From assembly GCA_963793265.1 (NCBI GenBank), contig CAWBZI010000006.1, positions 896,001 through 960,000 on the forward strand: a stretch of 64,000 nucleotides of DNA. Reading direction: 5' to 3'. This document shows, piece after piece, positions 1 through 64,000 of the stretch. Each line of letters begins with the position of its first letter. The first letter of the stretch is position 1. Source of the DNA: an uncultured cyanobacterium (GTDB lineage: Bacteria; Cyanobacteriota; Cyanobacteriia; Phormidesmidales; Phormidesmidaceae). Position numbers and translations under genes: made by a program. The notes beneath the pieces are model-generated. The model did no database searches. It was not told where the DNA came from and worked only from the letters and a program-made list of their open reading frames with translations.

Positions 1-1032
1 AATTTGAGTAAGTAGAGCCTCGCCGCCGAAGCGGACAACATCGGTGCAGGGTAAGCCGGTTTCTTGGGTGATAGCAGCGATCGCACCCATCGCCTCCCGC
101 TCATCCAATCCAAACGTATTCAAAGCAATCCCAGCAACCTTAACAGGCGCAAAGATACCGCCCGCCGTCGCCACCGACTCATACATTTTCACCACCTCAG
201 CAATCGGTGGAATCTTAAAGTCTGGGAAATGCTGAATATGTGAGAGGCCCGCCTTGTGAACCAGAATTAAATGCGTGGGCTGACTCCCTCTAATCAGCGG
301 CAGCGTTGCGGTAGAAGCTGGGTTGAGTAGAGAGCCCTGGCCTTCGACAAAAAGAATATCGTGATCGTCGCCGTGACGGAGTAAGGCTTGTTCGACCGCG
401 CCCGAAGCGTAGTCTACGCGGATAGCGTCCAGCGGAATGCCGTCTTCGCCCAGCATGAGGCCCGTTTGACCCGTGGCAATCAGTTTGGAGCGTAGACCTT
501 TGGCTTTAGCAGCGCGGTTGAGTTCTATAGCCGTAGACATTTTGCCAACGGCCATATCAGTGCCGACCATTAGTACGCGATCACACTTCAAAAGCCGCGC
601 TCTCCCACCCCCCACCGTCAGCCCATCAGGCTCTTTGCGCATATCCCACACCCACCGCCCCGGCTGAATACTACCGACCACATCAGGATCGTTATTCATC
701 TGAGTATGCAGCCCGTTCATCACCGAAAGCCCAGACTTCACAGCCTGCTTGACTTCTTCATACCAGGGCTCCGGGAGCTGCCCGCCAGAAGGGGCTAGGC
801 CAATTGCAAGCACCGTAGGACTATGAGAAAGGGCGGCTTCTACAGAAGAGACAATCGGAATATCGCGGTCAATGCCTATTAAGGACGCAATGGATTCGCC
901 TTGGGCGGTTTCGTCGATGACGGCGACGATTGGATTTTGGCTGTAGCGGAGGAGTGACGTGCCCGTTTTGCCTTTGGCTCCCTTCAGCCCACCGTGCATA
1001 AATATAACAATGCGATCTTCAGGCGTGAGCAT
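1..1032 (-). CDS. DUF1611 family P-loop protein (D-glutamate N-acetyltransferase-like), 3' end runs off the window
   Basis: Manual translation from ATG at 1032 gives MLTPEDRIVIFMHGGLKGAKGKTGTSLLRY...GTDMAVGKMST...ATGQTG...VEGQGS. It overlaps the epimerase stop, the usual epimerase-DUF1611 pairing. Not in the ORF track. Confidence 0.85.
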   Translation of the reverse strand, partial: MLTPEDRIVIFMHGGLKGAKGKTGTSLLRYSQNPIVAVIDETAQGESIASLIGIDRDIPIVSSVEAALSHSPTVLAIGLAPSGGQLPEPWYEEVKQAVKSGLSVMNGLHTQMNNDPDVVGSIQPGRWVWDMRKEPDGLTVGGGRARLLKCDRVLMVGTDMAVGKMSTAIELNRAAKAKGLRSKLIATGQTGLMLGEDGIPLDAIRVDYASGAVEQALLRHGDDHDILFVEGQGSLLNPASTATLPLIRGSQPTHLILVHKAGLSHIQHFPDFKIPPIAEVVKMYESVATAGGIFAPVKVAGIALNTFGLDEREAMGAIAAITQETGLPCTDVVRFGGEALLTQI

Positions 1033-2071
1033 GGCAAGAGAGTCCGAGTCCAGGTAGATTGTTGGGAATTAAAGCACCGTTTCGTAGGCTTGCGCCTTGG
1101 AAGGGATCGTCTTTGAGGTTGAAGTGGCTGTCGAGATCGAGGTGGTCAGCTAAAGGAGAGAGGTGGGAGAGGGCGGTGTTGGCGATCGCACTGTCCGAAT
1201 AGCAACCAAACATCACCTGTAGCCCGCAAGCTCTTGCCGTAGAAATCATTCGCCGCGCTTCACTCAGCCCGCCCGACTTCATCAGCTTAATATTGATGCC
1301 ATGAATGCAGTGCGCCAAACGCGGAATATCTGCGCCAGTAAAGCAGCTTTCATCAATGAAAATTGGCAAAGGTGATTTTGCATGCAGTTCAGGCAGCAAG
1401 CCGTCATCTGCGACAGATAAAGGCTGCTCTAAGTATGTTACGCCGCGCTCGGCTAGCCAATCAGCCATTGTCAGCGCATCCTGTAAATTCCAGCCCCCAT
1501 TTGCGTCAATGCTGACTTTAGCACCTGATGGAACATGAGCCAGCAGCGCCTCAAACATGGCCTGATCGGCAGCAATACCTGCCGGGCTACCCAGCTTTAT
1601 TTTCACCGAAGCGACCTGCTGCTGCTCGCACCATTTTTGCAGGCGATCCACCGCGCCTTCAGGCGAACTAATGCCCACTGTAACGGCGGTAGGGCTGATA
1701 CGCTCAAGATCTAGCCCCCAAAGCTGCCAAAGCGGAAGACCCGCATGTTTGCCCGTCCAATCGTGCAGCGCCACATCAATAGCGGCTCTAGCTGCTGAAC
1801 AAATAGAGGCGTCGGCTAGGAGGGATTCAAGGCACTGGTGCTGAAGTGGATGATAGGTAGCGATCGCAGGAATTACAGACTCTAAATCGCTTTTAATTCG
1901 TTCGGTTGTCTGAGGATTAGAGCCAATACAAAAAGGAGAAGCTTCGCCCCAGCCTTCGGTACCATCGGCTTCGATGCGAACCCATAAGTTCGTTGAGCCT
2001 GCGGTGGTACCTCGACTGATAGTAAGCGGTACGCGCTTGTGGACGGTGAAGGGCTCATATTGAATCTGCAT
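1019..2071 (-). CDS. Dipeptide (L-Ala-D/L-Glu) epimerase, enolase superfamily
   Basis: GWGEA, KIKLG, DANGGW, EQP, DES, INIKLMKSGG and DLD motifs. Confidence 0.9.
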   Translation of the reverse strand: MQIQYEPFTVHKRVPLTISRGTTAGSTNLWVRIEADGTEGWGEASPFCIGSNPQTTERIKSDLESVIPAIATYHPLQHQCLESLLADASICSAARAAIDVALHDWTGKHAGLPLWQLWGLDLERISPTAVTVGISSPEGAVDRLQKWCEQQQVASVKIKLGSPAGIAADQAMFEALLAHVPSGAKVSIDANGGWNLQDALTMADWLAERGVTYLEQPLSVADDGLLPELHAKSPLPIFIDESCFTGADIPRLAHCIHGINIKLMKSGGLSEARRMISTARACGLQVMFGCYSDSAIANTALSHLSPLADHLDLDSHFNLKDDPFQGASLRNGALIPNNLPGLGLSCHAHA

Positions 2072-2471
2072 TGAGCTGGTTGGCTACCTCTATCAGATTA
2101 CCGTCGGGGTCACGGATGTACACAGATAGGATAGGGCCAAGCGTACCTGTGCGCTGTACCGGCCCTTCAATAATCTGTACGTCTAAGCTTGTGAAGTGCT
2201 CTATGACAGCTTTTATCGGTGTAGATGTGATAAAGCATAGGTCACCTGAGCCCGGTTGAGGTGCTTTTGCAGCGGGTTGAAAGGGATGGGCCGCAGCGTG
2301 CAAATTTATCTTTTGCAGGCGATCGCCAATTTGCAAAGCATATCTTTCTCGTCCGTCAGATGAGTCGAATCGTATAACCTTGCAGCCTAGAACCGTTGAG
2401 TAAAACTTACAAGATTGATCAACACTAGATACCGTAAGCACTAGATGGTCTAAACGGTCAAGAGAAATCAT
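2055..2471 (-). CDS. VOC/glyoxalase family protein
   Basis: LDHLVLTV, KINLH, GSGDLCF, GPVQRTG, YIRDPDGNLIE motifs; overlaps the epimerase start. Confidence 0.88.
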   Translation of the reverse strand: MISLDRLDHLVLTVSSVDQSCKFYSTVLGCKVIRFDSSDGRERYALQIGDRLQKINLHAAAHPFQPAAKAPQPGSGDLCFITSTPIKAVIEHFTSLDVQIIEGPVQRTGTLGPILSVYIRDPDGNLIEVANQLNADSI

Positions 2472-2578
2472 GACTGATGCGTCTTAGCAACGGTGCGAGG
2501 CTTCTTTCAGGCATCTCTTATACTAAGGTGAGCGATCGCTATTCTCTAAACGTAACTTCTTGCAAAGGAGTTATCTGC

Positions 2579-2905
2579 ATGACACTTCAGCAAATTCAGT
2601 CTCAGCTTTTGGCTTTGTCTCCTGATGAGAAGACACAGGCGATTCAAATATTATCAGCCAGTCTTGACGGCAGTTGGCCGGGCATACAAAAGACGCCTGG
2701 CGTGATGGGCGGCGATGCTTGTATTCGTCAGACGCGCATTCCTGTGTGGCTACTGGTTAGCCTTCGTCAGCAGGGTGCAACTGAGACTTACCTGCTAGAA
2801 GACTATCCTGATTTAACGGCTGCTGATTTAACAAACGCCTGGCTCTACGCTGAGAATAATGCTGAAGAAGTCAATGCTGCGCTTCGACGGCAAGATGCAG
2901 CATAG
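2579..2905 (+). CDS. DUF433 family antitoxin-like protein
   Basis: TPGVMGGDACIRQTRIPVW...DYPDL motif; ATG 2579 is preceded by an AAGGAG Shine-Dalgarno. Confidence 0.85.
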   Translation: MTLQQIQSQLLALSPDEKTQAIQILSASLDGSWPGIQKTPGVMGGDACIRQTRIPVWLLVSLRQQGATETYLLEDYPDLTAADLTNAWLYAENNAEEVNAALRRQDAA

Positions 2906-2907
2906 GG

Positions 2908-3249
2908 GTGGCTCAAATATATGCAGATGAAGGATTTCCTCGTAAGGTAAGCGAAGCACTTATAGGGTTCGGTCACGATGTATTAACCGTTCAGGATGCA
3001 GGACAAGCAAGCCAGCGTACTCCTGACGACCAAGTTCTAGCCTACGCAACAGACAGACGCCGTGCAGTGCTGACGGTGAATCGAGCTGATTTTATTAAGC
3101 TGCACAAACAGAACTCAAACCATGCTGGAATCATCGTCTGTAGCGAAGATCTCGATCGTCAAAGGTTAGCTCGAAGGATCCACGCTGCGATTAGTCAGGA
3201 GGGCGACCTTGAAGGGATGCTGATTCGAGTTAATCGTCCGCCTGCGTAG
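2908..3249 (+). CDS. DUF5615 family PIN-like toxin
   Basis: YADEGF, GHDVLTV, PDDQVL, LTVNRADF, HAGII motifs; lies directly after DUF433. Confidence 0.85.
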   Translation: MAQIYADEGFPRKVSEALIGFGHDVLTVQDAGQASQRTPDDQVLAYATDRRRAVLTVNRADFIKLHKQNSNHAGIIVCSEDLDRQRLARRIHAAISQEGDLEGMLIRVNRPPA

Positions 3250-3275
3250 ATACAGATTGCTCAGTCAAGCAACGC

Positions 3276-4511
3276 TTACTGAAGCTGAGTTTTGGAGACA
3301 ATGCGGGTCTTTTTGCGATCGCTCTCCGAAAGCTCATTCCCCGACTGCAATACCGTCACATTCTCCTGTAGCACTGTCGCCGCATTTTTATCACCCATCT
3401 GGATTGCGGTATTCGCTGCCGACTGAAGCATGGTGACGGCTCCTTTGCGATCGCCCGCCTTCAGCTTCTCCTCAGCAATCTGCGTCTGCCGGTACTTTGC
3501 CAGCGCCAAAATATCCTGCTGCACTTTGGCATCTACCTTTGGCACATAGGCATCTTGGGCCTCTATTTCAATCGGAAAGATTTCGGTGCGCTGAGACATC
3601 AGCCCGATAGCAGGCGCGTCGTAAGTCACGCTGAGCTTGGCAATGGTTGCTGTACTAGCAGCAAGCTGAGGAACGTATAGGTTGAGCAAAACGACGCGGG
3701 ACTGATCTTTCATCAAGTCGCCAATGCGTACGATGGCCTCGTTGCCTTCTTGAACGGTGGGCAGCTCAACGGTTTCAGGAGCAACTTGGGCGACGGGCTT
3801 TAGGTCGGCTAAGCGGGTGCCGTCTGCAAGTTCGATGTTGAGGTAGGCGTTGGTAAGGCTAACAGATTGGATGCGGGTGAATAGGCGACCGAAGATGGCG
3901 ATCGCTTCCTCTGCGTGCTCAATATAGTTAAGCGATCCGCCGCCTGCATCAGAAATTTGCTCTAAAACATCCTGGTTCCAATGATCGCCAAAGCCCAGCG
4001 TGCTCACTGTGAGGTTGTAGCCGACTGCGACATCGGCAAGCTTGATAGCTCTAGCGTTATCACCATGTTCGTTTTCGCCGTCCGTTAAAAGCAATAGCTG
4101 CGAAACGCGGTCGTCTTTACCGGAAGCGAGCTGCGAAATGCCTGCTTTTAAGCCATCGTCAATGCAGGTACCGCCACCCGCTCTGAGGCTGTCAATTTTG
4201 CGCTTGATGGCGTCAAGATCGGTTGCAGGCTGATTTTCGATTAGGACTTTAGCTTTGTGATCGAAGGTGACGATAGAGATGCGATCGCGCTCCGTCAGCC
4301 GGTCAATCAATCGGTGGGTCGCAGCTTTCACCGTCTTCAGCGGCACGCCGCCCATAGAACCGCTACAGTCGAGCACAAAGCAAATATTCAAAGGCGCTTG
4401 CGAACCTTCACCACCCGCAGAGAGCGACACCGAGAGCTGACGCTGATTGTTTTCCTGCTGGGTAGGGATATGGGCATCGCTCAAGGCCCACTGCAAATCT
4501 ACATTCATCAC
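3276..4511 (-). CDS. von Willebrand factor A domain protein
   Basis: MIDAS DCSGS, GGGT, LLLTDGENEHG. Confidence 0.88.
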   Translation of the reverse strand: MMNVDLQWALSDAHIPTQQENNQRQLSVSLSAGGEGSQAPLNICFVLDCSGSMGGVPLKTVKAATHRLIDRLTERDRISIVTFDHKAKVLIENQPATDLDAIKRKIDSLRAGGGTCIDDGLKAGISQLASGKDDRVSQLLLLTDGENEHGDNARAIKLADVAVGYNLTVSTLGFGDHWNQDVLEQISDAGGGSLNYIEHAEEAIAIFGRLFTRIQSVSLTNAYLNIELADGTRLADLKPVAQVAPETVELPTVQEGNEAIVRIGDLMKDQSRVVLLNLYVPQLAASTATIAKLSVTYDAPAIGLMSQRTEIFPIEIEAQDAYVPKVDAKVQQDILALAKYRQTQIAEEKLKAGDRKGAVTMLQSAANTAIQMGDKNAATVLQENVTVLQSGNELSESDRKKTRIVSKTQLQ

Positions 4512-4799
4512 TCGGCATCGCTCCTAACGTTCAACAAAAATGATAGACACTTTCTCTAACCATCAAACTGCCCCTAGCGTACATATCATCAACACAGCAA
4601 GCGCTCATTCCGCTCAGAAACACAGGAGTTAATAGTGAGTAGTAGCCAAATTCTGCCACAGCAGCGCCGCCGGTATCTTTAGACATCCTTAGAGGTGAGG
4701 TTAACCGTCAAAAACCGACCCAAAACCGCCAATCTATGACGGCGCAGCAAGTTCACTAGCGAGCTACTATGGAAAACATATTATTGAACTAAGCGCCTT

Positions 4800-5492
4800 A
4801 TGAGTTCTCCCATTAAAGCAATGCAGGCCCCCTACGGCGGAGGCAGCATGGCTTACAAAACACCCCCACCAGACTTGCCTTCTTTGCTATTAAAAGAGCG
4901 CATTGTGTATCTGGGCACGCCCCTGGTTTCTTCTGACGACTTCAAGCGCCAGATGGGCATGGATGTTACAAAGCTCATCATCGCTCAACTGCTCTATTTG
5001 GAGTTTGACGATCCCGACAAGCCGATCTTTTTCTATATCAATTCGACCGGAACGTCCTGGTACACAGGCGATTCAGTCGGGTTTGAAACCGAAGCTTTTG
5101 CTATTTGCGACACGCTCAAATACATCAAGCCCCCGGTTCATACGATTTGCTTAGGGCAGGCGATGGGAACGGCGGCGATGATCTTATCTTCGGGTGCTAA
5201 GGGCTCGCGGGCTAGCTTGCCTCATGCCACTATCGTGCTTAATCAGGCTCGCTCAGGGGCGAGAGGTCAGGCAACTGATATTCAAATTCGTGCTGAAGAA
5301 GTGCTCTCGAACAAGTCTTCTTTCTTAGATATTTTGTCGAGTAATACAGGACAGAGTGCTGAAAAGCTTGATAAAGACACCGATCGGATGTTTTATCTGA
5401 CGCCAGAAGAGGCTAAGGAATACGGCCTGATTGACCGGGTACTGAGCAGCACCAAAGAGCTGCCAACGCCCATGCCTGTTGGGGTGATGTAG
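4800..5492 (+). CDS. clpR: Non-catalytic Clp protease subunit ClpR
   Basis: TPPPDLPSLLLKERIVYLG, YINSTGTSW insertion; catalytic Ser and His are replaced (AMGTA, LNQ). Confidence 0.9.
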   Translation: MSSPIKAMQAPYGGGSMAYKTPPPDLPSLLLKERIVYLGTPLVSSDDFKRQMGMDVTKLIIAQLLYLEFDDPDKPIFFYINSTGTSWYTGDSVGFETEAFAICDTLKYIKPPVHTICLGQAMGTAAMILSSGAKGSRASLPHATIVLNQARSGARGQATDIQIRAEEVLSNKSSFLDILSSNTGQSAEKLDKDTDRMFYLTPEEAKEYGLIDRVLSSTKELPTPMPVGVM

Positions 5493-6173
5493 ATGTCTGT
5501 TGATGGAATTTTGCGCGTTCCGTATAACTTGCCCGGTAGCCGTTCTTGGCAGTGGGTGAGCGTATACACACGCATGAGCCAGGAGCGCATTCTTTTTATT
5601 AATCAGCCGCTCTCAGACGGCGTGGCTAATTCGATTGTCTCGGCGCTGCTGTATCTTGACTCGGAAGATCAAAACAAGCCGATTTATATCTATATAAACT
5701 CGGTGGGTGACCCGGTAATGACGGGTCAGGCAGATGCTTCAGCCGGAATGGTTTCGATTCGAGCGGGCCTAGCGGTGTATGACACGCTTGCCTACATTAA
5801 GTCAGAAGTGGTGACGGTTTGTATGGGTACGGCTTACGGCATGGCGGCTGTTTTGCTCTCATCGGGTACGAAGGGCAAGCGGGCTGCGCTACCACATACC
5901 AGTATTGCGCTCACGCATCCGCAGACGCTTACGCGCGGGCAGGCCACTGATATTCAGCTTGAGGCTGAGCAGGTGTTAGAAAAGCGAAAGCTGATTCAGC
6001 AGATTTTGGCGAACAACACGGGCCAAACGCCTGAGAAGGTTTCTGAAGATATGGAACGGATGTTTTATCTGACGCCTGAAGAAGCCAAGGAATATGGCCT
6101 GATTGACCGGGTGATTGAGAGCCCAGCAGCGGCTAAAGATATTGAGAGCCCAGCAGCGGCTAAAGATAATTAG
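5493..6173 (+). CDS. Second non-catalytic ClpP/ClpR-like subunit
   Basis: ClpP fold (ERILF, LLYLDSED, YINS, GQATDI, EYGLID) but has AYGMA instead of AASMG and lacks HQP. Confidence 0.85.
   Translation: MSVDGILRVPYNLPGSRSWQWVSVYTRMSQERILFINQPLSDGVANSIVSALLYLDSEDQNKPIYIYINSVGDPVMTGQADASAGMVSIRAGLAVYDTLAYIKSEVVTVCMGTAYGMAAVLLSSGTKGKRAALPHTSIALTHPQTLTRGQATDIQLEAEQVLEKRKLIQQILANNTGQTPEKVSEDMERMFYLTPEEAKEYGLIDRVIESPAAAKDIESPAAAKDN
6114..6167 (+). repeat. Perfect 27-bp tandem duplication (IESPAAAKD x2) at the C-terminus
   Basis: ATTGAGAGCCCAGCAGCGGCTAAAGAT occurs twice in tandem. Confidence 0.95.
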
Positions 6174-6215
6174 ATTGATCGATTGATTGACCCCTTTACC
6201 TAACGTGCAAGACTT

Positions 6216-6818
6216 ATGCCTATTGGAACTCCTAGCGTCCCTTATCGTTTGCCGGGCGGCACTTACGAGCAGTGGATCGGTATTTATGAGCGACTGTTTC
6301 GCGAACGCATTATCTTTTTGACCGAAGAGGTTGATGATGGCATTGCGAATGCAATTGTGGCCTACATGCTCTATCTCGATTCGGAAGATAATACGAAGCC
6401 AATTTATCTGTATATCAACTCGCCGGGTGGCTCGGTCACTGCGGGCATGGCGATTTATGACACCATGCAGTACATCAAGTCGGAAGTGGTGACGATTTGT
6501 GTGGGCCTAGCAGCGAGTATGGGCGCATTTTTGCTGAATGCGGGCGCAAAAGGTAAGCGGTTGGCGCTGCCGCATTCGCGCATTATGATTCACCAGCCTT
6601 CGGGTGGGGTGGGCCGGTCGCAGGCGACGGATATTGAGATTGAGGCGGCGCGGATTGTGCAGGTTCGTAAGAGCTTGAATGAGCTGATGGCAGATCATTC
6701 GGGGCAGACGATTGAGAAGATTGAGAAGGATAGCGATCGCGACTTTTTCATGTCCGCAGCAGAAGCCAAAGAATATGGTCTAATTGATCGGGTCATTGAA
6801 GAGCGCCTTCCTTCTTAG
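6216..6818 (+). CDS. clpP3: ATP-dependent Clp protease proteolytic subunit (ClpP3 type)
   Basis: MPIG..VPYRLPG N-terminus; intact triad AASMG / IHQP / DRD. Confidence 0.92.
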
Positions 6819-6840
6819 CTCCCTAGCCAAAACAGACCTC

Positions 6841-7617
6841 ATGAGCTTAGCCCAGCACTATCGAACGTTAGGTTTGCGCCGAGGAGCTTCATCTCGCGAG
6901 GTGAAAAGCGCCTATCGAACGCTGGTGCGGCAATATCATCCTGATATCAATCCTGATGAGGCGGCGGTTGAGCAGTTTATCAAAATCAATGATGCCTATA
7001 CGGCCCTTTCTGAGAACGCGCAGCGTAGGGAGAGGGCCGCTGAAGCACGTGGGCAGCAGGCTGCGTCGAATGACGGCTTTAGCTTAGAAAATCTGAAGCA
7101 GACCCTAGAAAAACTGGGCATTAGCCCGCTAGACGACGAGTCCGTTGCCGCCGAGTCTGCTGAAAAGAGGCAAAGCGCTGTACCCGCTGACTATCGAACT
7201 GACTATCAAGCTGGGCTTCAGTCTGAAATGCCACCGGCTCCTTCTGCTGAGGCGGCGGTCGGGAAGCAGGTTGCTGAGCCGCTTTCTGATCAGGAAGAGA
7301 GTTTGAAGCAGGAGGCTTACCGGCAGCTTAAGGAGCTGTTGAGGCATCAGAAATTTCCTCGGGCGATCGCACTGGTAGAAGGCTTGGCCCACCGAATGCC
7401 AGCCGACATAGAAATCAACCAGTGGCAGGCCATTGTTTATCAGCGTTGGGGACGGCAGCTCATTCAAATGGGACAGCCGCAAAAGGCGCGAATTTATCTC
7501 AAAAAAGCACTGCGAACCGATCCGAATAATCAGTCTTTGTGGCGCGAGATCAATAGAGACTTTTGGCAGCTAGCTAGTTTCGGTAGGGCTGACGATTTGG
7601 AATCCGAAGGGCTTTAA
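6841..7617 (+). CDS. J-domain (DnaJ-like) protein with C-terminal TPR
   Basis: HYRTLGL...YHPDIN J-domain; ARIYLKKALRTDP TPR-like segment. Confidence 0.85.
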   Translation: MSLAQHYRTLGLRRGASSREVKSAYRTLVRQYHPDINPDEAAVEQFIKINDAYTALSENAQRRERAAEARGQQAASNDGFSLENLKQTLEKLGISPLDDESVAAESAEKRQSAVPADYRTDYQAGLQSEMPPAPSAEAAVGKQVAEPLSDQEESLKQEAYRQLKELLRHQKFPRAIALVEGLAHRMPADIEINQWQAIVYQRWGRQLIQMGQPQKARIYLKKALRTDPNNQSLWREINRDFWQLASFGRADDLESEGL

Positions 7618-7630
7618 TCCCCCGTCAGCT

Positions 7631-8014
7631 CTAGACTCGGCTGTTGTCAAAGCTGCGGCAAAAGTCTTGAACGTCAGCCTTGAATACGTAGATAGCAACG
7701 ATCGGGGCCATCAGCGCGGGGCAGTCGGTTTCTTGCGTAAGGTAGTCGATTAGCGTGTTGGGCTGACCGGCGGTGATCGCTTCTCTAAACTGTGCCTGGC
7801 AAACAATGTGCCGATAGCGTTTGCTAAAGCCCGCTAGCCACTGCTCGTTAGAGTCAGGTTCCTGATCAGATCTCAGGGCAAGCGAAATGGCCGCGTCTTC
7901 TAAATCGCCGTCGCAGTCGTCAATTTCTTGGAGGGCGTCTATCGCTTTGGGATAGTCGGCTAGGCGAGTTCTAAGCTGAGCGATTTCTTCAGGCGTGAGC
8001 GCAATCATTGGCAT
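7631..8014 (-). CDS. Conserved hypothetical protein
   Basis: Clean ORF; LTPEEI...DCDGDLEDAA pattern seen in cyanobacterial hypotheticals. Confidence 0.7.
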   Translation of the reverse strand: MPMIALTPEEIAQLRTRLADYPKAIDALQEIDDCDGDLEDAAISLALRSDQEPDSNEQWLAGFSKRYRHIVCQAQFREAITAGQPNTLIDYLTQETDCPALMAPIVAIYVFKADVQDFCRSFDNSRV

Positions 8015-8038
8015 TCAAGAGCATTAGATTTTATCTAT

Positions 8039-9157
8039 CTAGCCGATTATCCTACCGGAAATAATTTGATAAAACCACTGCTCGAAGCGCTCACCCCAGG
8101 CCGGAAGGGAATATAAGGTTTCGGCCTGATGGCGACATGCTCGGCGGTCAATCAAATTAGTTCTAGCGATCGCCGCTACCAGTCCCTCTACACTCTGCGG
8201 CTCTACCAGCCATCCCGTTTCACCCGAGCGCACAATCTCTGCTGGCCCGCCCTGCCAGTAGGCAATCACCGGCACCCCACAGGCTAGAGCCTCAATCGCC
8301 ACTATGCCAAAAGCTTCTATCCAGTGTGGCGTCATCAGTAAAGCCTCAGCGCGGCCTAGCGACTGTTGCAGTTGAGCAGTGGGTAGAAAGCCGCAATATT
8401 CAATGGGTTCAGGCGACTGAGCAAATTGCTGTTGAATGCGCTGCCAGTATGTGGCGTCTTCTATTTTTCCAAATATTTTGAGCGATCGCCCAGCCATTAT
8501 TGCCGCATCAACAGCACCCTCTAGACCTTTCTCAGGTGAGATGCGACCAACCCAGGCTAGATAGTTTTCAGGGTGATCGCAATAGTCATACTGAGCAATA
8601 TCTATTGCACTACCTAAAATCTGCCAGCGCTCAGCAGGCGTTTTGGTAAAGGTATCGACCTGAGTGCGGGTGTAGGCTCCTAGCGTACCGGGAACCTGAG
8701 TAGATATTTGGGATATTGCATTGTCTAAATGCTCGCTCAAAGACCCCATGCTGACAAAGTGAGCAATCGGCGTCGCAAAAAACGGTGTGAGGTAAAACGG
8801 TAGCCAGTCGTAGGAAAAGTTCACCAGCAGGTCGTATTGCGATTGTGATCGCCGCGCATAGTCCCAAATATTGGCCAGCGCCGTAGAAACAACTGTTGGG
8901 GCCGAGCGATCCTGCGTCTGTGCGGTGAGTTGCCAGTCGCCAGGGATTTGAACAATTTTTGTAGCAGCCTTTGCCCAATCTGAATCAGACAGCGTTGAGG
9001 CAGGCAAACTTGAACCGGCAGGCGCGGCAATCGCAACCTGATGGCCTCGCGCAGTAAGCACCCTTGCTAAGTTAGCCACCGTTAGCTCAACGCCGCCACC
9101 TAACCCAGAGCCTAACGGCCCTACAGGCGTCGAAAGCAGTAATAGTCGCAAAGCCAT
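8039..9157 (-). CDS. Glycosyltransferase family 4
   Basis: GSGLGGGVE, GRISPEKG, EAFGIVAIEALACGVPVI. Confidence 0.9.
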   Translation of the reverse strand: MALRLLLLSTPVGPLGSGLGGGVELTVANLARVLTARGHQVAIAAPAGSSLPASTLSDSDWAKAATKIVQIPGDWQLTAQTQDRSAPTVVSTALANIWDYARRSQSQYDLLVNFSYDWLPFYLTPFFATPIAHFVSMGSLSEHLDNAISQISTQVPGTLGAYTRTQVDTFTKTPAERWQILGSAIDIAQYDYCDHPENYLAWVGRISPEKGLEGAVDAAIMAGRSLKIFGKIEDATYWQRIQQQFAQSPEPIEYCGFLPTAQLQQSLGRAEALLMTPHWIEAFGIVAIEALACGVPVIAYWQGGPAEIVRSGETGWLVEPQSVEGLVAAIARTNLIDRRACRHQAETLYSLPAWGERFEQWFYQIISGRIIG

Positions 9158-9190
9158 CTCTGTAACTGACGATTAACTTTCTACCGTCAG

Positions 9191-10474
9191 CTACAGCGCA
9201 AATCTATCAGCCGCATCAATCGGCTTGGCACCGCCGCCGCCCGAAAGCGTACGCACATTTGCATCAATGTCTTGGCTGCGGCGAATGCGGTTAAGCTGCT
9301 CTAGCGCCCAAGTGGCGGTTTGTCGTACTTCGGGATCTTCGTCTTCGGTAGCGTGACCCAGCATTTGGCTGATTTGAACCACTAGATCGTAAACGCGAGT
9401 GAGGTCGCGAATTGCATTCTTACGCACTTCGGGGTTGTCGTCTTGAAGGGCGATCGCCAGCGCCCGACTCATCGGCTTCAGCGAACGAATACCAATTTCT
9501 GAGAGCGCCGCTAACACCAGGCTCTTTTCCTTTGAGTCAGCGTTCACCATTGAATCGACGAGCGGCTGCATTGCCAAAGAGTTGCCGCGCTGGCCTAGTT
9601 CCCAAATCGCCTTTCGCCGCCGCGCCGGTTCAGGATTGCGCAGGTCACCAATGAGTCCTTCAATGACATCGACTTGGGCTAGAGGCGCAGTACCGCCCAT
9701 TTGGCCGGTTTGTAGGGAGCTAGCGACGGGGGCTGCGATCGCCCCATTACCGTTGTTAGCACTAGCCGTATTCACACCACCCGTATTCACACCACCTGGC
9801 GCGATCGCCAACGGTTGAGCGCTCGTCTCGATCTCGCCCCATTCATCAGGCTCGTCCTGATCTGCCTTAGATCGATTGGCAATAAAGAACCCAATCCCAA
9901 AGCTAGCCAGTACAGCAGCAACGCCCAAACTGATCCCAAATACTTTACTAATACCGCTGCCTTCGTCCTCTATGACGATAGGAGCCCCATCTGCTGCCGG
10001 AAGCTCGCTAGCCGTTGGAGCAGTAGCAGGTGCGTTCGGCGCTGAACTATCAGTCGCGTTAGTAGCGCTGTCTGCGCTGCCACCGGCAGGGTTGGCACTG
10101 GGGCGATCGCTCGTTGCTGCTCGTAGCTGTCGATAGGTTTCTTCGTCCATCGCGCCCGTTGGCGCTATCCCGGCAGCCTCTTGAAAAGCACTCACCGCAC
10201 GCTGAGTCGCTAGCCCATAAATGCCATCGACAGGCCCCGTGTAGTATTCGCTTTTTTGCAGGCGCTCTTGGATGGAGCGAACCGCAGCGCCCCGAGAGCC
10301 TAAGTCTAAATTGCCGCTAAAGGTGCCGCCCGATGCCTGAGCTAGCAGTGTTCGTGAGGTCGATAGGGTTGAGGCAGAAAGATCTGTTGCAGCAGCAGCG
10401 CCCATCCGCATAATCGGCGCGCCCGAAGCGGCTATGCAGGTGAGAAATACTAGAGTAGAACGCCGAATCATCAC
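9191..10474 (-). CDS. Secreted/membrane protein: peptidoglycan-binding domain, TM helix, HEAT repeats
   Basis: Signal peptide, GSRGAAVRSIQERL...DGIYGLATQRAVSAFQ, a TM segment, C-terminal HEAT repeats. Confidence 0.82.
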   Translation of the reverse strand: MMIRRSTLVFLTCIAASGAPIMRMGAAAATDLSASTLSTSRTLLAQASGGTFSGNLDLGSRGAAVRSIQERLQKSEYYTGPVDGIYGLATQRAVSAFQEAAGIAPTGAMDEETYRQLRAATSDRPSANPAGGSADSATNATDSSAPNAPATAPTASELPAADGAPIVIEDEGSGISKVFGISLGVAAVLASFGIGFFIANRSKADQDEPDEWGEIETSAQPLAIAPGGVNTGGVNTASANNGNGAIAAPVASSLQTGQMGGTAPLAQVDVIEGLIGDLRNPEPARRRKAIWELGQRGNSLAMQPLVDSMVNADSKEKSLVLAALSEIGIRSLKPMSRALAIALQDDNPEVRKNAIRDLTRVYDLVVQISQMLGHATEDEDPEVRQTATWALEQLNRIRRSQDIDANVRTLSGGGGAKPIDAADRFAL

Positions 10475-10803
10475 TGTCTTTACCTACTTATCTTGCTGGG
10501 TAGCCTAGCGACTCAATAATCAAGAATTTTTCAAGATTCCTTACGTAGGTGCTTCGTAACAACTACACCCTTAATCAGTCTTAAATCGGACGAATGAGCA
10601 AACGTCACGCTTAAAATCACTACTATCAGAAATAGAGTGCCCGTTAAACAGTGTTTGTGCCGAACGAAGCGATGTCTATCCCTACAAAAGCATCCTACCG
10701 CAAACATTTATCAGCGCTCACTATAAGGCTTCTCAATTCTTCTGTTCTTTATAGTTATCGTCAGTAGGTTTACGCATCTTTTTTGGTTTGTCGTTAATGT
10801 TAC

Positions 10804-11910
10804 CTACGTTTGGTCTGACGATTCTTTAGAGACTGAGGTTTCAATAGGGCCTGATGAAAGGTTAAGGGGCGATCGCGCCGATAGCCATCCGCTAAGCTGA
10901 ACCCTTTGATTAATCAGGTAGATGCTTACTAAAGTCAGCAATACGCCGCTCCATTGCAAAGTACTCAAGCTTTCTGAGAGCAATAGCGTGCTAAAAAGCA
11001 GCGCAAACACAGGCGTCAAAAAAGTAAGAGCGCTAAGGCTAGTGAGGTTGCCCTGAGCGGCAATGTAGAAAAATACGCCATAGGCGATCGCACTACCAAA
11101 TATAGTCGCATAGCTAATTTCCAACACGCCCGGCAGCGAAAGCCCTTGCCAAGGCATTGTGCCAGCCTCCCAAGTACTCTCTGAAAGCGAAGCTATAAAT
11201 AAAGGCGCGCCGCCAAGCACCATATGCCACCCCGTCGCCGCCACCGGATCAGCCCAGCGGGCCACGTAGCGAATCAAGATAGTGCCGCCTGCCATCGACA
11301 GCGCCGCCATCAGCATTAGCCATTCGCCCTGGGTAAATAGAACCGACCATAGATCTTGCTCTAAGGCCATCACCGGGTTTTGTCCGTGCAGCAGTCCTAA
11401 AATCCAATCGTCCGGCAGGCCAATAAAGCTAATGCCCAAAAGGCCAATCGCCAGGCCAATCCAGCCCAAAGGCCCAATCCACTCCTGAAACAAAAACCGC
11501 GCCATCACGGCAACTGCCAAAGGCTGAGAGTCAATCATCACAGAGCCAAGCCCTGCGCCCGTCCGCTCTAGCCCTTTCGCCAAAAAGCCCTGAAACAGCG
11601 TGCCATCGACCAGGGCAAACAGGCTAATCCACAGCCAAGCCCGCCACCCTTTCGGCTGCTCGCGCCCCAACAGCACAGACACCAGCACCACTAGCAGCCC
11701 AGCAGGCAATAGCCGTACGCCCGCAATAAATAGCGGCGTCGTTTCGTCCATCACGCCCTTCATCGCCACCATGGCCGTACCCCACAAAAAGAAGGGCGAA
11801 ATCAGCACCAGCGGGTTAGACGCTAGCTCGGTGAGGGGCTGCGGCAGGGGAATTCTGGGCGCGTTGCGGAGGGCTTTTCTAGAGGTATCGGGAGAGGGGC
11901 GAGAGTCCAT
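10804..11910 (-). CDS. DMT/EamA family transporter
   Basis: About 10 hydrophobic helices; PFFLWGTAMVAMK. Confidence 0.88.
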   Translation of the reverse strand: MDSRPSPDTSRKALRNAPRIPLPQPLTELASNPLVLISPFFLWGTAMVAMKGVMDETTPLFIAGVRLLPAGLLVVLVSVLLGREQPKGWRAWLWISLFALVDGTLFQGFLAKGLERTGAGLGSVMIDSQPLAVAVMARFLFQEWIGPLGWIGLAIGLLGISFIGLPDDWILGLLHGQNPVMALEQDLWSVLFTQGEWLMLMAALSMAGGTILIRYVARWADPVAATGWHMVLGGAPLFIASLSESTWEAGTMPWQGLSLPGVLEISYATIFGSAIAYGVFFYIAAQGNLTSLSALTFLTPVFALLFSTLLLSESLSTLQWSGVLLTLVSIYLINQRVQLSGWLSARSPLNLSSGPIETSVSKESSDQT

Positions 11911-12011
11911 TCAGATTAGAGGGGCCGCAGGCGCGGTATTAAGGCAGTGGGGGCGTGGCAAGTCGTATACTTACTCTAAAGTAATGTAAAGCTTCGCGCC
12001 CTGAGATTTTT

Positions 12012-12881
12012 ATGATTTGGCCTTTTAAGCCTCGCTTTCGCAAACAAGTTGCTCGTATTGAGATTACAGGCGCGATCGCCCAGGCAACTCGCAAGCGCGT
12101 GCTAGAGGCGCTTAAGGAAGTAGAAGAAAAGAAATTTCCCGCCCTGCTGCTGCGCATTGACAGCCCCGGCGGTACCGTAGCCGACTCTCAAGAAATCTAC
12201 AGCGCCCTGAGAAAGCTGCAAGAAAAGGTCAAGATCGTCGCTAGCTTCGGCAATATCTCCGCTTCGGGCGGCGTGTATATCGGGGTGGGAGCCAATCATA
12301 TTGTGTCTAACCCTGGCACGATTACAGGCTCAATCGGCGTGATTTTGCGCGGTAATAATATAGAGAAACTGCTAGATCGCGTGGGCGTCTCTTTTAAGGT
12401 AATTAAATCAGGGCCTTACAAAGACATCTTGGCTTTTGATAGGCCGCTGAGCCCTGAAGAAGAAGTGATCTTGCAAGAGCTGATTGACGTGAGCTACGGC
12501 CAGTTTGTGCGGACAGTGGCAGAGGGCCGAAATCTGAGTGAAGAGGCCGTCAGACAGTTTGCCGATGGCCGCGTGTTCACCGGAGAGCAGGCGCTAGCGC
12601 TGGGCGTCGTAGATAGACTTGGCACCGAAGAAGACGCGCGTCGTTGGGCCGCTGAGCTAGGTGGGCTCGATCCAGAGAAAGCTGAGTGCTACACCTTTGA
12701 AGAGAAAAAGCCGCTGCTGAGCCGAATTTTGCCGGGCAGTCGCTTTGACGTTAGCGCGCCCGCTAATTCGCCTTGGGCCATGCTACCTGCGCAGATGCCT
12801 GCGACCCTGGCCCGGCTCGACTTTGAAGTAGCTACGAACGGCGTACCGCTATGGATGTATCAACCGGCCAACCTTTTGTAA
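12012..12881 (+). CDS. sppA: Signal peptide peptidase SppA (36K type)
   Basis: RIDSPGG, ASGGVY, TGSIGV, KSGPYKD. Confidence 0.92.
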   Translation: MIWPFKPRFRKQVARIEITGAIAQATRKRVLEALKEVEEKKFPALLLRIDSPGGTVADSQEIYSALRKLQEKVKIVASFGNISASGGVYIGVGANHIVSNPGTITGSIGVILRGNNIEKLLDRVGVSFKVIKSGPYKDILAFDRPLSPEEEVILQELIDVSYGQFVRTVAEGRNLSEEAVRQFADGRVFTGEQALALGVVDRLGTEEDARRWAAELGGLDPEKAECYTFEEKKPLLSRILPGSRFDVSAPANSPWAMLPAQMPATLARLDFEVATNGVPLWMYQPANLL

Positions 12882-12983
12882 GCTTGCGTTTTGATCCGTT
12901 GGGTTAATCGTTCAGCCGAACCGGGAAACAATGGTTAAATGCTTAGTAGAAGCGTCATTTCAGTAGCAAGGGAAGGAAGAGCT

Positions 12984-13364
12984 GTGGACTGCCAAATAAG
13001 GGCTATTCGGGGGGCAACGACTGTCTCAGAAAATTCGGTAGAGGCAATCGCTCAAGCCGTCACTGAGATGCTGGATGATTTGGCGTCAAACAATCAGCTC
13101 GACCCTACACAGATAGTCAGCGTGACCTTTTCGGTAACGCGCGATTTGGACACTGTTTTCCCGGCTGCGATCGCTCGCAAAAGGCCCCGATGGGATTTTG
13201 TCCCCTTGCTCGATGTCCAGCAAATGCATGTACAAGGCGCGCTCCCTCGCTGCATTCGGCTGATGATATACACCTACTTGCCTGTGCCTCAAAGCGACGT
13301 TAAGCACTCTTACTTAAGAGGAGCCCGCGCCCTGCGGCCCGATCTTTGCCTGAGCCACGACTAG
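12984..13364 (+). CDS. aroH: Chorismate mutase AroH
   Basis: RAIRGATT, FPAAIAR, LRPDL; GTG start inferred. Confidence 0.92.
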   Translation: MDCQIRAIRGATTVSENSVEAIAQAVTEMLDDLASNNQLDPTQIVSVTFSVTRDLDTVFPAAIARKRPRWDFVPLLDVQQMHVQGALPRCIRLMIYTYLPVPQSDVKHSYLRGARALRPDLCLSHD

Positions 13365-13418
13365 CTTTAAAGGCGCTAGATGTGAAAATTCAGCTCCTCA
13401 CAAATCCAGAAAATTATA

Positions 13419-13448
13419 AGGTCTTCGCTCTTTGGGCGGAGACTTTTT
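13419..13448 (+). terminator. Intrinsic terminator after sppA-aroH
   Basis: GTCTTCGCTC-TTTG-GGCGGAGAC followed by TTTTT. Confidence 0.7.
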
Positions 13449-13540
13449 ACGTGCGAACTCTCCCTACGGGTTATTCAATGCGGGGTAGACCGCTCGCTAC
13501 GCTCTAAAGGGTAAAGAACGTACGAAAGGACGCATTTATT

Positions 13541-14008
13541 ATGCCAGTCGGTACAGAACAACAAACCAGCTCTAGCCAAGAACTCTCTGCCTTCAACAGT
13601 CTCGGCACAGACGAAAAGTTAGGACTACTCTGGGTCGTTTACAAGCATATGGGCGAATCAATTACCCCAGCCGCTCCAGGCGCAGCAGCTCCTCAATTTA
13701 CAAAAACGCTGCTGAACGAAGTAAAAGGCATGGAGCACGAGGCCCAGCTCAACTTTATGCGCGATTTGGTCAACAAGTCCTCGACCGAGCAAACTAAAGC
13801 CTATGGCGCTTTTGATGAAAACAACAAGCTGCTGTTTTGGTATGAGCTGTCTGAAGAAATGACCAAAGGAACGGTCGTGCCCGTGCCCGATGACTATGAG
13901 CTATCGGCTGATGGCTCGCAGGTGTTTGATGCGATCGCCGCACTCGACTACAACGAGCAAATTACACTGCTGCGCGATGCCGTCGTCGATATGGGCACAC
14001 AAGCCTAA
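13541..14008 (+). CDS. Helical carotenoid protein (stand-alone OCP N-terminal domain)
   Basis: DEKLGLLW, ITPAAPGAA, NNKLLFWY, QITLLRDAVVDMG. Confidence 0.88.
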   Translation: MPVGTEQQTSSSQELSAFNSLGTDEKLGLLWVVYKHMGESITPAAPGAAAPQFTKTLLNEVKGMEHEAQLNFMRDLVNKSSTEQTKAYGAFDENNKLLFWYELSEEMTKGTVVPVPDDYELSADGSQVFDAIAALDYNEQITLLRDAVVDMGTQA

Positions 14009-14050
14009 ATAAAGACCGACACAGATTTACGTCTATGTTCCTAAGCAAAT

Positions 14051-14085
14051 AGCCTACCGAGCTAAGTTCGGTAGGCTTTCTTTTT
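14051..14085. terminator. Terminator hairpin between convergent HCP and crtR
   Basis: AGCCTACCGAGC-TAA-GTTCGGTAGGCT followed by a T-tract. Confidence 0.75.
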
Positions 14086-14110
14086 GAGCGATGAATTCTA
14101 GAACGTGCGG

Positions 14111-15037
14111 CTATTCCGTTTTACTCACGGCTTTAGCAGACTTATCTGGCTTGCGATGAAACCGAATGCCTAAAAACAGGTCATACATAAACCCTAGAAA
14201 GTCCTTCGTCTGCATCAGCCCTAGCGACTGCGGCGAGCCCTTTTCATCCAGCAAAGGTTTCATCACCTCATAGGCAGGCTTGTACTTGTACCAGGGAATA
14301 GAGGGCCACAGGTGATGGATCAAGTGATAGTTCTGACCCATGATCAAAAAGTTCAGCACCCGGCCAGGATAGACCCGCGCATTTTTCCAGCGATGTTGGG
14401 TCTTAAACGGACGATGCGGGAGGTAGTCAAAGAACAGCCCTAGCGCTAACCCAACGACCAGCGCCGGAGAGAACCAGTAGTTAAATAGATAGTCAATAAA
14501 GCCATAGTGGCAGGCTGCGTAGACAAAAAGCCCCACTGCCAACCGGCTTAAAAACCATTCCAAAAGCTCATACTTCTTCCACAGGCGACGCTGGAAAAAA
14601 TAGATCTCATGGTAGAAAAATCTAGCCGCAATCAGCCACAGCGGCCCACCCGTTGAGACAAAATGATCCGGGTCATTTTCAGGGTCGTTCACGTGCGCGT
14701 GATGCTGCAAGTGCACTCGCGTAAACACAGGAAACGTAAACCCCAGCATTAAGGCGCTGCCGTGGCCTAATGCCGCATTAATAATTGGGTTGCTATGAGC
14801 CGACTTATGCGAAGCGTCATGAATGACGGTACCGACTAAGTGCAAAGCGACGGTATTAAACACGAAACAGCACCAGCTAGGCCAGTGCCACACAAAATAT
14901 CCAACTGTTGAAAGAATAACCAGTGAGACAGCCCCGAAAAAAATCAGCAGATTGGGACTCAGCCCACCCTCTGCATCTAGAAACCGCTTAGGGACTCTCC
15001 GGGTAACTGCCAGTGGCTTTACTGCCGCCGACACCAT
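14111..15037 (-). CDS. crtR: Beta-carotene hydroxylase (fatty acid desaturase family)
   Basis: His boxes HDASH, HLQHH, HLIHH; DPENDPDHFVSTGGPLW; ATG 15037 preferred as start. Confidence 0.92.
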   Translation of the reverse strand: MVSAAVKPLAVTRRVPKRFLDAEGGLSPNLLIFFGAVSLVILSTVGYFVWHWPSWCCFVFNTVALHLVGTVIHDASHKSAHSNPIINAALGHGSALMLGFTFPVFTRVHLQHHAHVNDPENDPDHFVSTGGPLWLIAARFFYHEIYFFQRRLWKKYELLEWFLSRLAVGLFVYAACHYGFIDYLFNYWFSPALVVGLALGLFFDYLPHRPFKTQHRWKNARVYPGRVLNFLIMGQNYHLIHHLWPSIPWYKYKPAYEVMKPLLDEKGSPQSLGLMQTKDFLGFMYDLFLGIRFHRKPDKSAKAVSKTE

Positions 15038-15299
15038 ATATGCGCTCCTACAGACCACGTTCTTCGGTAGTATACGCTACCTGAGATGAATAATAAAGTT
15101 TTGTGACGCGGCTGAAAAGCAACCACTCGAGCCATCCTACTTCTATTGCTCACAGGTTTTATCTTATCTGGCTTGCGATCGCTTGAATACATACTTTAGC
15201 CATAGACATAACGGCAGGCAGACTAAGCGCCGTCTATAGCGCCTCGCAATGGTATCGTTTGAGCAGATAATTTTCTTGTATTTTCACTGACATAAGCGT

Positions 15300-17093
15300 A
15301 TGCCCTCGCGTCCTGCCCTGCGCCGAACCAAGATAGTCGCGACCATCGGCCCCGCCACTGAAAAGCCCGATGTGCTAAGAGCCTTAATAGAAGCAGGCGC
15401 AACGACACTGCGGCTCAACTTTTCTCACGGCACCCAGGAGAATCATCAAAAGAATATTAAGCTTATTCGCCAGATCTCATTTGAGCTAAATCAGCCAGTC
15501 GGCATCTTGCAAGATTTGCAGGGGCCAAAAATTCGCTTGGGGAAGTTCAAAGACGGCCCCATTCAGCTCGCCAACGGGGACAAGTTCATTCTTACGAGCC
15601 GCGATATCCCAGGCACTCAGACTGAAAGCGCGGTCACCTACGAGCCTTTGGTAGAAGAAGTGCCTGAAGGAGCCACTATTTTGCTCGATGACGGCAAAGT
15701 GGAGATGAAGGTGGTTGGCAAGGAGATAGCTGAGCGAAATCTTATCTGCGAGGTGGTCGTCGGCGGCAAGCTTTCTAACAGTAAGGGCGTCAACTTTCCA
15801 GGCGTTTACCTGTCGATTAAGGCGCTGACCGACAAGGACAAAAAAGACTTGTTATTTGGGCTCAACCAAAACGTAGACTGGGTAGCGCTGAGCTTCGTTC
15901 GCAACCCTCAAGACGTTTTAGAAATTAAAGAACTCATTCAAAACTCAACCGCTCGCCGTGTGCCAGTGATTGTCAAAATTGAGAAGCACGAAGCAATTGA
16001 GCAAATGGAGGCGATTTTGTCGCTCTCTGACGGGGTGATGGTGGCCCGAGGCGACCTTGGCGTAGAGCTACCGGCTGAAGACGTGCCTGTGCTACAAAAG
16101 CGGCTGATTGCCACCGCTAACCGACTCGGCATTCCGGTGATCACGGCCACCCAAATGCTCGATAGCATGGTTGATAGCCCCCGCCCCACCCGAGCAGAAG
16201 TCTCAGACGTGGCCAACGCCATTTATGACGGCACCGATGCGGTGATGCTCTCAAACGAAACGGCAGTCGGCCAGTTTCCGGTAGAGTCAGTCGCCACCAT
16301 GGATCGCATTGCCAAGCGCACTGAGCGCGAGCAGCTCAAGCAGATGACCGAAGACTTCAGCAAAATTCATACCATTCCGAATGCCATTAGCCAGGCAGTC
16401 GGCCAAATCTCAGCGCAGCTTAACGCGTCTGCCATCATGACCATGACACGCAGCGGGGCAACCGCTCGCAACGTTTCTAAGTTTCGGCCTAAAGCACCCA
16501 TCTTGGCCGTGACGCCGCTGGTGGATGTATCCCGGCAGTTGCAGGTAGTGTGGGGTGTCAATCCTTTGCTGGTTGTCGATTTGCCGTCTACGGCGCAGAC
16601 GTTCCAGGCGGCGATCAACGTGGCTCAAGAAAAGGAGCTGGTGCGCGATGGCGATTTGGTGGTGATGACTGCCGGAACGCTGCAAGGGGTTTCGGGCTCG
16701 ACTGATTTGATTAAGGTGGAAGTGGTGACGGCGGTGCTGGGCCAGGGTCGCGGCATTGGTGAGGGCGCAGTCAGCGGGCGGGCGCGGATTGCACACAACA
16801 CGGCGGCGATTAAGGACTTTCACGCTGGGGAGATTTTGGTGGTGCCGCGTACGACGGCGGACTATGTAGATGCGATTCGCCGGGCGGGTGGCATTGTCAC
16901 TGAAGATGACAGTATGACCAGTCACGCTGCGGTGCTGGGTCTGCGGCTGGGGATTCCGGTGATTGTAGGAGTGGAGCGGGCCACTGAGATTATTCGCAAT
17001 GGCACAGTAGTCACTCTGGATGTAAGCCAGGGTAAGGTGTGCTCAGGCGGCTCAGCAACGCCGAGTGATGGATTTGTGAGCGTACATTCTTAG
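15300..17093 (+). CDS. pyk: Pyruvate kinase with C-terminal PEP-utilising mobile domain
   Basis: RTKIVATIGPA, LNFSHG, MVARGDLGVE, ATQMLDSM, C-terminal TSHAA. Confidence 0.95.
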   Translation: MPSRPALRRTKIVATIGPATEKPDVLRALIEAGATTLRLNFSHGTQENHQKNIKLIRQISFELNQPVGILQDLQGPKIRLGKFKDGPIQLANGDKFILTSRDIPGTQTESAVTYEPLVEEVPEGATILLDDGKVEMKVVGKEIAERNLICEVVVGGKLSNSKGVNFPGVYLSIKALTDKDKKDLLFGLNQNVDWVALSFVRNPQDVLEIKELIQNSTARRVPVIVKIEKHEAIEQMEAILSLSDGVMVARGDLGVELPAEDVPVLQKRLIATANRLGIPVITATQMLDSMVDSPRPTRAEVSDVANAIYDGTDAVMLSNETAVGQFPVESVATMDRIAKRTEREQLKQMTEDFSKIHTIPNAISQAVGQISAQLNASAIMTMTRSGATARNVSKFRPKAPILAVTPLVDVSRQLQVVWGVNPLLVVDLPSTAQTFQAAINVAQEKELVRDGDLVVMTAGTLQGVSGSTDLIKVEVVTAVLGQGRGIGEGAVSGRARIAHNTAAIKDFHAGEILVVPRTTADYVDAIRRAGGIVTEDDSMTSHAAVLGLRLGIPVIVGVERATEIIRNGTVVTLDVSQGKVCSGGSATPSDGFVSVHS

Positions 17094-17117
17094 GGCTTCT
17101 TTGGCAGAGTCTACACG

Positions 17118-17297
17118 CTAATCGTCGCTGAGCATTTTAATGATGTGCTTCGCTAAGTGCTCCTTGACTTCTCTATGCCTTGGAATGGGTTGAGAAACTT
17201 TAGTCTTAGGATTTTGATACCAATCGTGCTTTCCGCCATGGCGCACAAATACGCATCCGAGCTTTTCTAGCTTTCTAATTAAATCTCGACGTTTCAA
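17118..17297 (-). CDS. hicA: HicA family toxin (59 aa, not in ORF track)
   Basis: Manual translation MKRRDLIRKLEKLGCVFVRHGGKHDWYQNPKTKVSQPIPRHREVKEHLAKHIIKMLSDD; TTG start overlaps the hicB TGA. Confidence 0.88.
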   Translation of the reverse strand: MKRRDLIRKLEKLGCVFVRHGGKHDWYQNPKTKVSQPIPRHREVKEHLAKHIIKMLSDD

Positions 17298-17485
17298 GAC
17301 ACTTCAAGCTCGGCAACTCTGCGAACGTGTGAAACTGCGCCGCTCGTTAGATCTTTGTATATATCAAGTAGGTTTTCTTTTAGCTCAGCTTCAGTTTCTC
17401 CCTGCGTCAAATAATCAGGAAATTCCGCAAGATATCCTAGCCACATATCCTCGTCTTTCCAGTAAATATATTTCTGCTTATCCAT
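17294..17485 (-). CDS. hicB: Short HicB family antitoxin
   Basis: WLGYLAEFPDYLTQGETEAELKENL. Confidence 0.85.
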   Translation of the reverse strand: MDKQKYIYWKDEDMWLGYLAEFPDYLTQGETEAELKENLLDIYKDLTSGAVSHVRRVAELEVS

Positions 17486-17540
17486 TTAGCCTCCAAACGC
17501 AGCACTTAATCGAGTCTGACCATTGTTTTCACAGACTATT

Positions 17541-18293
17541 TTAGCGGTTGTAGAAGGCTGGGGAACCGCGATAAATGCGATCGCGCTGCCCTGAAGACAA
17601 TCTCGAAGATCCTTGAGCACTCGGCTGAGACTGGCTATCGGGCTCTCGATTGTTGTTGTCGTAGGCGTCTAAAGACTGGAACGGTGGCACGAATCGGTGG
17701 TTTTTGCGGTCGTAGGTGAGTACGGAGCCGTCAGCGATATTGTAAATCCAGCCGTGGAGGGCGATTTCGTTTTTGTGGAGGTGCGATCGCACAGAAGGAT
17801 ACGTCCGCAAATTATCAATCTGCGTCAGCACGTTTTCAGCCACCAGCGTCGATAGCTTCTCCTGCTTGCCCAGGTGGCCATAGTTTTCCTCAACCATCTC
17901 GCGCGTGGCCTCAGTATGCTTCAGCCAGTTGTATACCAAAGGCATTTTGTGCTCTAGCTCGCCTACTTGTAGCAACCCTTTCATCGCCCCACAGGTGGTA
18001 TGCCCGCACACCACAATATGCCGCACTTCTAAAGACTTAATGGCATATTCAATCGTGGCCCCTTCACCGCCATTGGTCGCCCCATAAGGCGGAACAATGT
18101 TACCGGCATTACGAATCACAAACAAATCGCCCAAATCCGACTGAGTGATCAGCTCGGGCTGCACTCGCGAATCAGAGCAGGTAATAAACAAAACGCGCGG
18201 ATGTTGACCCTGAGCTAGCTCATTCAGCAGCTTCTTATTCTGCGGCACATAGCTACTTTGAAACTCTCGCAGCCCTTTAATTAGATCTTTCAT
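17541..18293 (-). CDS. ccaA: Beta-class carbonic anhydrase (CcaA/IcfA-like)
   Basis: CSDSR, RNAGN, HxxCGAM; C-terminal LSSGQRDRIYRGS tail typical of carboxysomal CcaA. Confidence 0.88.
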   Translation of the reverse strand: MKDLIKGLREFQSSYVPQNKKLLNELAQGQHPRVLFITCSDSRVQPELITQSDLGDLFVIRNAGNIVPPYGATNGGEGATIEYAIKSLEVRHIVVCGHTTCGAMKGLLQVGELEHKMPLVYNWLKHTEATREMVEENYGHLGKQEKLSTLVAENVLTQIDNLRTYPSVRSHLHKNEIALHGWIYNIADGSVLTYDRKNHRFVPPFQSLDAYDNNNREPDSQSQPSAQGSSRLSSGQRDRIYRGSPAFYNR

Positions 18294-18493
18294 CGACGGT
18301 GGCCTTCTATCTTTCGTTATCTAATAATCTCACGCTGAGCAGCTATTAATCGATAGGTTAAGACTGGCTAGGAAGAGAGTTTGTTGATCCATCATGAATG
18401 CTAAGCCGCGCAGACAGATAGTTACAAGATGAACAAGTCTTTGCGGATGCCTCCTGTCTAACTTCAGAAACCGCCCTAGTTCAATGAGTTTTT

Positions 18494-18943
18494 TTATGCC
18501 ATGCGATCGCGCTTAATGTCATACACCGCCTTATCAATACACCAAACAGCATCTTTACCAGGATTTCTCTCTGCAATCCTTTCCACTAATCGCAGGGAGA
18601 TTTCTTGATTATGCGTGAGTTCATTAAGTCGGTGGTACGGCAGCGATTGTGATGTAGTGCGGCAACAGCTCTGCTTCAACCAAGGTGATTTTGGTTTTAT
18701 GTTGTCAGTCCGTAACCGATCGTAGCGAATAGGAGAGCTTTTGGATGATGTTTGCTTTTGCTTCAGCCAGGGTGACTTCGGCTTTATATTGTCAGTCCGT
18801 AATCGGTCATATCGAATAGGTGTTTTCAACGGCGTTCTCAACGGCGTTTTCCCATTCCAGCTAAACCACGGAATGCCAATCTTTATAGCTCTAAAGTAGC
18901 TCCACAACACCGCTAAACCGACTAAGGTAAGCAAAACAGACAT
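18494..18943 (-). CDS. Hypothetical membrane-anchored protein with internal 21-aa repeat
   Basis: N-terminal TM; PIRYDRLRTDNIKPKSPWLKQ x2; C-terminal RL..RNPGK...W..DK..YD..RDR helical motif. Confidence 0.75.
   Translation of the reverse strand: MSVLLTLVGLAVLWSYFRAIKIGIPWFSWNGKTPLRTPLKTPIRYDRLRTDNIKPKSPWLKQKQTSSKSSPIRYDRLRTDNIKPKSPWLKQSCCRTTSQSLPYHRLNELTHNQEISLRLVERIAERNPGKDAVWCIDKAVYDIKRDRMA
18671..18820 (-). repeat. Two 63-bp copies (18671-18733 and 18758-18820) encoding identical 21-mers
   Basis: Direct alignment gives 52/63 nt identity; all 11 differences are synonymous. Confidence 0.92.
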
Positions 18944-19126
18944 TCAGCTACACTCGCAAACAAATTCTCCCTTAGTGTCCCCGTCAAAAAGCCTCATATA
19001 ATGCAAAGCTCATTTGATACGACGAATTCAAGAAGTGAATTTCAATTAACTGACAAGAGAAGCTTCAATTTCTGACCTAGAACCTGTGAGATTTCAATGT
19101 TGCAATGTCTACCGAAATCACCACTG

Positions 19127-19372
19127 TTATAGTTCGTCGTAAGCAGCCATTTGAGGATGATTCCAATCTTCGGCAATAGCTTGTAGTCGAGATCGCAACT
19201 CAGCAGCCTGTTCTGCCCCTATTCCTCGGCTCACCAAATCCACCAAATTTTCAGCGCCCGATAGGCCCGCGTTCGTTTTTTCTTGTAAGAACTCAGCGAA
19301 CTTCAACACGGCTTGCTGTTTATCAGGTGCCAGGACGCGGATAGTTTCAAAGATTTGTTATTCAATTAGCAT
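19127..19372 (-). pseudogene. DUF2281-like antitoxin interrupted by an early in-frame TAA
   Basis: ATG 19372 reads MLIE*QIFETIRVLAPDKQQAVLKFAEFLQEK...EDWNHPQMAAYDEL; the stop is at 19358-19360. Confidence 0.65.
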
Positions 19373-19468
19373 ATCTAACTCTGTCAAATAACTATGATAT
19401 GAAGGATGGCAGAAGATAGCCGACTCATTCCGCTGACTATGCAAAACGCCTTCTTACAACATTTGCGC

Positions 19469-19497
19469 TTGCGTCTCCGTAAAAATACGCCTATCAT
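19469..19497 (+). promoter_or_regulatory. sigma70-type promoter
   Basis: TTGCGT-17 nt-TATCAT. Confidence 0.7.
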
Positions 19498-19502
19498 CAT
19501 CT

Positions 19503-19760
19503 CTAAGGTTGTGATGCGGGCTTTCGTACCGCGCTGCACCTTCTCAGAACTCAAAAAGACTAAGCACCGTTGGTAAGTGCTGACACACCTACCAACGGCT
19601 AACGCACAGGATTCCTAAGCAATCCCGGACGCCTAAGGGTCACGATAACCTTTAGTCACCCCGATTTGCACGTCATCTTCGGATGGCATTTCTGTGGTCG
19701 GCTAAGAATTCGCGAGTTCTGGGTTTCCTTACCCTCACCTAAAAACGGAACCCCAGAAAT
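19503..19760 (+). ncRNA. Putative structured 5' leader / ncRNA of unknown family
   Basis: Six predicted hairpins between the promoter and ATG, including a 9-bp perfect stem (19567-19598) and a cUUCGg tetraloop (19672-19687). Confidence 0.55.
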
Positions 19761-19761
19761 C

Positions 19762-20001
19762 ATGTTCACCCTTTCTCCCCAGGTCGCCTTCGCGTCCACC
19801 GTTCCTCACGACAACAAACCTGTTGCCCAAGCCGAGCCTATTTGTCACACCCTAAAAGGTAGCCTCAGCGCCATCAAAGCCACCATCCGGCTACTGTACA
19901 AACTCAACTACGCCGAACCCGGCGACTGGAGTCCACCGCAACCCACCGACCGACACAACGAATTCATATCTGTTCTAAAGCGACGAGTAACCGTAGGCTA
20001 G
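19762..20001 (+). CDS. Small hypothetical protein (79 aa)
   Basis: EPICHTLKGSLSAIKATIRLLYKLNYAEPGDWSPPQPT...EFISVL resembles a cyanobacterial small-protein family; bounded by promoter and terminator. Confidence 0.72.
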   Translation: MFTLSPQVAFASTVPHDNKPVAQAEPICHTLKGSLSAIKATIRLLYKLNYAEPGDWSPPQPTDRHNEFISVLKRRVTVG

Positions 20002-20018
20002 CTACTGGTATTGAACTG

Positions 20019-20055
20019 CCGAGGCGGGGGCTAAGAAGTCCTCGCTCGCTTTTCT
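20019..20055 (+). terminator. Intrinsic terminator after the small ORF
   Basis: GCGGGGGCT-AAGA-AGTCCTCGC followed by a T-rich tail. Confidence 0.6.
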
Positions 20056-20150
20056 ATGCGTATCTTGGTGAAGCGCTGCTTAAGTACAACAGAAGGTTGA
20101 TCTGAGGAAGTTTGCAGCGCAGCATGTTTGTTTGCCTGAGCATCTCTTAA

Positions 20151-20180
20151 AACAAAACCCTAAACCATAACGGCTCAGGG
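20151..20180 (-). terminator. Terminator downstream of tRNA-Phe
   Basis: Minus strand reads CCCTGAGCC-GTTAT-GGTTTAGGG-TTTTGTT. Confidence 0.6.
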
Positions 20181-20213
20181 ACTGCTTCAACTATTTATTC
20201 AACAATTGGCCGA

Positions 20214-20286
20214 TGCCAGGAGGCGGACTTGAACCGCCGACACGAGGATTTTCAATCCACTGCTCTACCAGCTGAGCTATCCCGGC
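20214..20286 (-). tRNA. trnF: tRNA-Phe (GAA), CCA not encoded
   Basis: GCCGGGATAGCTCAGCTGGTAGAGCAGTGGATTGAAAATCCTCGTGTCGGCGGTTCAAGTCCGCCTCCTGGCA folds as a cloverleaf. Confidence 0.96.
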
Positions 20287-20435
20287 TTGCGCGTTTTGCG
20301 CTTAACCAAAGTAGCAAACTAGGGGGACGCAAGCAAGCAAGTTTTTCAAGGGTCAGCCAATTGAGTGAAATCCTCAGTTTTGATTGACACCGACCCTCAA
20401 GTAATGCTGCAAACCACCTAGCTTGAATAGCAGCG

Positions 20436-20870
20436 CTATTGGATAGGACGCAGTCGAGCGACTTTGAGTGAGAAGGGGCCTGCGCCGCCACCTGCATAGG
20501 AGCGAATGCGAATGGTGTATTTGCCGGTTTCGCTGATGCGAGCAAAGAGCAGAGAATTGGTAGAGCCGTCGGGGCCGTCGTCGTTTTCGCTGACGGTAAT
20601 GCCGTTTCCATCCATGAGGGTGACGAGGGTATCAAATTCGTCAGAGATGGCGTCGATGGTGATTTGATCGCCTGATTCTAAATCGACTACGTAGTCGCGA
20701 GCAAAGCCGCCAAAGCCTGTAGGAATATCAGAGGTAGAGAGCGTATCTTTGATCTCTTCGGTGCTGATGTCCTCTGGGTTGTACATTTGCGCTGACGCTT
20801 TAGTCGCACTAAGGCCCATAGATAGCACGAGAGCAGGAACGAGAAGCGACAGGAATCTGGTGGGTTTCAT
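20436..20870 (-). CDS. Secreted PPC (pre-peptidase C-terminal) domain protein
   Basis: Signal peptide; SDEFDTLVTL, ENDDGPDGSTNS, GKYTIRIRSY. Confidence 0.82.
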   Translation of the reverse strand: MKPTRFLSLLVPALVLSMGLSATKASAQMYNPEDISTEEIKDTLSTSDIPTGFGGFARDYVVDLESGDQITIDAISDEFDTLVTLMDGNGITVSENDDGPDGSTNSLLFARISETGKYTIRIRSYAGGGAGPFSLKVARLRPIQ

Positions 20871-21059
20871 ACTGAAGTTAAATTTAGATGTGCTGGTCAA
20901 AAAAAGGGTGAACGCTACCAATATGCCCGAGAAATATACTCACAACTATTGATAGCGACAGTATAAACCGTCCATTTTACGGACGCTTAATGAGAGCAAG
21001 CTTAGCGGCATTTGGCGTTCTTAAATGTTCAATGCCGCCGTACTAAAGACTAAGGACAG

Positions 21060-21293
21060 CTAAGGCTCGCTAGAAGGCGCTTCAGGCTTGTAATAGTCAT
21101 CGGCGGTAATGTTCGCCGCTTTGCCCTGTTCGTTAATGCAGCCAGCTTTCTTGTTGAACTGACACACTCTGGCCCAAAGCTTGGCGCGGGTGCCCTGGGG
21201 GCCAGAGGAAAAGATGACGCGATCGCCGCCAGCAGCACCCGCGATAATTTGAACGCTGCAAATCGGACAGGTTTGAGTCGTGGGTTCTGCCAT
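21060..21293 (-). CDS. Small Cys-containing hypothetical protein
   Basis: CPIC...DRVIFSSGPQGTRAKLWARVC...CIN. Confidence 0.7.
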   Translation of the reverse strand: MAEPTTQTCPICSVQIIAGAAGGDRVIFSSGPQGTRAKLWARVCQFNKKAGCINEQGKAANITADDYYKPEAPSSEP

Positions 21294-21408
21294 AACACGA
21301 AAGAGATGATAGGGTCTAAAAAAATCCTTCAGAGTGAAGAAGGGAACGAACAAGGCCGTAGCCAATAATGAACTAGCGTATCAAAACACCGGCTTTTACA
21401 ACATACAT

Positions 21409-21933
21409 ATGGCGCTTCCAAAACGTTTCTCCAAAAAATCGGGATTTTCTAAGCCAAATCAGCCGTCAGGCGATGTGCCTGCTTCAATGAAAAGGTTGCG
21501 CCAGCTTAGTCATCTGCTCGACAACGCGATCGCTCTCCCCGGCACAGACATTCGCTTCGGACTAGACCCCATTCTGGGCCTAGTGGGTGCAGACGTACTC
21601 ACCGGACTGGTATCGGTATATATCGTATTTGAAGGAGCCCGGATGGGCCTGCCTGCTGCGACCATAGGGCGTATGGGATTCAATATTGTGCTCGATACGC
21701 TCACCGGGCTAGTGCCTGTGCTCGGAGACTTATTCGATGTGACCTGGAAGGCAAACGCCCAAAACGTCGCGCTTTTAGAAAAGCATTTGGCCAATCCTGA
21801 GCCTAGCCGGGCAGCTGATAGAGTGTTTGCCTTTTTGGTGATTGCAGCGCTGCTGGCGCTGGTAGTTGGGATGGCCGTGTTCTCGGTGTGGGTGATTAGT
21901 CAGGTGTTTGGGTTTTTGACAGGCCCACGATAG
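21409..21933 (+). CDS. DUF4112 family membrane protein
   Basis: LLDNAIALPGT..RFGLDPILGL, VPVLGDLFDVTWKAN. Confidence 0.85.
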   Translation: MALPKRFSKKSGFSKPNQPSGDVPASMKRLRQLSHLLDNAIALPGTDIRFGLDPILGLVGADVLTGLVSVYIVFEGARMGLPAATIGRMGFNIVLDTLTGLVPVLGDLFDVTWKANAQNVALLEKHLANPEPSRAADRVFAFLVIAALLALVVGMAVFSVWVISQVFGFLTGPR

Positions 21934-22041
21934 GAGCAGAGGTAAGCGCTAAAACCTGCTCTTAATCCTTAGCCGCTTTTAATTCTTAACAGAGGGAATG
22001 GCTGTGGCATAATAATTCGGCTCCTTGCCGCTAGGTTTTAG

Positions 22042-23214
22042 ATGACAGCTAAGCAGTTTACTGCGGATATTTCTGGGCCTGACCAGTCGGTTGAGCTGGA
22101 GGTTTCGGTGCCCGAGGCAGAAAGCAGCCTCTCTGACTATGAGTTTCATCAGCAGGTAGATGTGGCCTGGCAGGTGTGTGATCGCTTCGATTTGCAAACA
22201 GATATCTGGCGCGGTCGCATACTGCGCGTTGTGCGCGATAGAGAAAAACGCGGTGGCACAGCAGATGTGGAGAATAAGGAAGGTGAGAAAAGCGGCGATA
22301 CCGGCGGTGTCGGCTTTCTCAACTGGCTTAAAGATAGAGACGTGAGTAAAAGCCAGGCTTACGTTCTAATTGATCTAGCCAACAGCGCCGATCAGATGCT
22401 CGAAGAAGGACTGATTGAAACCAAAGACGTGAATCGTTTTAGCAAGCGAGCCTTTATGGAAACGGCTCAAGCCTCGCCAGAAGTGCAGCAAATTGTCAGC
22501 GAAGCGGCCCGCAGAGGCGATCAGATTACGCGCAAAGAAGTTAAAAACCTGTCCGATGATTGGACAGCGATGAACTCAGACTTAATTCCTGAATCTGTGC
22601 GAGAAAAGGCCGCAGATAACACTATTCCTTCTCGCTATCTGGCCCCGCTGGTAAAAGAGATGGAGAAGCTGCCAGTTTCTCATCAGCAGACGCTCAAAAA
22701 CGAGATTGATGAGAATCCTGATGTAGACATGCTTAAGCAGGTGACCGCCGAAGCTAAGTACCTGTCTCGGTATATAGAGGCGGCGGCTCAGGTGCGATCG
22801 CTCGACCCCGAACAAATCAACTTAGAACTCGCCCTGGACGAAGCCCTTAGAGTCGGGTGTCTAAACTCAGCCGCCGATTTGGTCAATCAGGCCACTCAGC
22901 TAGAGCAGGCCACCGTCAAGCTCTACACCGCCTGGAAACGCATGAATAAGCTTTCAGATCGCGTGTATGTAGACAGCGGCGAAAGCACACCGCATCTTAG
23001 AGCATTGCTCGCGGCCCTGACGCCTTTATGCAGCGAATTTATCGAAGTGCAGCTTGGTGAAACGAACAGCCCCACCTCTCGCCAAATTCGGCTTAGGATG
23101 CTTAGCGATGAAATGACGCCAGAGACAAATGTTACAGATTCTAGCGCTGAGCATAACGGAGCTGCACTAAAGCGCCCAGAATCCCCAATCGACGTGCCTA
23201 GTGAAGCGGTTTGA
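22042..23214 (+). CDS. Conserved cyanobacterial hypothetical protein
   Basis: Long ORF; AWQVCDRFDLQTDIWRGRILR motif. Confidence 0.8.
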   Translation: MTAKQFTADISGPDQSVELEVSVPEAESSLSDYEFHQQVDVAWQVCDRFDLQTDIWRGRILRVVRDREKRGGTADVENKEGEKSGDTGGVGFLNWLKDRDVSKSQAYVLIDLANSADQMLEEGLIETKDVNRFSKRAFMETAQASPEVQQIVSEAARRGDQITRKEVKNLSDDWTAMNSDLIPESVREKAADNTIPSRYLAPLVKEMEKLPVSHQQTLKNEIDENPDVDMLKQVTAEAKYLSRYIEAAAQVRSLDPEQINLELALDEALRVGCLNSAADLVNQATQLEQATVKLYTAWKRMNKLSDRVYVDSGESTPHLRALLAALTPLCSEFIEVQLGETNSPTSRQIRLRMLSDEMTPETNVTDSSAEHNGAALKRPESPIDVPSEAV

Positions 23215-23411
23215 GAAGGAAGTAGCCAATAGGTAGAGGCACCTGAGAGCCCTGATCAGCGTCAATAAGATTTACCGATAGATTGCGCGTCTATTCATAT
23301 GACTGGCCCTATCACCTTTCCCGTTGTGATTCTGATACGCTATAAGGAAAGATGAATTGGTAAGAACTATTAAGTAGAGCCGATTTATACTCAACCCAGG
23401 ATGAAACAATC

Positions 23412-24107
23412 ATGCCAACCCTTGAAGCCAGCCCAGTGATGGACTTCCAGAGTGAAACCTATAAGGATGCTTACAGCCGCATTAACGCGATTGTCATTGA
23501 AGGAGAACTCGAAGCTAACGACAACTACAAGCAGTTAGCTGAGCGCCTAAACGAGCATAAGGACGAGCTGATTAAGCTAGCTCGAATGGAAACTAAGCAC
23601 ATGAAAGGCTTTCAAGCCTGCGGCAAAAACCTTAGCGTTACGCCCAACATGCCGTTTGCTAAAGAATTCTTTGCTAAGCTACACAACAATTTTCAAACGG
23701 CCTACGCCGACGGCAAAATTGTTACCTGTCTGCTGATTCAGTCTTTGATTATTGAGACATTTGCGATCGCAGCCTACAACATCTACATCCCCGTCGCTGA
23801 CGACTTCGCTCGCAAAATTACCGAAGGCGTTGTCAAAGACGAATATATGCACCTCAACTTTGGCGAAGAGTGGCTCAAGGCCAACTTTGAAACCGCTAAA
23901 GCAGAGCTAGAAGCAGCCAACCGCGCTAACTTGCCGCTGGTGTGGACAATGCTTAACGAAGTTGCCACCGACGCGGCTGTACTGGGCATGGAAAAAGACG
24001 CCCTCGTCGAAGACTTCATGATTACCTACGGCGAAGCGCTTGGTAATATCGGCTTCAGCGCCCGCGAGGTCATGAAGCTATCTGCTCAGGGTCTTGCGGC
24101 TGTCTAA
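23412..24107 (+). CDS. ado: Aldehyde-deformylating oxygenase
   Basis: [16 protein letters not shown]; ExxH di-iron motifs (METKH, DEYMH). Confidence 0.96.
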
Positions 24108-24253
24108 ATAGCTGTATAGATGTCTGTGCTGCGGCCCTGCTTTGTTCATTCGGGCAGGGCCAATTTTCTTCTAGTTGCCGCCGGGTGACGCTATATTCGG
24201 TTCTTTTTCAATCCCATTACTTTTAACGCATAAAACGACGTTACTAACCCTGA

Positions 24254-25273
24254 ATGTTTGGTTTAATCGGTCATCTCACAAGCTTAGAACATGCTAAATC
24301 TGTGGCTCACGATTTGGGATATCCCGAATATGCCGACCAGGACTTAGACTTTTGGTGCAGTGCGCCGCCGCAGATCGTCGACCACTTCAAGGTCACCAGC
24401 GCTACGGGTCAAACCATTGAAGGTAAGTACGTCGAATCTTGTTTTTTGCCAGAGATGCTAGCCCATCGCCGCATTAAAGCAGCCACTCGCAAAATTTTGA
24501 ACGCGATGGCCCACGCCCAAAAGAACGGCATCAACATCACAGCATTGGGCGGATTTTCCTCCATCATTTTTGAAAACTTTAACCTGGATCAAATTAAGCG
24601 CGTTCGCAATCTGGATCTAGACTTCAAAAAGTTCACAACGGGCAACACGCACACTGCCTACATCATTTGCAAGCAGGTAGAAGAAGCCGCTCCTAAGTAC
24701 GGCATCGATCTAACCAAAGCTACCGTGGCCGTCTGTGGGGCCACTGGTGATATTGGTAGCGCCGTGTGCCGATGGCTCAAAGCTCGCACGGGCGTAAAAG
24801 AGCTGCTGCTCGTCGCCCGTAATCAAGAGCGGCTCAACAACCTGAAAACAGAGCTAGATTTTGGCACAGTCGTGCCGATGGATGAAGCGCTACCCCAGGC
24901 AGATGTGGTGGTGTGGGTGGCAAGTTTGCCCAAAGGCTTAGATGTAGACGTGACCACGCTCAAGCAGCCTTGTTTGATGGTAGATGGCGGCTATCCCAAA
25001 AATATTGACGTGGCCTTTGCACATCCTGGCGTTCATGTGCTCAAAGGTGGCATTGTGGAGCACTCGCTAGATATTGACTGGCACATCATGAATATTGTAA
25101 ACATGGACGTGCCGGGCCGTCAGCTATTTGCCTGTTTTGCAGAGTCGATGCTGCTGGAGTTTGAAAAGCTCCACACCAACTTTTCATGGGGTCGCAATCA
25201 AATCACACTAGAAAAGATGGATTTAATCGGTGAAGCTTCGCGACGTCACGGATTTAGACCACTGCTCACCTAA
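24254..25273 (+). CDS. aar: Long-chain acyl-ACP reductase
   Basis: [39 protein letters not shown]. Confidence 0.96.
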
Positions 25274-25376
25274 GACTCTTACCTAAGCACCTCACTGATC
25301 TATCAGGCTTCGGGTTTCCTATAGATTCGACAATTACGGTAATCTAGAGTCACTGCTACTGAGCGCTATATCCCCC

Positions 25377-26351
25377 ATGGCAACGACTGAACGTAGGCCA
25401 ATCTTGCTGGACTTTGAAAAGCCACTAGCCGAGCTGGAGTCTAGAATCACCCAAATTCGAGATTTGGCCGAGGACAATGACGTAGATGTTTCTAAGGAAA
25501 TTTACGAGCTAGAGTCGCGGGCTCAGCAGCTACGGCAGGAGATTTTCACCAGTCTATCGCCCTCCCAGCGGATTCAGGTTGCCCGGCATCCGCGTCGGCC
25601 CAGTACGCTCGACTATATTCAGGCGGTGAGCGATGAGTGGATAGAGCTGCACGGCGATCGCCGCTCCGGCAAGGATGATCTGGCCTTAGTCGGTGGCATT
25701 GCCCGTTTTGAGGGCCGTCCGGTGATGATGATGGGCCATCAAAAAGGGCGTGATACCAAAGACAATGTGGCACGTAATTTTGGCATGCCCGTGCCCGGTG
25801 GCTATCGGAAGGCGATGCGGCTGATGGAACATGCCAATCGGTTTGGGATGCCGATTATGACGTTTATTGATACGCCGGGCGCTTGGCCAGGCTTTGAAGC
25901 AGAAGAAATGGGTCAGGGGGAGGCGATCGCCTACAACCTCAGGGAAATGTTTCGGCTAGACGTGCCGATTATTTGCACCGTGATTGGTGAAGGCGGCTCG
26001 GGAGGTGCATTGGGCATTGGGGTGGGCGATCGCCTGCTGATGTTCGAGCATTCTGTTTACTACGTGGCGAGCCCTGAAGCCTGCGCCTCTATTTTGTGGA
26101 AAGATGCTTCGCGCTCAGCCCAGGCCGCTGAAGCTCTAAAGGTGACCGCTTGGGACTTAAAGAGTCTTGGCATTTTAGATCAGCTATTGCCAGAGCCGAT
26201 TGGTGGTGCTCATGCCGCGCCGATTGAGGCGGCAAATACGCTGCAGCAGGCGCTTGCACAAAATTTGAACGTACTGCTAGAGCTGAGCCCAGAGCAGCGG
26301 CGATCGGAGCGCTATAACAAGTTTCGGCAGATTGGTGCTTATACCGAATAG
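25377..26351 (+). CDS. accA: Acetyl-CoA carboxylase carboxyltransferase alpha subunit
   Basis: [32 protein letters not shown]. Confidence 0.96.
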
Positions 26352-26553
26352 TTTTATGGCCGGTAATTCTTAGATGCATTCGGCGATCGCGACAGCTCGA
26401 TTCACTCATCCGTGACCGTTACCAGTTAACATTTATTTACGAGAATATCAATTTTTCTCATTTTGCCCTATCAAGCTCTGCGAGAGAGGCCCTATCAGGG
26501 CTGTTGAGTGGGCAACCTTTTAACGTTTGACTATCGATTAGGAAACACTTTTT

Positions 26554-27306
26554 ATGGCTATCTCCGACGGGATTCCGGCTGCTGATGGAGGCCAAAGCTT
26601 AAGCGACTACGCCCTCAAAGACGCAGGGCAAACCACCAATAGCAACGGCAAACCCAAAAGCCGCCCCGCTCGTGAAACCAAGCACGGCAGCACCACCCCT
26701 CGTCATCCTTCTGCCGTAGATCCCACCAAAGATAACGGCCCCATGATGGACGCCGTACGCACGATGCTGCTTTCTGTTGGAGAAGATCCTGAGCGTGAAG
26801 GGCTGCTTAAAACGCCCCATCGCGTTGCTGAGGCCATGCGTTTTCTCACCCAGGGCTATTCTCAGTCATTAGAAACCATCGTTAACGACGCCATTTTTGA
26901 CGAAGGGCATAACGAAATGGTGCTGGTGCGCGACATTAACTTTTTTAGCCTGTGTGAGCACCACATGCTGCCGTTTATGGGCCGCGCGCACGTCGCCTAC
27001 ATTCCCAATCAAAGGGTAGTTGGTCTTAGCAAACTCGCCCGCATCGTGGAAATGTACGCTCGCCGGTTGCAGGTACAAGAGCGCCTGAACCGTCAGATTG
27101 CAGAAGCTGTACAGGAAATATTAGATCCGTTAGGCGTTGCGGTCGTGATGGAAGCAAGCCATATGTGTATGGCAATGCGAGGCGTACAAAAGCCGGGGTC
27201 TTGGACGGTGACGAGTGCGATGGTGGGCGTTTTTGATGAAGATGCCAAAGCCCGAGAGGAGTTTTTGAGTCTGATTCGTCACCAGCCAGGATTTGCTAAC
27301 TATTAG
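26554..27306 (+). CDS. folE: GTP cyclohydrolase I
   Basis: [33 protein letters not shown]. Confidence 0.95.
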
Positions 27307-27394
27307 CCCGCTACGATTCATCCAAAAGCGATAAAAGAAAGTCTTCATTACGTCGCCTTCCATTTTTTGAGCACCAACGATAAAGTTGGAGTGA

Positions 27395-27898
27395 TTGATG
27401 ACCTTCACAGTTGAACCTATCGTTATGACAACCAGCGCACCTATCGTTGAGAACCTTTCGAGCCTTGAAGAAGGTGACGACAATACGCCCGCTAGCCCGA
27501 TAGAAGTGATCGAAACGGTTATTTCTAGCCTGGAGCAGGAGGGCTCGGCGATGGTCAATCGCTCAGAGAGCGGCCATCTGTGGAAGTTCAAATACGGTAC
27601 GGTTGATGTATTCGTACAGCTATCGGGCGAAACCGATGACGATACGTTGACTACATGGTCGCCAGTACACAAGCTGCCCGTGCAAAACGAGCCTGATATG
27701 ATGCGCCGTTTGCTAGAGCTAAACTGCGGCAGCACGTTTGAAGCTTGCTTTGGCCTGATTGATCAAAGCGTGGTGGTGTTTGCAGCGCGTACGCTTAAAG
27801 ATATTAGCCCTAGCGAAATTTCTCGGCTAATGACGATTGTGGCTTCGATTGCCGATGAAAATGACGAAGTGCTTTTGAAGGACTACCCATCTGCTTAA
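27395..27898 (+). CDS. YbjN-like (T3SS chaperone fold) protein
   Basis: WKFKYGTVDVFVQL, MRRLLELN, SEISRLMTIVASIAD; start uncertain. Confidence 0.78.
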   Translation: MMTFTVEPIVMTTSAPIVENLSSLEEGDDNTPASPIEVIETVISSLEQEGSAMVNRSESGHLWKFKYGTVDVFVQLSGETDDDTLTTWSPVHKLPVQNEPDMMRRLLELNCGSTFEACFGLIDQSVVVFAARTLKDISPSEISRLMTIVASIADENDEVLLKDYPSA

Positions 27899-28652
27899 AC
27901 CGATCTCTCAAGGTAAAGCCTGGCGAGCTATTCCCTTAATGGAGGGAACAGGTATTGAGCAAATGGCGATTGATAGCTGGCTGCTCGATCAGCATGTGAA
28001 GGGATTGCAGCCGCCAAGCCTGCGATTTTATACCTGGAGCAAACCCACTATTTCGCTGGGATACCATCAGCGCCAGTTTCCCGAGAGCTGGAACAAGTTG
28101 CAGTGGCACGAGCACCCGATAGATCTCGTCCGCAGACCTACTGGCGGCAGAGCGGTATTGCACCAAGGCGATCTAACTTATGCCCTGGTTACATCAGGAT
28201 TAAAAGGCTCACGCAGAGATGTTTATCAACAGCTCTGTCAATTTTTGATTGAAGGCTGGCGCGATTTAGGTGTAGCGCTTTCGTTTGGCACAGCGGGACG
28301 GGGATACATCCATAATCCAAATTGCTTTGGCACAGCGACAGCGGCAGACTTAGTAACAGCAGACGGCTACAAGCTCATTGGCAGCGCTCAGGTTTACCGT
28401 GACGGCTGTGTGTTGCAGCATGGCTCTATACGACTACAGCCTAACGTTGAGCTGTTTGAGGCGGTATTTGGTGAGAAGCTAACAACATCGATCGGGAAAT
28501 TGGAATTAAATCAGGTTACGACAGCACTGGTAAAGGCGGCTAGCCGTAGCTTTGGAGTTGAGTTTGAGACGCGATCGCTCACAACAGCCGAACGAAAAGA
28601 CGCGCTTACAAATCACTGGCTAGAACTTGATCGGCACTCAAACCAAAGCTAA
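27891..28652 (+). CDS. Lipoate-protein ligase / octanoyltransferase (LplA/LipM family); probable CTG start
   Basis: QMAID, SLGYHQ, RRPTGGRAVLH, KLIGSAQ, QHGS; the conserved WRxIP lies upstream of the first ATG (27939). Confidence 0.85.
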   Translation: MLKPISQGKAWRAIPLMEGTGIEQMAIDSWLLDQHVKGLQPPSLRFYTWSKPTISLGYHQRQFPESWNKLQWHEHPIDLVRRPTGGRAVLHQGDLTYALVTSGLKGSRRDVYQQLCQFLIEGWRDLGVALSFGTAGRGYIHNPNCFGTATAADLVTADGYKLIGSAQVYRDGCVLQHGSIRLQPNVELFEAVFGEKLTTSIGKLELNQVTTALVKAASRSFGVEFETRSLTTAERKDALTNHWLELDRHSNQS

Positions 28653-28673
28653 GAAACAAACGTCGCTCTTATC

Positions 28674-29897
28674 TCACGCTTGCTCAACAGGCGTTTGTTC
28701 GACAGATTGAGCGATCGCACCAACCTGCAACCCAGCCGGGTAAACACCCTCCTGCTTGATTTTCTCAATCAGCGCATCAGACACCTGAAACTTCATCTGC
28801 TTAGCCAGCGCCCGCACCACATCGCCACGATCAATTGTGCCTGCAACCGCATCAGCGGGCGTGAGCACCGTCAGGCGATTCAACTTTTGCGCTTCCATCA
28901 TCTGAATAGCTTCAGTCAGCGGCGTATCTTCGCTTACGTGAGGAATCTCTAGCAGCGGACGGGCAATGCTGTGTAGATTTCGGCTGTCCCATTCACTGCG
29001 CTCTACCTGGCGCAAGTCGTCTAGCGACACCATGCCGCGATAGCGACCGTCAGAAGAGGCGAAATAGATAGGCGGCGTCTTTTGATCGTCTAGCAGGCAC
29101 TGATCGGCAAACTGTCGTAGCGGCATATTGGCATCTAGCACTCTAAAGTCGCGCACGGTGGCATCGCCAGCTTTTAGCTCAGCTAAGCCTTCTTGCAAGT
29201 CGTTCATGCGGTTGTAGTTGCTGGCGTTACGGAGCACAAAGGTACCGATTAGGCCCGGCCAGATGTAGCCGAAGTCTCCTGTGGACAGTAGGGCTATGAG
29301 GCTGAAGGCGATCGCACCCCATCCCAAAATCTGACCTGACTTTGCCGCCCAGCGAACGCCTTTGGCTTTGTTATTAGTCGCTTTCCACACCGCCGCTTTG
29401 AAAATTTGACCGCCATCTAGCGGGAGCCCTGGAATAAGATTAAAGAGGGCCAAGACCAAATTAGTAAAGGCCACGCTTTGAATCACACCGCTAGCAATCG
29501 GCGGCAGGCCACCAATCTGACTTACTAGCGTTAGCAGTAAGAAGAGAATAAAGCTGACAGCAGGGCCAGCTACAGCCACCTGAAAAGCCTCACCCGGCGT
29601 TTTTGACTCACGCTCAATCGAAGCAATCCCACCAAACAGAAATAGCTTGATCGAGTTGACGTTAATACCCTGCGACTGTGCGACCAGGCTATGTCCTAGC
29701 TCGTGGGCTAATACCGACGCGAACAGCATCAGCGCTAGCAAGAGCCCAGTTGCATAAGCGCCAACCGTTCCTAAGCTCCCGGCTAAATTGGGGTCGCTGC
29801 CCTGTACAAATGTGATGAGTAGCACCACAAAAAACCAAGAATTGTCAATAAATAGCGGGATATTAAACAAAGAACCCACTCGCCAACCAGATTGCAT
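28674..29897 (-). CDS. Site-2 protease (M50) with CBS domains
   Basis: HELGH, AGPAVS, FNLIPGLPLDGG, C-terminal CBS pair. Confidence 0.92.
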   Translation of the reverse strand: MQSGWRVGSLFNIPLFIDNSWFFVVLLITFVQGSDPNLAGSLGTVGAYATGLLLALMLFASVLAHELGHSLVAQSQGINVNSIKLFLFGGIASIERESKTPGEAFQVAVAGPAVSFILFLLLTLVSQIGGLPPIASGVIQSVAFTNLVLALFNLIPGLPLDGGQIFKAAVWKATNNKAKGVRWAAKSGQILGWGAIAFSLIALLSTGDFGYIWPGLIGTFVLRNASNYNRMNDLQEGLAELKAGDATVRDFRVLDANMPLRQFADQCLLDDQKTPPIYFASSDGRYRGMVSLDDLRQVERSEWDSRNLHSIARPLLEIPHVSEDTPLTEAIQMMEAQKLNRLTVLTPADAVAGTIDRGDVVRALAKQMKFQVSDALIEKIKQEGVYPAGLQVGAIAQSVEQTPVEQA

Positions 29898-30064
29898 AAG
29901 CTATATTCTTCGGTGCTGATCGAAGCCTACGATTAAAAAACGATGCCTCTATTGTACCGACTCTGCCGATTCGTCTCGACCTGCGGAAGTTGTGGATAAC
30001 CGGCTATGTTGAAAGGGTTAGGTGGAAGGGCACATGCTGAGATGAATAAAAGGGATTGAAAGCA

Positions 30065-30781
30065 ATGTTACAGGTGAAAATTTGCGGAATTACGAAGGTG
30101 GAACAGGGGGTCGCGATCGCTCAACTAGGCGCAACCGCCCTCGGCTACATCTGCGTCAGCAAATCCCCCCGCTACATCACTGCTAAAAACATCGCACCCA
30201 TCACATCTGCCACCAAAGTACTCAATCCAGACATCGACCACTTTGGCGTATTCGCTAACGCCCCTCTCTCAGAAATCCTGACCACCGTGTCTATCGCTGG
30301 CCTCAACGTCATCCAGCTCCACGGCGACGAAACCCCTGCCACCTGCCAGCTCTTGCGTGACGCGCTAGCACACGCCAACCTACCCAAAGTCAAAATCGTC
30401 AAAGCCATCCGCGTCCGTACCCCCGAAGACTTACAAACCGCGCTCAGCTACGAGCCGTACATAGATACTCTTCTACTCGATGCCTATCACCCCGATCAGC
30501 TCGGCGGCACTGGCGAAACCCTAAACTGGCAGACGCTTCAAGCCTTCGCGCCCAGTCGTCCTTGGTTTCTAGCTGGTGGTATTAATCCCAACAACGTCCT
30601 TACAGCTCTAACTCAACTCTCCCCAAACGGAATCGACCTCTCTAGTGGAGTAGAGAGGTCGCCAGGTGATAAAGACTTAGCAAAAGTCGATCAGCTATTT
30701 GAACAGCTAAAAGCACCAAACATGAGCCGCAAAACCGTAAGGGCACAAGGCTTTACGCCCTCCGACACAGCAAGCCCCTAG
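30065..30781 (+). CDS. trpF: Phosphoribosylanthranilate isomerase
   Basis: VKICGIT, SPRY, QLHGDE, GGTGET, LAGG, DLSSGVE. Confidence 0.94.
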
Positions 30782-30807
30782 CTCGATGATTCAATGACTT
30801 AGCAAAC

Positions 30808-31896
30808 CTAGATACTGGGCTTTACCGCAACCCAGTACTTGCTCATAAAGTGATTGCTCGTTTTCACATCAGTGAAGCCTGCCGACTCCAAGCGAGCAAC
30901 CAAATCATCACCAATGTAGTGACGGTAGTAGGGCTCGTGGAACATCGCCGGGAAGTTTTCCATCAGCGGCTCAAACTCTGGGGTGTCTAGCTTTTGAATA
31001 GAGTCGCAGATGACAAAAACGCCGCCGGGCTTAGTGACGCGGAAGGCTTCATCAATCACATTTTGACGGGCCCCAGCAGGCAGCTCATGGAACAGGAAAG
31101 TGCTTGTTGTCGCCTCAAAGAAGTTGTCTACGAAGGGCAGCTCTTCGCCGTTAGCCTGTACGAGCTGCGCGGGGATAACGCCTTCGATGTCAGCCAGATT
31201 CTCGTTGGCTTTACGAATGTAGGCCGGTGAGAGGTCAGCTCCGTACAGCGCGACTTCAGGCATAGATTGGTTGACGAGCCTGAGGCTATTGCCCGTACCG
31301 CAGGCAATATCAAGCAGCTTTAGAGGTTGAGGAGACGTACCTACAGCAGTCGGCATTTGGCTGAGGTGCTGCTTTAGCGGGGCCAAAATGCGGCGACGCA
31401 TAGGGGCAGCGGTACCGTTGAAGAGAACTTCTACTTGCAGGTCGTACATGTTGGCGGAGTAGTCACTGAAGTAGCCGTCGGTTTGATGGTGGAAGTTTTG
31501 AACGTAGTAAGCAGGGTAGCCCTCTGTGCTGATGCCTTCACTAAATTCTTGGTGACGTTTTTTAGAAGCGCGATCCCAAATTTTGGGCAGGTCTACCCAT
31601 AGCTCGGGGTAGTAGCGAAAGAAGTCGTCCCAGCGGTTGTCAAAAAGGGCTTGCTTGGGATACACGCCTGCTTCGGCATCTTGCCAGTCAACTTCGAGCA
31701 GCTTATCAATGCTGCCTTGGATCGTCTGAAGCATCTTTGGATCGAGCGGGTTGGGCTCTTGGCGGTCTTGAGAAAAGACGGTGTTTAGAAATCGAGTGCT
31801 GAGCGTTTTGTGAGCAAAGCCGAAAACTTGCTTGCCTTGCTGGAAAGTTTGGTAGGCAAATTTGGTCAGGGTATCGGAGGTGAGAGTATCTGGCAT
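30808..31896 (-). CDS. Class I SAM-dependent methyltransferase
   Basis: YYVQNFHHQTDGY, LDIACGTG, FLFHELP. Confidence 0.88.
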   Translation of the reverse strand: MPDTLTSDTLTKFAYQTFQQGKQVFGFAHKTLSTRFLNTVFSQDRQEPNPLDPKMLQTIQGSIDKLLEVDWQDAEAGVYPKQALFDNRWDDFFRYYPELWVDLPKIWDRASKKRHQEFSEGISTEGYPAYYVQNFHHQTDGYFSDYSANMYDLQVEVLFNGTAAPMRRRILAPLKQHLSQMPTAVGTSPQPLKLLDIACGTGNSLRLVNQSMPEVALYGADLSPAYIRKANENLADIEGVIPAQLVQANGEELPFVDNFFEATTSTFLFHELPAGARQNVIDEAFRVTKPGGVFVICDSIQKLDTPEFEPLMENFPAMFHEPYYRHYIGDDLVARLESAGFTDVKTSNHFMSKYWVAVKPSI

Positions 31897-31942
31897 AGAA
31901 CGTATGGGATGAGCGCTGTTTTTAAGTAGACAAAGTATTTTT

Positions 31943-31960
31943 ATTGTAAAAGAATGTTAC
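31943..31960 (-). promoter_or_regulatory. HLR1-like (RpaB) direct repeat
   Basis: Minus strand GTAACATT-CT-TTTACAAT versus consensus (G/T)TTACA(T/A)(T/A)-N2 x2. Confidence 0.45.
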
Positions 31961-32035
31961 GAGAAATGTGAGAGGGGGAAGGCGTATTTTTTCTTGATTG
32001 TTCTTACGGAAATAGTCCGAACGGTTTCTAAACGC

Positions 32036-32065
32036 AAAAAAGCCGCCCATCACGGACGGCTTTTT
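32036..32065 (-). terminator. Terminator after glnN
   Basis: AAAAAAGCCG...CGGCTTTTT hairpin. Confidence 0.7.
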
Positions 32066-32112
32066 CTTACTTTCTACAAGCCAAAGCCCGTAGGCTCAAG
32101 CACAGCCAAAGT

Positions 32113-34287
32113 CTACTTAATAAAGAGCATTTCTTCGTAAGTAGGCAGCGGCCATAGGTCATCAGCAATTTCACCTTCGAGCGCGTCGGCAGCGTCACGA
32201 ACGCTGTTCATCAAGCCGCGAAGGGTGCCTGCACAGTAGTTCATGTGGTCTTCAGAAGAGCCGAAGTCGTGCTTAGCCATGGCGGATTCTAGCTCGCTAG
32301 CACTATCAAGCAGTGACTTTGCGAAACTAGCGACTTTCTCGACGGGTGCTTTGTCCATTTCGATGCCGACATCGCTCAGGTTCGCGATCGCCCCAGCACA
32401 CTCACTCATATAGCGCAGCGCCGCTGGATAAATTAGCGTCTTGGCCATATCACACACTAGCTTAGCTTCCACCTCAATCGAGAGAATGTACTGCTCGGCG
32501 TACACCTCATAGCGGCTGAATAGCTCAGTGGGCGACAGTACCCCAGTGCTTTCAAACAGCGTCTTAATGCTGTCGCTCTTCAGGTAAGGAAGCGCGTCAG
32601 CAGTCGTTGGGATATTCAACAAACCGCGCTTTTCAACGGCCTCTGTGTGCCACTCATCGGAGTAGCCGTTGCCGCCGAACACAGCCGCGCCGTGCTTGTC
32701 CATTACGTCTTTGAGCACTGATTGCACAGCCGCACCGACATCGCCGCCGCCCGATAGCTTGCCCTCTAGCTGGTCGCTCATCCAGTTAAGCGAGTCAGCC
32801 ATCATGGTGTTGAGAGCAATTAACGGGCCAGAGACAGACTGGCTAGAGCCAACTGCGCGGAATTCAAAGCGGTTGCCGGTGAAGGCGAAGGGAGACGTTC
32901 GGTTGCGATCGCCCGCATCCTTACTCAAAGGCGGCATCGTATCAATCCCAAGCTGCATCGTGCCCTTATGGCTAGAGCCCTTCAGATCGCCCGCCTGAAT
33001 CTGATTGAAAATTTCCTCTAGCTGGCTACCAAGGTACACCGACATAATCGCCGGAGGCGCTTCGTTAGCACCTAAGCGGTGGTCGTTACTAGCCGAGGCA
33101 ATTACCGCGCGCATTAACGGGCCATACATATGAACGCCGCGAATCACCGCACCACAGAACGCGAGGAACTGAAGGTTCTCTTCAGGCGTATCACCCGGAT
33201 CGAGCAGGTTGCCCTGAGTCGAGTTACCAATCGACCAGTTGACGTGCTTACCAGATCCGTTGATGCCCGCAAAAGGCTTCTCGTGCAGCAGGCAAATAAA
33301 GCCATGTTCTTTAGCCGTATCTTGCAGCGTCGTCATGATCTGCTGCTGGTGGTCACTGGCAACGTTAGCCGCTTCATACACAGGCGCAATCTCAAACTGG
33401 CCTGGAGCCACTTCGTTGTGGCTAGTTTTAGCGGGGATGCCCAGCTTGTACAGCTTCTCTTCTACATCGTGCATGTATGCCTGCACGCGGGGCGGAATCG
33501 CACCGAAGTAGTGATCGTCAAACTGCTGACCTTTCGCAGGGGCTTTACCAAAGAGGCTACGACCTGCAAGCAATAGGTCAGGGCGAGCATTGGCAAAGTG
33601 AGAATCAACCAAAAAGTACTCTTGCTCAGCACCGCAGCTAGAGTTAACGGGGGCAACATCGGTGTTACCCAACAGCTTCAGCATTCGGTTAGCGGCCTTA
33701 TCAACCACTGCAATCGAGCGCAGCAAAGGCGTTTTCTTATCGAGCGCTTCACCCGTCCAAGAAATAAAGACGGTAGGGATGCAGAGCGTAGCGCCGTGCT
33801 CACCTTCTAGGATGTAAGCCGGGCTAGTGATATCCCAGCCGGTGTAGCCGCGCGCTTCAAAGGTGTCGCGGATGCCGCCGTTAGGGAAAGAAGAACCGTC
33901 AGGCTCACCTTGAATCAACAGCTTGCCTGAAAATTCTGAAATGATGTCGCCGTTGCTCTGAGGCGAGATAAAGCCGTCGTGCTTCTCAGCGGTGATGCCT
34001 GTGAGCGGATAAAACACGTGAGCGTAGAACTTAGCGCCTTTAGACATCGCCCAGTCACGCATCGCGCCAGCGACCGTATCGGCTACAGAAGGATCTAGCT
34101 TTTCGCCCGACTGAATGGTTTTCTGAACCGACTTGAAAACGTCTTTGGGCAGCATCGCCTTCATTTTGCTCAGACTGAATACGTTCGAGGCCCAAATATT
34201 CTCTAGCTTCTCAGATGGTTTTACTGAGACAGGCTCTCTGTTAGTGATTTCATAAATTGCTTGGACGCGCGACTCGTTTCCAGTCAT
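32113..34287 (-). CDS. glnN: Glutamine synthetase type III
   Basis: 724 aa; [68 protein letters not shown]. Confidence 0.96.
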
Positions 34288-34371
34288 GTTTGTATTCCTA
34301 AGGTTAGAAAAAGGAGATCACTCAAATAGCGGCTAACTATCCTTTGAGGGATTCCACGTAAGACGTAACCA

Positions 34372-34413
34372 ATCGTATGAATAGCAATTGATTGGTTTTG
34401 TATCGGCATATAC
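34372..34413 (-). promoter_or_regulatory. NtcA-activated promoter of glnN
   Basis: GTA-N8-TAC (34400-34413), then 22 nt, then TACGAT (-10 box) on the minus strand. Confidence 0.82.
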
Positions 34414-34703
34414 CGAATGCACAACAAGTTTTGTTGAAATGCCTTTACATAGGGCTTTCAATATCCATGAAAATTTTGTGAAGGTTGAGAAACATTGCAA
34501 AGCAGCTCGAATTGTAAACTTTTCCTTCGATAACTCATCTAGAAGGCGGCGCTACGGCGAGTGATTTTATCTTGCATGGTAGACTTGTATCTACTTAATA
34601 GAAAAGCCGAACCCTTTGATGCTCGTGCCTTTCAGAGGCTCTAAAGGGCTCTCAAGAGCTTTGGCAAGCAGGCTTTGACAAGAGATTGCTTAGGAGAATT
34701 TTC

Positions 34704-35213
34704 ATGCGAGATACGGTCACCAGCTTAATTAGCAATTACGACACCACAGGCCGTTACCTAGATCGGGACGCCCTCGACTCTTTGCAGTCTTATTTCACAA
34801 CAGGCACTAACCGCGTCAAAGTGGCGGCCATGATTAGCGCCAATGCCGCTGAGATTTCCCGCGAGGCAGGCAAGCAGCTTTTTGAAGAAGTGCCTGAACT
34901 CATTCGCCCCGGTGGCAATGCCTACACGACTCGCCGCTATGCCGCCTGCCTGCGCGATATGGACTACTACCTGCGCTACAGCAGCTATGCGCTGGTAGCA
35001 GGTAATAACGATGTGCTGATGGAGCGTGTGCTACAGGGCTTGCGTGAAACCTATAACTCTTTGGGTGTGCCGATTGCGCCAACGGTGCAGGGCATTCAGA
35101 TTATGAAAGAGAAGGTCAAGAACATGGCTGTGGATGCGGGCATTGAAGATGTTTCGTTTATTGACCAGCCCTTTGACTTTATTTCTCGTGAAGTGAGTGA
35201 AGTCAGCGTGTAG
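34704..35213 (+). CDS. apcF: Allophycocyanin beta-18 subunit
   Basis: MRDTVTSLI..YD..GRYLD, PELIRPGGNAYTTRRYAACLRDMDYYLRY. Confidence 0.95.
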   Translation: MRDTVTSLISNYDTTGRYLDRDALDSLQSYFTTGTNRVKVAAMISANAAEISREAGKQLFEEVPELIRPGGNAYTTRRYAACLRDMDYYLRYSSYALVAGNNDVLMERVLQGLRETYNSLGVPIAPTVQGIQIMKEKVKNMAVDAGIEDVSFIDQPFDFISREVSEVSV

Positions 35214-35252
35214 GGCTTCCTTGATAATTCGGTTTAGCTAATTCGGTTTATG

Positions 35253-35280
35253 AAAGGCCCTACAAATTAGGGCCTTTTTT
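35253..35280 (+). terminator. Terminator after apcF
   Basis: AAAGGCCCTA-CAAAT-TAGGGCCTTTTTT. Confidence 0.8.
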
Positions 35281-35301
35281 GTGCTCTTCTTTTGCTGGCA
35301 T

Positions 35302-36582
35302 ATGCTGTTTTTAGGGATAGATTTTGGAACTTCTGGGGCTAGAGCTGTTGTTTTGAGGAATGTGGGCGATCGCATTCCCCCTCAAATCGTCGCTCAATCT
35401 GCCTGTCAATTCACAGATGCGACACCACAAGACACTTACCTCTGGCAAAGCACGCTCCATCAGCTACTGGGCCAAATTGAAAAGAGTGTCCGTGAGCAAA
35501 TAGGCCGGATTGCGATTAATGGCACGTCGGCGACGATGCTGCTGTGCGATCGCAAAGGACGCCAACTCACTCAGCCTTTGATGTATAACGACGCCAGCGC
35601 TCGCCCGGCGCTTGATGAAGTGAGAACTTTCGCGCCCAGTGAGAGCCCTGCTGTTAGCGCAACCTCCACGCTAACTAAAGCTATCTGGCTCTATCGCAAT
35701 AGTGCTGACGATCGCAGTGGCGTTTACATCACGCATCAGGCCGACTGGCTTGCCTGCCTACTGCACGGGCAGCCACCTGTAACTGACTATCACAATGCGC
35801 TCAAGCTGGGCTATGACGTAGCGACACTGGCTTATCCAGACTGGCTGTTAGAGTCACCCGTGGCCGCCTGGCTCCCTGATGTTTTAGAACCTGGCGAAGC
35901 GATCGCACCTATCACCCCACAGATGTCGCAGCTCTTCAGCATCTCTGGAACCTGCCAAATCTGCGCGGGCACCACCGACAGTATTGCCGCCTTTTTAGCC
36001 AGCGGAGCCCAAAGCCCAGGCGAAGCCGTCACTTCCCTCGGCTCTACCCTCGTACTCAAACTACTCAGCACGAAACCCATAGACGATAGCAGCGCAGGCA
36101 TCTACAGCCATCGCTTAGGCAATCTGTGGCTAGCAGGCGGCGCTTCTAATACAGGCGGCGCGGTGCTACAGAAATTTTTCTCAACCGAACAGCTCAAAGC
36201 TATCAGCCAGCAAATCGATCTATCTAAGCCTAGTCCGTACGACTATTACCCATTGAGTGCACCGGGCGAGCGCTTTCCTATCAACGATCCAGACTATCCG
36301 CCCCGGCTAACGCCCAGACCTGAATCAGACGCAGACTTCCTACACGGCCTACTTGACGCCATGGCCCGCATAGAAGCAGAAGGCTATCGAAAGCTTGGTA
36401 GCTTAGGCGCTGACCCCTTGAGCAAGGTATACACCGCTGGCGGCGGCGCACAAAACCAGGTTTGGCAAGCCTTGAGGCAGCGGCGCTTGGGCATAGACGT
36501 TAGCACCGCCGTTCACACAGAAGCCGCCTATGGAACTGCAAAGTTAGCCATGTTAGGACTGAGCGAATTTATCCAGGATTGA
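35302..36582 (+). CDS. FGGY-family carbohydrate kinase (D-ribulose/xylulose kinase-like)
   Basis: LGIDFGTSGAR, GTTDSIAAF, TSLGSTL, AGGGA. Confidence 0.9.
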   Translation: MLFLGIDFGTSGARAVVLRNVGDRIPPQIVAQSACQFTDATPQDTYLWQSTLHQLLGQIEKSVREQIGRIAINGTSATMLLCDRKGRQLTQPLMYNDASARPALDEVRTFAPSESPAVSATSTLTKAIWLYRNSADDRSGVYITHQADWLACLLHGQPPVTDYHNALKLGYDVATLAYPDWLLESPVAAWLPDVLEPGEAIAPITPQMSQLFSISGTCQICAGTTDSIAAFLASGAQSPGEAVTSLGSTLVLKLLSTKPIDDSSAGIYSHRLGNLWLAGGASNTGGAVLQKFFSTEQLKAISQQIDLSKPSPYDYYPLSAPGERFPINDPDYPPRLTPRPESDADFLHGLLDAMARIEAEGYRKLGSLGADPLSKVYTAGGGAQNQVWQALRQRRLGIDVSTAVHTEAAYGTAKLAMLGLSEFIQD

Positions 36583-36597
36583 ACTCAAATCCAAAGG

Positions 36598-36638
36598 AAA
36601 GCCCTATCGGTCTTAGCTTCAGAACCGATAGGGCTTTT
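36598..36638. terminator. Bidirectional terminator between the kinase and petG
   Basis: AAAGCCCTATCGGT...ACCGATAGGGCTTTT. Confidence 0.8.
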
Positions 36639-36662
36639 AATTGATATTTTGAGTGTTTGGGC

Positions 36663-36776
36663 TTAGCCGCCTAACTGATCGCCCCGGCGGTACTGCATAT
36701 AGGCGGCGACAAATAGGCCAATAAGCGTAACGGGAATAAGACCTAAAACGATGCCAGATAGTAAGGGCTCGACCAC
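36663..36776 (-). CDS. petG: Cytochrome b6f subunit V
   Basis: [35 protein letters not shown] start with an AGGAG Shine-Dalgarno. Confidence 0.95.
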
Positions 36777-37165
36777 GGTAGTTCTCCTAGAGGTGGGTAA
36801 GTATTCATTAAGTGCGATCGCTTCTAGCCAGCTTGATAAGGGATAATCGCTTACCAATAGCGGCTTTCTCTGAAGTTCGCTTATCTAATCTTAATGTGAA
36901 TTGAGAGCTGAGTCGAAAAACTATACTCAAGTTCACTATTGCATTGGGCTAGTCTACATGTTTCGATCAAGAAGCCCGGTGCAATAGCCAGAAACAGCGT
37001 TTTAGACGCACAAATATCAAATCGAGGCCGTTAGGCTTAAGCATGAGAAAAGCCAAGAACCAGGGCTTGCATCACCAAGAGAATCTTCAGACATCTTGAT
37101 AAAACTTGTCTTATTCTCTTAAAAAAACTTAAGCTATATGAAGTTAAAGACTTGTCAATAGCTGC

Positions 37166-37633
37166 TTGGTTGTGTCGATAGAAAGTGCCCGAGAACAAAT
37201 AGTGCAAAACCAGGCCGAGAAATCTCAGACGGTAGAGGCTCAGACGGTAGATTCTGGGATGATAAATGATAGTAGCGACTTTGGGCAGGCTGTGCGGCGA
37301 GCAATGCTGCTGATCGTGGGTTTAGTGATGGCAGCGGCAATCGCGTTATGGGGCGCACATACACTAAGCACCAGCGATCCCTACATTCACAGCGTACTTG
37401 AGATATCAGGCGATGCTGGCCGGGGGCGAGATATTTTTCAGCTAAACTGCGCAACCTGTCACGGGCTAGAAGAGGCCGGTGAGGTCGGGCCAGACTTACA
37501 CAATGTTTCGGAGCGAAAGTCGCGGGTGGGTTTGATTAATCAGGTCATTAGTGGGAAGACGCCGCCGATGCCGCAGTTTCAGCCAAACGCAAAAGATATG
37601 GCCGATTTGCTGAGCTTTTTAGAGACGTTGTAA
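37166..37633 (+). CDS. cytM: Cytochrome cM
   Basis: TM anchor, DPY, CATCHG, GPDL, TPPMPQFQP; divergent from petG. Confidence 0.85.
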   Translation: MVVSIESAREQIVQNQAEKSQTVEAQTVDSGMINDSSDFGQAVRRAMLLIVGLVMAAAIALWGAHTLSTSDPYIHSVLEISGDAGRGRDIFQLNCATCHGLEEAGEVGPDLHNVSERKSRVGLINQVISGKTPPMPQFQPNAKDMADLLSFLETL

Positions 37634-37672
37634 GGGATCTTTTGACGTCGAATGCTGTGTAGCTTCGGCAGA

Positions 37673-39013
37673 TTACCAAGTGCCTGCTTCGCAGTTCATG
37701 ATCTTATTCAAGGTAGCGATCGCCTCTTCCTCGCCGTTGTCTCGAATGATTGCCTCAGCCGCCACGTTCATTAGCTCCATTTTGAGCCGCATGAAATAAG
37801 CCTCTTCAATCGTATTGGCTTCTACAGCGGGCGATCGCTGCTCGTTTTCAGTAAAAGAACGCAGCGGGTCAAAGCCCAGCTTTAGCACCAGTGCGCTGAT
37901 GACATACTGCTGTTCAGGCCGCGCCAAATCGTACCAGGCTCTCATGGACTGCGCCAGAATAGCCTCTACTTCACCGTCAGAGAGCTGCCTCTGTAGCCAG
38001 GCTTCCAGGGTAGAAATGGGCCAGTCTGTGGTGGCTTCGTCTACTTTGGCAAAGGCGTGAGCTTCAGCGTAGGAGATGATGCTGTCTTGATTGTAGTCAG
38101 CGGAGTCTACTGAACTGCCCGTGCGATCGCGTCCGGTCAGTCCTGCAAAAAAGCTAGAGCTGTAGTCCTTGTAATCAGCTTCATTTACCGCAGGCGTACA
38201 GCCCACCGAAGGTCGCGACGCCACCGTCGCAAAAAATCCGCAGCGCGTCTGCAAAGCCACCGGCTGCTCAGGATCGCCATTCTCATAAATTAAGTTAGCA
38301 AACGCGCCCGAGTAGCACTGCGCCATCATCGTCACAAACGGCTGATCGGCAGGCAGCGGATCTAGCCAGCCTGCCATCTCTTTAACCGAGACAAAAGCCT
38401 CTTCCCACAGCACCAGCCAGTTATTGTCTTCATTCTCAACGTTACGCGCTCCGTGCCCTGTGAAGTAAAAGAAGGAAGGACAGGGCTTTTTAGCGCGGGC
38501 AACGGCCTCAAACCAGCCTTTGGTGTTGCCGTAGTTGGCCGCGCCGTTTAAAGAACCAATATCAGGTGCTTTGAACTGCTGCTCTCCGGCCTCGTCAAGA
38601 TAGCGAACGGTTTCTTGGCCGTCATTGCCGTTGGCAAATAAGAAGGTGGCTAGGGTAGAGATGAAGCCTCGTTCGGTGAGCGATCGCTGAAAATACAGCA
38701 CGTTCTTCTCTAGCGCAATCTCGTTGTAGCTAGGCGCACCGCCACCCGCTACCACTGCAAAATAAGTGCTGACGTCTGTCGGTAATTCGATAGGGACAAC
38801 CGCTGTTTGCTTGAGAGGGGCCGGATGAGCGGTCGAATGGGCCGCTGGCATCAGGTTTTCTAAGCTGATATTTTCCCAGCCCGCCTGCCTAACCACATAT
38901 TGAATAGACGCTGGTAGCCCTAGCTCGGCGCGCATCGCTTCTGCCGTCAGCACGACCGCATAGCCGAGCGAAAGTCCCGCTAAAGCTATGCTCATTAGGT
39001 TCGTAAAACGCAT
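37673..39013 (-). CDS. Secreted caspase-fold (clan CD) peptidase-like protein
   Basis: N-terminal hydrophobic segment; FYFTGHG and MAQCYSG His/Cys dyad. Confidence 0.7.
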   Translation of the reverse strand: MRFTNLMSIALAGLSLGYAVVLTAEAMRAELGLPASIQYVVRQAGWENISLENLMPAAHSTAHPAPLKQTAVVPIELPTDVSTYFAVVAGGGAPSYNEIALEKNVLYFQRSLTERGFISTLATFLFANGNDGQETVRYLDEAGEQQFKAPDIGSLNGAANYGNTKGWFEAVARAKKPCPSFFYFTGHGARNVENEDNNWLVLWEEAFVSVKEMAGWLDPLPADQPFVTMMAQCYSGAFANLIYENGDPEQPVALQTRCGFFATVASRPSVGCTPAVNEADYKDYSSSFFAGLTGRDRTGSSVDSADYNQDSIISYAEAHAFAKVDEATTDWPISTLEAWLQRQLSDGEVEAILAQSMRAWYDLARPEQQYVISALVLKLGFDPLRSFTENEQRSPAVEANTIEEAYFMRLKMELMNVAAEAIIRDNGEEEAIATLNKIMNCEAGTW

Positions 39014-39065
39014 AGCATCCTAAAAAATTGCGTTTGAAAAGTGAAGTGGTGTTGAACGTTTGCCC

Positions 39066-39986
39066 CTACATCTGTCGTAGGCTCGCGGCTAGACCCATCG
39101 TAATTTTAGCCATTGCCGCGATGTCTAGTGTCCCTATTTGATCAGACGAGGTGTGATAGTGAGGGTTTCGCAAGTTAGCGGTATCGGTCACTAAAATAGC
39201 GGGATAGCCAGCATCCCAGAAGGGCGCGTGGTCGCTGCGTCGGGAGGATGGAATCTGCTTTCCTTGATTGAGCACGGGGAGCCACTGACAGGGCATTCCA
39301 GCCCGTTTTATATGGCGCTTGAGAGACATCATTTTAGGCACTGTAGAACCGTTGCCAATGAGCGCAAGGAAGTCGCTCGTTTTGGGATAGATGCGGCTCA
39401 TGATCTTAAGCGGATATTGCTGAGGCGCATCGCTGAAGTAGCCCAGCATCTCTAAAGACAGCATGAGATGGATAGGGCGCTGCTCGGCTTGCCAGCTCTG
39501 AGCGCAAGTGGTGCTGCCGACTAAGCCGTATTCTTCAAGGTCAAAAGCGATTAAATGAATCGGACGGCGGGGTGGGGCTGTAGAGAGGAGTTGAGCGATC
39601 ACTAGCAAAACCGCAACACCACTGGCGTTATCATCAGCACCGGGCGAGCCCGGCACGGTGTCATAGTGAGCGCCCACCAAAATCGGCGCTAAATCGGGGC
39701 GACTACCGGGCAACACGGTTTGCCAGTTGTAGTATTTTTGTTGGGAGGGGCGGCCTTGAGCATAAAAGCTTTGGCTACTCACTTCACCCCAACGACCTAG
39801 CTCAGTGCGAATATATTGCTGCGCGAGGCTGTGTCTGCCTGAGTTGAGATAGGGGTCACGTGGGCCACTCAAGGCTTGCAGGTGGCCGTTCAACTGTTCG
39901 ATTATCTGTTCAGTGGTTGAGGGTGGCGATCGCATTCCCGTCCTTAACGATGATGTCGGCATGTCCGCAGCGAGCGCGCTCTGCAA
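39066..39986 (-). CDS. M28 family metallopeptidase
   Basis: GAHYD, GADDNASG, DLEEYG, SLEM, SDH, YHT; start may be at 39962. Confidence 0.9.
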   Translation of the reverse strand: MQSALAADMPTSSLRTGMRSPPSTTEQIIEQLNGHLQALSGPRDPYLNSGRHSLAQQYIRTELGRWGEVSSQSFYAQGRPSQQKYYNWQTVLPGSRPDLAPILVGAHYDTVPGSPGADDNASGVAVLLVIAQLLSTAPPRRPIHLIAFDLEEYGLVGSTTCAQSWQAEQRPIHLMLSLEMLGYFSDAPQQYPLKIMSRIYPKTSDFLALIGNGSTVPKMMSLKRHIKRAGMPCQWLPVLNQGKQIPSSRRSDHAPFWDAGYPAILVTDTANLRNPHYHTSSDQIGTLDIAAMAKITMGLAASLRQM

Positions 39987-40029
39987 ATTTCTCCCTTACA
40001 GTACCGATTATTCAGCCGTCGAACAAAAT

Positions 40030-40938
40030 ATGAGCGTTGGCAATCAGCAGCCCAAAAAACCTTCTCAATTCTCAAAACGAGCCTCCAAAGTTCGGATTCA
40101 TATCGAGAACGGACGGTTTCATATTTTGGGGTTAGGGGCCTGGCATTCGTATTGGCGATCGCCCTACTACCTCATGCTCACGGTGCCCTGGCAAGGCTTC
40201 TTGCTGATCACAATCGGCACGTATGCCCTGGGTAACGCCCTCTGCGCTCTACTGTTTTTACTCGGTGGCGAAGGGGCCATTCTCAATGCCGAACCCGGCT
40301 CATTTGCCGACGCCTTTTACTTCAGCGTGCAAACCTCAGCCTCTATTGGCTACGGCGTCATGTCACCCGGCAATACTTATGCTCACATGCTAGTCAGCCT
40401 GGTGGCTATCACCTCCCTGGTAGGAATCGCCGTGCTCACAGGACTGGCCTATGCCCGATTTTCACGGCCTACCGCGCAGGTGTTATTCAGTCGCGTTGTC
40501 GTCGTAACGCCGTTCAAAGGGACGCCTACGCTGATGTTTCGGGCGGCTAATGAGCGCCGCAACCAAATTTTGGAGGCGCAAATGCGGGTGTATTTGACCC
40601 TTGATGAGTATAGCGACGGGCGGATGATGCGGCGGTTTTATGAGCTGGAGCTGCTGCGTGATCGCAACCCTAGCTTTTTCCTCACCTGGACGGCGCTCCA
40701 TGCCATCGACGACAACAGTCCACTCAAAAATCTCACCCACGCCGATCTTATCCGTACCAGCGCTGCCCTGCTCGTATCTGTCAGCGGCATCGATCAAACC
40801 GTGGCCCAGGCCATTCATACACGCCACACTTACTACGCACCAGACATTCTGTGGAACCGGCAGTTCAAAGATATTATTCATCAGGTGGACGGGGGCGATC
40901 GCTACATCGATTTCTCAGACTTCCATGAGGTTGAGTAA
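40030..40938 (+). CDS. Inward-rectifier potassium channel (KirBac)
   Basis: FYFSVQT..SIGYG filter, ARFSRP, PTLMFR, H.ID..SPL. Confidence 0.92.
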   Translation: MSVGNQQPKKPSQFSKRASKVRIHIENGRFHILGLGAWHSYWRSPYYLMLTVPWQGFLLITIGTYALGNALCALLFLLGGEGAILNAEPGSFADAFYFSVQTSASIGYGVMSPGNTYAHMLVSLVAITSLVGIAVLTGLAYARFSRPTAQVLFSRVVVVTPFKGTPTLMFRAANERRNQILEAQMRVYLTLDEYSDGRMMRRFYELELLRDRNPSFFLTWTALHAIDDNSPLKNLTHADLIRTSAALLVSVSGIDQTVAQAIHTRHTYYAPDILWNRQFKDIIHQVDGGDRYIDFSDFHEVE

Positions 40939-40943
40939 GCAAC

Positions 40944-42125
40944 CTAATTCTCCGGCGGCTTTAGCAAGCTCCCGCTGAGCTGACGATCGATCTGCCCCAG
41001 CGTGGCCAAATCAGCCATCGGCACCCCATGTTCAAACCCTGTCCAGCTCTGCGAATTTGGGTTTCTCAAAAAGTCAAAAGCCTGCCTAAACTCATCCGGC
41101 CCTGCGGCAACTGGCGCACTGAAGTGACAGGGAATCACCTGCTGAAAATCCCACTGCGCAATCCGATCGGCCCAAGCCAAAACGGCCTCCGCATCACGGT
41201 TAAAAATCAGGGTTTGCAGAATGGGTGCAACTAAAAGCCGTCCGCCCCTGCGCAGGGTTTCAAAAGACTCATACCAGCCGCTTTGCCACTGAAAAGGATA
41301 CAGCCCAAAATAGTTCTTCTTAGAGCGGTTCGGCGACTTCAGCGCGTTCTTGAGCACCGCACCCGTGCTTGGCACTTCTAGCTTTTCTGGCTGAAAGTAA
41401 AACGTAAATAAGGCAATTCGTGCCCAGCCCTTCAGGCGGTTTTCAGGCGTATCTTCCAGCGGTTCTAGGGCGCTATCTCGGGCGTGAAAGGCTAGCGGGA
41501 AAGGATTCTGTGAGACGACTTCGGGCGGCTCTATGGGTATAGAAAGGATGGTATCGATGGCGAGGAGTGATCGCGTCTCCCGGTGAAAGAAAGCCACTTC
41601 CGTATACGGCTTCAAATTCAGCTCAATAGGGCCAACCGTCGCATAGTCAAACTCATCAAAAAACGGCGTCTCACTCGGCTCTGCTGGCAAGATATGCGTC
41701 CGCTTAGCCGGAAAGCCCAGCCAGCTTAAGGGCAAATCAAGCGGAAAGCTCCACTGATTCGGCGCAACATACACCTCACAACGCTTGAAGTAACGCGCAA
41801 ACGGCCCGGCAAAGTACTTGTGCTCAACCCCGGTCACCGTCGGCATAATCACATACTTTACCTCACCGTGCTCAGCCTCTAGCTCCCGCATCAGCCGAAT
41901 GCACTCACGGGTCGGCGCTACCGGCGAAAACGCCAGCAGCCCGCCTTCAGCCAGCTTTACAACCGTCATCCGAATCGGCACCACCACATAAAAAATTCCC
42001 TGCACCTGCTCAAAGAGCCAGAGCTGATTTGGGATAATTTCTCGGCGGAGCGTGCGCCGCTGCCCGTAGGGATAAATCGGCACAATTGGCCAAAGCGGCC
42101 AGGCTCTATCTCCGCGTTTCGTCAT
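40944..42125 (-). CDS. DUF4336 family (metallo-beta-lactamase-like) protein
   Basis: WPLWP..PIYPYGQRRT, PIRMTVVKL, EHK, IPCHF. Confidence 0.82.
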   Translation of the reverse strand: MTKRGDRAWPLWPIVPIYPYGQRRTLRREIIPNQLWLFEQVQGIFYVVVPIRMTVVKLAEGGLLAFSPVAPTRECIRLMRELEAEHGEVKYVIMPTVTGVEHKYFAGPFARYFKRCEVYVAPNQWSFPLDLPLSWLGFPAKRTHILPAEPSETPFFDEFDYATVGPIELNLKPYTEVAFFHRETRSLLAIDTILSIPIEPPEVVSQNPFPLAFHARDSALEPLEDTPENRLKGWARIALFTFYFQPEKLEVPSTGAVLKNALKSPNRSKKNYFGLYPFQWQSGWYESFETLRRGGRLLVAPILQTLIFNRDAEAVLAWADRIAQWDFQQVIPCHFSAPVAAGPDEFRQAFDFLRNPNSQSWTGFEHGVPMADLATLGQIDRQLSGSLLKPPEN

Positions 42126-42167
42126 GGTGGTGCTATAGATCTGAGTCTATCTATCCTAGCGCTAGCC

Positions 42168-42800
42168 CTACAACAACTTGATGTTAGAAAATGAAATTTC
42201 CGTTGCTGGCTCGTCGGCTGAGGTGATCGTACGCTTTGACAAAACGGTGTAGTCACCGACCTGAGTGTAGTCGTCTGTAAACTCGCTGCGGCCCTGCTTA
42301 AGTTCACCCGTCTTAGGATCGTGATAGACAGAATCGTATGTTTGTGACAGGTAGCCGCTGCCCGTGTCGTACGAGCTAGACGTGTTGATAGTTACAACAA
42401 CGCCGTGGATGTGACGGTGAACCATCGTAAATTCGTCGTTTTTCACTTTGTAGGCGTCGCCCTCTGCTTTACCACCCACTGCGATTTTGACTGCGCCATC
42501 ATCATCTGTGCCCTCTACTTTGAAAGTATTGGCTCCATGCGTTTTTTCAAACGGACGGCTAACGCGGTGAATCGCCACTTCCCAAAGCTGACCCTTGACG
42601 ATCTTGTGAGCGTCTTCGTCCTCTATCCCAAACACTTCTGCCGATAAATCAGGATTCACTTTCGCGGTTCCTTCAAAGGTTTTATCACCTAGCTTGAGCG
42701 TTACGTCAGTCGTGTAGCCTGGAAAGTTCTTATCCCAGGTATAGCGATTTTCGTAAGCAGATTGAACGAGTTCGCGAGCAGAAACCTGTAGGGCAGTCAT
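42168..42800 (-). CDS. DUF3386 family protein
   Basis: AYENRYTWDKNFPGY, IHRV.R.FE.THG.N.F. Confidence 0.82.
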   Translation of the reverse strand: MTALQVSARELVQSAYENRYTWDKNFPGYTTDVTLKLGDKTFEGTAKVNPDLSAEVFGIEDEDAHKIVKGQLWEVAIHRVSRPFEKTHGANTFKVEGTDDDGAVKIAVGGKAEGDAYKVKNDEFTMVHRHIHGVVVTINTSSSYDTGSGYLSQTYDSVYHDPKTGELKQGRSEFTDDYTQVGDYTVLSKRTITSADEPATEISFSNIKLL

Positions 42801-42892
42801 AGCGATTTGTCGGTTAAAGGGACAGAGTTAAAGTTGATATAGAACAGATCCTAACGCAACCTTAGGCAGGCATGAGCGCGAAAATACATCGG

Positions 42893-43072
42893 CTAGCCTA
42901 GCTGCGCGGTTTCGATCTGGGCAACGTTTACTTTCCACTGCACGCATTTGCCCCAGGTCTGCTGTCGAATCCAGCAGAAGGTTCCTAAGTAGCGCTCTAG
43001 TACGAAATCTGGCAAGTCGCTGGGCTGGTCTTTAAGTCTGACAAAGTTTCCGGGACTTAGATGCTGGTTCAT
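42893..43072 (-). CDS. Small hypothetical protein (59 aa, not in ORF track)
   Basis: MNQHLSPGNFVRLKDQPSDLPDFVLERYLGTFCWIRQQTWGKCVQWKVNVAQIETAQLG; AGGT upstream. Confidence 0.65.
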   Translation of the reverse strand: MNQHLSPGNFVRLKDQPSDLPDFVLERYLGTFCWIRQQTWGKCVQWKVNVAQIETAQLG

Positions 43073-43357
43073 AAGTACCTGATGGGGGCTAGTTATTGAT
43101 ATGCTACCTGAGATTAGTTCATTAGTACTATACAGAAAACAGGTTCTTATAGTTATGAGAGTCTTCTATATAGCTTTGAAGCATTCTTAATATTTATTCG
43201 TATGAAATAAATATCCTATGGGGGAGCGCGATCGCACCATCTATCTTGTTATAGAGATTGTCGCAGGCAACAGACCTAGAAATAGATAGAGGCGCACAGC
43301 ACTACAGAGTCTTTACGTTGTTATAGGTAAATAACTTGATAGAGAGCGATCGCAACT

Positions 43358-43840
43358 ATGGCTAGCAAGCAAAAGTTTCACAAAGGCGACAAGGTGCAGT
43401 GGTCTTCGGGCCAGGGCACTTCTACAGGCACCGTGCAGAAGATGATTACCTCTGATGAAACCGTAGAGGGAACGCATGTTTCGGCTTCAAAGTCTGAGCC
43501 GCGCTACTTAGTCAAAAACGACAGCACAGAGAAAGTGACAGGCCACAGCGTAGAGGCGCTTTCAAAAGCCACTGGTGAGTCTAGTCAATCGAAAAACAGT
43601 CAGTCGAACAGTAGTGGGTCGAAAAGCAGCGGGTCGAAAAGCTTGGAGGAAGGTGATCGCGTACAGTGGAATACGGCCCAAGGCAAAACCACAGGCGTTG
43701 TCAAAAAGAAGCTCAGGACGACAACCGATATCAAAGGCTATACTGCCGAAGCCACTGAGGATGAGCCTCAATATTTAGTTGAAAGCGAGAGTACAGGCAG
43801 CGAAGCCGCTCACAAGCCGGATGCTTTAGAGAAAATTTAG
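43358..43840 (+). CDS. Tandem DUF2945 (Hva1-like Tudor) domain protein
   Basis: Two copies of GDxVQW...G...G.V.K...A...EP.YLV....TG....H..AL joined by a Ser-rich linker. Confidence 0.8.
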   Translation: MASKQKFHKGDKVQWSSGQGTSTGTVQKMITSDETVEGTHVSASKSEPRYLVKNDSTEKVTGHSVEALSKATGESSQSKNSQSNSSGSKSSGSKSLEEGDRVQWNTAQGKTTGVVKKKLRTTTDIKGYTAEATEDEPQYLVESESTGSEAAHKPDALEKI

Positions 43841-43895
43841 AAGAAAGAGATAGACGACAGAGCGGATAGAAAGGGAGTTCTAGCAGTTGAGGTGT

Positions 43896-44855
43896 CTAGC
43901 GTTCGCCAGGAATTTTAGGCAGCACTAGCACGCGTTCAGAGACAGCAGTTTGCGGATAGCGGCGATCGCTACACGCTTGATGCCCTGGCCACAGAGATGA
44001 CCGTGAGGGCGATCGCTGCGTGTCAATTTTATGGTCAAACTTACTGTTTTTGGGCTTGTCTTCGTTTGAGGCGGTGCGATCGCTAGACGCTTGTGAAGAG
44101 CAAAGGTGCTTTGCAGACGGCATATCTTCTGAGGAATCTTCTTCAGATCTCAGCGCAGAAGCCGTCAGCTTAGTCGTATAAAACATCACGCCTAACGTCG
44201 TAGCCAAACCTATCGCCTGAAACACAAGATTCTCTGCCTGCTGGCTAGAAGACAGAATGCTTGCCCCGAACTTACCCACATACACATAGGTGAAGATAAC
44301 CGGCAGCATTCCCATCCAAGAGAAAAACAGGTACTCCCAAAAGTTAATGCGCGTGATGCTAAAGCCGTAGTTCAGCAGGCTAGACGGCAGCACAGGCGAA
44401 AGTCGCGTGAGCAAAACGATCTTCCAACCCTTTTTGGCAAACGCTTTGTCTAACTTATGAAAGCGACTGTTTTCACCGACAAAGCAGGTAATCCAACGAC
44501 GGCCCATGTTTTGCCCAATTGCAAAGCAGGCGGCGATGCTAATCACATCAGCCACCGAGGCAATGACAACGCCTTTGGTAAGGCCAAACAATGTGCCCGC
44601 AGCTAAGATCAAAACGATATTGGGCAAGCCAAAGACAGCGGCTAGTACATAGATGCCGATAAAAGCTGGGATTGCCCATACGCCCTGGCCTGCAATCCAG
44701 GTGTGCGCAGCCGATAGCCAAGCGCCAATCGGTAGGTGGCTGATAACGACAATGAGGCAAGTTGCGATCGCCAGCCCTGTCCATACCCTTTTTTTCTTCA
44801 GCAAGGCCAAAGTTTTCTTCATTACGTACTGGCATCCCCAAATGTTTAACCTCAA
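43896..44855 (-). CDS. TVP38/TMEM64 (VTT) family membrane protein
   Basis: AAGTLFG, LLTRLSPVLP, NYGFSIT; start uncertain. Confidence 0.85.
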   Translation of the reverse strand: MRLNIWGCQYVMKKTLALLKKKRVWTGLAIATCLIVVISHLPIGAWLSAAHTWIAGQGVWAIPAFIGIYVLAAVFGLPNIVLILAAGTLFGLTKGVVIASVADVISIAACFAIGQNMGRRWITCFVGENSRFHKLDKAFAKKGWKIVLLTRLSPVLPSSLLNYGFSITRINFWEYLFFSWMGMLPVIFTYVYVGKFGASILSSSQQAENLVFQAIGLATTLGVMFYTTKLTASALRSEEDSSEDMPSAKHLCSSQASSDRTASNEDKPKNSKFDHKIDTQRSPSRSSLWPGHQACSDRRYPQTAVSERVLVLPKIPGER

Positions 44856-44951
44856 GCGCTACACACCCTTCAGTAGCTTTCGCCAATCGTAGGCGAACTT
44901 GTCTCCTTTGCTACAGACGGTAGGCAGATATGTAATGTGCCACTCTATACC

Positions 44952-45695
44952 TTAATGGCTAGGCGCATCGTCACCCCACACCTGGGCCAAACGCTGATCG
45001 CGCCCGCAGCCATTGCGATAAAACTTGTAGCGAACAGGCCGCGTTTTGTAATAGTCCTGATGATAGTCTTCAGCGTCGTAGAAAGTCGCCGCTGGCAAAA
45101 TATCTGTGGCAACTGGCTGATTAGACTGTTCGGATAGCTCAGATGCAATCTCTTCTTTAGACGATTCTGCTAGTGCCGCTTGCTCAGGTGTCTCATAGAA
45201 AATAGCCGAGCGATACTGGGAGCCCTTATCGCAAAACTGTCCTCTGTTATCGAGCGGATCGACGTTGTGCCAAAAGGTATCTAGCAGAGCTTCATAGCTT
45301 ACCTGCTCTGGGTCGTAGCGAACTTCTACAGCTTCCACATGGCCCGTACCGCCGCTAGAAACTTCGGAATAGGTAGGGTCTTCTGTGGTGCCGCCCGTGT
45401 AGCCTGATGTGGTTGAAGCCACACCCGGTAGCTCGTCGAAGGGCTGCTCCATGCACCAAAAGCAACCGCCTGCAAAAACAGCGGTAGAGAGATCCTCATT
45501 GGCTCTAGCTTGAGCAGTTGTGAGCGCCGAAACTTCAGCGCTTGCCTGCGTGTCGTTGCCCAAAGCTGGAGAGCTAGCCGAAGAGTCAACCGTCGCAGAA
45601 CAGCCCGCCGTGCCCCATAGCAAAACGAATACACCGAACCCAGTTAATACCTTTTTGAATAGTGATTTTTTGAAGAGCTTTTTGCCTGCTGCCAT
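44952..45695 (-). CDS. msrA: Peptide-methionine (S)-S-oxide reductase with lipoprotein-like signal
   Basis: FAGGCFWC, GYTGG, AEDYHQDY; N-terminal TAGC lipobox-like motif. Confidence 0.93.
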   Translation of the reverse strand: MAAGKKLFKKSLFKKVLTGFGVFVLLWGTAGCSATVDSSASSPALGNDTQASAEVSALTTAQARANEDLSTAVFAGGCFWCMEQPFDELPGVASTTSGYTGGTTEDPTYSEVSSGGTGHVEAVEVRYDPEQVSYEALLDTFWHNVDPLDNRGQFCDKGSQYRSAIFYETPEQAALAESSKEEIASELSEQSNQPVATDILPAATFYDAEDYHQDYYKTRPVRYKFYRNGCGRDQRLAQVWGDDAPSH

Positions 45696-45813
45696 ATCTA
45701 GAGCGCGCCTATTTAGAAACTGTATTCAATGTTGCTGTGCCTCTATTATCGTATATTCTCTCGCTATCGTATATTTTTATTAACCGCCGTCTCACAAAAC
45801 ACCCAGACCTCAT

Positions 45814-47235
45814 ATGAGCGAGCAACTACCCTCACCGCCTGGCAGCTTAGGATTACCCTGGATAGGCGAAACCCTGGGTTTCCTGCGCGACCCTGACTTC
45901 GCGACCAAACGCCAGCAGCAGTACGGCAGCTTATTTAAGTCACGCATTCTCGGCCAAACCACCGTGTTCTTTTGCGGCCCAGAAGCCAATGCCTTTTTGC
46001 TCGCTAGCCACGCTGATTGTTTCTCCTGGCGCGGTGGCTGGCCCAATAGCTTTAAAGAGCTACTGGGCGAATCGCTATTTTTGCAAGAGGGTGCAGAACA
46101 TCGGCGCAACCGCAGGCTACTCATGCCTGCTTTTCACGGCAAAGCGTTAGCAGGCTATTTCGATACGATGGTGGCACTCTCTGATACCTATCTCACGCGC
46201 TGGGAAGAGAAGGAGAATCTTATTTGGTTCAATGAGCTGAAGAAGTTCACGTTTGAAGTTGCCAGCGTTTTGCTAGTGGGCACAGCGCCCAGCTCTGCGA
46301 ATGAAGCCGTCGATAAGGCCAACGAGAACAATACGATAGAGCAGCTATCAAGCTGGTTTGCAGATTTGACGGGCGGATTGTTTACACTGCCGGTGAAGTG
46401 GGGGCCGACGCCCTATCGCAAAGCGCTGGATGGACGCGATCGCCTACTTGCCTACATCGAACAAGAAATCGCCAGCCGTCGCGAGCTAATCGCCAGCCTT
46501 CAGTCAGCCGAAGACGCAGCCTTACCTACCGACGTACTAACGCTGCTGCTACAAACTGAAGACGAAGACGGCAACCGCCTCAGCGAATCAGAAATTAAAG
46601 TGCAAACGCTGCTGATGCTGTTCGCGGGCCACGAAACCACGACCTCTATGCTGACATCGCTAATGATGGCGCTAGCGCAAAACCCTGACGTACTAGAACG
46701 AGCAAGAGCCGAGCAAAGGCAGGTGAGTGGTAATGTCAGCGGCGATATGAAGGCGGCATCGCTCACGCTAGAGCAGGTGCAAAATATGCCGTATTTAGAC
46801 CAAATACTCAAAGAAGTTGAGCGCAAGTATCCGCCCATCGGTGGCGGCTTTCGCAAGGTGATCAAGCCTTTTGACTTTAATGGCTATCACGTTCCGGCTG
46901 GCTGGCTAGCGCTCTATCGCATTGAAGCGGCCCATAAGGACGAACGCTGCTACACAAATCCTGATGCGTTCGATCCTGATAGGTTTAGTCCTAAGCGGGC
47001 TGAGCAAAAGCGATTTGACTATAGCCTGGTGGGCTTTGGCGGCGGGCCGCGCATTTGCTTGGGCATGGCTTTTGCCAAGCTAGAAATGAAAATTTTGGCC
47101 GCCCAGCTCCTTCGTCGCTATCAGTGGCAGCTAGATCCTGGCCAGGATTTGACCTTGAGCGTAGTGCCTTCGCTGCATCCTAATGACGGTTTAAAAGTCA
47201 CGCTACAGCCGCTACCTTCCGCTGTAGTGGCCTAG
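45814..47235 (+). CDS. Cytochrome P450 (CYP120-like)
   Basis: PPGSLGLPWIGET, FAGHETT, EVER, FGGGPRICLG. Confidence 0.92.
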   Translation: MSEQLPSPPGSLGLPWIGETLGFLRDPDFATKRQQQYGSLFKSRILGQTTVFFCGPEANAFLLASHADCFSWRGGWPNSFKELLGESLFLQEGAEHRRNRRLLMPAFHGKALAGYFDTMVALSDTYLTRWEEKENLIWFNELKKFTFEVASVLLVGTAPSSANEAVDKANENNTIEQLSSWFADLTGGLFTLPVKWGPTPYRKALDGRDRLLAYIEQEIASRRELIASLQSAEDAALPTDVLTLLLQTEDEDGNRLSESEIKVQTLLMLFAGHETTTSMLTSLMMALAQNPDVLERARAEQRQVSGNVSGDMKAASLTLEQVQNMPYLDQILKEVERKYPPIGGGFRKVIKPFDFNGYHVPAGWLALYRIEAAHKDERCYTNPDAFDPDRFSPKRAEQKRFDYSLVGFGGGPRICLGMAFAKLEMKILAAQLLRRYQWQLDPGQDLTLSVVPSLHPNDGLKVTLQPLPSAVVA

Positions 47236-47296
47236 CAATAACCGCATCAATGGCAAGGCGGCCTGTGTCTATATTGAGTCCTAATCAAAGCGAATT

Positions 47297-47935
47297 CTAC
47301 TGAACTGAAAGCGTAGGCCAGTTAGTGTCTGCTTTGGCAATGTTGCCAGGAATATCCTTCTGCCACCGGGTCTGAATCTTTTTATTCAGGTTGAGATATA
47401 GCTTGCCATCGACAACCGCCCAGGCCCTCGGATCAATCGCGGCGATCGCGTTTTGAGCCACCGCCCAAGCGCAGTGACCACCATACTGCGGCGCATACTG
47501 CTCAGGATTCGCGGCAAAGGCGTCCCGGTTCTGGGCGCTGGCAAACTGCCAGGTAGCACCGTTCCAGTCGTAGGTGTAGTCAGCACTGCCCGCGACAAAA
47601 TCACCTTCGCTGGCCGAGGAAAAGTAAGCGACTGGATCGGCACCACCAATGGCTATACCGTCTTCTGCGTAGATTTTGGTTGCAGCTTGAGCCTCTGTAG
47701 CAGCCGCGCCTTCTACGGATGTGCTTTTAGCAACATTCTCAGCCACCGTTTCATCCGTATTTTCACTAATAGAACTGCTAGTGGTTTCGCTAGGTGCGCA
47801 AGCGCCCAAGGCCAAAGCTAATCCGAGAGTTCCCGCTAGTACGGTGGTAGAAAAACGGAGGGGTGACGAAATTAGTCGCTGCCGAGTATGCATTTTAGTA
47901 AATCTCGTGGGTAGTTTTAAAGGTTGTGTAAACAC
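47297..47935 (-). CDS. YHS-domain lipoprotein
   Basis: LGAC lipobox, AIGGADPVAYF, YAPQYGGHCAWA, VDGKLYLN. Confidence 0.85.
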   Translation of the reverse strand: MFTQPLKLPTRFTKMHTRQRLISSPLRFSTTVLAGTLGLALALGACAPSETTSSSISENTDETVAENVAKSTSVEGAAATEAQAATKIYAEDGIAIGGADPVAYFSSASEGDFVAGSADYTYDWNGATWQFASAQNRDAFAANPEQYAPQYGGHCAWAVAQNAIAAIDPRAWAVVDGKLYLNLNKKIQTRWQKDIPGNIAKADTNWPTLSVQ

Positions 47936-48240
47936 ATTAGGCGAATCTTATGAAGCCCAGATGAGAGCCTTCTATGAATCGGCTGAAACTCGTGGTTAGC
48001 GCCCTGCAAAAACCTCAAATAGCCGACTGGGTTGAGATGTGACAAATCAAAAGTAGTCACATAAACGATACCTGTTGGGTAAGAAAACCCGCTCAATGGG
48101 GTCAGTTCTCCCAGGCTCCGTAAAGCTGTAGAGCACCTGCTATAGTCCTTTTGACCTCTTTGCTAGGGCCTCACACACCCGCTACGCAAGCTCGCCTCAG
48201 AGCTGCCCTTGTTCGCTGCACCTGCTCAACTGCCGAAGAT

Positions 48241-50022
48241 ATGAAATCCGTAATTCGCCGACTCACCACACTTACCGCGCTCACCGCTACCGTTTTAGGC
48301 GCTAGCGCTCTCGCCTCTGCCAGTGCGATCGCCCAAAACTACGGCGAAGAATCGATTGACGCTGATAGAACAGTCGCGATCGCTGAGCCTGTCGCCAACG
48401 GTCGTTTCTATCGCCTGTTGATTCTAGAGCAGCTATCAGATCAGCAAGACTGCTTTGCCGAAGAGCCCGGTAGCCCCACGGTTGTAGAACCGCTACTGCT
48501 AAACTTCGACTTTTCAGGCATTTGCGGGCGGCGCTCTGATAGCAACGGCTACTCGGTGCGCATTGGCAACGAAGATCTTAGCCGCCGCTATCGATTGCAG
48601 GTGACGCGCCGAGGTGAAAGTCTCGTATTAGTGGCCTTACCAGGAGCCCTGCCAGGCAGAGGCGGCGACCTGCCTGTTCTAGAGATTGGCCGCAGTAATG
48701 GCGTCGCTAATGACTTTGTAAAAATTGAGCTAGACCCCGGTTGGGAAATGACCCGCCGGACGCTAAACGGTAGCGCTCAGGGCCATGTTTACCTTTCTAA
48801 TGACGACAGCCTAGAAACCGTAATTGCCCAAGCAGGTGGCCCCAGACCCACAGCCGCCGCACCGACACCCGCATCGCCTGCGCCGTCATCTCCTCCGCTG
48901 TTAGGCGGCAGTAGTTTGCCCTCGCCTACCGCAGCACCGAGGCCCAGTAGCCCAAGCCCCGGTGGCAATGAGGGCACCTACTATCAAGTCATCGTACCGA
49001 GCGCTTCACCGATCATTCGCGCCCGCGTCCGTCAGGTTGCACCCGATGCTTTTAACGCAACTGTTGACGGCCAAAGAGTAATCCAAGCAGGGCTGTTTCA
49101 AGAGCGCAATCGAGCTGAGCAGCTTACCAGCCAGCTTTCTAGTCGCGGCATCGAGTCTCAAACTATAGAAGGACAAAGAAGCGCCCCGCCACCAAGACCT
49201 ACGGCCCAAAACGAAACGTTTTATCAGGTGATCGTGCCTGAGAATGGTTCTAATACGCGCGATCGCGTTAACCGAGTTGAATCCGGCGCTTTCCGCACCC
49301 GCGTTAACGGTCGCTCTGTCGTTCAAGCGGGTCGTTTCCGGGAGCAAAATCGAGCTAACCAGCTCCGTGACAGGCTCGTCTCTGCTGGCCTCCCGGCTCA
49401 AATTATCGAGGGTTCAGCGCCGCCGATTGCCACCGCACCGCGTCCTTCGACAGGTACACCGTCCATCCCGCGGGCGCGTCAGGGCCAGCTTACCGTGGTG
49501 ATCGATCCAGGGCATGGCGGCAGAGATCCCGGCGCTGTTGGTATCGGGGGGCTTAGAGAGAAAGACATCAATATTACAGTGGCGCGTCGAATGCAGCGAT
49601 CGCTCCAAGAAAAAGGCATCAACGCGGTACTCACTCGCTCAGACGATCGCGAAATCGATCTTGATCCGCGCGTTGATTTTGCTGAGAGAGCCAATGCCGA
49701 TGTTTTTGTGAGCATTCACTCCAATGCCATTAGCCTCAGCCGCCCGGATGTGAACGGCCTAGAAACTTACTATTACTCCTCAGGCTTTCGCCTAGCGCAG
49801 ACTATTCACAACAGCGTTTTGCAACGGACTAGCTTGCGCGATCGCGGCGTTCGTCGGGCGCGTTTTTACGTTTTAGTCAACACCTCCATGCCTGCGGTCT
49901 TAGTCGAAACTGGCTTCGTCACCGGGCGCGAAGATGCCGCTAGATTTAGAGATCCTGCGGCTGTTAATGAGATTGCTGACGGCATTACGGCTGGCGTTCT
50001 TCAGTATCTGAACGTTCAATAG
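48241..50022 (+). CDS. DUF3747 + 2x SPOR-like + N-acetylmuramoyl-L-alanine amidase (Amidase_3) fusion
   Basis: Signal peptide; PLLLNFDFSGICGR..DSNGYS; two QAG.F....RA repeats; IDPGHGG, SIHSN, LVETGF. Confidence 0.88.
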   Translation: MKSVIRRLTTLTALTATVLGASALASASAIAQNYGEESIDADRTVAIAEPVANGRFYRLLILEQLSDQQDCFAEEPGSPTVVEPLLLNFDFSGICGRRSDSNGYSVRIGNEDLSRRYRLQVTRRGESLVLVALPGALPGRGGDLPVLEIGRSNGVANDFVKIELDPGWEMTRRTLNGSAQGHVYLSNDDSLETVIAQAGGPRPTAAAPTPASPAPSSPPLLGGSSLPSPTAAPRPSSPSPGGNEGTYYQVIVPSASPIIRARVRQVAPDAFNATVDGQRVIQAGLFQERNRAEQLTSQLSSRGIESQTIEGQRSAPPPRPTAQNETFYQVIVPENGSNTRDRVNRVESGAFRTRVNGRSVVQAGRFREQNRANQLRDRLVSAGLPAQIIEGSAPPIATAPRPSTGTPSIPRARQGQLTVVIDPGHGGRDPGAVGIGGLREKDINITVARRMQRSLQEKGINAVLTRSDDREIDLDPRVDFAERANADVFVSIHSNAISLSRPDVNGLETYYYSSGFRLAQTIHNSVLQRTSLRDRGVRRARFYVLVNTSMPAVLVETGFVTGREDAARFRDPAAVNEIADGITAGVLQYLNVQ

Positions 50023-50052
50023 CAATGCGTATCTACTGATATATCTATTGAT

Positions 50053-50083
50053 AAAAGAGGCCACTGCACAGGTGGTCTTTTTT
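50053..50083 (+). terminator. Terminator after the amidase
   Basis: AAAAGAGGCCAC-TGCACAG-GTGGTCTTTTTT. Confidence 0.75.
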
Positions 50084-50272
50084 GCATTTGCCAGTAGCAA
50101 AAACGGTAAATGTCTTTCGAGGTGAGCAATGTAGCTATTGCAATAGATGACTTTTCAAACGCAAAAAGCCTGGTAATCTCGCACTTTTCTTACAGCATGT
50201 AGGCAGAGCATACAGTTACTCTTTATAAGTATCAACTGCTCTACATCAACTGTTTAGGCTTTTACAAAGTTC

Positions 50273-50869
50273 ATGGCAAAAGTTTCTTCGCTATCGGCAA
50301 CCCCCATAGAAGCATTAGCGGACACGGCAGTCACCGCTTGGCTAGAAACGCTGCTTCAGCACTTTAGTATCAGCGAACTTGGCGCTAACTCAGATCGAGA
50401 TCTGGCGGATCTTATTGAGCAATATGGCGTGGCGTGCGCTGCAAGCGGCGATGGCGACTGTGCCGCTAAGCTTCGGGGCTTGTCGGGTTCGAGCGGATTG
50501 TTGCTGAGCGAACTCAAGCGTAGAATCGTGCGCTTAGCAGGCGCTCACTTAGATAGTGCATTCGTAGATATGGCTCCTGAGGTAATCGACGCAGAAGACG
50601 CAGAAGCGATTCTTTTGGCCGTTGCCGGACGGCAGTTAAAGGGGGTGCGCTATCAGGGTGAAATCTATCGCTTAACTGAGAGCTTTAAGCCAGCTCATCG
50701 GCTTCAGGCGTTTTGCTTGGGCCAAACGCTCAGCGAGCAATCCATTCCCTATATCATCACGCAGAGCGCAACGTCTTTTACAGTTTGGGTGAACATCAGG
50801 GCACTACCGCCGGGTGGCTATCGTCGTCATTTGGTTTCTAACGCTAGTCCAATCAATTTTGGTCAATAA
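50273..50869 (+). CDS. Hypothetical protein
   Basis: Clean ORF; C-terminal GVRYQGEIY...F...R.QA...IIT....F.VWV.IR motif. Confidence 0.7.
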   Translation: MAKVSSLSATPIEALADTAVTAWLETLLQHFSISELGANSDRDLADLIEQYGVACAASGDGDCAAKLRGLSGSSGLLLSELKRRIVRLAGAHLDSAFVDMAPEVIDAEDAEAILLAVAGRQLKGVRYQGEIYRLTESFKPAHRLQAFCLGQTLSEQSIPYIITQSATSFTVWVNIRALPPGGYRRHLVSNASPINFGQ

Positions 50870-50944
50870 GGCGGTTTTTGCTGAGAATCTCGGTATTATT
50901 GAGTAACCATGACGTTGCTATTGCCTGGTTTCTTGGCTTAATCC

Positions 50945-52381
50945 ATGACAGAAAAAGAAGCGCTAGAAGCCGTTCAAAGAGCGATCGCACCTGAGTCTTT
51001 AAGCTACGTCCAAGAAATCGTTTTCAAGCAGTCATGGTCAGGTCAGCTCTACCCTGAGATCGCAAAATCAGTCGGCTATCACCCTGAATATATTCGCGAC
51101 GTGGGCGCTCAGCTCTGGCGATCGCTTTCAGACTCCATCGGTCACAAAGTAACTAAAAAAAACGTCAGGTTTGTCCTCAATACCCTGGCAGAAAAGAATC
51201 TCTCAACGCCTTCGGGCACCCAAAAAGACAACCCAAGAGCCAAAAGCGATTCAGACGATTCCCAAATTCTTCATTCCCAGGTTGGCGACTTGCTGAGCAC
51301 ACAGGCGACAACAACACAGATAGCGTTTCCCAGCGTTGGACTCTCCGTAGAATCTGCCTTTTATATTCCGCGTCCTCCCGCCGAAGAACAGGCTTTTGCA
51401 GAACTCGAACGACCTGGCGGGCTACTGAGAATCAAAGCCCCTAGCAATACGGGTAAAACGTCACTACTACTACGGGCTCTAGACTATGCCCGTGAGCAGG
51501 GGGCTCGAACAGTACTGATTAACATTCAAGAAGCTGATACCGCGATTTTAGAAGACTTGAGTCGGTTTCTTCGCTGGTTTTGCCGCAACACCGCGCAGCA
51601 GCTCGGCATCGAAAATAAGCTAGATGACTATTGGGATGACGAAATTGGCTACAAGGTAAGCTGCAAAATATATTTTAGAGAATACTTACTCAACCAGATC
51701 TCTGGGCCCGTTGTCTTAGCCTTAGATGAGGTCGATCAGCTCTTTGAGTATCCAGCGCTCGTGCAGGAGTTTTTGCCAATGCTCAGAGTTTGGCACGAAG
51801 AAGCGATGGAGCTAGCCATCTGGCAAAAGCTGCGCCTGGTGCTCTCTTACAACACAGAAGTATATGTGCCGCTAAAAATTTCTCAGTCGCCTTTTAATAT
51901 TGGGCTCTCTGTGCAGCTACCCGTTCTGAGCCTGGCGCAAACCGAAGAACTAGCCGAACAATACGAGCTGTCGATGAAAAACGAGGGAGCAGATGGCGAG
52001 GCCAGCGGAGAAGCCATAAGCGATCGTGACCAGCTCACCCGGCTACATGCGCTAGTATCTGGACACCCGTACTTAATCCAGCTTGCGCTCTATTGGCTCT
52101 CAGAACGAGAGATTACGCTGACGGCGCTATTACAAGAGGCCCATACGCAAGCGGGTATCTATAGCGCTCATCTCCGCCGACACTGGCAGATTATGCAAAG
52201 ACAGCCTGAGCTTAAAGGGGCTTTGGCTAAAGTACTTAAGGCTCCGAAAGAAGGGGCTCAGATCGACGCAATGCTGGCCTATCAGCTAGAGCGGATGGGG
52301 TTGGTTTATATGGTTGGTAATGTCGCTATTATTAGCAGTGAGCTGTACTATTTGTACTTCAAGGAGTTGCTATTAGGTTAA
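50945..52381 (+). CDS. N-terminal HTH + AAA_35-type (STAND-like) ATPase
   Basis: SWSGQLYPEIA...IRDVGAQLWRSLS...VTKKN HTH; Walker A APSNTGKT, Walker B LALDEVD, SPFNIG, GHPYL. Confidence 0.85.
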   Translation: MTEKEALEAVQRAIAPESLSYVQEIVFKQSWSGQLYPEIAKSVGYHPEYIRDVGAQLWRSLSDSIGHKVTKKNVRFVLNTLAEKNLSTPSGTQKDNPRAKSDSDDSQILHSQVGDLLSTQATTTQIAFPSVGLSVESAFYIPRPPAEEQAFAELERPGGLLRIKAPSNTGKTSLLLRALDYAREQGARTVLINIQEADTAILEDLSRFLRWFCRNTAQQLGIENKLDDYWDDEIGYKVSCKIYFREYLLNQISGPVVLALDEVDQLFEYPALVQEFLPMLRVWHEEAMELAIWQKLRLVLSYNTEVYVPLKISQSPFNIGLSVQLPVLSLAQTEELAEQYELSMKNEGADGEASGEAISDRDQLTRLHALVSGHPYLIQLALYWLSEREITLTALLQEAHTQAGIYSAHLRRHWQIMQRQPELKGALAKVLKAPKEGAQIDAMLAYQLERMGLVYMVGNVAIISSELYYLYFKELLLG

Positions 52382-52407
52382 TGCCTTGAGGGCGATCTTT
52401 TAGTGAA

Positions 52408-55400
52408 GTGCTTGCCATCTTTAACGCTCAAGGCCCCATGTTCGGCATGGATCTATTAGATGTAAAAAATCTCTCGAAGCGTGAGTCCCCTTACGATTAT
52501 CAGGTAGGGGGTAGCCTGCGGCTGGATGCGCCAACCTATATCGTCCGGCAGGCTGACAAAGACCTGCTTGAAACGCTGATTGCGGGAGAGTATTGCTATG
52601 TTTTTCACTCCCGGCAGATGGGTAAGTCTAGCCTGCGGGTGCGATCGCAAGAGCGCCTGAGAGCAGCGGGCAAGCTCTGCGCCTCAATAGACATGACCAG
52701 CATCGGCTGCGAGAGAGTCACGCCGTTGCAGTGGTACAAGGGCCTAATGGTTGATTTGCTCTCTAAGTTTGAGCTGCGCGATCGCGTCAACTTCAGCCAG
52801 TGGTGGGCTGATAATAAAGATCTCTCACTGGTGCAGCGGCTACGGCTATTTATTGAAGAGATCTTGCTGGCCGCTTTGCCCGATCGCGATCTGCTCATCT
52901 TTGTAGACGAAATCGACAGCGCCCTAGCCCTAGAGTTTCCGATAGATGATTTTTTTGCGCTGGTTCGCTATTGCTACGACCAGCAGGCAGAAAACCCGAG
53001 CTATCGGCGGCTGACGTGGGCCTTGTTTGGAGTCGCTACGCCTTCGGATTTGATTCAAGATATGACGCGTACTCCGTTTAATGTTGGACGCGCGATTGAG
53101 ATTAAAGGCTTAGAGTTTTCAGATGCGACGGTGCTGACCGAAGGGCTATCAGGCTACGGTTATGACGCGATCGCACTGGTTCGAGAAGTTTTGCGATGGA
53201 CGAGCGGCCAGCCTTTTTTAACTCAAAAAATCTGTCAGCTTACGGCGCGATCACTGCTAGGCGACCTGCCGCTAGACGCCGATTTATCACTTCCCAAAAC
53301 ACCCGCCGCCTTAGTCAGATGGGTCGTTCACACCCAGGTCATAGAGCATTGGGAAGGGCAAGACAACCCTGAGCACTTTCGGACAATTCGCGATCGCCTC
53401 CTTCGCAATGAAAATACGGCCCCCCGGCTGCTCGGCATCTACCAAACAATCCTGCTGGCCGCTATCTCTCAGGGCAAACCAGATTTAGATCTAGAGCGGC
53501 TTTTAGCCTACGACGATAGCCCGGAGCACATGGAACTGATGCTCTCGGGCCTGATTAAAAACGAAAAAGGACGGCTACTGGTCAAAAATCCTATCTACGC
53601 AACCATTTTTGATATTCAGTGGGTAGAGCAGCAGCTTAGCGCCCTACGGCCCTATGCCCGGCAGCTATCGGCCTGGGTAGCGTCGGAGCGCACCGACGAG
53701 TCACGACTGCTCAGAGGCAGAGCCCTTAAGGACGCTCACGACTGGAGCTTGGAGCGCAGCGTCAGCGAGCTAGACCACGACTTTCTCACGGCCAGCGAGC
53801 GCTTCGACCGAAAGATTATGCAGCAGGCACTCAAATCTGCCAGGCTCAAAGAAACCGAAAAAAGACTCACGATTGAAAGAAAAGCTAGACGCGCTCAGCG
53901 AGCACTCATTACAACGCTAAGCGGCGCGCTGATTGTTGCTATTTCGCTTGGCATGGTTGCCCAGGCTCAATATCAACGGGCCAAACAAACAGAATTTGAA
54001 GCGCTTGTTACCACTTCAGATGCCCTCTATGCTTCCGAGCAACGGTTGGATTCTTTGGTCAAATCGATCGAGGCGAATCGCTATTTTTACGAGCAGGGAG
54101 GCGGACGGCTCAACCAGTCAGAGCAAATGGTTAGCGCGCTGCGCAGGAGCGCGGTGGGCGTGACTGAAAAAAATCGGTTGACGCTTGAAAAAAGCAATTT
54201 TTGGGACGTTGATATTAGCCCTGATGGTCAGCGAATTGTCACGGGTAGCGCCAACAGTGAAGTCCGGCTGTGGGATATAGACGGCACGCTGCTCAATACG
54301 TTTGCCGGACAAACCGCGCGGGTGCGGGCGGTGAGATTTTTCCCAGATGGCAAAAGGATCATTTCAGGCAGCGATGACAGCCGTCTCAAAATTAGAAACT
54401 TGCAGGGAAAGGTTCTGCACACGCTTAGAGGTCATACCGACGCTGTTTATGCGGTAGCAGTCAGTCAGGACGGACGGCGAGTGGTTTCAGCCAGCGGCGA
54501 TCGCACCCTCAAAGTTTGGACAGCCAGAGGGCGACTCCTCCATACGCTCACTGGCCACACCAATGAAGTGACTGCCGTTGCCATTAGCCCTGACAATAAA
54601 ACCATTGCGTCTGCTAGTGAAGATGGCACCGTCAAGCTGTGGAGTCTTGGTGGAAAGCTGCGGCGTACCCTCAAAGGCCATACCGCACCGATGACCGCTG
54701 TGGCCTTTAGCCCCAATGGTAAGCTACTCGCCACTGCCAGCCGCGATACCACTATTAGCTATTGGAATGTGGCAGCTTTGCTAGCTGAGGCATCGAATTT
54801 GCCATCAAAAACAGCGGCATCCAAGACAGCAGCGTCAACAGCAGTATTAAAGACAGCAGACGAGATGCAGCCTTTAAAGAAGTTACAGGGCCATCAAGCC
54901 GATATCTTATCAATTGAGTTTAGCCCTAATAGCGAGCAGCTCGTGTCTGCGAGTCGCGATCGCACGGTCAAACTATGGAACTTAGACGGCGAGCAAATTG
55001 CTAGTTTTCGAGGCCACCAAAGCCGAATAAACGCCGTCACGTTTGGCCCTTCTGGCCGGTTGATAGCCAGCGCAGGCTCCGACAAAACCGTACGGTTATG
55101 GGATTTAACCAATCCGCTGCTAACGGTATATCTAGGCCCAAACGCAGGCATTATCGGCGTTGATATCAGCCCAGATGGTGAGCTTATCGCCGCTGCTAGC
55201 GACGATCGCGGCCTGTACCTTTGGCACCGAAACACTAACCAGCTCATCGCACGTTTTGATCATCCCGACGCGGTACTCAGTACTGCGTTCAGTCCTGACG
55301 GCACTCAGATTGTTACTAGCAGTTGGGATGGAACTGCCCGCCTGTGGACAACCGCAGGAAATCTCGTCACAATCTTTAGTGGTCACGACAAACCTATCTG

Positions 55401-56106
55401 GGATGCGGTTTTTAGCCCTGACGGACAAACAATTGCAACAGGTGGTGTCGATGGGCGCGTGCGTTTTTGGGATTTACAAGGGAACGAGCAAGCTGCCTTT
55501 TTTGGACATAAGGGCGAGGTGCGCGCGGTTGATTTTAGTGAAGACGGTCAGTTTGTCGTGTCGGCCAGCTTAGATAGAACGGTGAAGCTATGGTCACGAG
55601 ATGGCAAGCTGTTGCAGATTATTCGAGGCGATGGCCGCAGCGGATTTATCGATGCGAATTTTAGCCCAGATGGTGAGCTAATTGCGGCAGCAGGTTTTGA
55701 TAACGCAGCAAAGGTATGGAAGGTGGATGGCACTTTGCTAACAACGCTAGAAGGCCATGAAGCCGAGGTACGATCGGTTGACTTTAGCGAGGATGGAGAG
55801 CAGCTAGTAACGGCTAGCGGGGATGGCACGATTAAGCTATGGACGCTTGAGGGGGAGCTGGTAGCAACGTTTACTGAAAGCGGGCGGGCGGTATGGCAGG
55901 CGCTCTTTGCTCAGGGTGCTGATGCGGCAGCAGATCGCGTAGTGGTGTCAGCCGGAGAAGATCGGCGATCGCACCTGTGGAACGTAGAAAAGCTACTCGA
56001 CGAAGACGGCCTGTTAGAGCAGGGCTGTCGGTGGGCCGAAGACTACATAAAAACCAGCTCCACCGTAGAGAATCGCGACCTGTGCAAAGACGTTCTGTCG
56101 CGATAA
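52408..56106 (+). CDS. AAA_35-type ATPase + TM helix + 14 WD40 repeats
   Basis: [42 protein letters not shown] segment; 14 WD40 units; start may be at 52438 or 52447. Confidence 0.9.
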
Positions 56107-56189
56107 ACTTCGCAATCGCGCACAAATCAACGTCAAAAATCGCTAAAGTAAAGGAACGTTAACTTTCATAAATCACAGGCCAGCTTGCT

Positions 56190-57368
56190 ATGCGCGTACT
56201 CTTAATGACCGGAAAAGGTGGGGTTGGTAAAACCTCAGTCGCCGCAGCAACCGGCCTCCGCTGTGCAGAAATCGGGCACAAAACGCTCGTTCTTAGTACC
56301 GACCCGGCCCACTCACTCGCAGACAGCTTCGACACCGAACTCAGCCACGATCCCAAAGAGATTAAGCCCAACCTCTGGGGCGCAGAACTAGACGCACTTA
56401 GAGAGCTAGAAGGGAACTGGGGCGCAGTGAAGCGCTATATTACGCAGGTGCTACAGGCTAGGGGCTTAGAAGGCATCGAAGCTGAAGAACTTGCAATTTT
56501 GCCGGGCATGGACGAGATTTTTAGCCTGGTGCGAATGAAGCGCCACTACGACGAAAACGAATTTGACGTTTTGATTATCGACTCTGCCCCAACTGGCACA
56601 GCTTTGCGGCTCCTAAGCCTACCGGAAGTCGCAGGCTGGTACATGCGTAAGCTCTACAAGCCTTTTCAGGCAGTTTCGACTGCCCTACGTCCACTGGTCG
56701 AGCCGTTCTTTCGCCCGGTCGCTGGATTCTCACTGCCGACAAAAGAGGTAATGGACGCGCCTTACGAATTCTACGAGCAGTTAGAAGCGCTAGAGAAGAT
56801 CTTGGCAGATCCGACAGTGACCTCAGTGCGGCTGGTCACTAATCCCGAAAAGATGGTGATTAAAGAATCCTTACGCGCTCATGCCTACCTGAGCTTGTAT
56901 AACGTCGCGACAGATATGGTAGTTGCCAATCGGATTATCCCCGAAGAAGTTAGCGATCCGTTTTTCCAGCGCTGGAAAGACCAGCAGCAAAAGTACAAGC
57001 AGCAAATTCATGACAACTTTCACCCGCTACCCGTTAAAGAGGTACCGCTTTATTCTGAAGAGATGTGCGGGCTAGAGGCGTTAGAGCGCTTGAAAGAGAC
57101 AATTTACGGCGATGAAGATCCCGCTCAGGTTTACTACAAAGAGACGACGCTGCGAGTGGTTCAAGAAGAAGACAACTACAGCCTGGAAGTTTACTTGCCC
57201 GGCATTCCTAAAGATCAGGTTGAGCTGAGCAAAACTGCTGATGAGCTAAACATTCGGATCGGTAACCATCGCCGTAATTTAGTTTTGCCTCAAGCCCTAG
57301 CTGCGCTTCAGCCTTCAGGAGCCAAAATGGAAGACGACTATCTGAAGATCCGATTTGCGACGGCATAG
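56190..57368 (+). CDS. ArsA/Get3-family ATPase with C-terminal Hsp20-like domain
   Basis: [23 protein letters not shown]-terminal alpha-crystallin-like strands. Confidence 0.9.
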
Positions 57369-57504
57369 GCAACGTTACTCTTTTTTAACCAAAATCTCTC
57401 TCTATCAGCAGAGCTAGCCGCCAAATATACCTATTCAATCGAGTTGTATGGTATGTAAGTATCTGCACCCACGTTTCTCTCATTTTATCGAGGCGAGTAT
57501 TCCT

Positions 57505-58722
57505 GTGACCCAATCTCCCCTAGAGCCCCCCAACGAGCCCAATCTTTCGAGTCGTCGCCCTTCGACTGGCGGATCGAGCGATCGCCCTACGAACCCAAGC
57601 AGACCGCTCACGTTTGATGAAGTTGTGGCACTAGCGATCGCCTTTCTATCATTAGGAAGCGTCTTGCTATGGGGCCTAACCCGTGGTGGCATGGGAGCTT
57701 TTAGCGATTCGCTAGCGGGTGTAGATCCCGCCCTAGTGTCTCCAGAGATTGCGCCAGACGCAGGCGATCGCCCCATTGCTTTCAACTTTGGTACAGACGA
57801 AGACGATCTCGTTGTAGCGCCGGACGGCGTAGTCAGAACTCGCGACGGTGAGATTGTCAGAGGCTCTGCCAGACGACAGCTAGAAGAACGAGCCGCCATC
57901 AGACAAGAAGAGACATCAGGCCGAGTCGTGGAAGGGCTTGGAGCCGGGCTAGCTGGGGGCGCTATTGTTGGGGCCGCTGCTAATCCAGACCCGGTAGCGG
58001 CTGAAGAAGTGACCCCTGAAGAGGTAATTCCTGAGACAGAGCCTCAAGCAGGCGTCGTACCTGCACCAACACAGCTTTCTGAAGAAGCTTTGGCCCCCTC
58101 TCAAGAGGCAGTCACCTTTAACGATGTGCCCGAAAACTATTGGGCCAAGCCATATATCGATGAGCTGAGCAGCCGTGGCCTGATTTCAGGGTATGAAAAC
58201 GGTAATTTCAGACCCGACCAGCCGGTTACCAGAGCTGAGATCGCTAGAATCGTCTCCAACACTTTTGTCTTAACCGCAGACAAAGCTGACCTAGAGTTCT
58301 CAGACGTTGAAAGCGACTACTGGGCTAGAGAATCTATCGGAGAAGTCGTGAAAGGCGGCTTCATGACTGGTTTCCCAAACGATACTTTTGATCCCAATGC
58401 ACCCGTCACCAGAGCGCAGGCACTTACGACGATGGTTACGGGGCTAGGCATCCAGCCACCGACTAATATTCAAGCAGCGCTTGCTCGCTATGCCGATGCC
58501 AACGCTATTCCCAATTGGGCTAATGAAAAAGTAGCAGCAGCCACATCGGAGTCTCTAGTTGTAAACTATCCCGACTTACAGCAGCTTGACCCAAACGAGC
58601 CTACGACTCGCGCCGAGCTATCTGCAATTATTTACCAGGCACTTGTCTATCAGGCGGGTAATGAAGACGCTGCAAATATCAACATAGAGCCTATAGATTC
58701 TGAGTTTGTAGTGAAACCGTAA
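57505..58722 (+). CDS. Membrane-anchored S-layer homology (SLH) domain protein
   Basis: TM helix; three SLH repeats (FNDVPENYWA...FRPDQPVTRAE). Confidence 0.88.
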   Translation: MTQSPLEPPNEPNLSSRRPSTGGSSDRPTNPSRPLTFDEVVALAIAFLSLGSVLLWGLTRGGMGAFSDSLAGVDPALVSPEIAPDAGDRPIAFNFGTDEDDLVVAPDGVVRTRDGEIVRGSARRQLEERAAIRQEETSGRVVEGLGAGLAGGAIVGAAANPDPVAAEEVTPEEVIPETEPQAGVVPAPTQLSEEALAPSQEAVTFNDVPENYWAKPYIDELSSRGLISGYENGNFRPDQPVTRAEIARIVSNTFVLTADKADLEFSDVESDYWARESIGEVVKGGFMTGFPNDTFDPNAPVTRAQALTTMVTGLGIQPPTNIQAALARYADANAIPNWANEKVAAATSESLVVNYPDLQQLDPNEPTTRAELSAIIYQALVYQAGNEDAANINIEPIDSEFVVKP

Positions 58723-58759
58723 TCTCCGGCTGCAGCTATAGGACGAAGCTAAAACGCTG

Positions 58760-58803
58760 AAAAGCCTCAAAGTCTATCGTGTAGTAGACTCTGAGGCTTT
58801 TTT
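58760..58803. terminator. Bidirectional terminator
   Basis: AAAAGCCTCAAAGTCTA...TAGACTCTGAGGCTTTTTT. Confidence 0.8.
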
Positions 58804-58843
58804 AAATGCTTGTATGAGGCGGTTAACTTATGAAAGATTGCCT

Positions 58844-59470
58844 CTAGAGCTTGACCGCTTCGGCATCACGGCGAGACTCTAGCCACCAGGCGATCGCTAT
58901 CCAACCAACCACAACTACAAAGGCCACGCCTGTAAACTGGGCGATCCATTTCATAATCACTGCTAGGGGCACTAGCTGACCTAAAAAGTACGTCAGCCCC
59001 ACCATCACAGCAGCCCAAGAGGCCGCGCCAATGGTATTGCATAGCAAAAACTTAGGATAGGGCATTCGGGTAATACCCGCCAGCGGGCCTGCGAACACAC
59101 GCAGCAAGGTCACGAATCTGCCAAATAAAACGGCTTTACCTGCGTTTTGGCTAAAGCGATCGCGCAATCCTACCAAAGTCGTCTCAGGCACCTTCAGCAG
59201 CTTTGCAATTTTGACCAGCAGCGGCCAGCCGCCGTAATAACCCAACAAGTAGCCACCGCTGTCGCCTAAAATAGCGCCTGAGGTAGCAGCGCCAAGCACA
59301 TACCAAACGTTAAGCTCGTCGCTACCTGCCAAGAATCCGCCCACCAAGGTGACTGTCTCTCCAGGAATGGGAATTCCCATGTTTTCTAGCAAAACGCCGA
59401 AGAATACAGCCCAATAGCCATATTCGCGGGCAATGTCTTGCACTATTTCTATAGAGATGAGTTCGCCCAT
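58844..59470 (-). CDS. DedA family membrane protein
   Basis: LENMGIPIPGET, GAILGD, GRFVTLLR. Confidence 0.9.
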   Translation of the reverse strand: MGELISIEIVQDIAREYGYWAVFFGVLLENMGIPIPGETVTLVGGFLAGSDELNVWYVLGAATSGAILGDSGGYLLGYYGGWPLLVKIAKLLKVPETTLVGLRDRFSQNAGKAVLFGRFVTLLRVFAGPLAGITRMPYPKFLLCNTIGAASWAAVMVGLTYFLGQLVPLAVIMKWIAQFTGVAFVVVVGWIAIAWWLESRRDAEAVKL

Positions 59471-59808
59471 AATGAGATGTTTGGCGCTAAAAATTGTTAA
59501 CTTTCTGCTACAGCTTTGGCCACTTAGCTCAATACATTCACACTGGCCGTAACCTGTATGGGCTGCGGGCTAAGTAGCGCGCTAGCCTACGAATGCATCC
59601 GCAGGCTAGCTATCTTTACTTATCTTGACGTAACTTTCCGGTAGGGTCAATTCGAGATCTACGGATTGTTCTGCAGATTGTTGACAAGAGAGATCGCCTT
59701 GCGCTCAGTCCACTTTCCCAAAAGTCATGCTTGCAAGCAAGTATTTACACTAATTTAAGCTTTTTAGCGCACACAACACCTGTGTTTTAAACGACATCCA
59801 GCAAAGTC

Positions 59809-60381
59809 CTAAGTATCGGTCGTAGCGGTGTTAGAAAAGCTCGCCATAGAGTTAGCCCCGAGCATTTCACTCGGGAACGTCGGCAGATCTAAATGGCTGG
59901 TGCCGCGACGACTGCGAACAGCAAGGCGATAGCTAGTGCTTTGTAGCTCAGCTTGTAGCTGACGGTTTTCCTGCTGAATTTTGGCAACTTTATCTTTCAC
60001 CGCGCCCATTCGCTCCGCAAACTTCTCCTTATATATTCTCGGCAGTTCCTGCACGACCTGCTCTAGCATTCGCGTACGGTCAGTCAGTTCTTGAGCAGTC
60101 TGCCGAAGCTGATAGGCTTCTTCGTCTCGGCTCTCAATTTGCTCTTGATAGAAAGCAATCTGCTGATCTTGCTTGCTTAGCTGCTCTCGAAGCGCACTCA
60201 TCTCTTGCTGATGCTGCTCAGATATCTCCGGGGCAGGCATAAAATCTTGATTGCCTTTGACTAATCGAAACAGTTCTTGGGAAAGCTGCTGCACGAGCTG
60301 ATCGCGCATAGCTAACTCCTCGCGGAGCCTGACAACTTCTGAATAACTGGTAGAACTATTAACGGTAGCGGTCTGAATCAC
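59809..60381 (-). CDS. Conserved coiled-coil hypothetical protein
   Basis: RDQLVQQLSQELFRLVKGN heptad-rich sequence. Confidence 0.78.
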   Translation of the reverse strand: MIQTATVNSSTSYSEVVRLREELAMRDQLVQQLSQELFRLVKGNQDFMPAPEISEQHQQEMSALREQLSKQDQQIAFYQEQIESRDEEAYQLRQTAQELTDRTRMLEQVVQELPRIYKEKFAERMGAVKDKVAKIQQENRQLQAELQSTSYRLAVRSRRGTSHLDLPTFPSEMLGANSMASFSNTATTDT

Positions 60382-60513
60382 TTGCGTACCTTCGATCCTT
60401 AAGTATCAGAATATATACCATCTACCAGCAAACGCTCGAAACCCAGCGATAACGGAGAAGCGGCGTGATAAAACGAACATTCCAGCACTATAAGTAGAAG
60501 CACTATAAGTAGC

Positions 60514-60560
60514 AAAAAAGAAAGCAGACACCACTAACTGCAATGTCTGCTTTCTTTTTT
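60514..60560 (-). terminator. Terminator after rpsF
   Basis: AAAAAAGAAAGCAGACA...TGTCTGCTTTCTTTTTT. Confidence 0.85.
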
Positions 60561-60596
60561 GCTTAGATTAGGCTTTATAGCCTGCATTGTTGAGTG

Positions 60597-60956
60597 CTAA
60601 GAGCCCAGTGGCGCTGCCGAAGCTGTTGCTTCAGACTCAATATCAGCGCTTTCGCTACCTTCAGCGGGCTCTTCAAAGCAGATAGTGAGATAGCGAATGA
60701 CATCTTCGCTAAGGCGCATAGCACGTTCCATAGGTGCGATCGCAGTTCCCGGCGCTTGGTAGTTCATCTGAATATAGATGCCTTCGCGGTAGCGATTGAT
60801 CTCATAAGCCAAACGGCGCTTGCCCCGGTGCTGCGTTTCCATCATGTCAGCACCGCTTTCGGTGAGCATATCCTGGTAGCGGCTGATGGCTTGATCAACG
60901 GCTTCATCACCGAGATCGGGCCGCAGAATGTACATGGTTTCGTAAAGCGTACTCAT
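60597..60956 (-). CDS. rpsF: 30S ribosomal protein S6
   Basis: [27 protein letters not shown]. Confidence 0.96.
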
Positions 60957-60973
60957 AATCTTAAAACTCGAGA

Positions 60974-61064
60974 TCCTTATGGACAAATAGGCCTCTATCG
61001 TTGCGATCGCAGCACTTGTAGAGATTTCTCCAAAGGCCAGACATAGCGCGGATAAAAGCAAGGG
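60974..61064 (-). promoter_or_regulatory. Putative S6:S18-type ribosomal leader upstream of rpsF
   Basis: Minus strand CCCTTGCTTTTATC...GATAGAGGCC...TAAGGA; extended -10 TGgTATGAT just upstream. Confidence 0.5.
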
Positions 61065-61155
61065 CTTACAATCATACCAACAACTGAGCCTGCTTAACAC
61101 GTACACTAGCTTCGAGTGCCTAAATAAACGTTTGATCTAATCTGTGGCAATACCT

Positions 61156-62004
61156 ATGGTGCACCGTTACGTTCGAGTTCAATCGTCATCAGGACAGCTA
61201 CACTACGGCCTGCTACTCGCAGACAGGCGTGTGCAGGTATTAGACGCACCGCCCTGGCGAAATGGTCAGGCCACCGAGATTGAACTGGCTTTAGAAGACT
61301 ACCGGCTACTCGCGCCTTGCTCGCCCTCTAAAATAATTGCGGTTGGCCGCAACTATGCCAAACACGCCGTCGAGCTAGGGAATGATCTCCCGCAAAAGCC
61401 GCTGCTGTTCATGAAGCCATCTACGGCGGTAACAGCAATAGATTCGCCTATTTTTTATCCGCAGCAGTCTCAGCGGGTGGACTATGAGGGAGAGCTAGCG
61501 GTGGTAATTGGCGATCGCGCGACCGATTGCGAAATTGACGAGGCACGCAGCAAAATTTGGGGATATACCATTGCCAACGATGTCACCGCGCGCGATTTAC
61601 AGCGGCAAGAAAATCAGTGGACACGGGCCAAAGGTTTCGATTCTTTTTGTCCGTTAGGCCCCTGGATAGTGCGCGAGATTCCAGTGGGCGCGCGGCTACA
61701 GACGTTTGTTAATAACGCTAAAACACCTGTTCAGTCAGCATCTATTGCCGATATGGTTTTTTCACCAGAGTATTTGGTGGCCTATATTAGCCAGGCAATT
61801 ACGCTGCTGCCGGGAGATGTGATTTTGACGGGAACCCCAGAAGGGGTAGGGGCAGTGTCAGTGGGCGATCGCATCCGCATAGAGATAGAAGGCATCGGCT
61901 CACTCGATAACCCCGTACAGGCCAAACCCACTAAAAAAGCGCCCGCTACAAAAGAGCTGGCGCTTCAATCAGACTTTATACAAAAGACTCAAAAGGTCAA
62001 TTGA
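61156..62004 (+). CDS. Fumarylacetoacetate hydrolase family protein
   Basis: KIIAVGRNY, DYEGEL, NDVTARD, KGFDSFCPLGP, LTGTPEGVG. Confidence 0.92.
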   Translation: MVHRYVRVQSSSGQLHYGLLLADRRVQVLDAPPWRNGQATEIELALEDYRLLAPCSPSKIIAVGRNYAKHAVELGNDLPQKPLLFMKPSTAVTAIDSPIFYPQQSQRVDYEGELAVVIGDRATDCEIDEARSKIWGYTIANDVTARDLQRQENQWTRAKGFDSFCPLGPWIVREIPVGARLQTFVNNAKTPVQSASIADMVFSPEYLVAYISQAITLLPGDVILTGTPEGVGAVSVGDRIRIEIEGIGSLDNPVQAKPTKKAPATKELALQSDFIQKTQKVN

Positions 62005-62015
62005 TGTTCTGCAAA

Positions 62016-62504
62016 TTAGTAAGGCATTTGCATATTAACGGCATCCGAAATCGTGGGAATTTCGGCATAGCGGCCTAGCACCGACTGCGCAACAGAATAG
62101 ACGACAATTGCCATCCCGCCCAAGAACATCACGTTTAACAGGGTTTCACCCACAATGTTGCTGCCCGTGAGGTTGAACACACTTAGCACCAGCAAGGTGA
62201 TAGAAATCATGAAGCTCACTAAAATCGCCTGCAACACGTTGAAGCGAATAAACCGGCTGATATTCGAGTTTCTGATGACAAAGAGAAACAGCAAAATGAA
62301 AACGCCAAAGCCAAGCCAGCTATTTTCAATCGCAATTAGCGGCTGTAGCGGCAGCAGCACAATCTGGAACAACTGAAATGCTGGCGGGAACTGAAGACTT
62401 AAAAACCGCAAAAAATAACTGCCTGCATCTAAAGCAGAGGCAAGAGGCATGACATAAGCTAGAGCTGCAAAGGCTCTATCAAGGGCGGTTGCAGAACTAT
62501 TCAT
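62016..62504 (-). CDS. Tic20/Ycf60 family membrane protein
   Basis: DRAFAALAY, RNSNISRFIRFNVLQA, YAEIPTISDAV. Confidence 0.85.
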   Translation of the reverse strand: MNSSATALDRAFAALAYVMPLASALDAGSYFLRFLSLQFPPAFQLFQIVLLPLQPLIAIENSWLGFGVFILLFLFVIRNSNISRFIRFNVLQAILVSFMISITLLVLSVFNLTGSNIVGETLLNVMFLGGMAIVVYSVAQSVLGRYAEIPTISDAVNMQMPY

Positions 62505-62555
62505 AACAAACTCCTACGGTTCATGGGTTAATGGCTGATGTGAATATATTTCTCT

Positions 62556-62834
62556 TTAGCATAGCGTATCTGTTAGTTCAGCCACTCTAAAGCCCATTGC
62601 ACACTCATACTGAGCCGGACATTTGGTGTCTACTGTTGCCGGTGCATCTTCACAGCCTGAAGCGCCTTCTAGAACACCTTCTAAAACACTTCCGGCTAAC
62701 GGCGGTTCAATCAAACGACCGCATCTCAGCCGTCCTTTTTGCCACCGGGGCTGTCCGCTTTGGCTCGCCATAGGGCAGCTTTGACACACTGCCGAAGGTG
62801 GCAAAAGCTGCTCTTTCATCAGAATGACTAACAT
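62556..62834 (-). CDS. Small Cys-rich conserved hypothetical protein
   Basis: VCQSC..A...GQPRW..G.L.CG...YECAMGFRVA. Confidence 0.72.
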   Translation of the reverse strand: MLVILMKEQLLPPSAVCQSCPMASQSGQPRWQKGRLRCGRLIEPPLAGSVLEGVLEGASGCEDAPATVDTKCPAQYECAMGFRVAELTDTLC

Positions 62835-62989
62835 ATGTTCACCGTTCCATTCCTACGCCTGCTTCTCTAGGGCCCATCCCTTTAAAGAATGCCTAAAAAT
62901 AGCTGAGTGCCTTTATATTCCAATATAGTAGGGCACTCGCCGGAGGAATCTGTATGGGTTTTTACACACGTAGGTATTCTTTGGCTGCC

Positions 62990-64000
62990 TTACTTCTTTA
63001 CAGAAATCTCAGGCGCTCTAGTAGATGCTCTAGCAGGAATATCAGCTTCGATTGGTTTTGATTGCGATCGCCGCTGCTTAAGCAAACGAGGCTTGGGCTT
63101 AGGCTTTTCGCCTACATAGTCTTCCGTGCGCAGGTGCGTTGGCCGCGCCTGGTCGTAGGCCATCTGTAGCGCCGCTGCTGCAATCGTTCGAATGTCATAC
63201 TCTTCGCCAAGCTGCGACACAATTGGCAAAAAGGAAGCCAGCCGCTCACTCGTCACCGCTTCTCTCACGCTCGCCTGAAGCTTTTCAAGATGACGAGCTG
63301 CAATCTCTGCCTGAGTCGGCACCTTTGCATACTCCACCTTCTTACCAAAGCGCCGCTCTACTCTAGAAAGCTTATATTTTTCCAGCGTCGTCACAATCGA
63401 AATAGCACGCCCTTCTTTACCCGCCCGGCCCGTCCGCCCGATCCGGTGCACGTAGCTGTCTAAGTTATCAGGCAGCTCATAGTTGATCACATGAGTTAAG
63501 TCTTCTACATGAATACCGCGAGCGGCAATATCAGTTGCGACCACATAGCGCACCTGCCGCTGACGAAAACGCTGGAGCAGTCGTTCACGCTGGGGCTGAG
63601 TCAAATCGCCATGGTACTCGTCGGCACTGTGGCCCGCAGCCTGAAGCTGCCGCGTCAGTTCAGTCGCCGTACGACGCGTCCGCACAAAAATAATGGCCGA
63701 CTCTGGATCTTCTATCTCTAAAATAGGCATCAACGCTCTGGGCTTCGTCCAGCCAGTCGGCACGACATAGCCTACCTGCTTGATTCGAGCGGTGGAAGAT
63801 TTTTGAGGCTCAACGCTCACCGTGACCGGAGACTTTAAGAATCGGGTAGAGAGCTTTTGAATCGCCGGATCCATCGTGGCCGAGAAAAACGCAGTTTGGC
63901 GATCGTCAGGCGTATGTGACAAGATTTTCTCTACGTCGTGGATGAAGCCCATATTGAGCATTTCATCGGCTTCGTCAAGCACCATCATGCTGAGCTGGTC
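62990..64000 (-). CDS. crhR: DEAD-box RNA helicase (CrhR-like), 5' end outside the window
   Basis: DEAD, FSAT, HGDL, ARGI, YVHRIGRTGRAG. Confidence 0.88.
   Translation of the reverse strand, partial: DQLSMMVLDEADEMLNMGFIHDVEKILSHTPDDRQTAFFSATMDPAIQKLSTRFLKSPVTVSVEPQKSSTARIKQVGYVVPTGWTKPRALMPILEIEDPESAIIFVRTRRTATELTRQLQAAGHSADEYHGDLTQPQRERLLQRFRQRQVRYVVATDIAARGIHVEDLTHVINYELPDNLDSYVHRIGRTGRAGKEGRAISIVTTLEKYKLSRVERRFGKKVEYAKVPTQAEIAARHLEKLQASVREAVTSERLASFLPIVSQLGEEYDIRTIAAAALQMAYDQARPTHLRTEDYVGEKPKPKPRLLKQRRSQSKPIEADIPARASTRAPEISVKK

Follow-up and report, generated by a model that had tools for sequence, protein, structure and literature searches.

A multicopy small-gene cassette in cyanobacteria with a structured leader and a predicted cis-antisense RNA

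What kind of genetic element is the compact unit at positions 19469–20055 of the analysed window (the whole 64,000-nucleotide stretch of a contig from an uncultured cyanobacterium of the family Phormidesmidaceae), and what might its extensively folded RNA do? The original prediction depicted a promoter, a leader with six hairpins and a gene for a 79-aa protein, the only Shine–Dalgarno (SD)-like GGAA of which is buried in the last hairpin, and took the whole for an uncharacterised structured RNA controlling a small protein. The unit indeed comprises a promoter, a folded mRNA leader and a small ORF, every predicted part, including the six hairpins, could be located in the sequence at its expected position, and the ribosome-binding site (RBS) is occluded in hairpin P6 (table 1). 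The interpretation as an uncharacterised structured RNA is likewise supported, by covariation and by the absence of an Rfam match. The promoter is present and homology among paralogous copies starts at its −35 box, although a consensus-based scanner found no promoter here. What had escaped attention is a long-range helix, P1 (19545–19565 paired with 19701–19721), the multicopy nature of the unit, and a predicted promoter and RNA on the opposite strand. The analyses described below indicate that the unit is a real, widespread and apparently undescribed cassette of a predicted antisense RNA, a leader and a small gene.

Table 1. Parts of the cassette, with positions in the 64,000-nucleotide window.
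Feature	Position	Strand	Basis
Sense promoter, −35 TTGCGT, 17 nt, −10 TATCAT	19469–19497	+	sequence; start predicted at about 19504
P0, 5' hairpin, variable in sequence and length	19505–19542	+	folding
P1 5' arm: sequence A (CAGAACTC, 19545–52) and P1b arm (19560–65)	19545–19565	+	covariation, G·U-type changes
P2 hairpin with a loop differing between copies; its minus strand would form the 3' (second) stem-loop of the antisense RNA	19566–19599	.	A·C signature
P3 hairpin with a loop differing between copies; its minus strand would supply part of the 5' (first) antisense stem-loop	19606–19628	.	A·C signature
Predicted cis-antisense RNA, ~82 nt, two stem-loops and tail, +1 A at 19634, approximate 3' end	19553–19634	-	fold, −10 box, T column
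Predicted antisense −10 box TATCGT in the P4 loop	19642–19647	-	fixed position across copies
Weak −35-like hexamer GTGCAA, 18-nt spacer	19666–19671	-	read by eye; no statistic behind it
P4 (19631–56) and P5 (19657–700)	19631–19700	+	covariation, G·U-type changes
cUUCGg hairpin, copy-specific insertion in the P5 loop	19672–19687	+	comparison of cores
P1 3' arm and switch strand B (GAGTTCTG-GGTTTCC)	19701–19728	+	complementarity upstream with A, downstream with C
Sequence C with SD-like GGAA, sequestered in hairpin P6	19747–19761	+	folding
79-aa ORF: low-confidence N-tail and conserved ~55-aa core	19762–20001	+	alignment, predicted structure
Copy-specific terminator-like element, hairpin at 20023–20046	20023–20052	+	terminator scan

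The leader of the window copy folds better than its shuffled versions (z −2.7; one of 200 shuffles folds as well), and the 23 leaders found in the same genome have folding z-scores from −3.2 to −9.8. Their layout consists of a variable 5' hairpin, a five-way junction closed by P1 and enclosing P2–P5, and finally the RBS hairpin. Compensatory evolution supports this model: in a 38-row MAFFT alignment not fitted to it, both sides have changed in 22 of the 52 pairs (0 of 500 shuffles), and in 75 diverse rows that were fitted to the model the number is 49 of 52 (again 0 of 500). The covariation score of 0.445 for the 75 rows, compared with 0.170 for shuffled and at most 0.107 for slid pairings, likewise comes from the alignment fitted to the model. 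In an unsupervised ranking of all 13,366 column pairs of a 77-row alignment, pairs of the model make up 33 of the top 40; this analysis was used instead of one on the 38-row MAFFT alignment, in which lineage signal was dominant. Searching the unit with Rfam covariance models gave no match, the hits besides tRNA-Phe being just sub-threshold chance matches, and a tRNA-like reading was discarded, with ARAGORN returning tRNA-Phe alone. Some traits picked out by the original prediction proved peculiar to single copies rather than typical of the family. All five CTAAG repeats (19503, 19560, 19615, 19633, 19702) are there, but the motif is missing from 60 of 96 cores; the cUUCGg hairpin exists here, yet the insertion recurs in just 2 of the 96; and a terminator-like hairpin does lie 3' of this ORF, whereas one follows the stop codon in only 2 of the 23 copies of the same genome.

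A search for paralogues across the 5.68-Mb genome, the genes of which resemble cyanobacterial ones, recovered 23 homologues of the ORF at E ≤ 0.01 and 24 with a profile. With nucleotide profiles, 11 type A and 12 type B leaders were identified (23 in total), every one of them ahead of a single ORF; leader type matches protein subtype, type B going with a 7-aa insertion in the protein. This genome contains no full leader lacking an ORF, and one paralogous ORF (L011) was scored as having lost its leader. Homology among the copies extends from approximately the −35 box to approximately the stop codon, with unrelated flanks on both sides, and a loose promoter pattern, TTG-N3-N16-18-TAnnnT, matches 65 of 68 copies, a few of these matches being probably misplaced. 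In type B, the sequence upstream of the −35 box often includes a near-palindrome, TGTCAA-N4-TTGACA, which may be an operator, and a further conserved stretch. Eight copies tolerate insertions of up to ~245 nt, often repeat-like, downstream of the switch strand and ahead of the start codon. Another minor curiosity is an ORF (L007, positions 256–705, plus strand) whose first part corresponds to the N-terminus of the cassette protein and whose remainder is unrelated; it sits 1.2 kb upstream of an intact copy, with no leader detected.

Beyond this genome, the RNA was sought with a covariance model built from 38 type A cores. All RNA counts depend on this single type A model, which under-counts distant copies and finds only 16 of the 23 leaders of the source genome on the correct strand. 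Even so, of the 121 genomes searched in the order, 95 have a hit, the matches totalling at least 988 with no more than 23 scored per genome; five genomes belonging to other genera have 24–40 matches apiece. In the class as a whole, 42 of 150 genomes are matched, in nine named families, with 0 of 4 genomes of the family f7. An RNA with at least 988 matches in the 121 genomes of one order, and present in nine or more families, is yet absent from Rfam. The protein family is broader than the RNA: it falls into 706 clusters at 50% identity, and candidate homologues occur in 35 of 301 genomes (at most 21 scored in each). A plasmid DNA search with the cassette as query gave no match. Numerous homologues have no such leader, several of them being divergently oriented from repressor-like genes, and nucleotide profiles found the leader at just one of the 29 top-scoring protein loci from other genomes. 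In family f7, a short hairpin made of two GCGATCGC palindromes lies ahead of seven leaderless homologues.

The strand from which the individual helices act was approached through their mismatches, counted in 77 copies with less than 85% identity (after removal of 30 rows that were partial or on the reverse strand and of 19 with more than 85% identity). Helices P1a, P1b, P4 and P5 prefer G·U to A·C (66:7, 46:4, 43:11 and 38:15, respectively), as expected of a plus-strand RNA. P2, in contrast, has 135 A·C and only 3 G·U, and P3 has 57 and 9. Since A·C on the plus strand is G·U on the minus strand, P2 and P3 read as hairpins of a minus-strand RNA. The signature persists in the 47 copies with less than 70% identity, and A·C is present in 12 of the 14 columns of P2. 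A candidate promoter for this RNA lies in the loop of P4, where the minus strand carries YAnnnT in 74 of the 77 copies, at 11–14 nt from P3 in 74 of 77, with a varying middle (TAAAAT, TAAACT, CATAAT, TACCAT, TATCGT and others). The minus strand attains a −10 score of at least 6 in 44% of copies, against 6% for shuffled P4 and 0–1% in P2, P3 and P5; the plus strand of P4 also has a loose YAnnnT in 60 of the 77 copies, but with lower scores (3.7 versus 6.0). Some seven bases past the −10 box, one column is T in 75 of the 77 copies, giving A as +1. In other copies, the −35-like hexamer was read by eye as TTGCCA, TTGTCA or TTGCAA.

The antisense RNA so delimited would measure 79–87 nt across copies. 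That of the window copy folds at −39.4 kcal/mol (z −5.4; 0 of 200 shuffles), and in all 77 copies the antisense fold beats its sense counterpart, compared with 16 of 77 for a control, the 3' half of the leader. The same features recur in 27 held-out loci, which come from three further families: the antisense strand is the more stable one in 27 of 27, the −10 box is present in 25, and 148 G·U pairs on the antisense strand compare with 23 on the sense strand. The loops of P2 and P3 are the most variable columns (entropy 1.4–1.5 bits) and were distinct in all 19 copies of the source genome examined. The 3' U-tail of the antisense RNA is weak, five or more T within 8 nt being present in 31 of the 77 copies; in the window copy, P2 was flagged as a minus-strand terminator by the terminator scan. 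The motif YUNR is enriched in the P2 loop, with closing bases included (43 of 77 copies versus 27 ± 4 on the antisense strand, 33 versus 16 ± 3.5 on the sense strand), and shows no enrichment in the P3 loop of the same copies; we place no reliance on it. The copies are mutually related, so that all these counts overstate independence. Judging from these sequence patterns, an ~82-nt cis-antisense RNA of two hairpins is very probably transcribed from its own minus-strand promoter. Among sequencing runs, no RNA run was listed as carrying the sequence, a result that has no bearing on expression.

How could such an RNA influence the small gene? Strand B is complementary both to A, which lies upstream, and to C, which lies downstream and includes the SD, and can pair with either. 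Both duplexes are stronger for cognate strands than for permuted ones (−9.9 versus −7.7 ± 0.3 for B–C, −11.3 versus −7.6 for A–B), and two copies (L133 and L156) have changes in all three strands. When the span of the antisense RNA was blocked in the folding model, the energy needed to open the RBS went up in 53 of 68 copies and down in 4, the median shifting from 7.9 to 11.7 kcal/mol. The effect cannot be ascribed to the P1 switch alone, because blocking P2–P3 by itself raises the opening energy too (in 36 of 58 copies, median +1.4; with the P1 arm also blocked, in 47 of 58, +3.6). The ON and OFF folds of the window copy have energies of −81.1 and −83.2, the unconstrained fold being OFF by ~2 kcal/mol. 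Since, in addition, the RBS is expensive to open even when the antisense RNA is absent (median 7.9 kcal/mol), the ON state might depend on folding during transcription or on processing. B–C pairing is weak in several type B and distant copies, and blocking alters little in five copies from one genome. On the strength of the model folds, we regard it as likely that the A/B/C switch exerts translational repression by preventing an activating helix.

The mechanism would then run as follows. Both the sense and the minus-strand promoter would fire. Were the antisense RNA absent, pairing of A with B in helix P1 would shorten the RBS hairpin and permit translation. When present, the antisense RNA would recognise its own leader via the loops and then cover P3, P2 and the 5' arm of P1, freeing GAGTTCTGG of strand B to pair with C and so lock the RBS; the sense–antisense duplex would perhaps be cut by RNase III. 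The unique loops would prevent cross-regulation among paralogues, and if transcription of a copy stopped, the antisense RNA would disappear sooner, allowing synthesis of the protein. Our best reading of the unit, predicted from sequence features, is that of an antisense-repressed cassette similar to type I toxin–antitoxin systems, and we hold it to be reasonably probable. The likeness to type I toxin mRNAs with an occluded RBS, invoked in the original prediction, fits this reading.

The 79-aa protein is predicted to be soluble: its maximum 19-residue hydropathy is 0.84, it has no transmembrane segment, and just 1 of 120 homologues reaches 1.6. The AlphaFold2 model (mean pLDDT 81.9) has the topology β(24–33)-α(35–47)-β(68–77). 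Structure modelling also supports a homodimer, with a score of 0.82 (0.00 for the best of three controls), an interface via β1–β1', 100% agreement of contacts among runs and a partner pLDDT of at least 89; of 30 solved pairs, 20 attain the mark used, as does 1 of 23 single chains. The core of the protein is under purifying selection, with mean pN/pS of 0.30/0.72 for type A and 0.20/0.75 for type B and pN below pS in 111 of 111 paralogue pairs. Sequence searches of Pfam, NCBIfam, PHROGs, PADLOC and PDB gave no consistent match to the protein. The ESM Atlas contains unnamed cyanobacterial clusters only, and the automatic label ‘putative peptide ABC transporter substrate-binding protein’ on one of them was dismissed for lack of Pfam support. 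Foldseek found nothing at E ≤ 0.001 in PDB or BFVD; the best VIA Z was 3.8 (rmsd 2.2 over 44 residues), the domain being too small for an informative fold search, and identities as a MinE-, ACT- or KH-like fold were rejected, the matches being weak and tied. The fold searches show neither a new fold nor a difference from known ones. A growth-inhibitory function of the cargo is, in our opinion, possible but somewhat less likely than not.

The RNA is followed by different genes in different lineages. Members of the 79-aa family occur within 600 nt of 89 of 96 RNA loci; the other seven comprise two at a contig edge, one interrupted, one without an ORF and three leading into unrelated genes. In the held-out set, 18 of 27 loci carry the family. 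In four held-out loci, all from one genome, the RNA is followed instead by a small leader-peptide ORF that overlaps a gene for 72 aa; the peptide has 14–15 aa, and at five loci its stop overlaps or abuts the start of the larger gene, which suggests that the two are translationally coupled under the same RNA module. Five more held-out loci, from another genome, precede a ~128-aa gene and a ~110-aa helix-turn-helix-like gene, or part of this pair; six such loci are scattered among housekeeping genes, with the ~110-aa gene usually second, and this second gene matches HTH_36 weakly (E 0.001–0.009, below the curated cut-off). The RNA module is thus independent of its cargo, as in other lineages it leads into two unrelated kinds of small genes.

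Could the cargo be a regulator rather than a toxin? This alternative, which we consider less likely than not, keeps the same antisense control and differs solely in the role of the protein, which would be an activator, an anti-repressor or an adaptor in a dispersed relic or a domesticated early-gene circuit of a plasmid or phage (CopA-, FinP- or Sar-like). Leaderless homologues divergent from XRE-type genes (read by eye, with one annotated helix-turn-helix) or from a ParG-type gene point in this direction, as do homologues on 13 plasmid records, among them one on plasmid D of Trichormus variabilis upstream of replication and primase genes, and the HTH_36-like second gene of the third cargo. 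However, no integrase, replication or phage gene was recognised beside the leader-bearing copies inspected, and no Rep or transfer gene follows the leaders of the source genome. Confirmed homologues of the protein number zero among IMG/VR viral contigs and zero in the phage collection; a lone motif match on a viral contig is a chance one, sitting inside an unrelated long phage ORF. Moreover, some two dozen separately controlled copies under purifying selection, with no local target, are hard to explain for a trans-acting regulator.

Other alternatives do away with the antisense RNA itself. In phage P1 C4 and P4 CI, a strand complementary to sites upstream and downstream lies ahead of a small gene, and the RNA is cut from the same strand. 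The cassette might analogously work on the sense strand only, either with a processed RNA of this kind, as the original prediction had it, or as a riboswitch-like leader, the A·C pairs being deliberate sense mismatches. The five-way junction does covary on the plus strand, with G·U in P1, P4 and P5, and the arrangement of A, B and C recalls seqA, seqB and seqC of P4. Yet this would leave unexplained the near-total avoidance of G·U in P2, the fixed minus-strand TAnnnT with its variable middle, the conserved +1 column and the perfect two-hairpin fold of the complement; loops that are the most variable columns are unlike a ligand pocket, and Rfam provides no C4 or riboswitch match. Folding asymmetry, the −10 box on the minus strand and the A·C mismatches all favour a separate RNA from an opposite-strand promoter, and we find a sense-only device very improbable. 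G·T wobbles in single-stranded DNA would produce the same A·C signature, so that P2 and P3 could alternatively be minus-strand hairpins of ssDNA or cDNA, serving as mobilisation ends or a retron-like product of a non-autonomous mobile element. Near-identical copies in unrelated flanks, with homology from roughly promoter to stop, agree with mobility, and so does the tRNA-Phe slot next to the window copy, which was without the leader at all 19 relatives' loci scanned (15, with flanks inspected, had other accessory genes). The hairpins are nevertheless internal, not terminal; inspection of copy flanks by eye revealed ragged boundaries with no terminal inverted repeats or target duplications; neither a reverse transcriptase nor a recombinase is a regular neighbour of the copies; and the −10 box and +1 spacing stay unexplained. 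A retron-like reading was rejected specifically, the minus-strand signature being in the wrong half of the RNA and no reverse transcriptase nearby. We deem a DNA-hairpin origin of the signature very improbable.

Returning to the antisense-repressed, type I-like cassette, how does it compare with known systems? Type I loci with the antitoxin opposite the 5' leader include hok/sok, ldr/rdl and ibs/sib, as well as SymE/SymR with a soluble toxin. A small hydrophobic membrane toxin is typical of type I but not universal, SymE and RalR being exceptions, and the 79-aa protein does not have this typical hydrophobic character. The cassette shares with these loci a small ORF, a long folded leader, an occluded RBS, a (here predicted) cis-antisense RNA with its own promoter, and multiple chromosomal copies with copy-specific recognition sequences; unlike them, it has a soluble ~55-aa core with no membrane helix or family match, 24–40 dispersed copies per genome and a conserved five-way junction. 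For the definition of such loci we followed passages of PMC2887945 and PMC12390103. According to passages of PMC5415839, the FinP antisense RNA consists of two stem-loops, the loops of which determine specificity, and the antisense RNAs of IncI/IncB plasmids act indirectly, by preventing an activating structure. FinP/traJ, CopA/CopT, IncI/IncB Inc and P22 Sar, as described there, resemble the cassette in the short antisense RNA and control of translation, and IncI/IncB also in the indirect action; the cassette differs in being chromosomal, multicopy and without an Rfam match, and its predicted antisense RNA, unlike FinP in those passages, does not overlap the RBS.

Among cyanobacteria, the part of PMC9978351 dealing with plasmid pSYSA of Synechocystis describes asRNA1, an abundant RNA of ~150 nt covering the coding sequence of ssr7036. 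That locus is like the cassette in combining a small ORF, a long leader and a cis-antisense RNA, but Ssr7036 is not homologous to the 79-aa protein (probability 0.08%) and the RNA model finds nothing there. Type I systems were, as a passage of PMC12390103 puts it, unknown in cyanobacteria until one candidate in 2025. The candidates MsoT1/MsoA1 (PMC12390103) and Ncl1450/Ncr1470 (bioRxiv 10.64898/2025.12.20.695498) each pair a small protein with an antisense RNA in the passages concerned; MsoT1 and Ncl1450 are transmembrane peptides, unlike the soluble cassette protein, a distinction drawn from these descriptions. The literature consulted, including passages of PMC5126843, PMC12873609, PMC6596454 and bioRxiv 10.64898/2025.12.20.695498, contains no description of the cassette family, and some overlap with the 409 novel cyanobacterial structures of PMC12873609 is conceivable. 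The regulatory logic is hence of a known kind; the family, its copy number and the exchangeable cargo are new.

The predicted exact antisense start, −10 box and switch strands make the mechanism directly testable, and naturally orthogonal antisense–leader pairs controlling three unrelated genes would be a ready set of parts for cyanobacterial synthetic biology. In the boldest scenario, which is unlikely to hold in every part, a portable antisense switch would have spread through filamentous cyanobacteria, without an encoded transposase, as addiction modules insulated from one another and numbering dozens per genome. It would be the phylum's first large type I toxin–antitoxin-like family, its toxin a soluble dimer from a novel family, with at least two unrelated extra cargoes under the same RNA. 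Genes near the copies include Uma2, PIN, HigBA, DUF4258, DUF5615 and Fic. In line with the type I-like reading, 10 of 24 copies have Uma2 or PIN no more than 2.5 kb away, where 2.0 would be expected (maximum 7 in 2000 draws), and PIN alone shows no enrichment at 1 kb (2 of 24, p 0.17); the proximity to toxin–antitoxin genes may merely reflect shared accessory slots.

The surroundings of the window copy offer a few further observations. The 3' side of the tRNA-Phe gene (20214–20286, minus strand) is a hypervariable slot, occupied by differing accessory genes in relatives. On the other side, divergent from the cassette, lies a broken DUF2281-type antitoxin-like gene (19127–19373, minus strand; weak Pfam match, E 3e-4) with an in-frame stop near its start, and further away a 149-aa ORF (18494–18943, minus strand) with an internal duplication (PIRYDRLRTDNIKPKSPWLKQ twice) and no family match. 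A HicA toxin gene (17118–17485, minus strand) has a 63-aa HicB-like partner upstream (weak UPF0150 match), and the pair adjoins, as read by eye, a carbonic-anhydrase-like gene. Finally, positions 23412–26351 harbour an ordinary cluster of genes resembling, again by eye, those for aldehyde-deformylating oxygenase, acyl-ACP reductase and accA.
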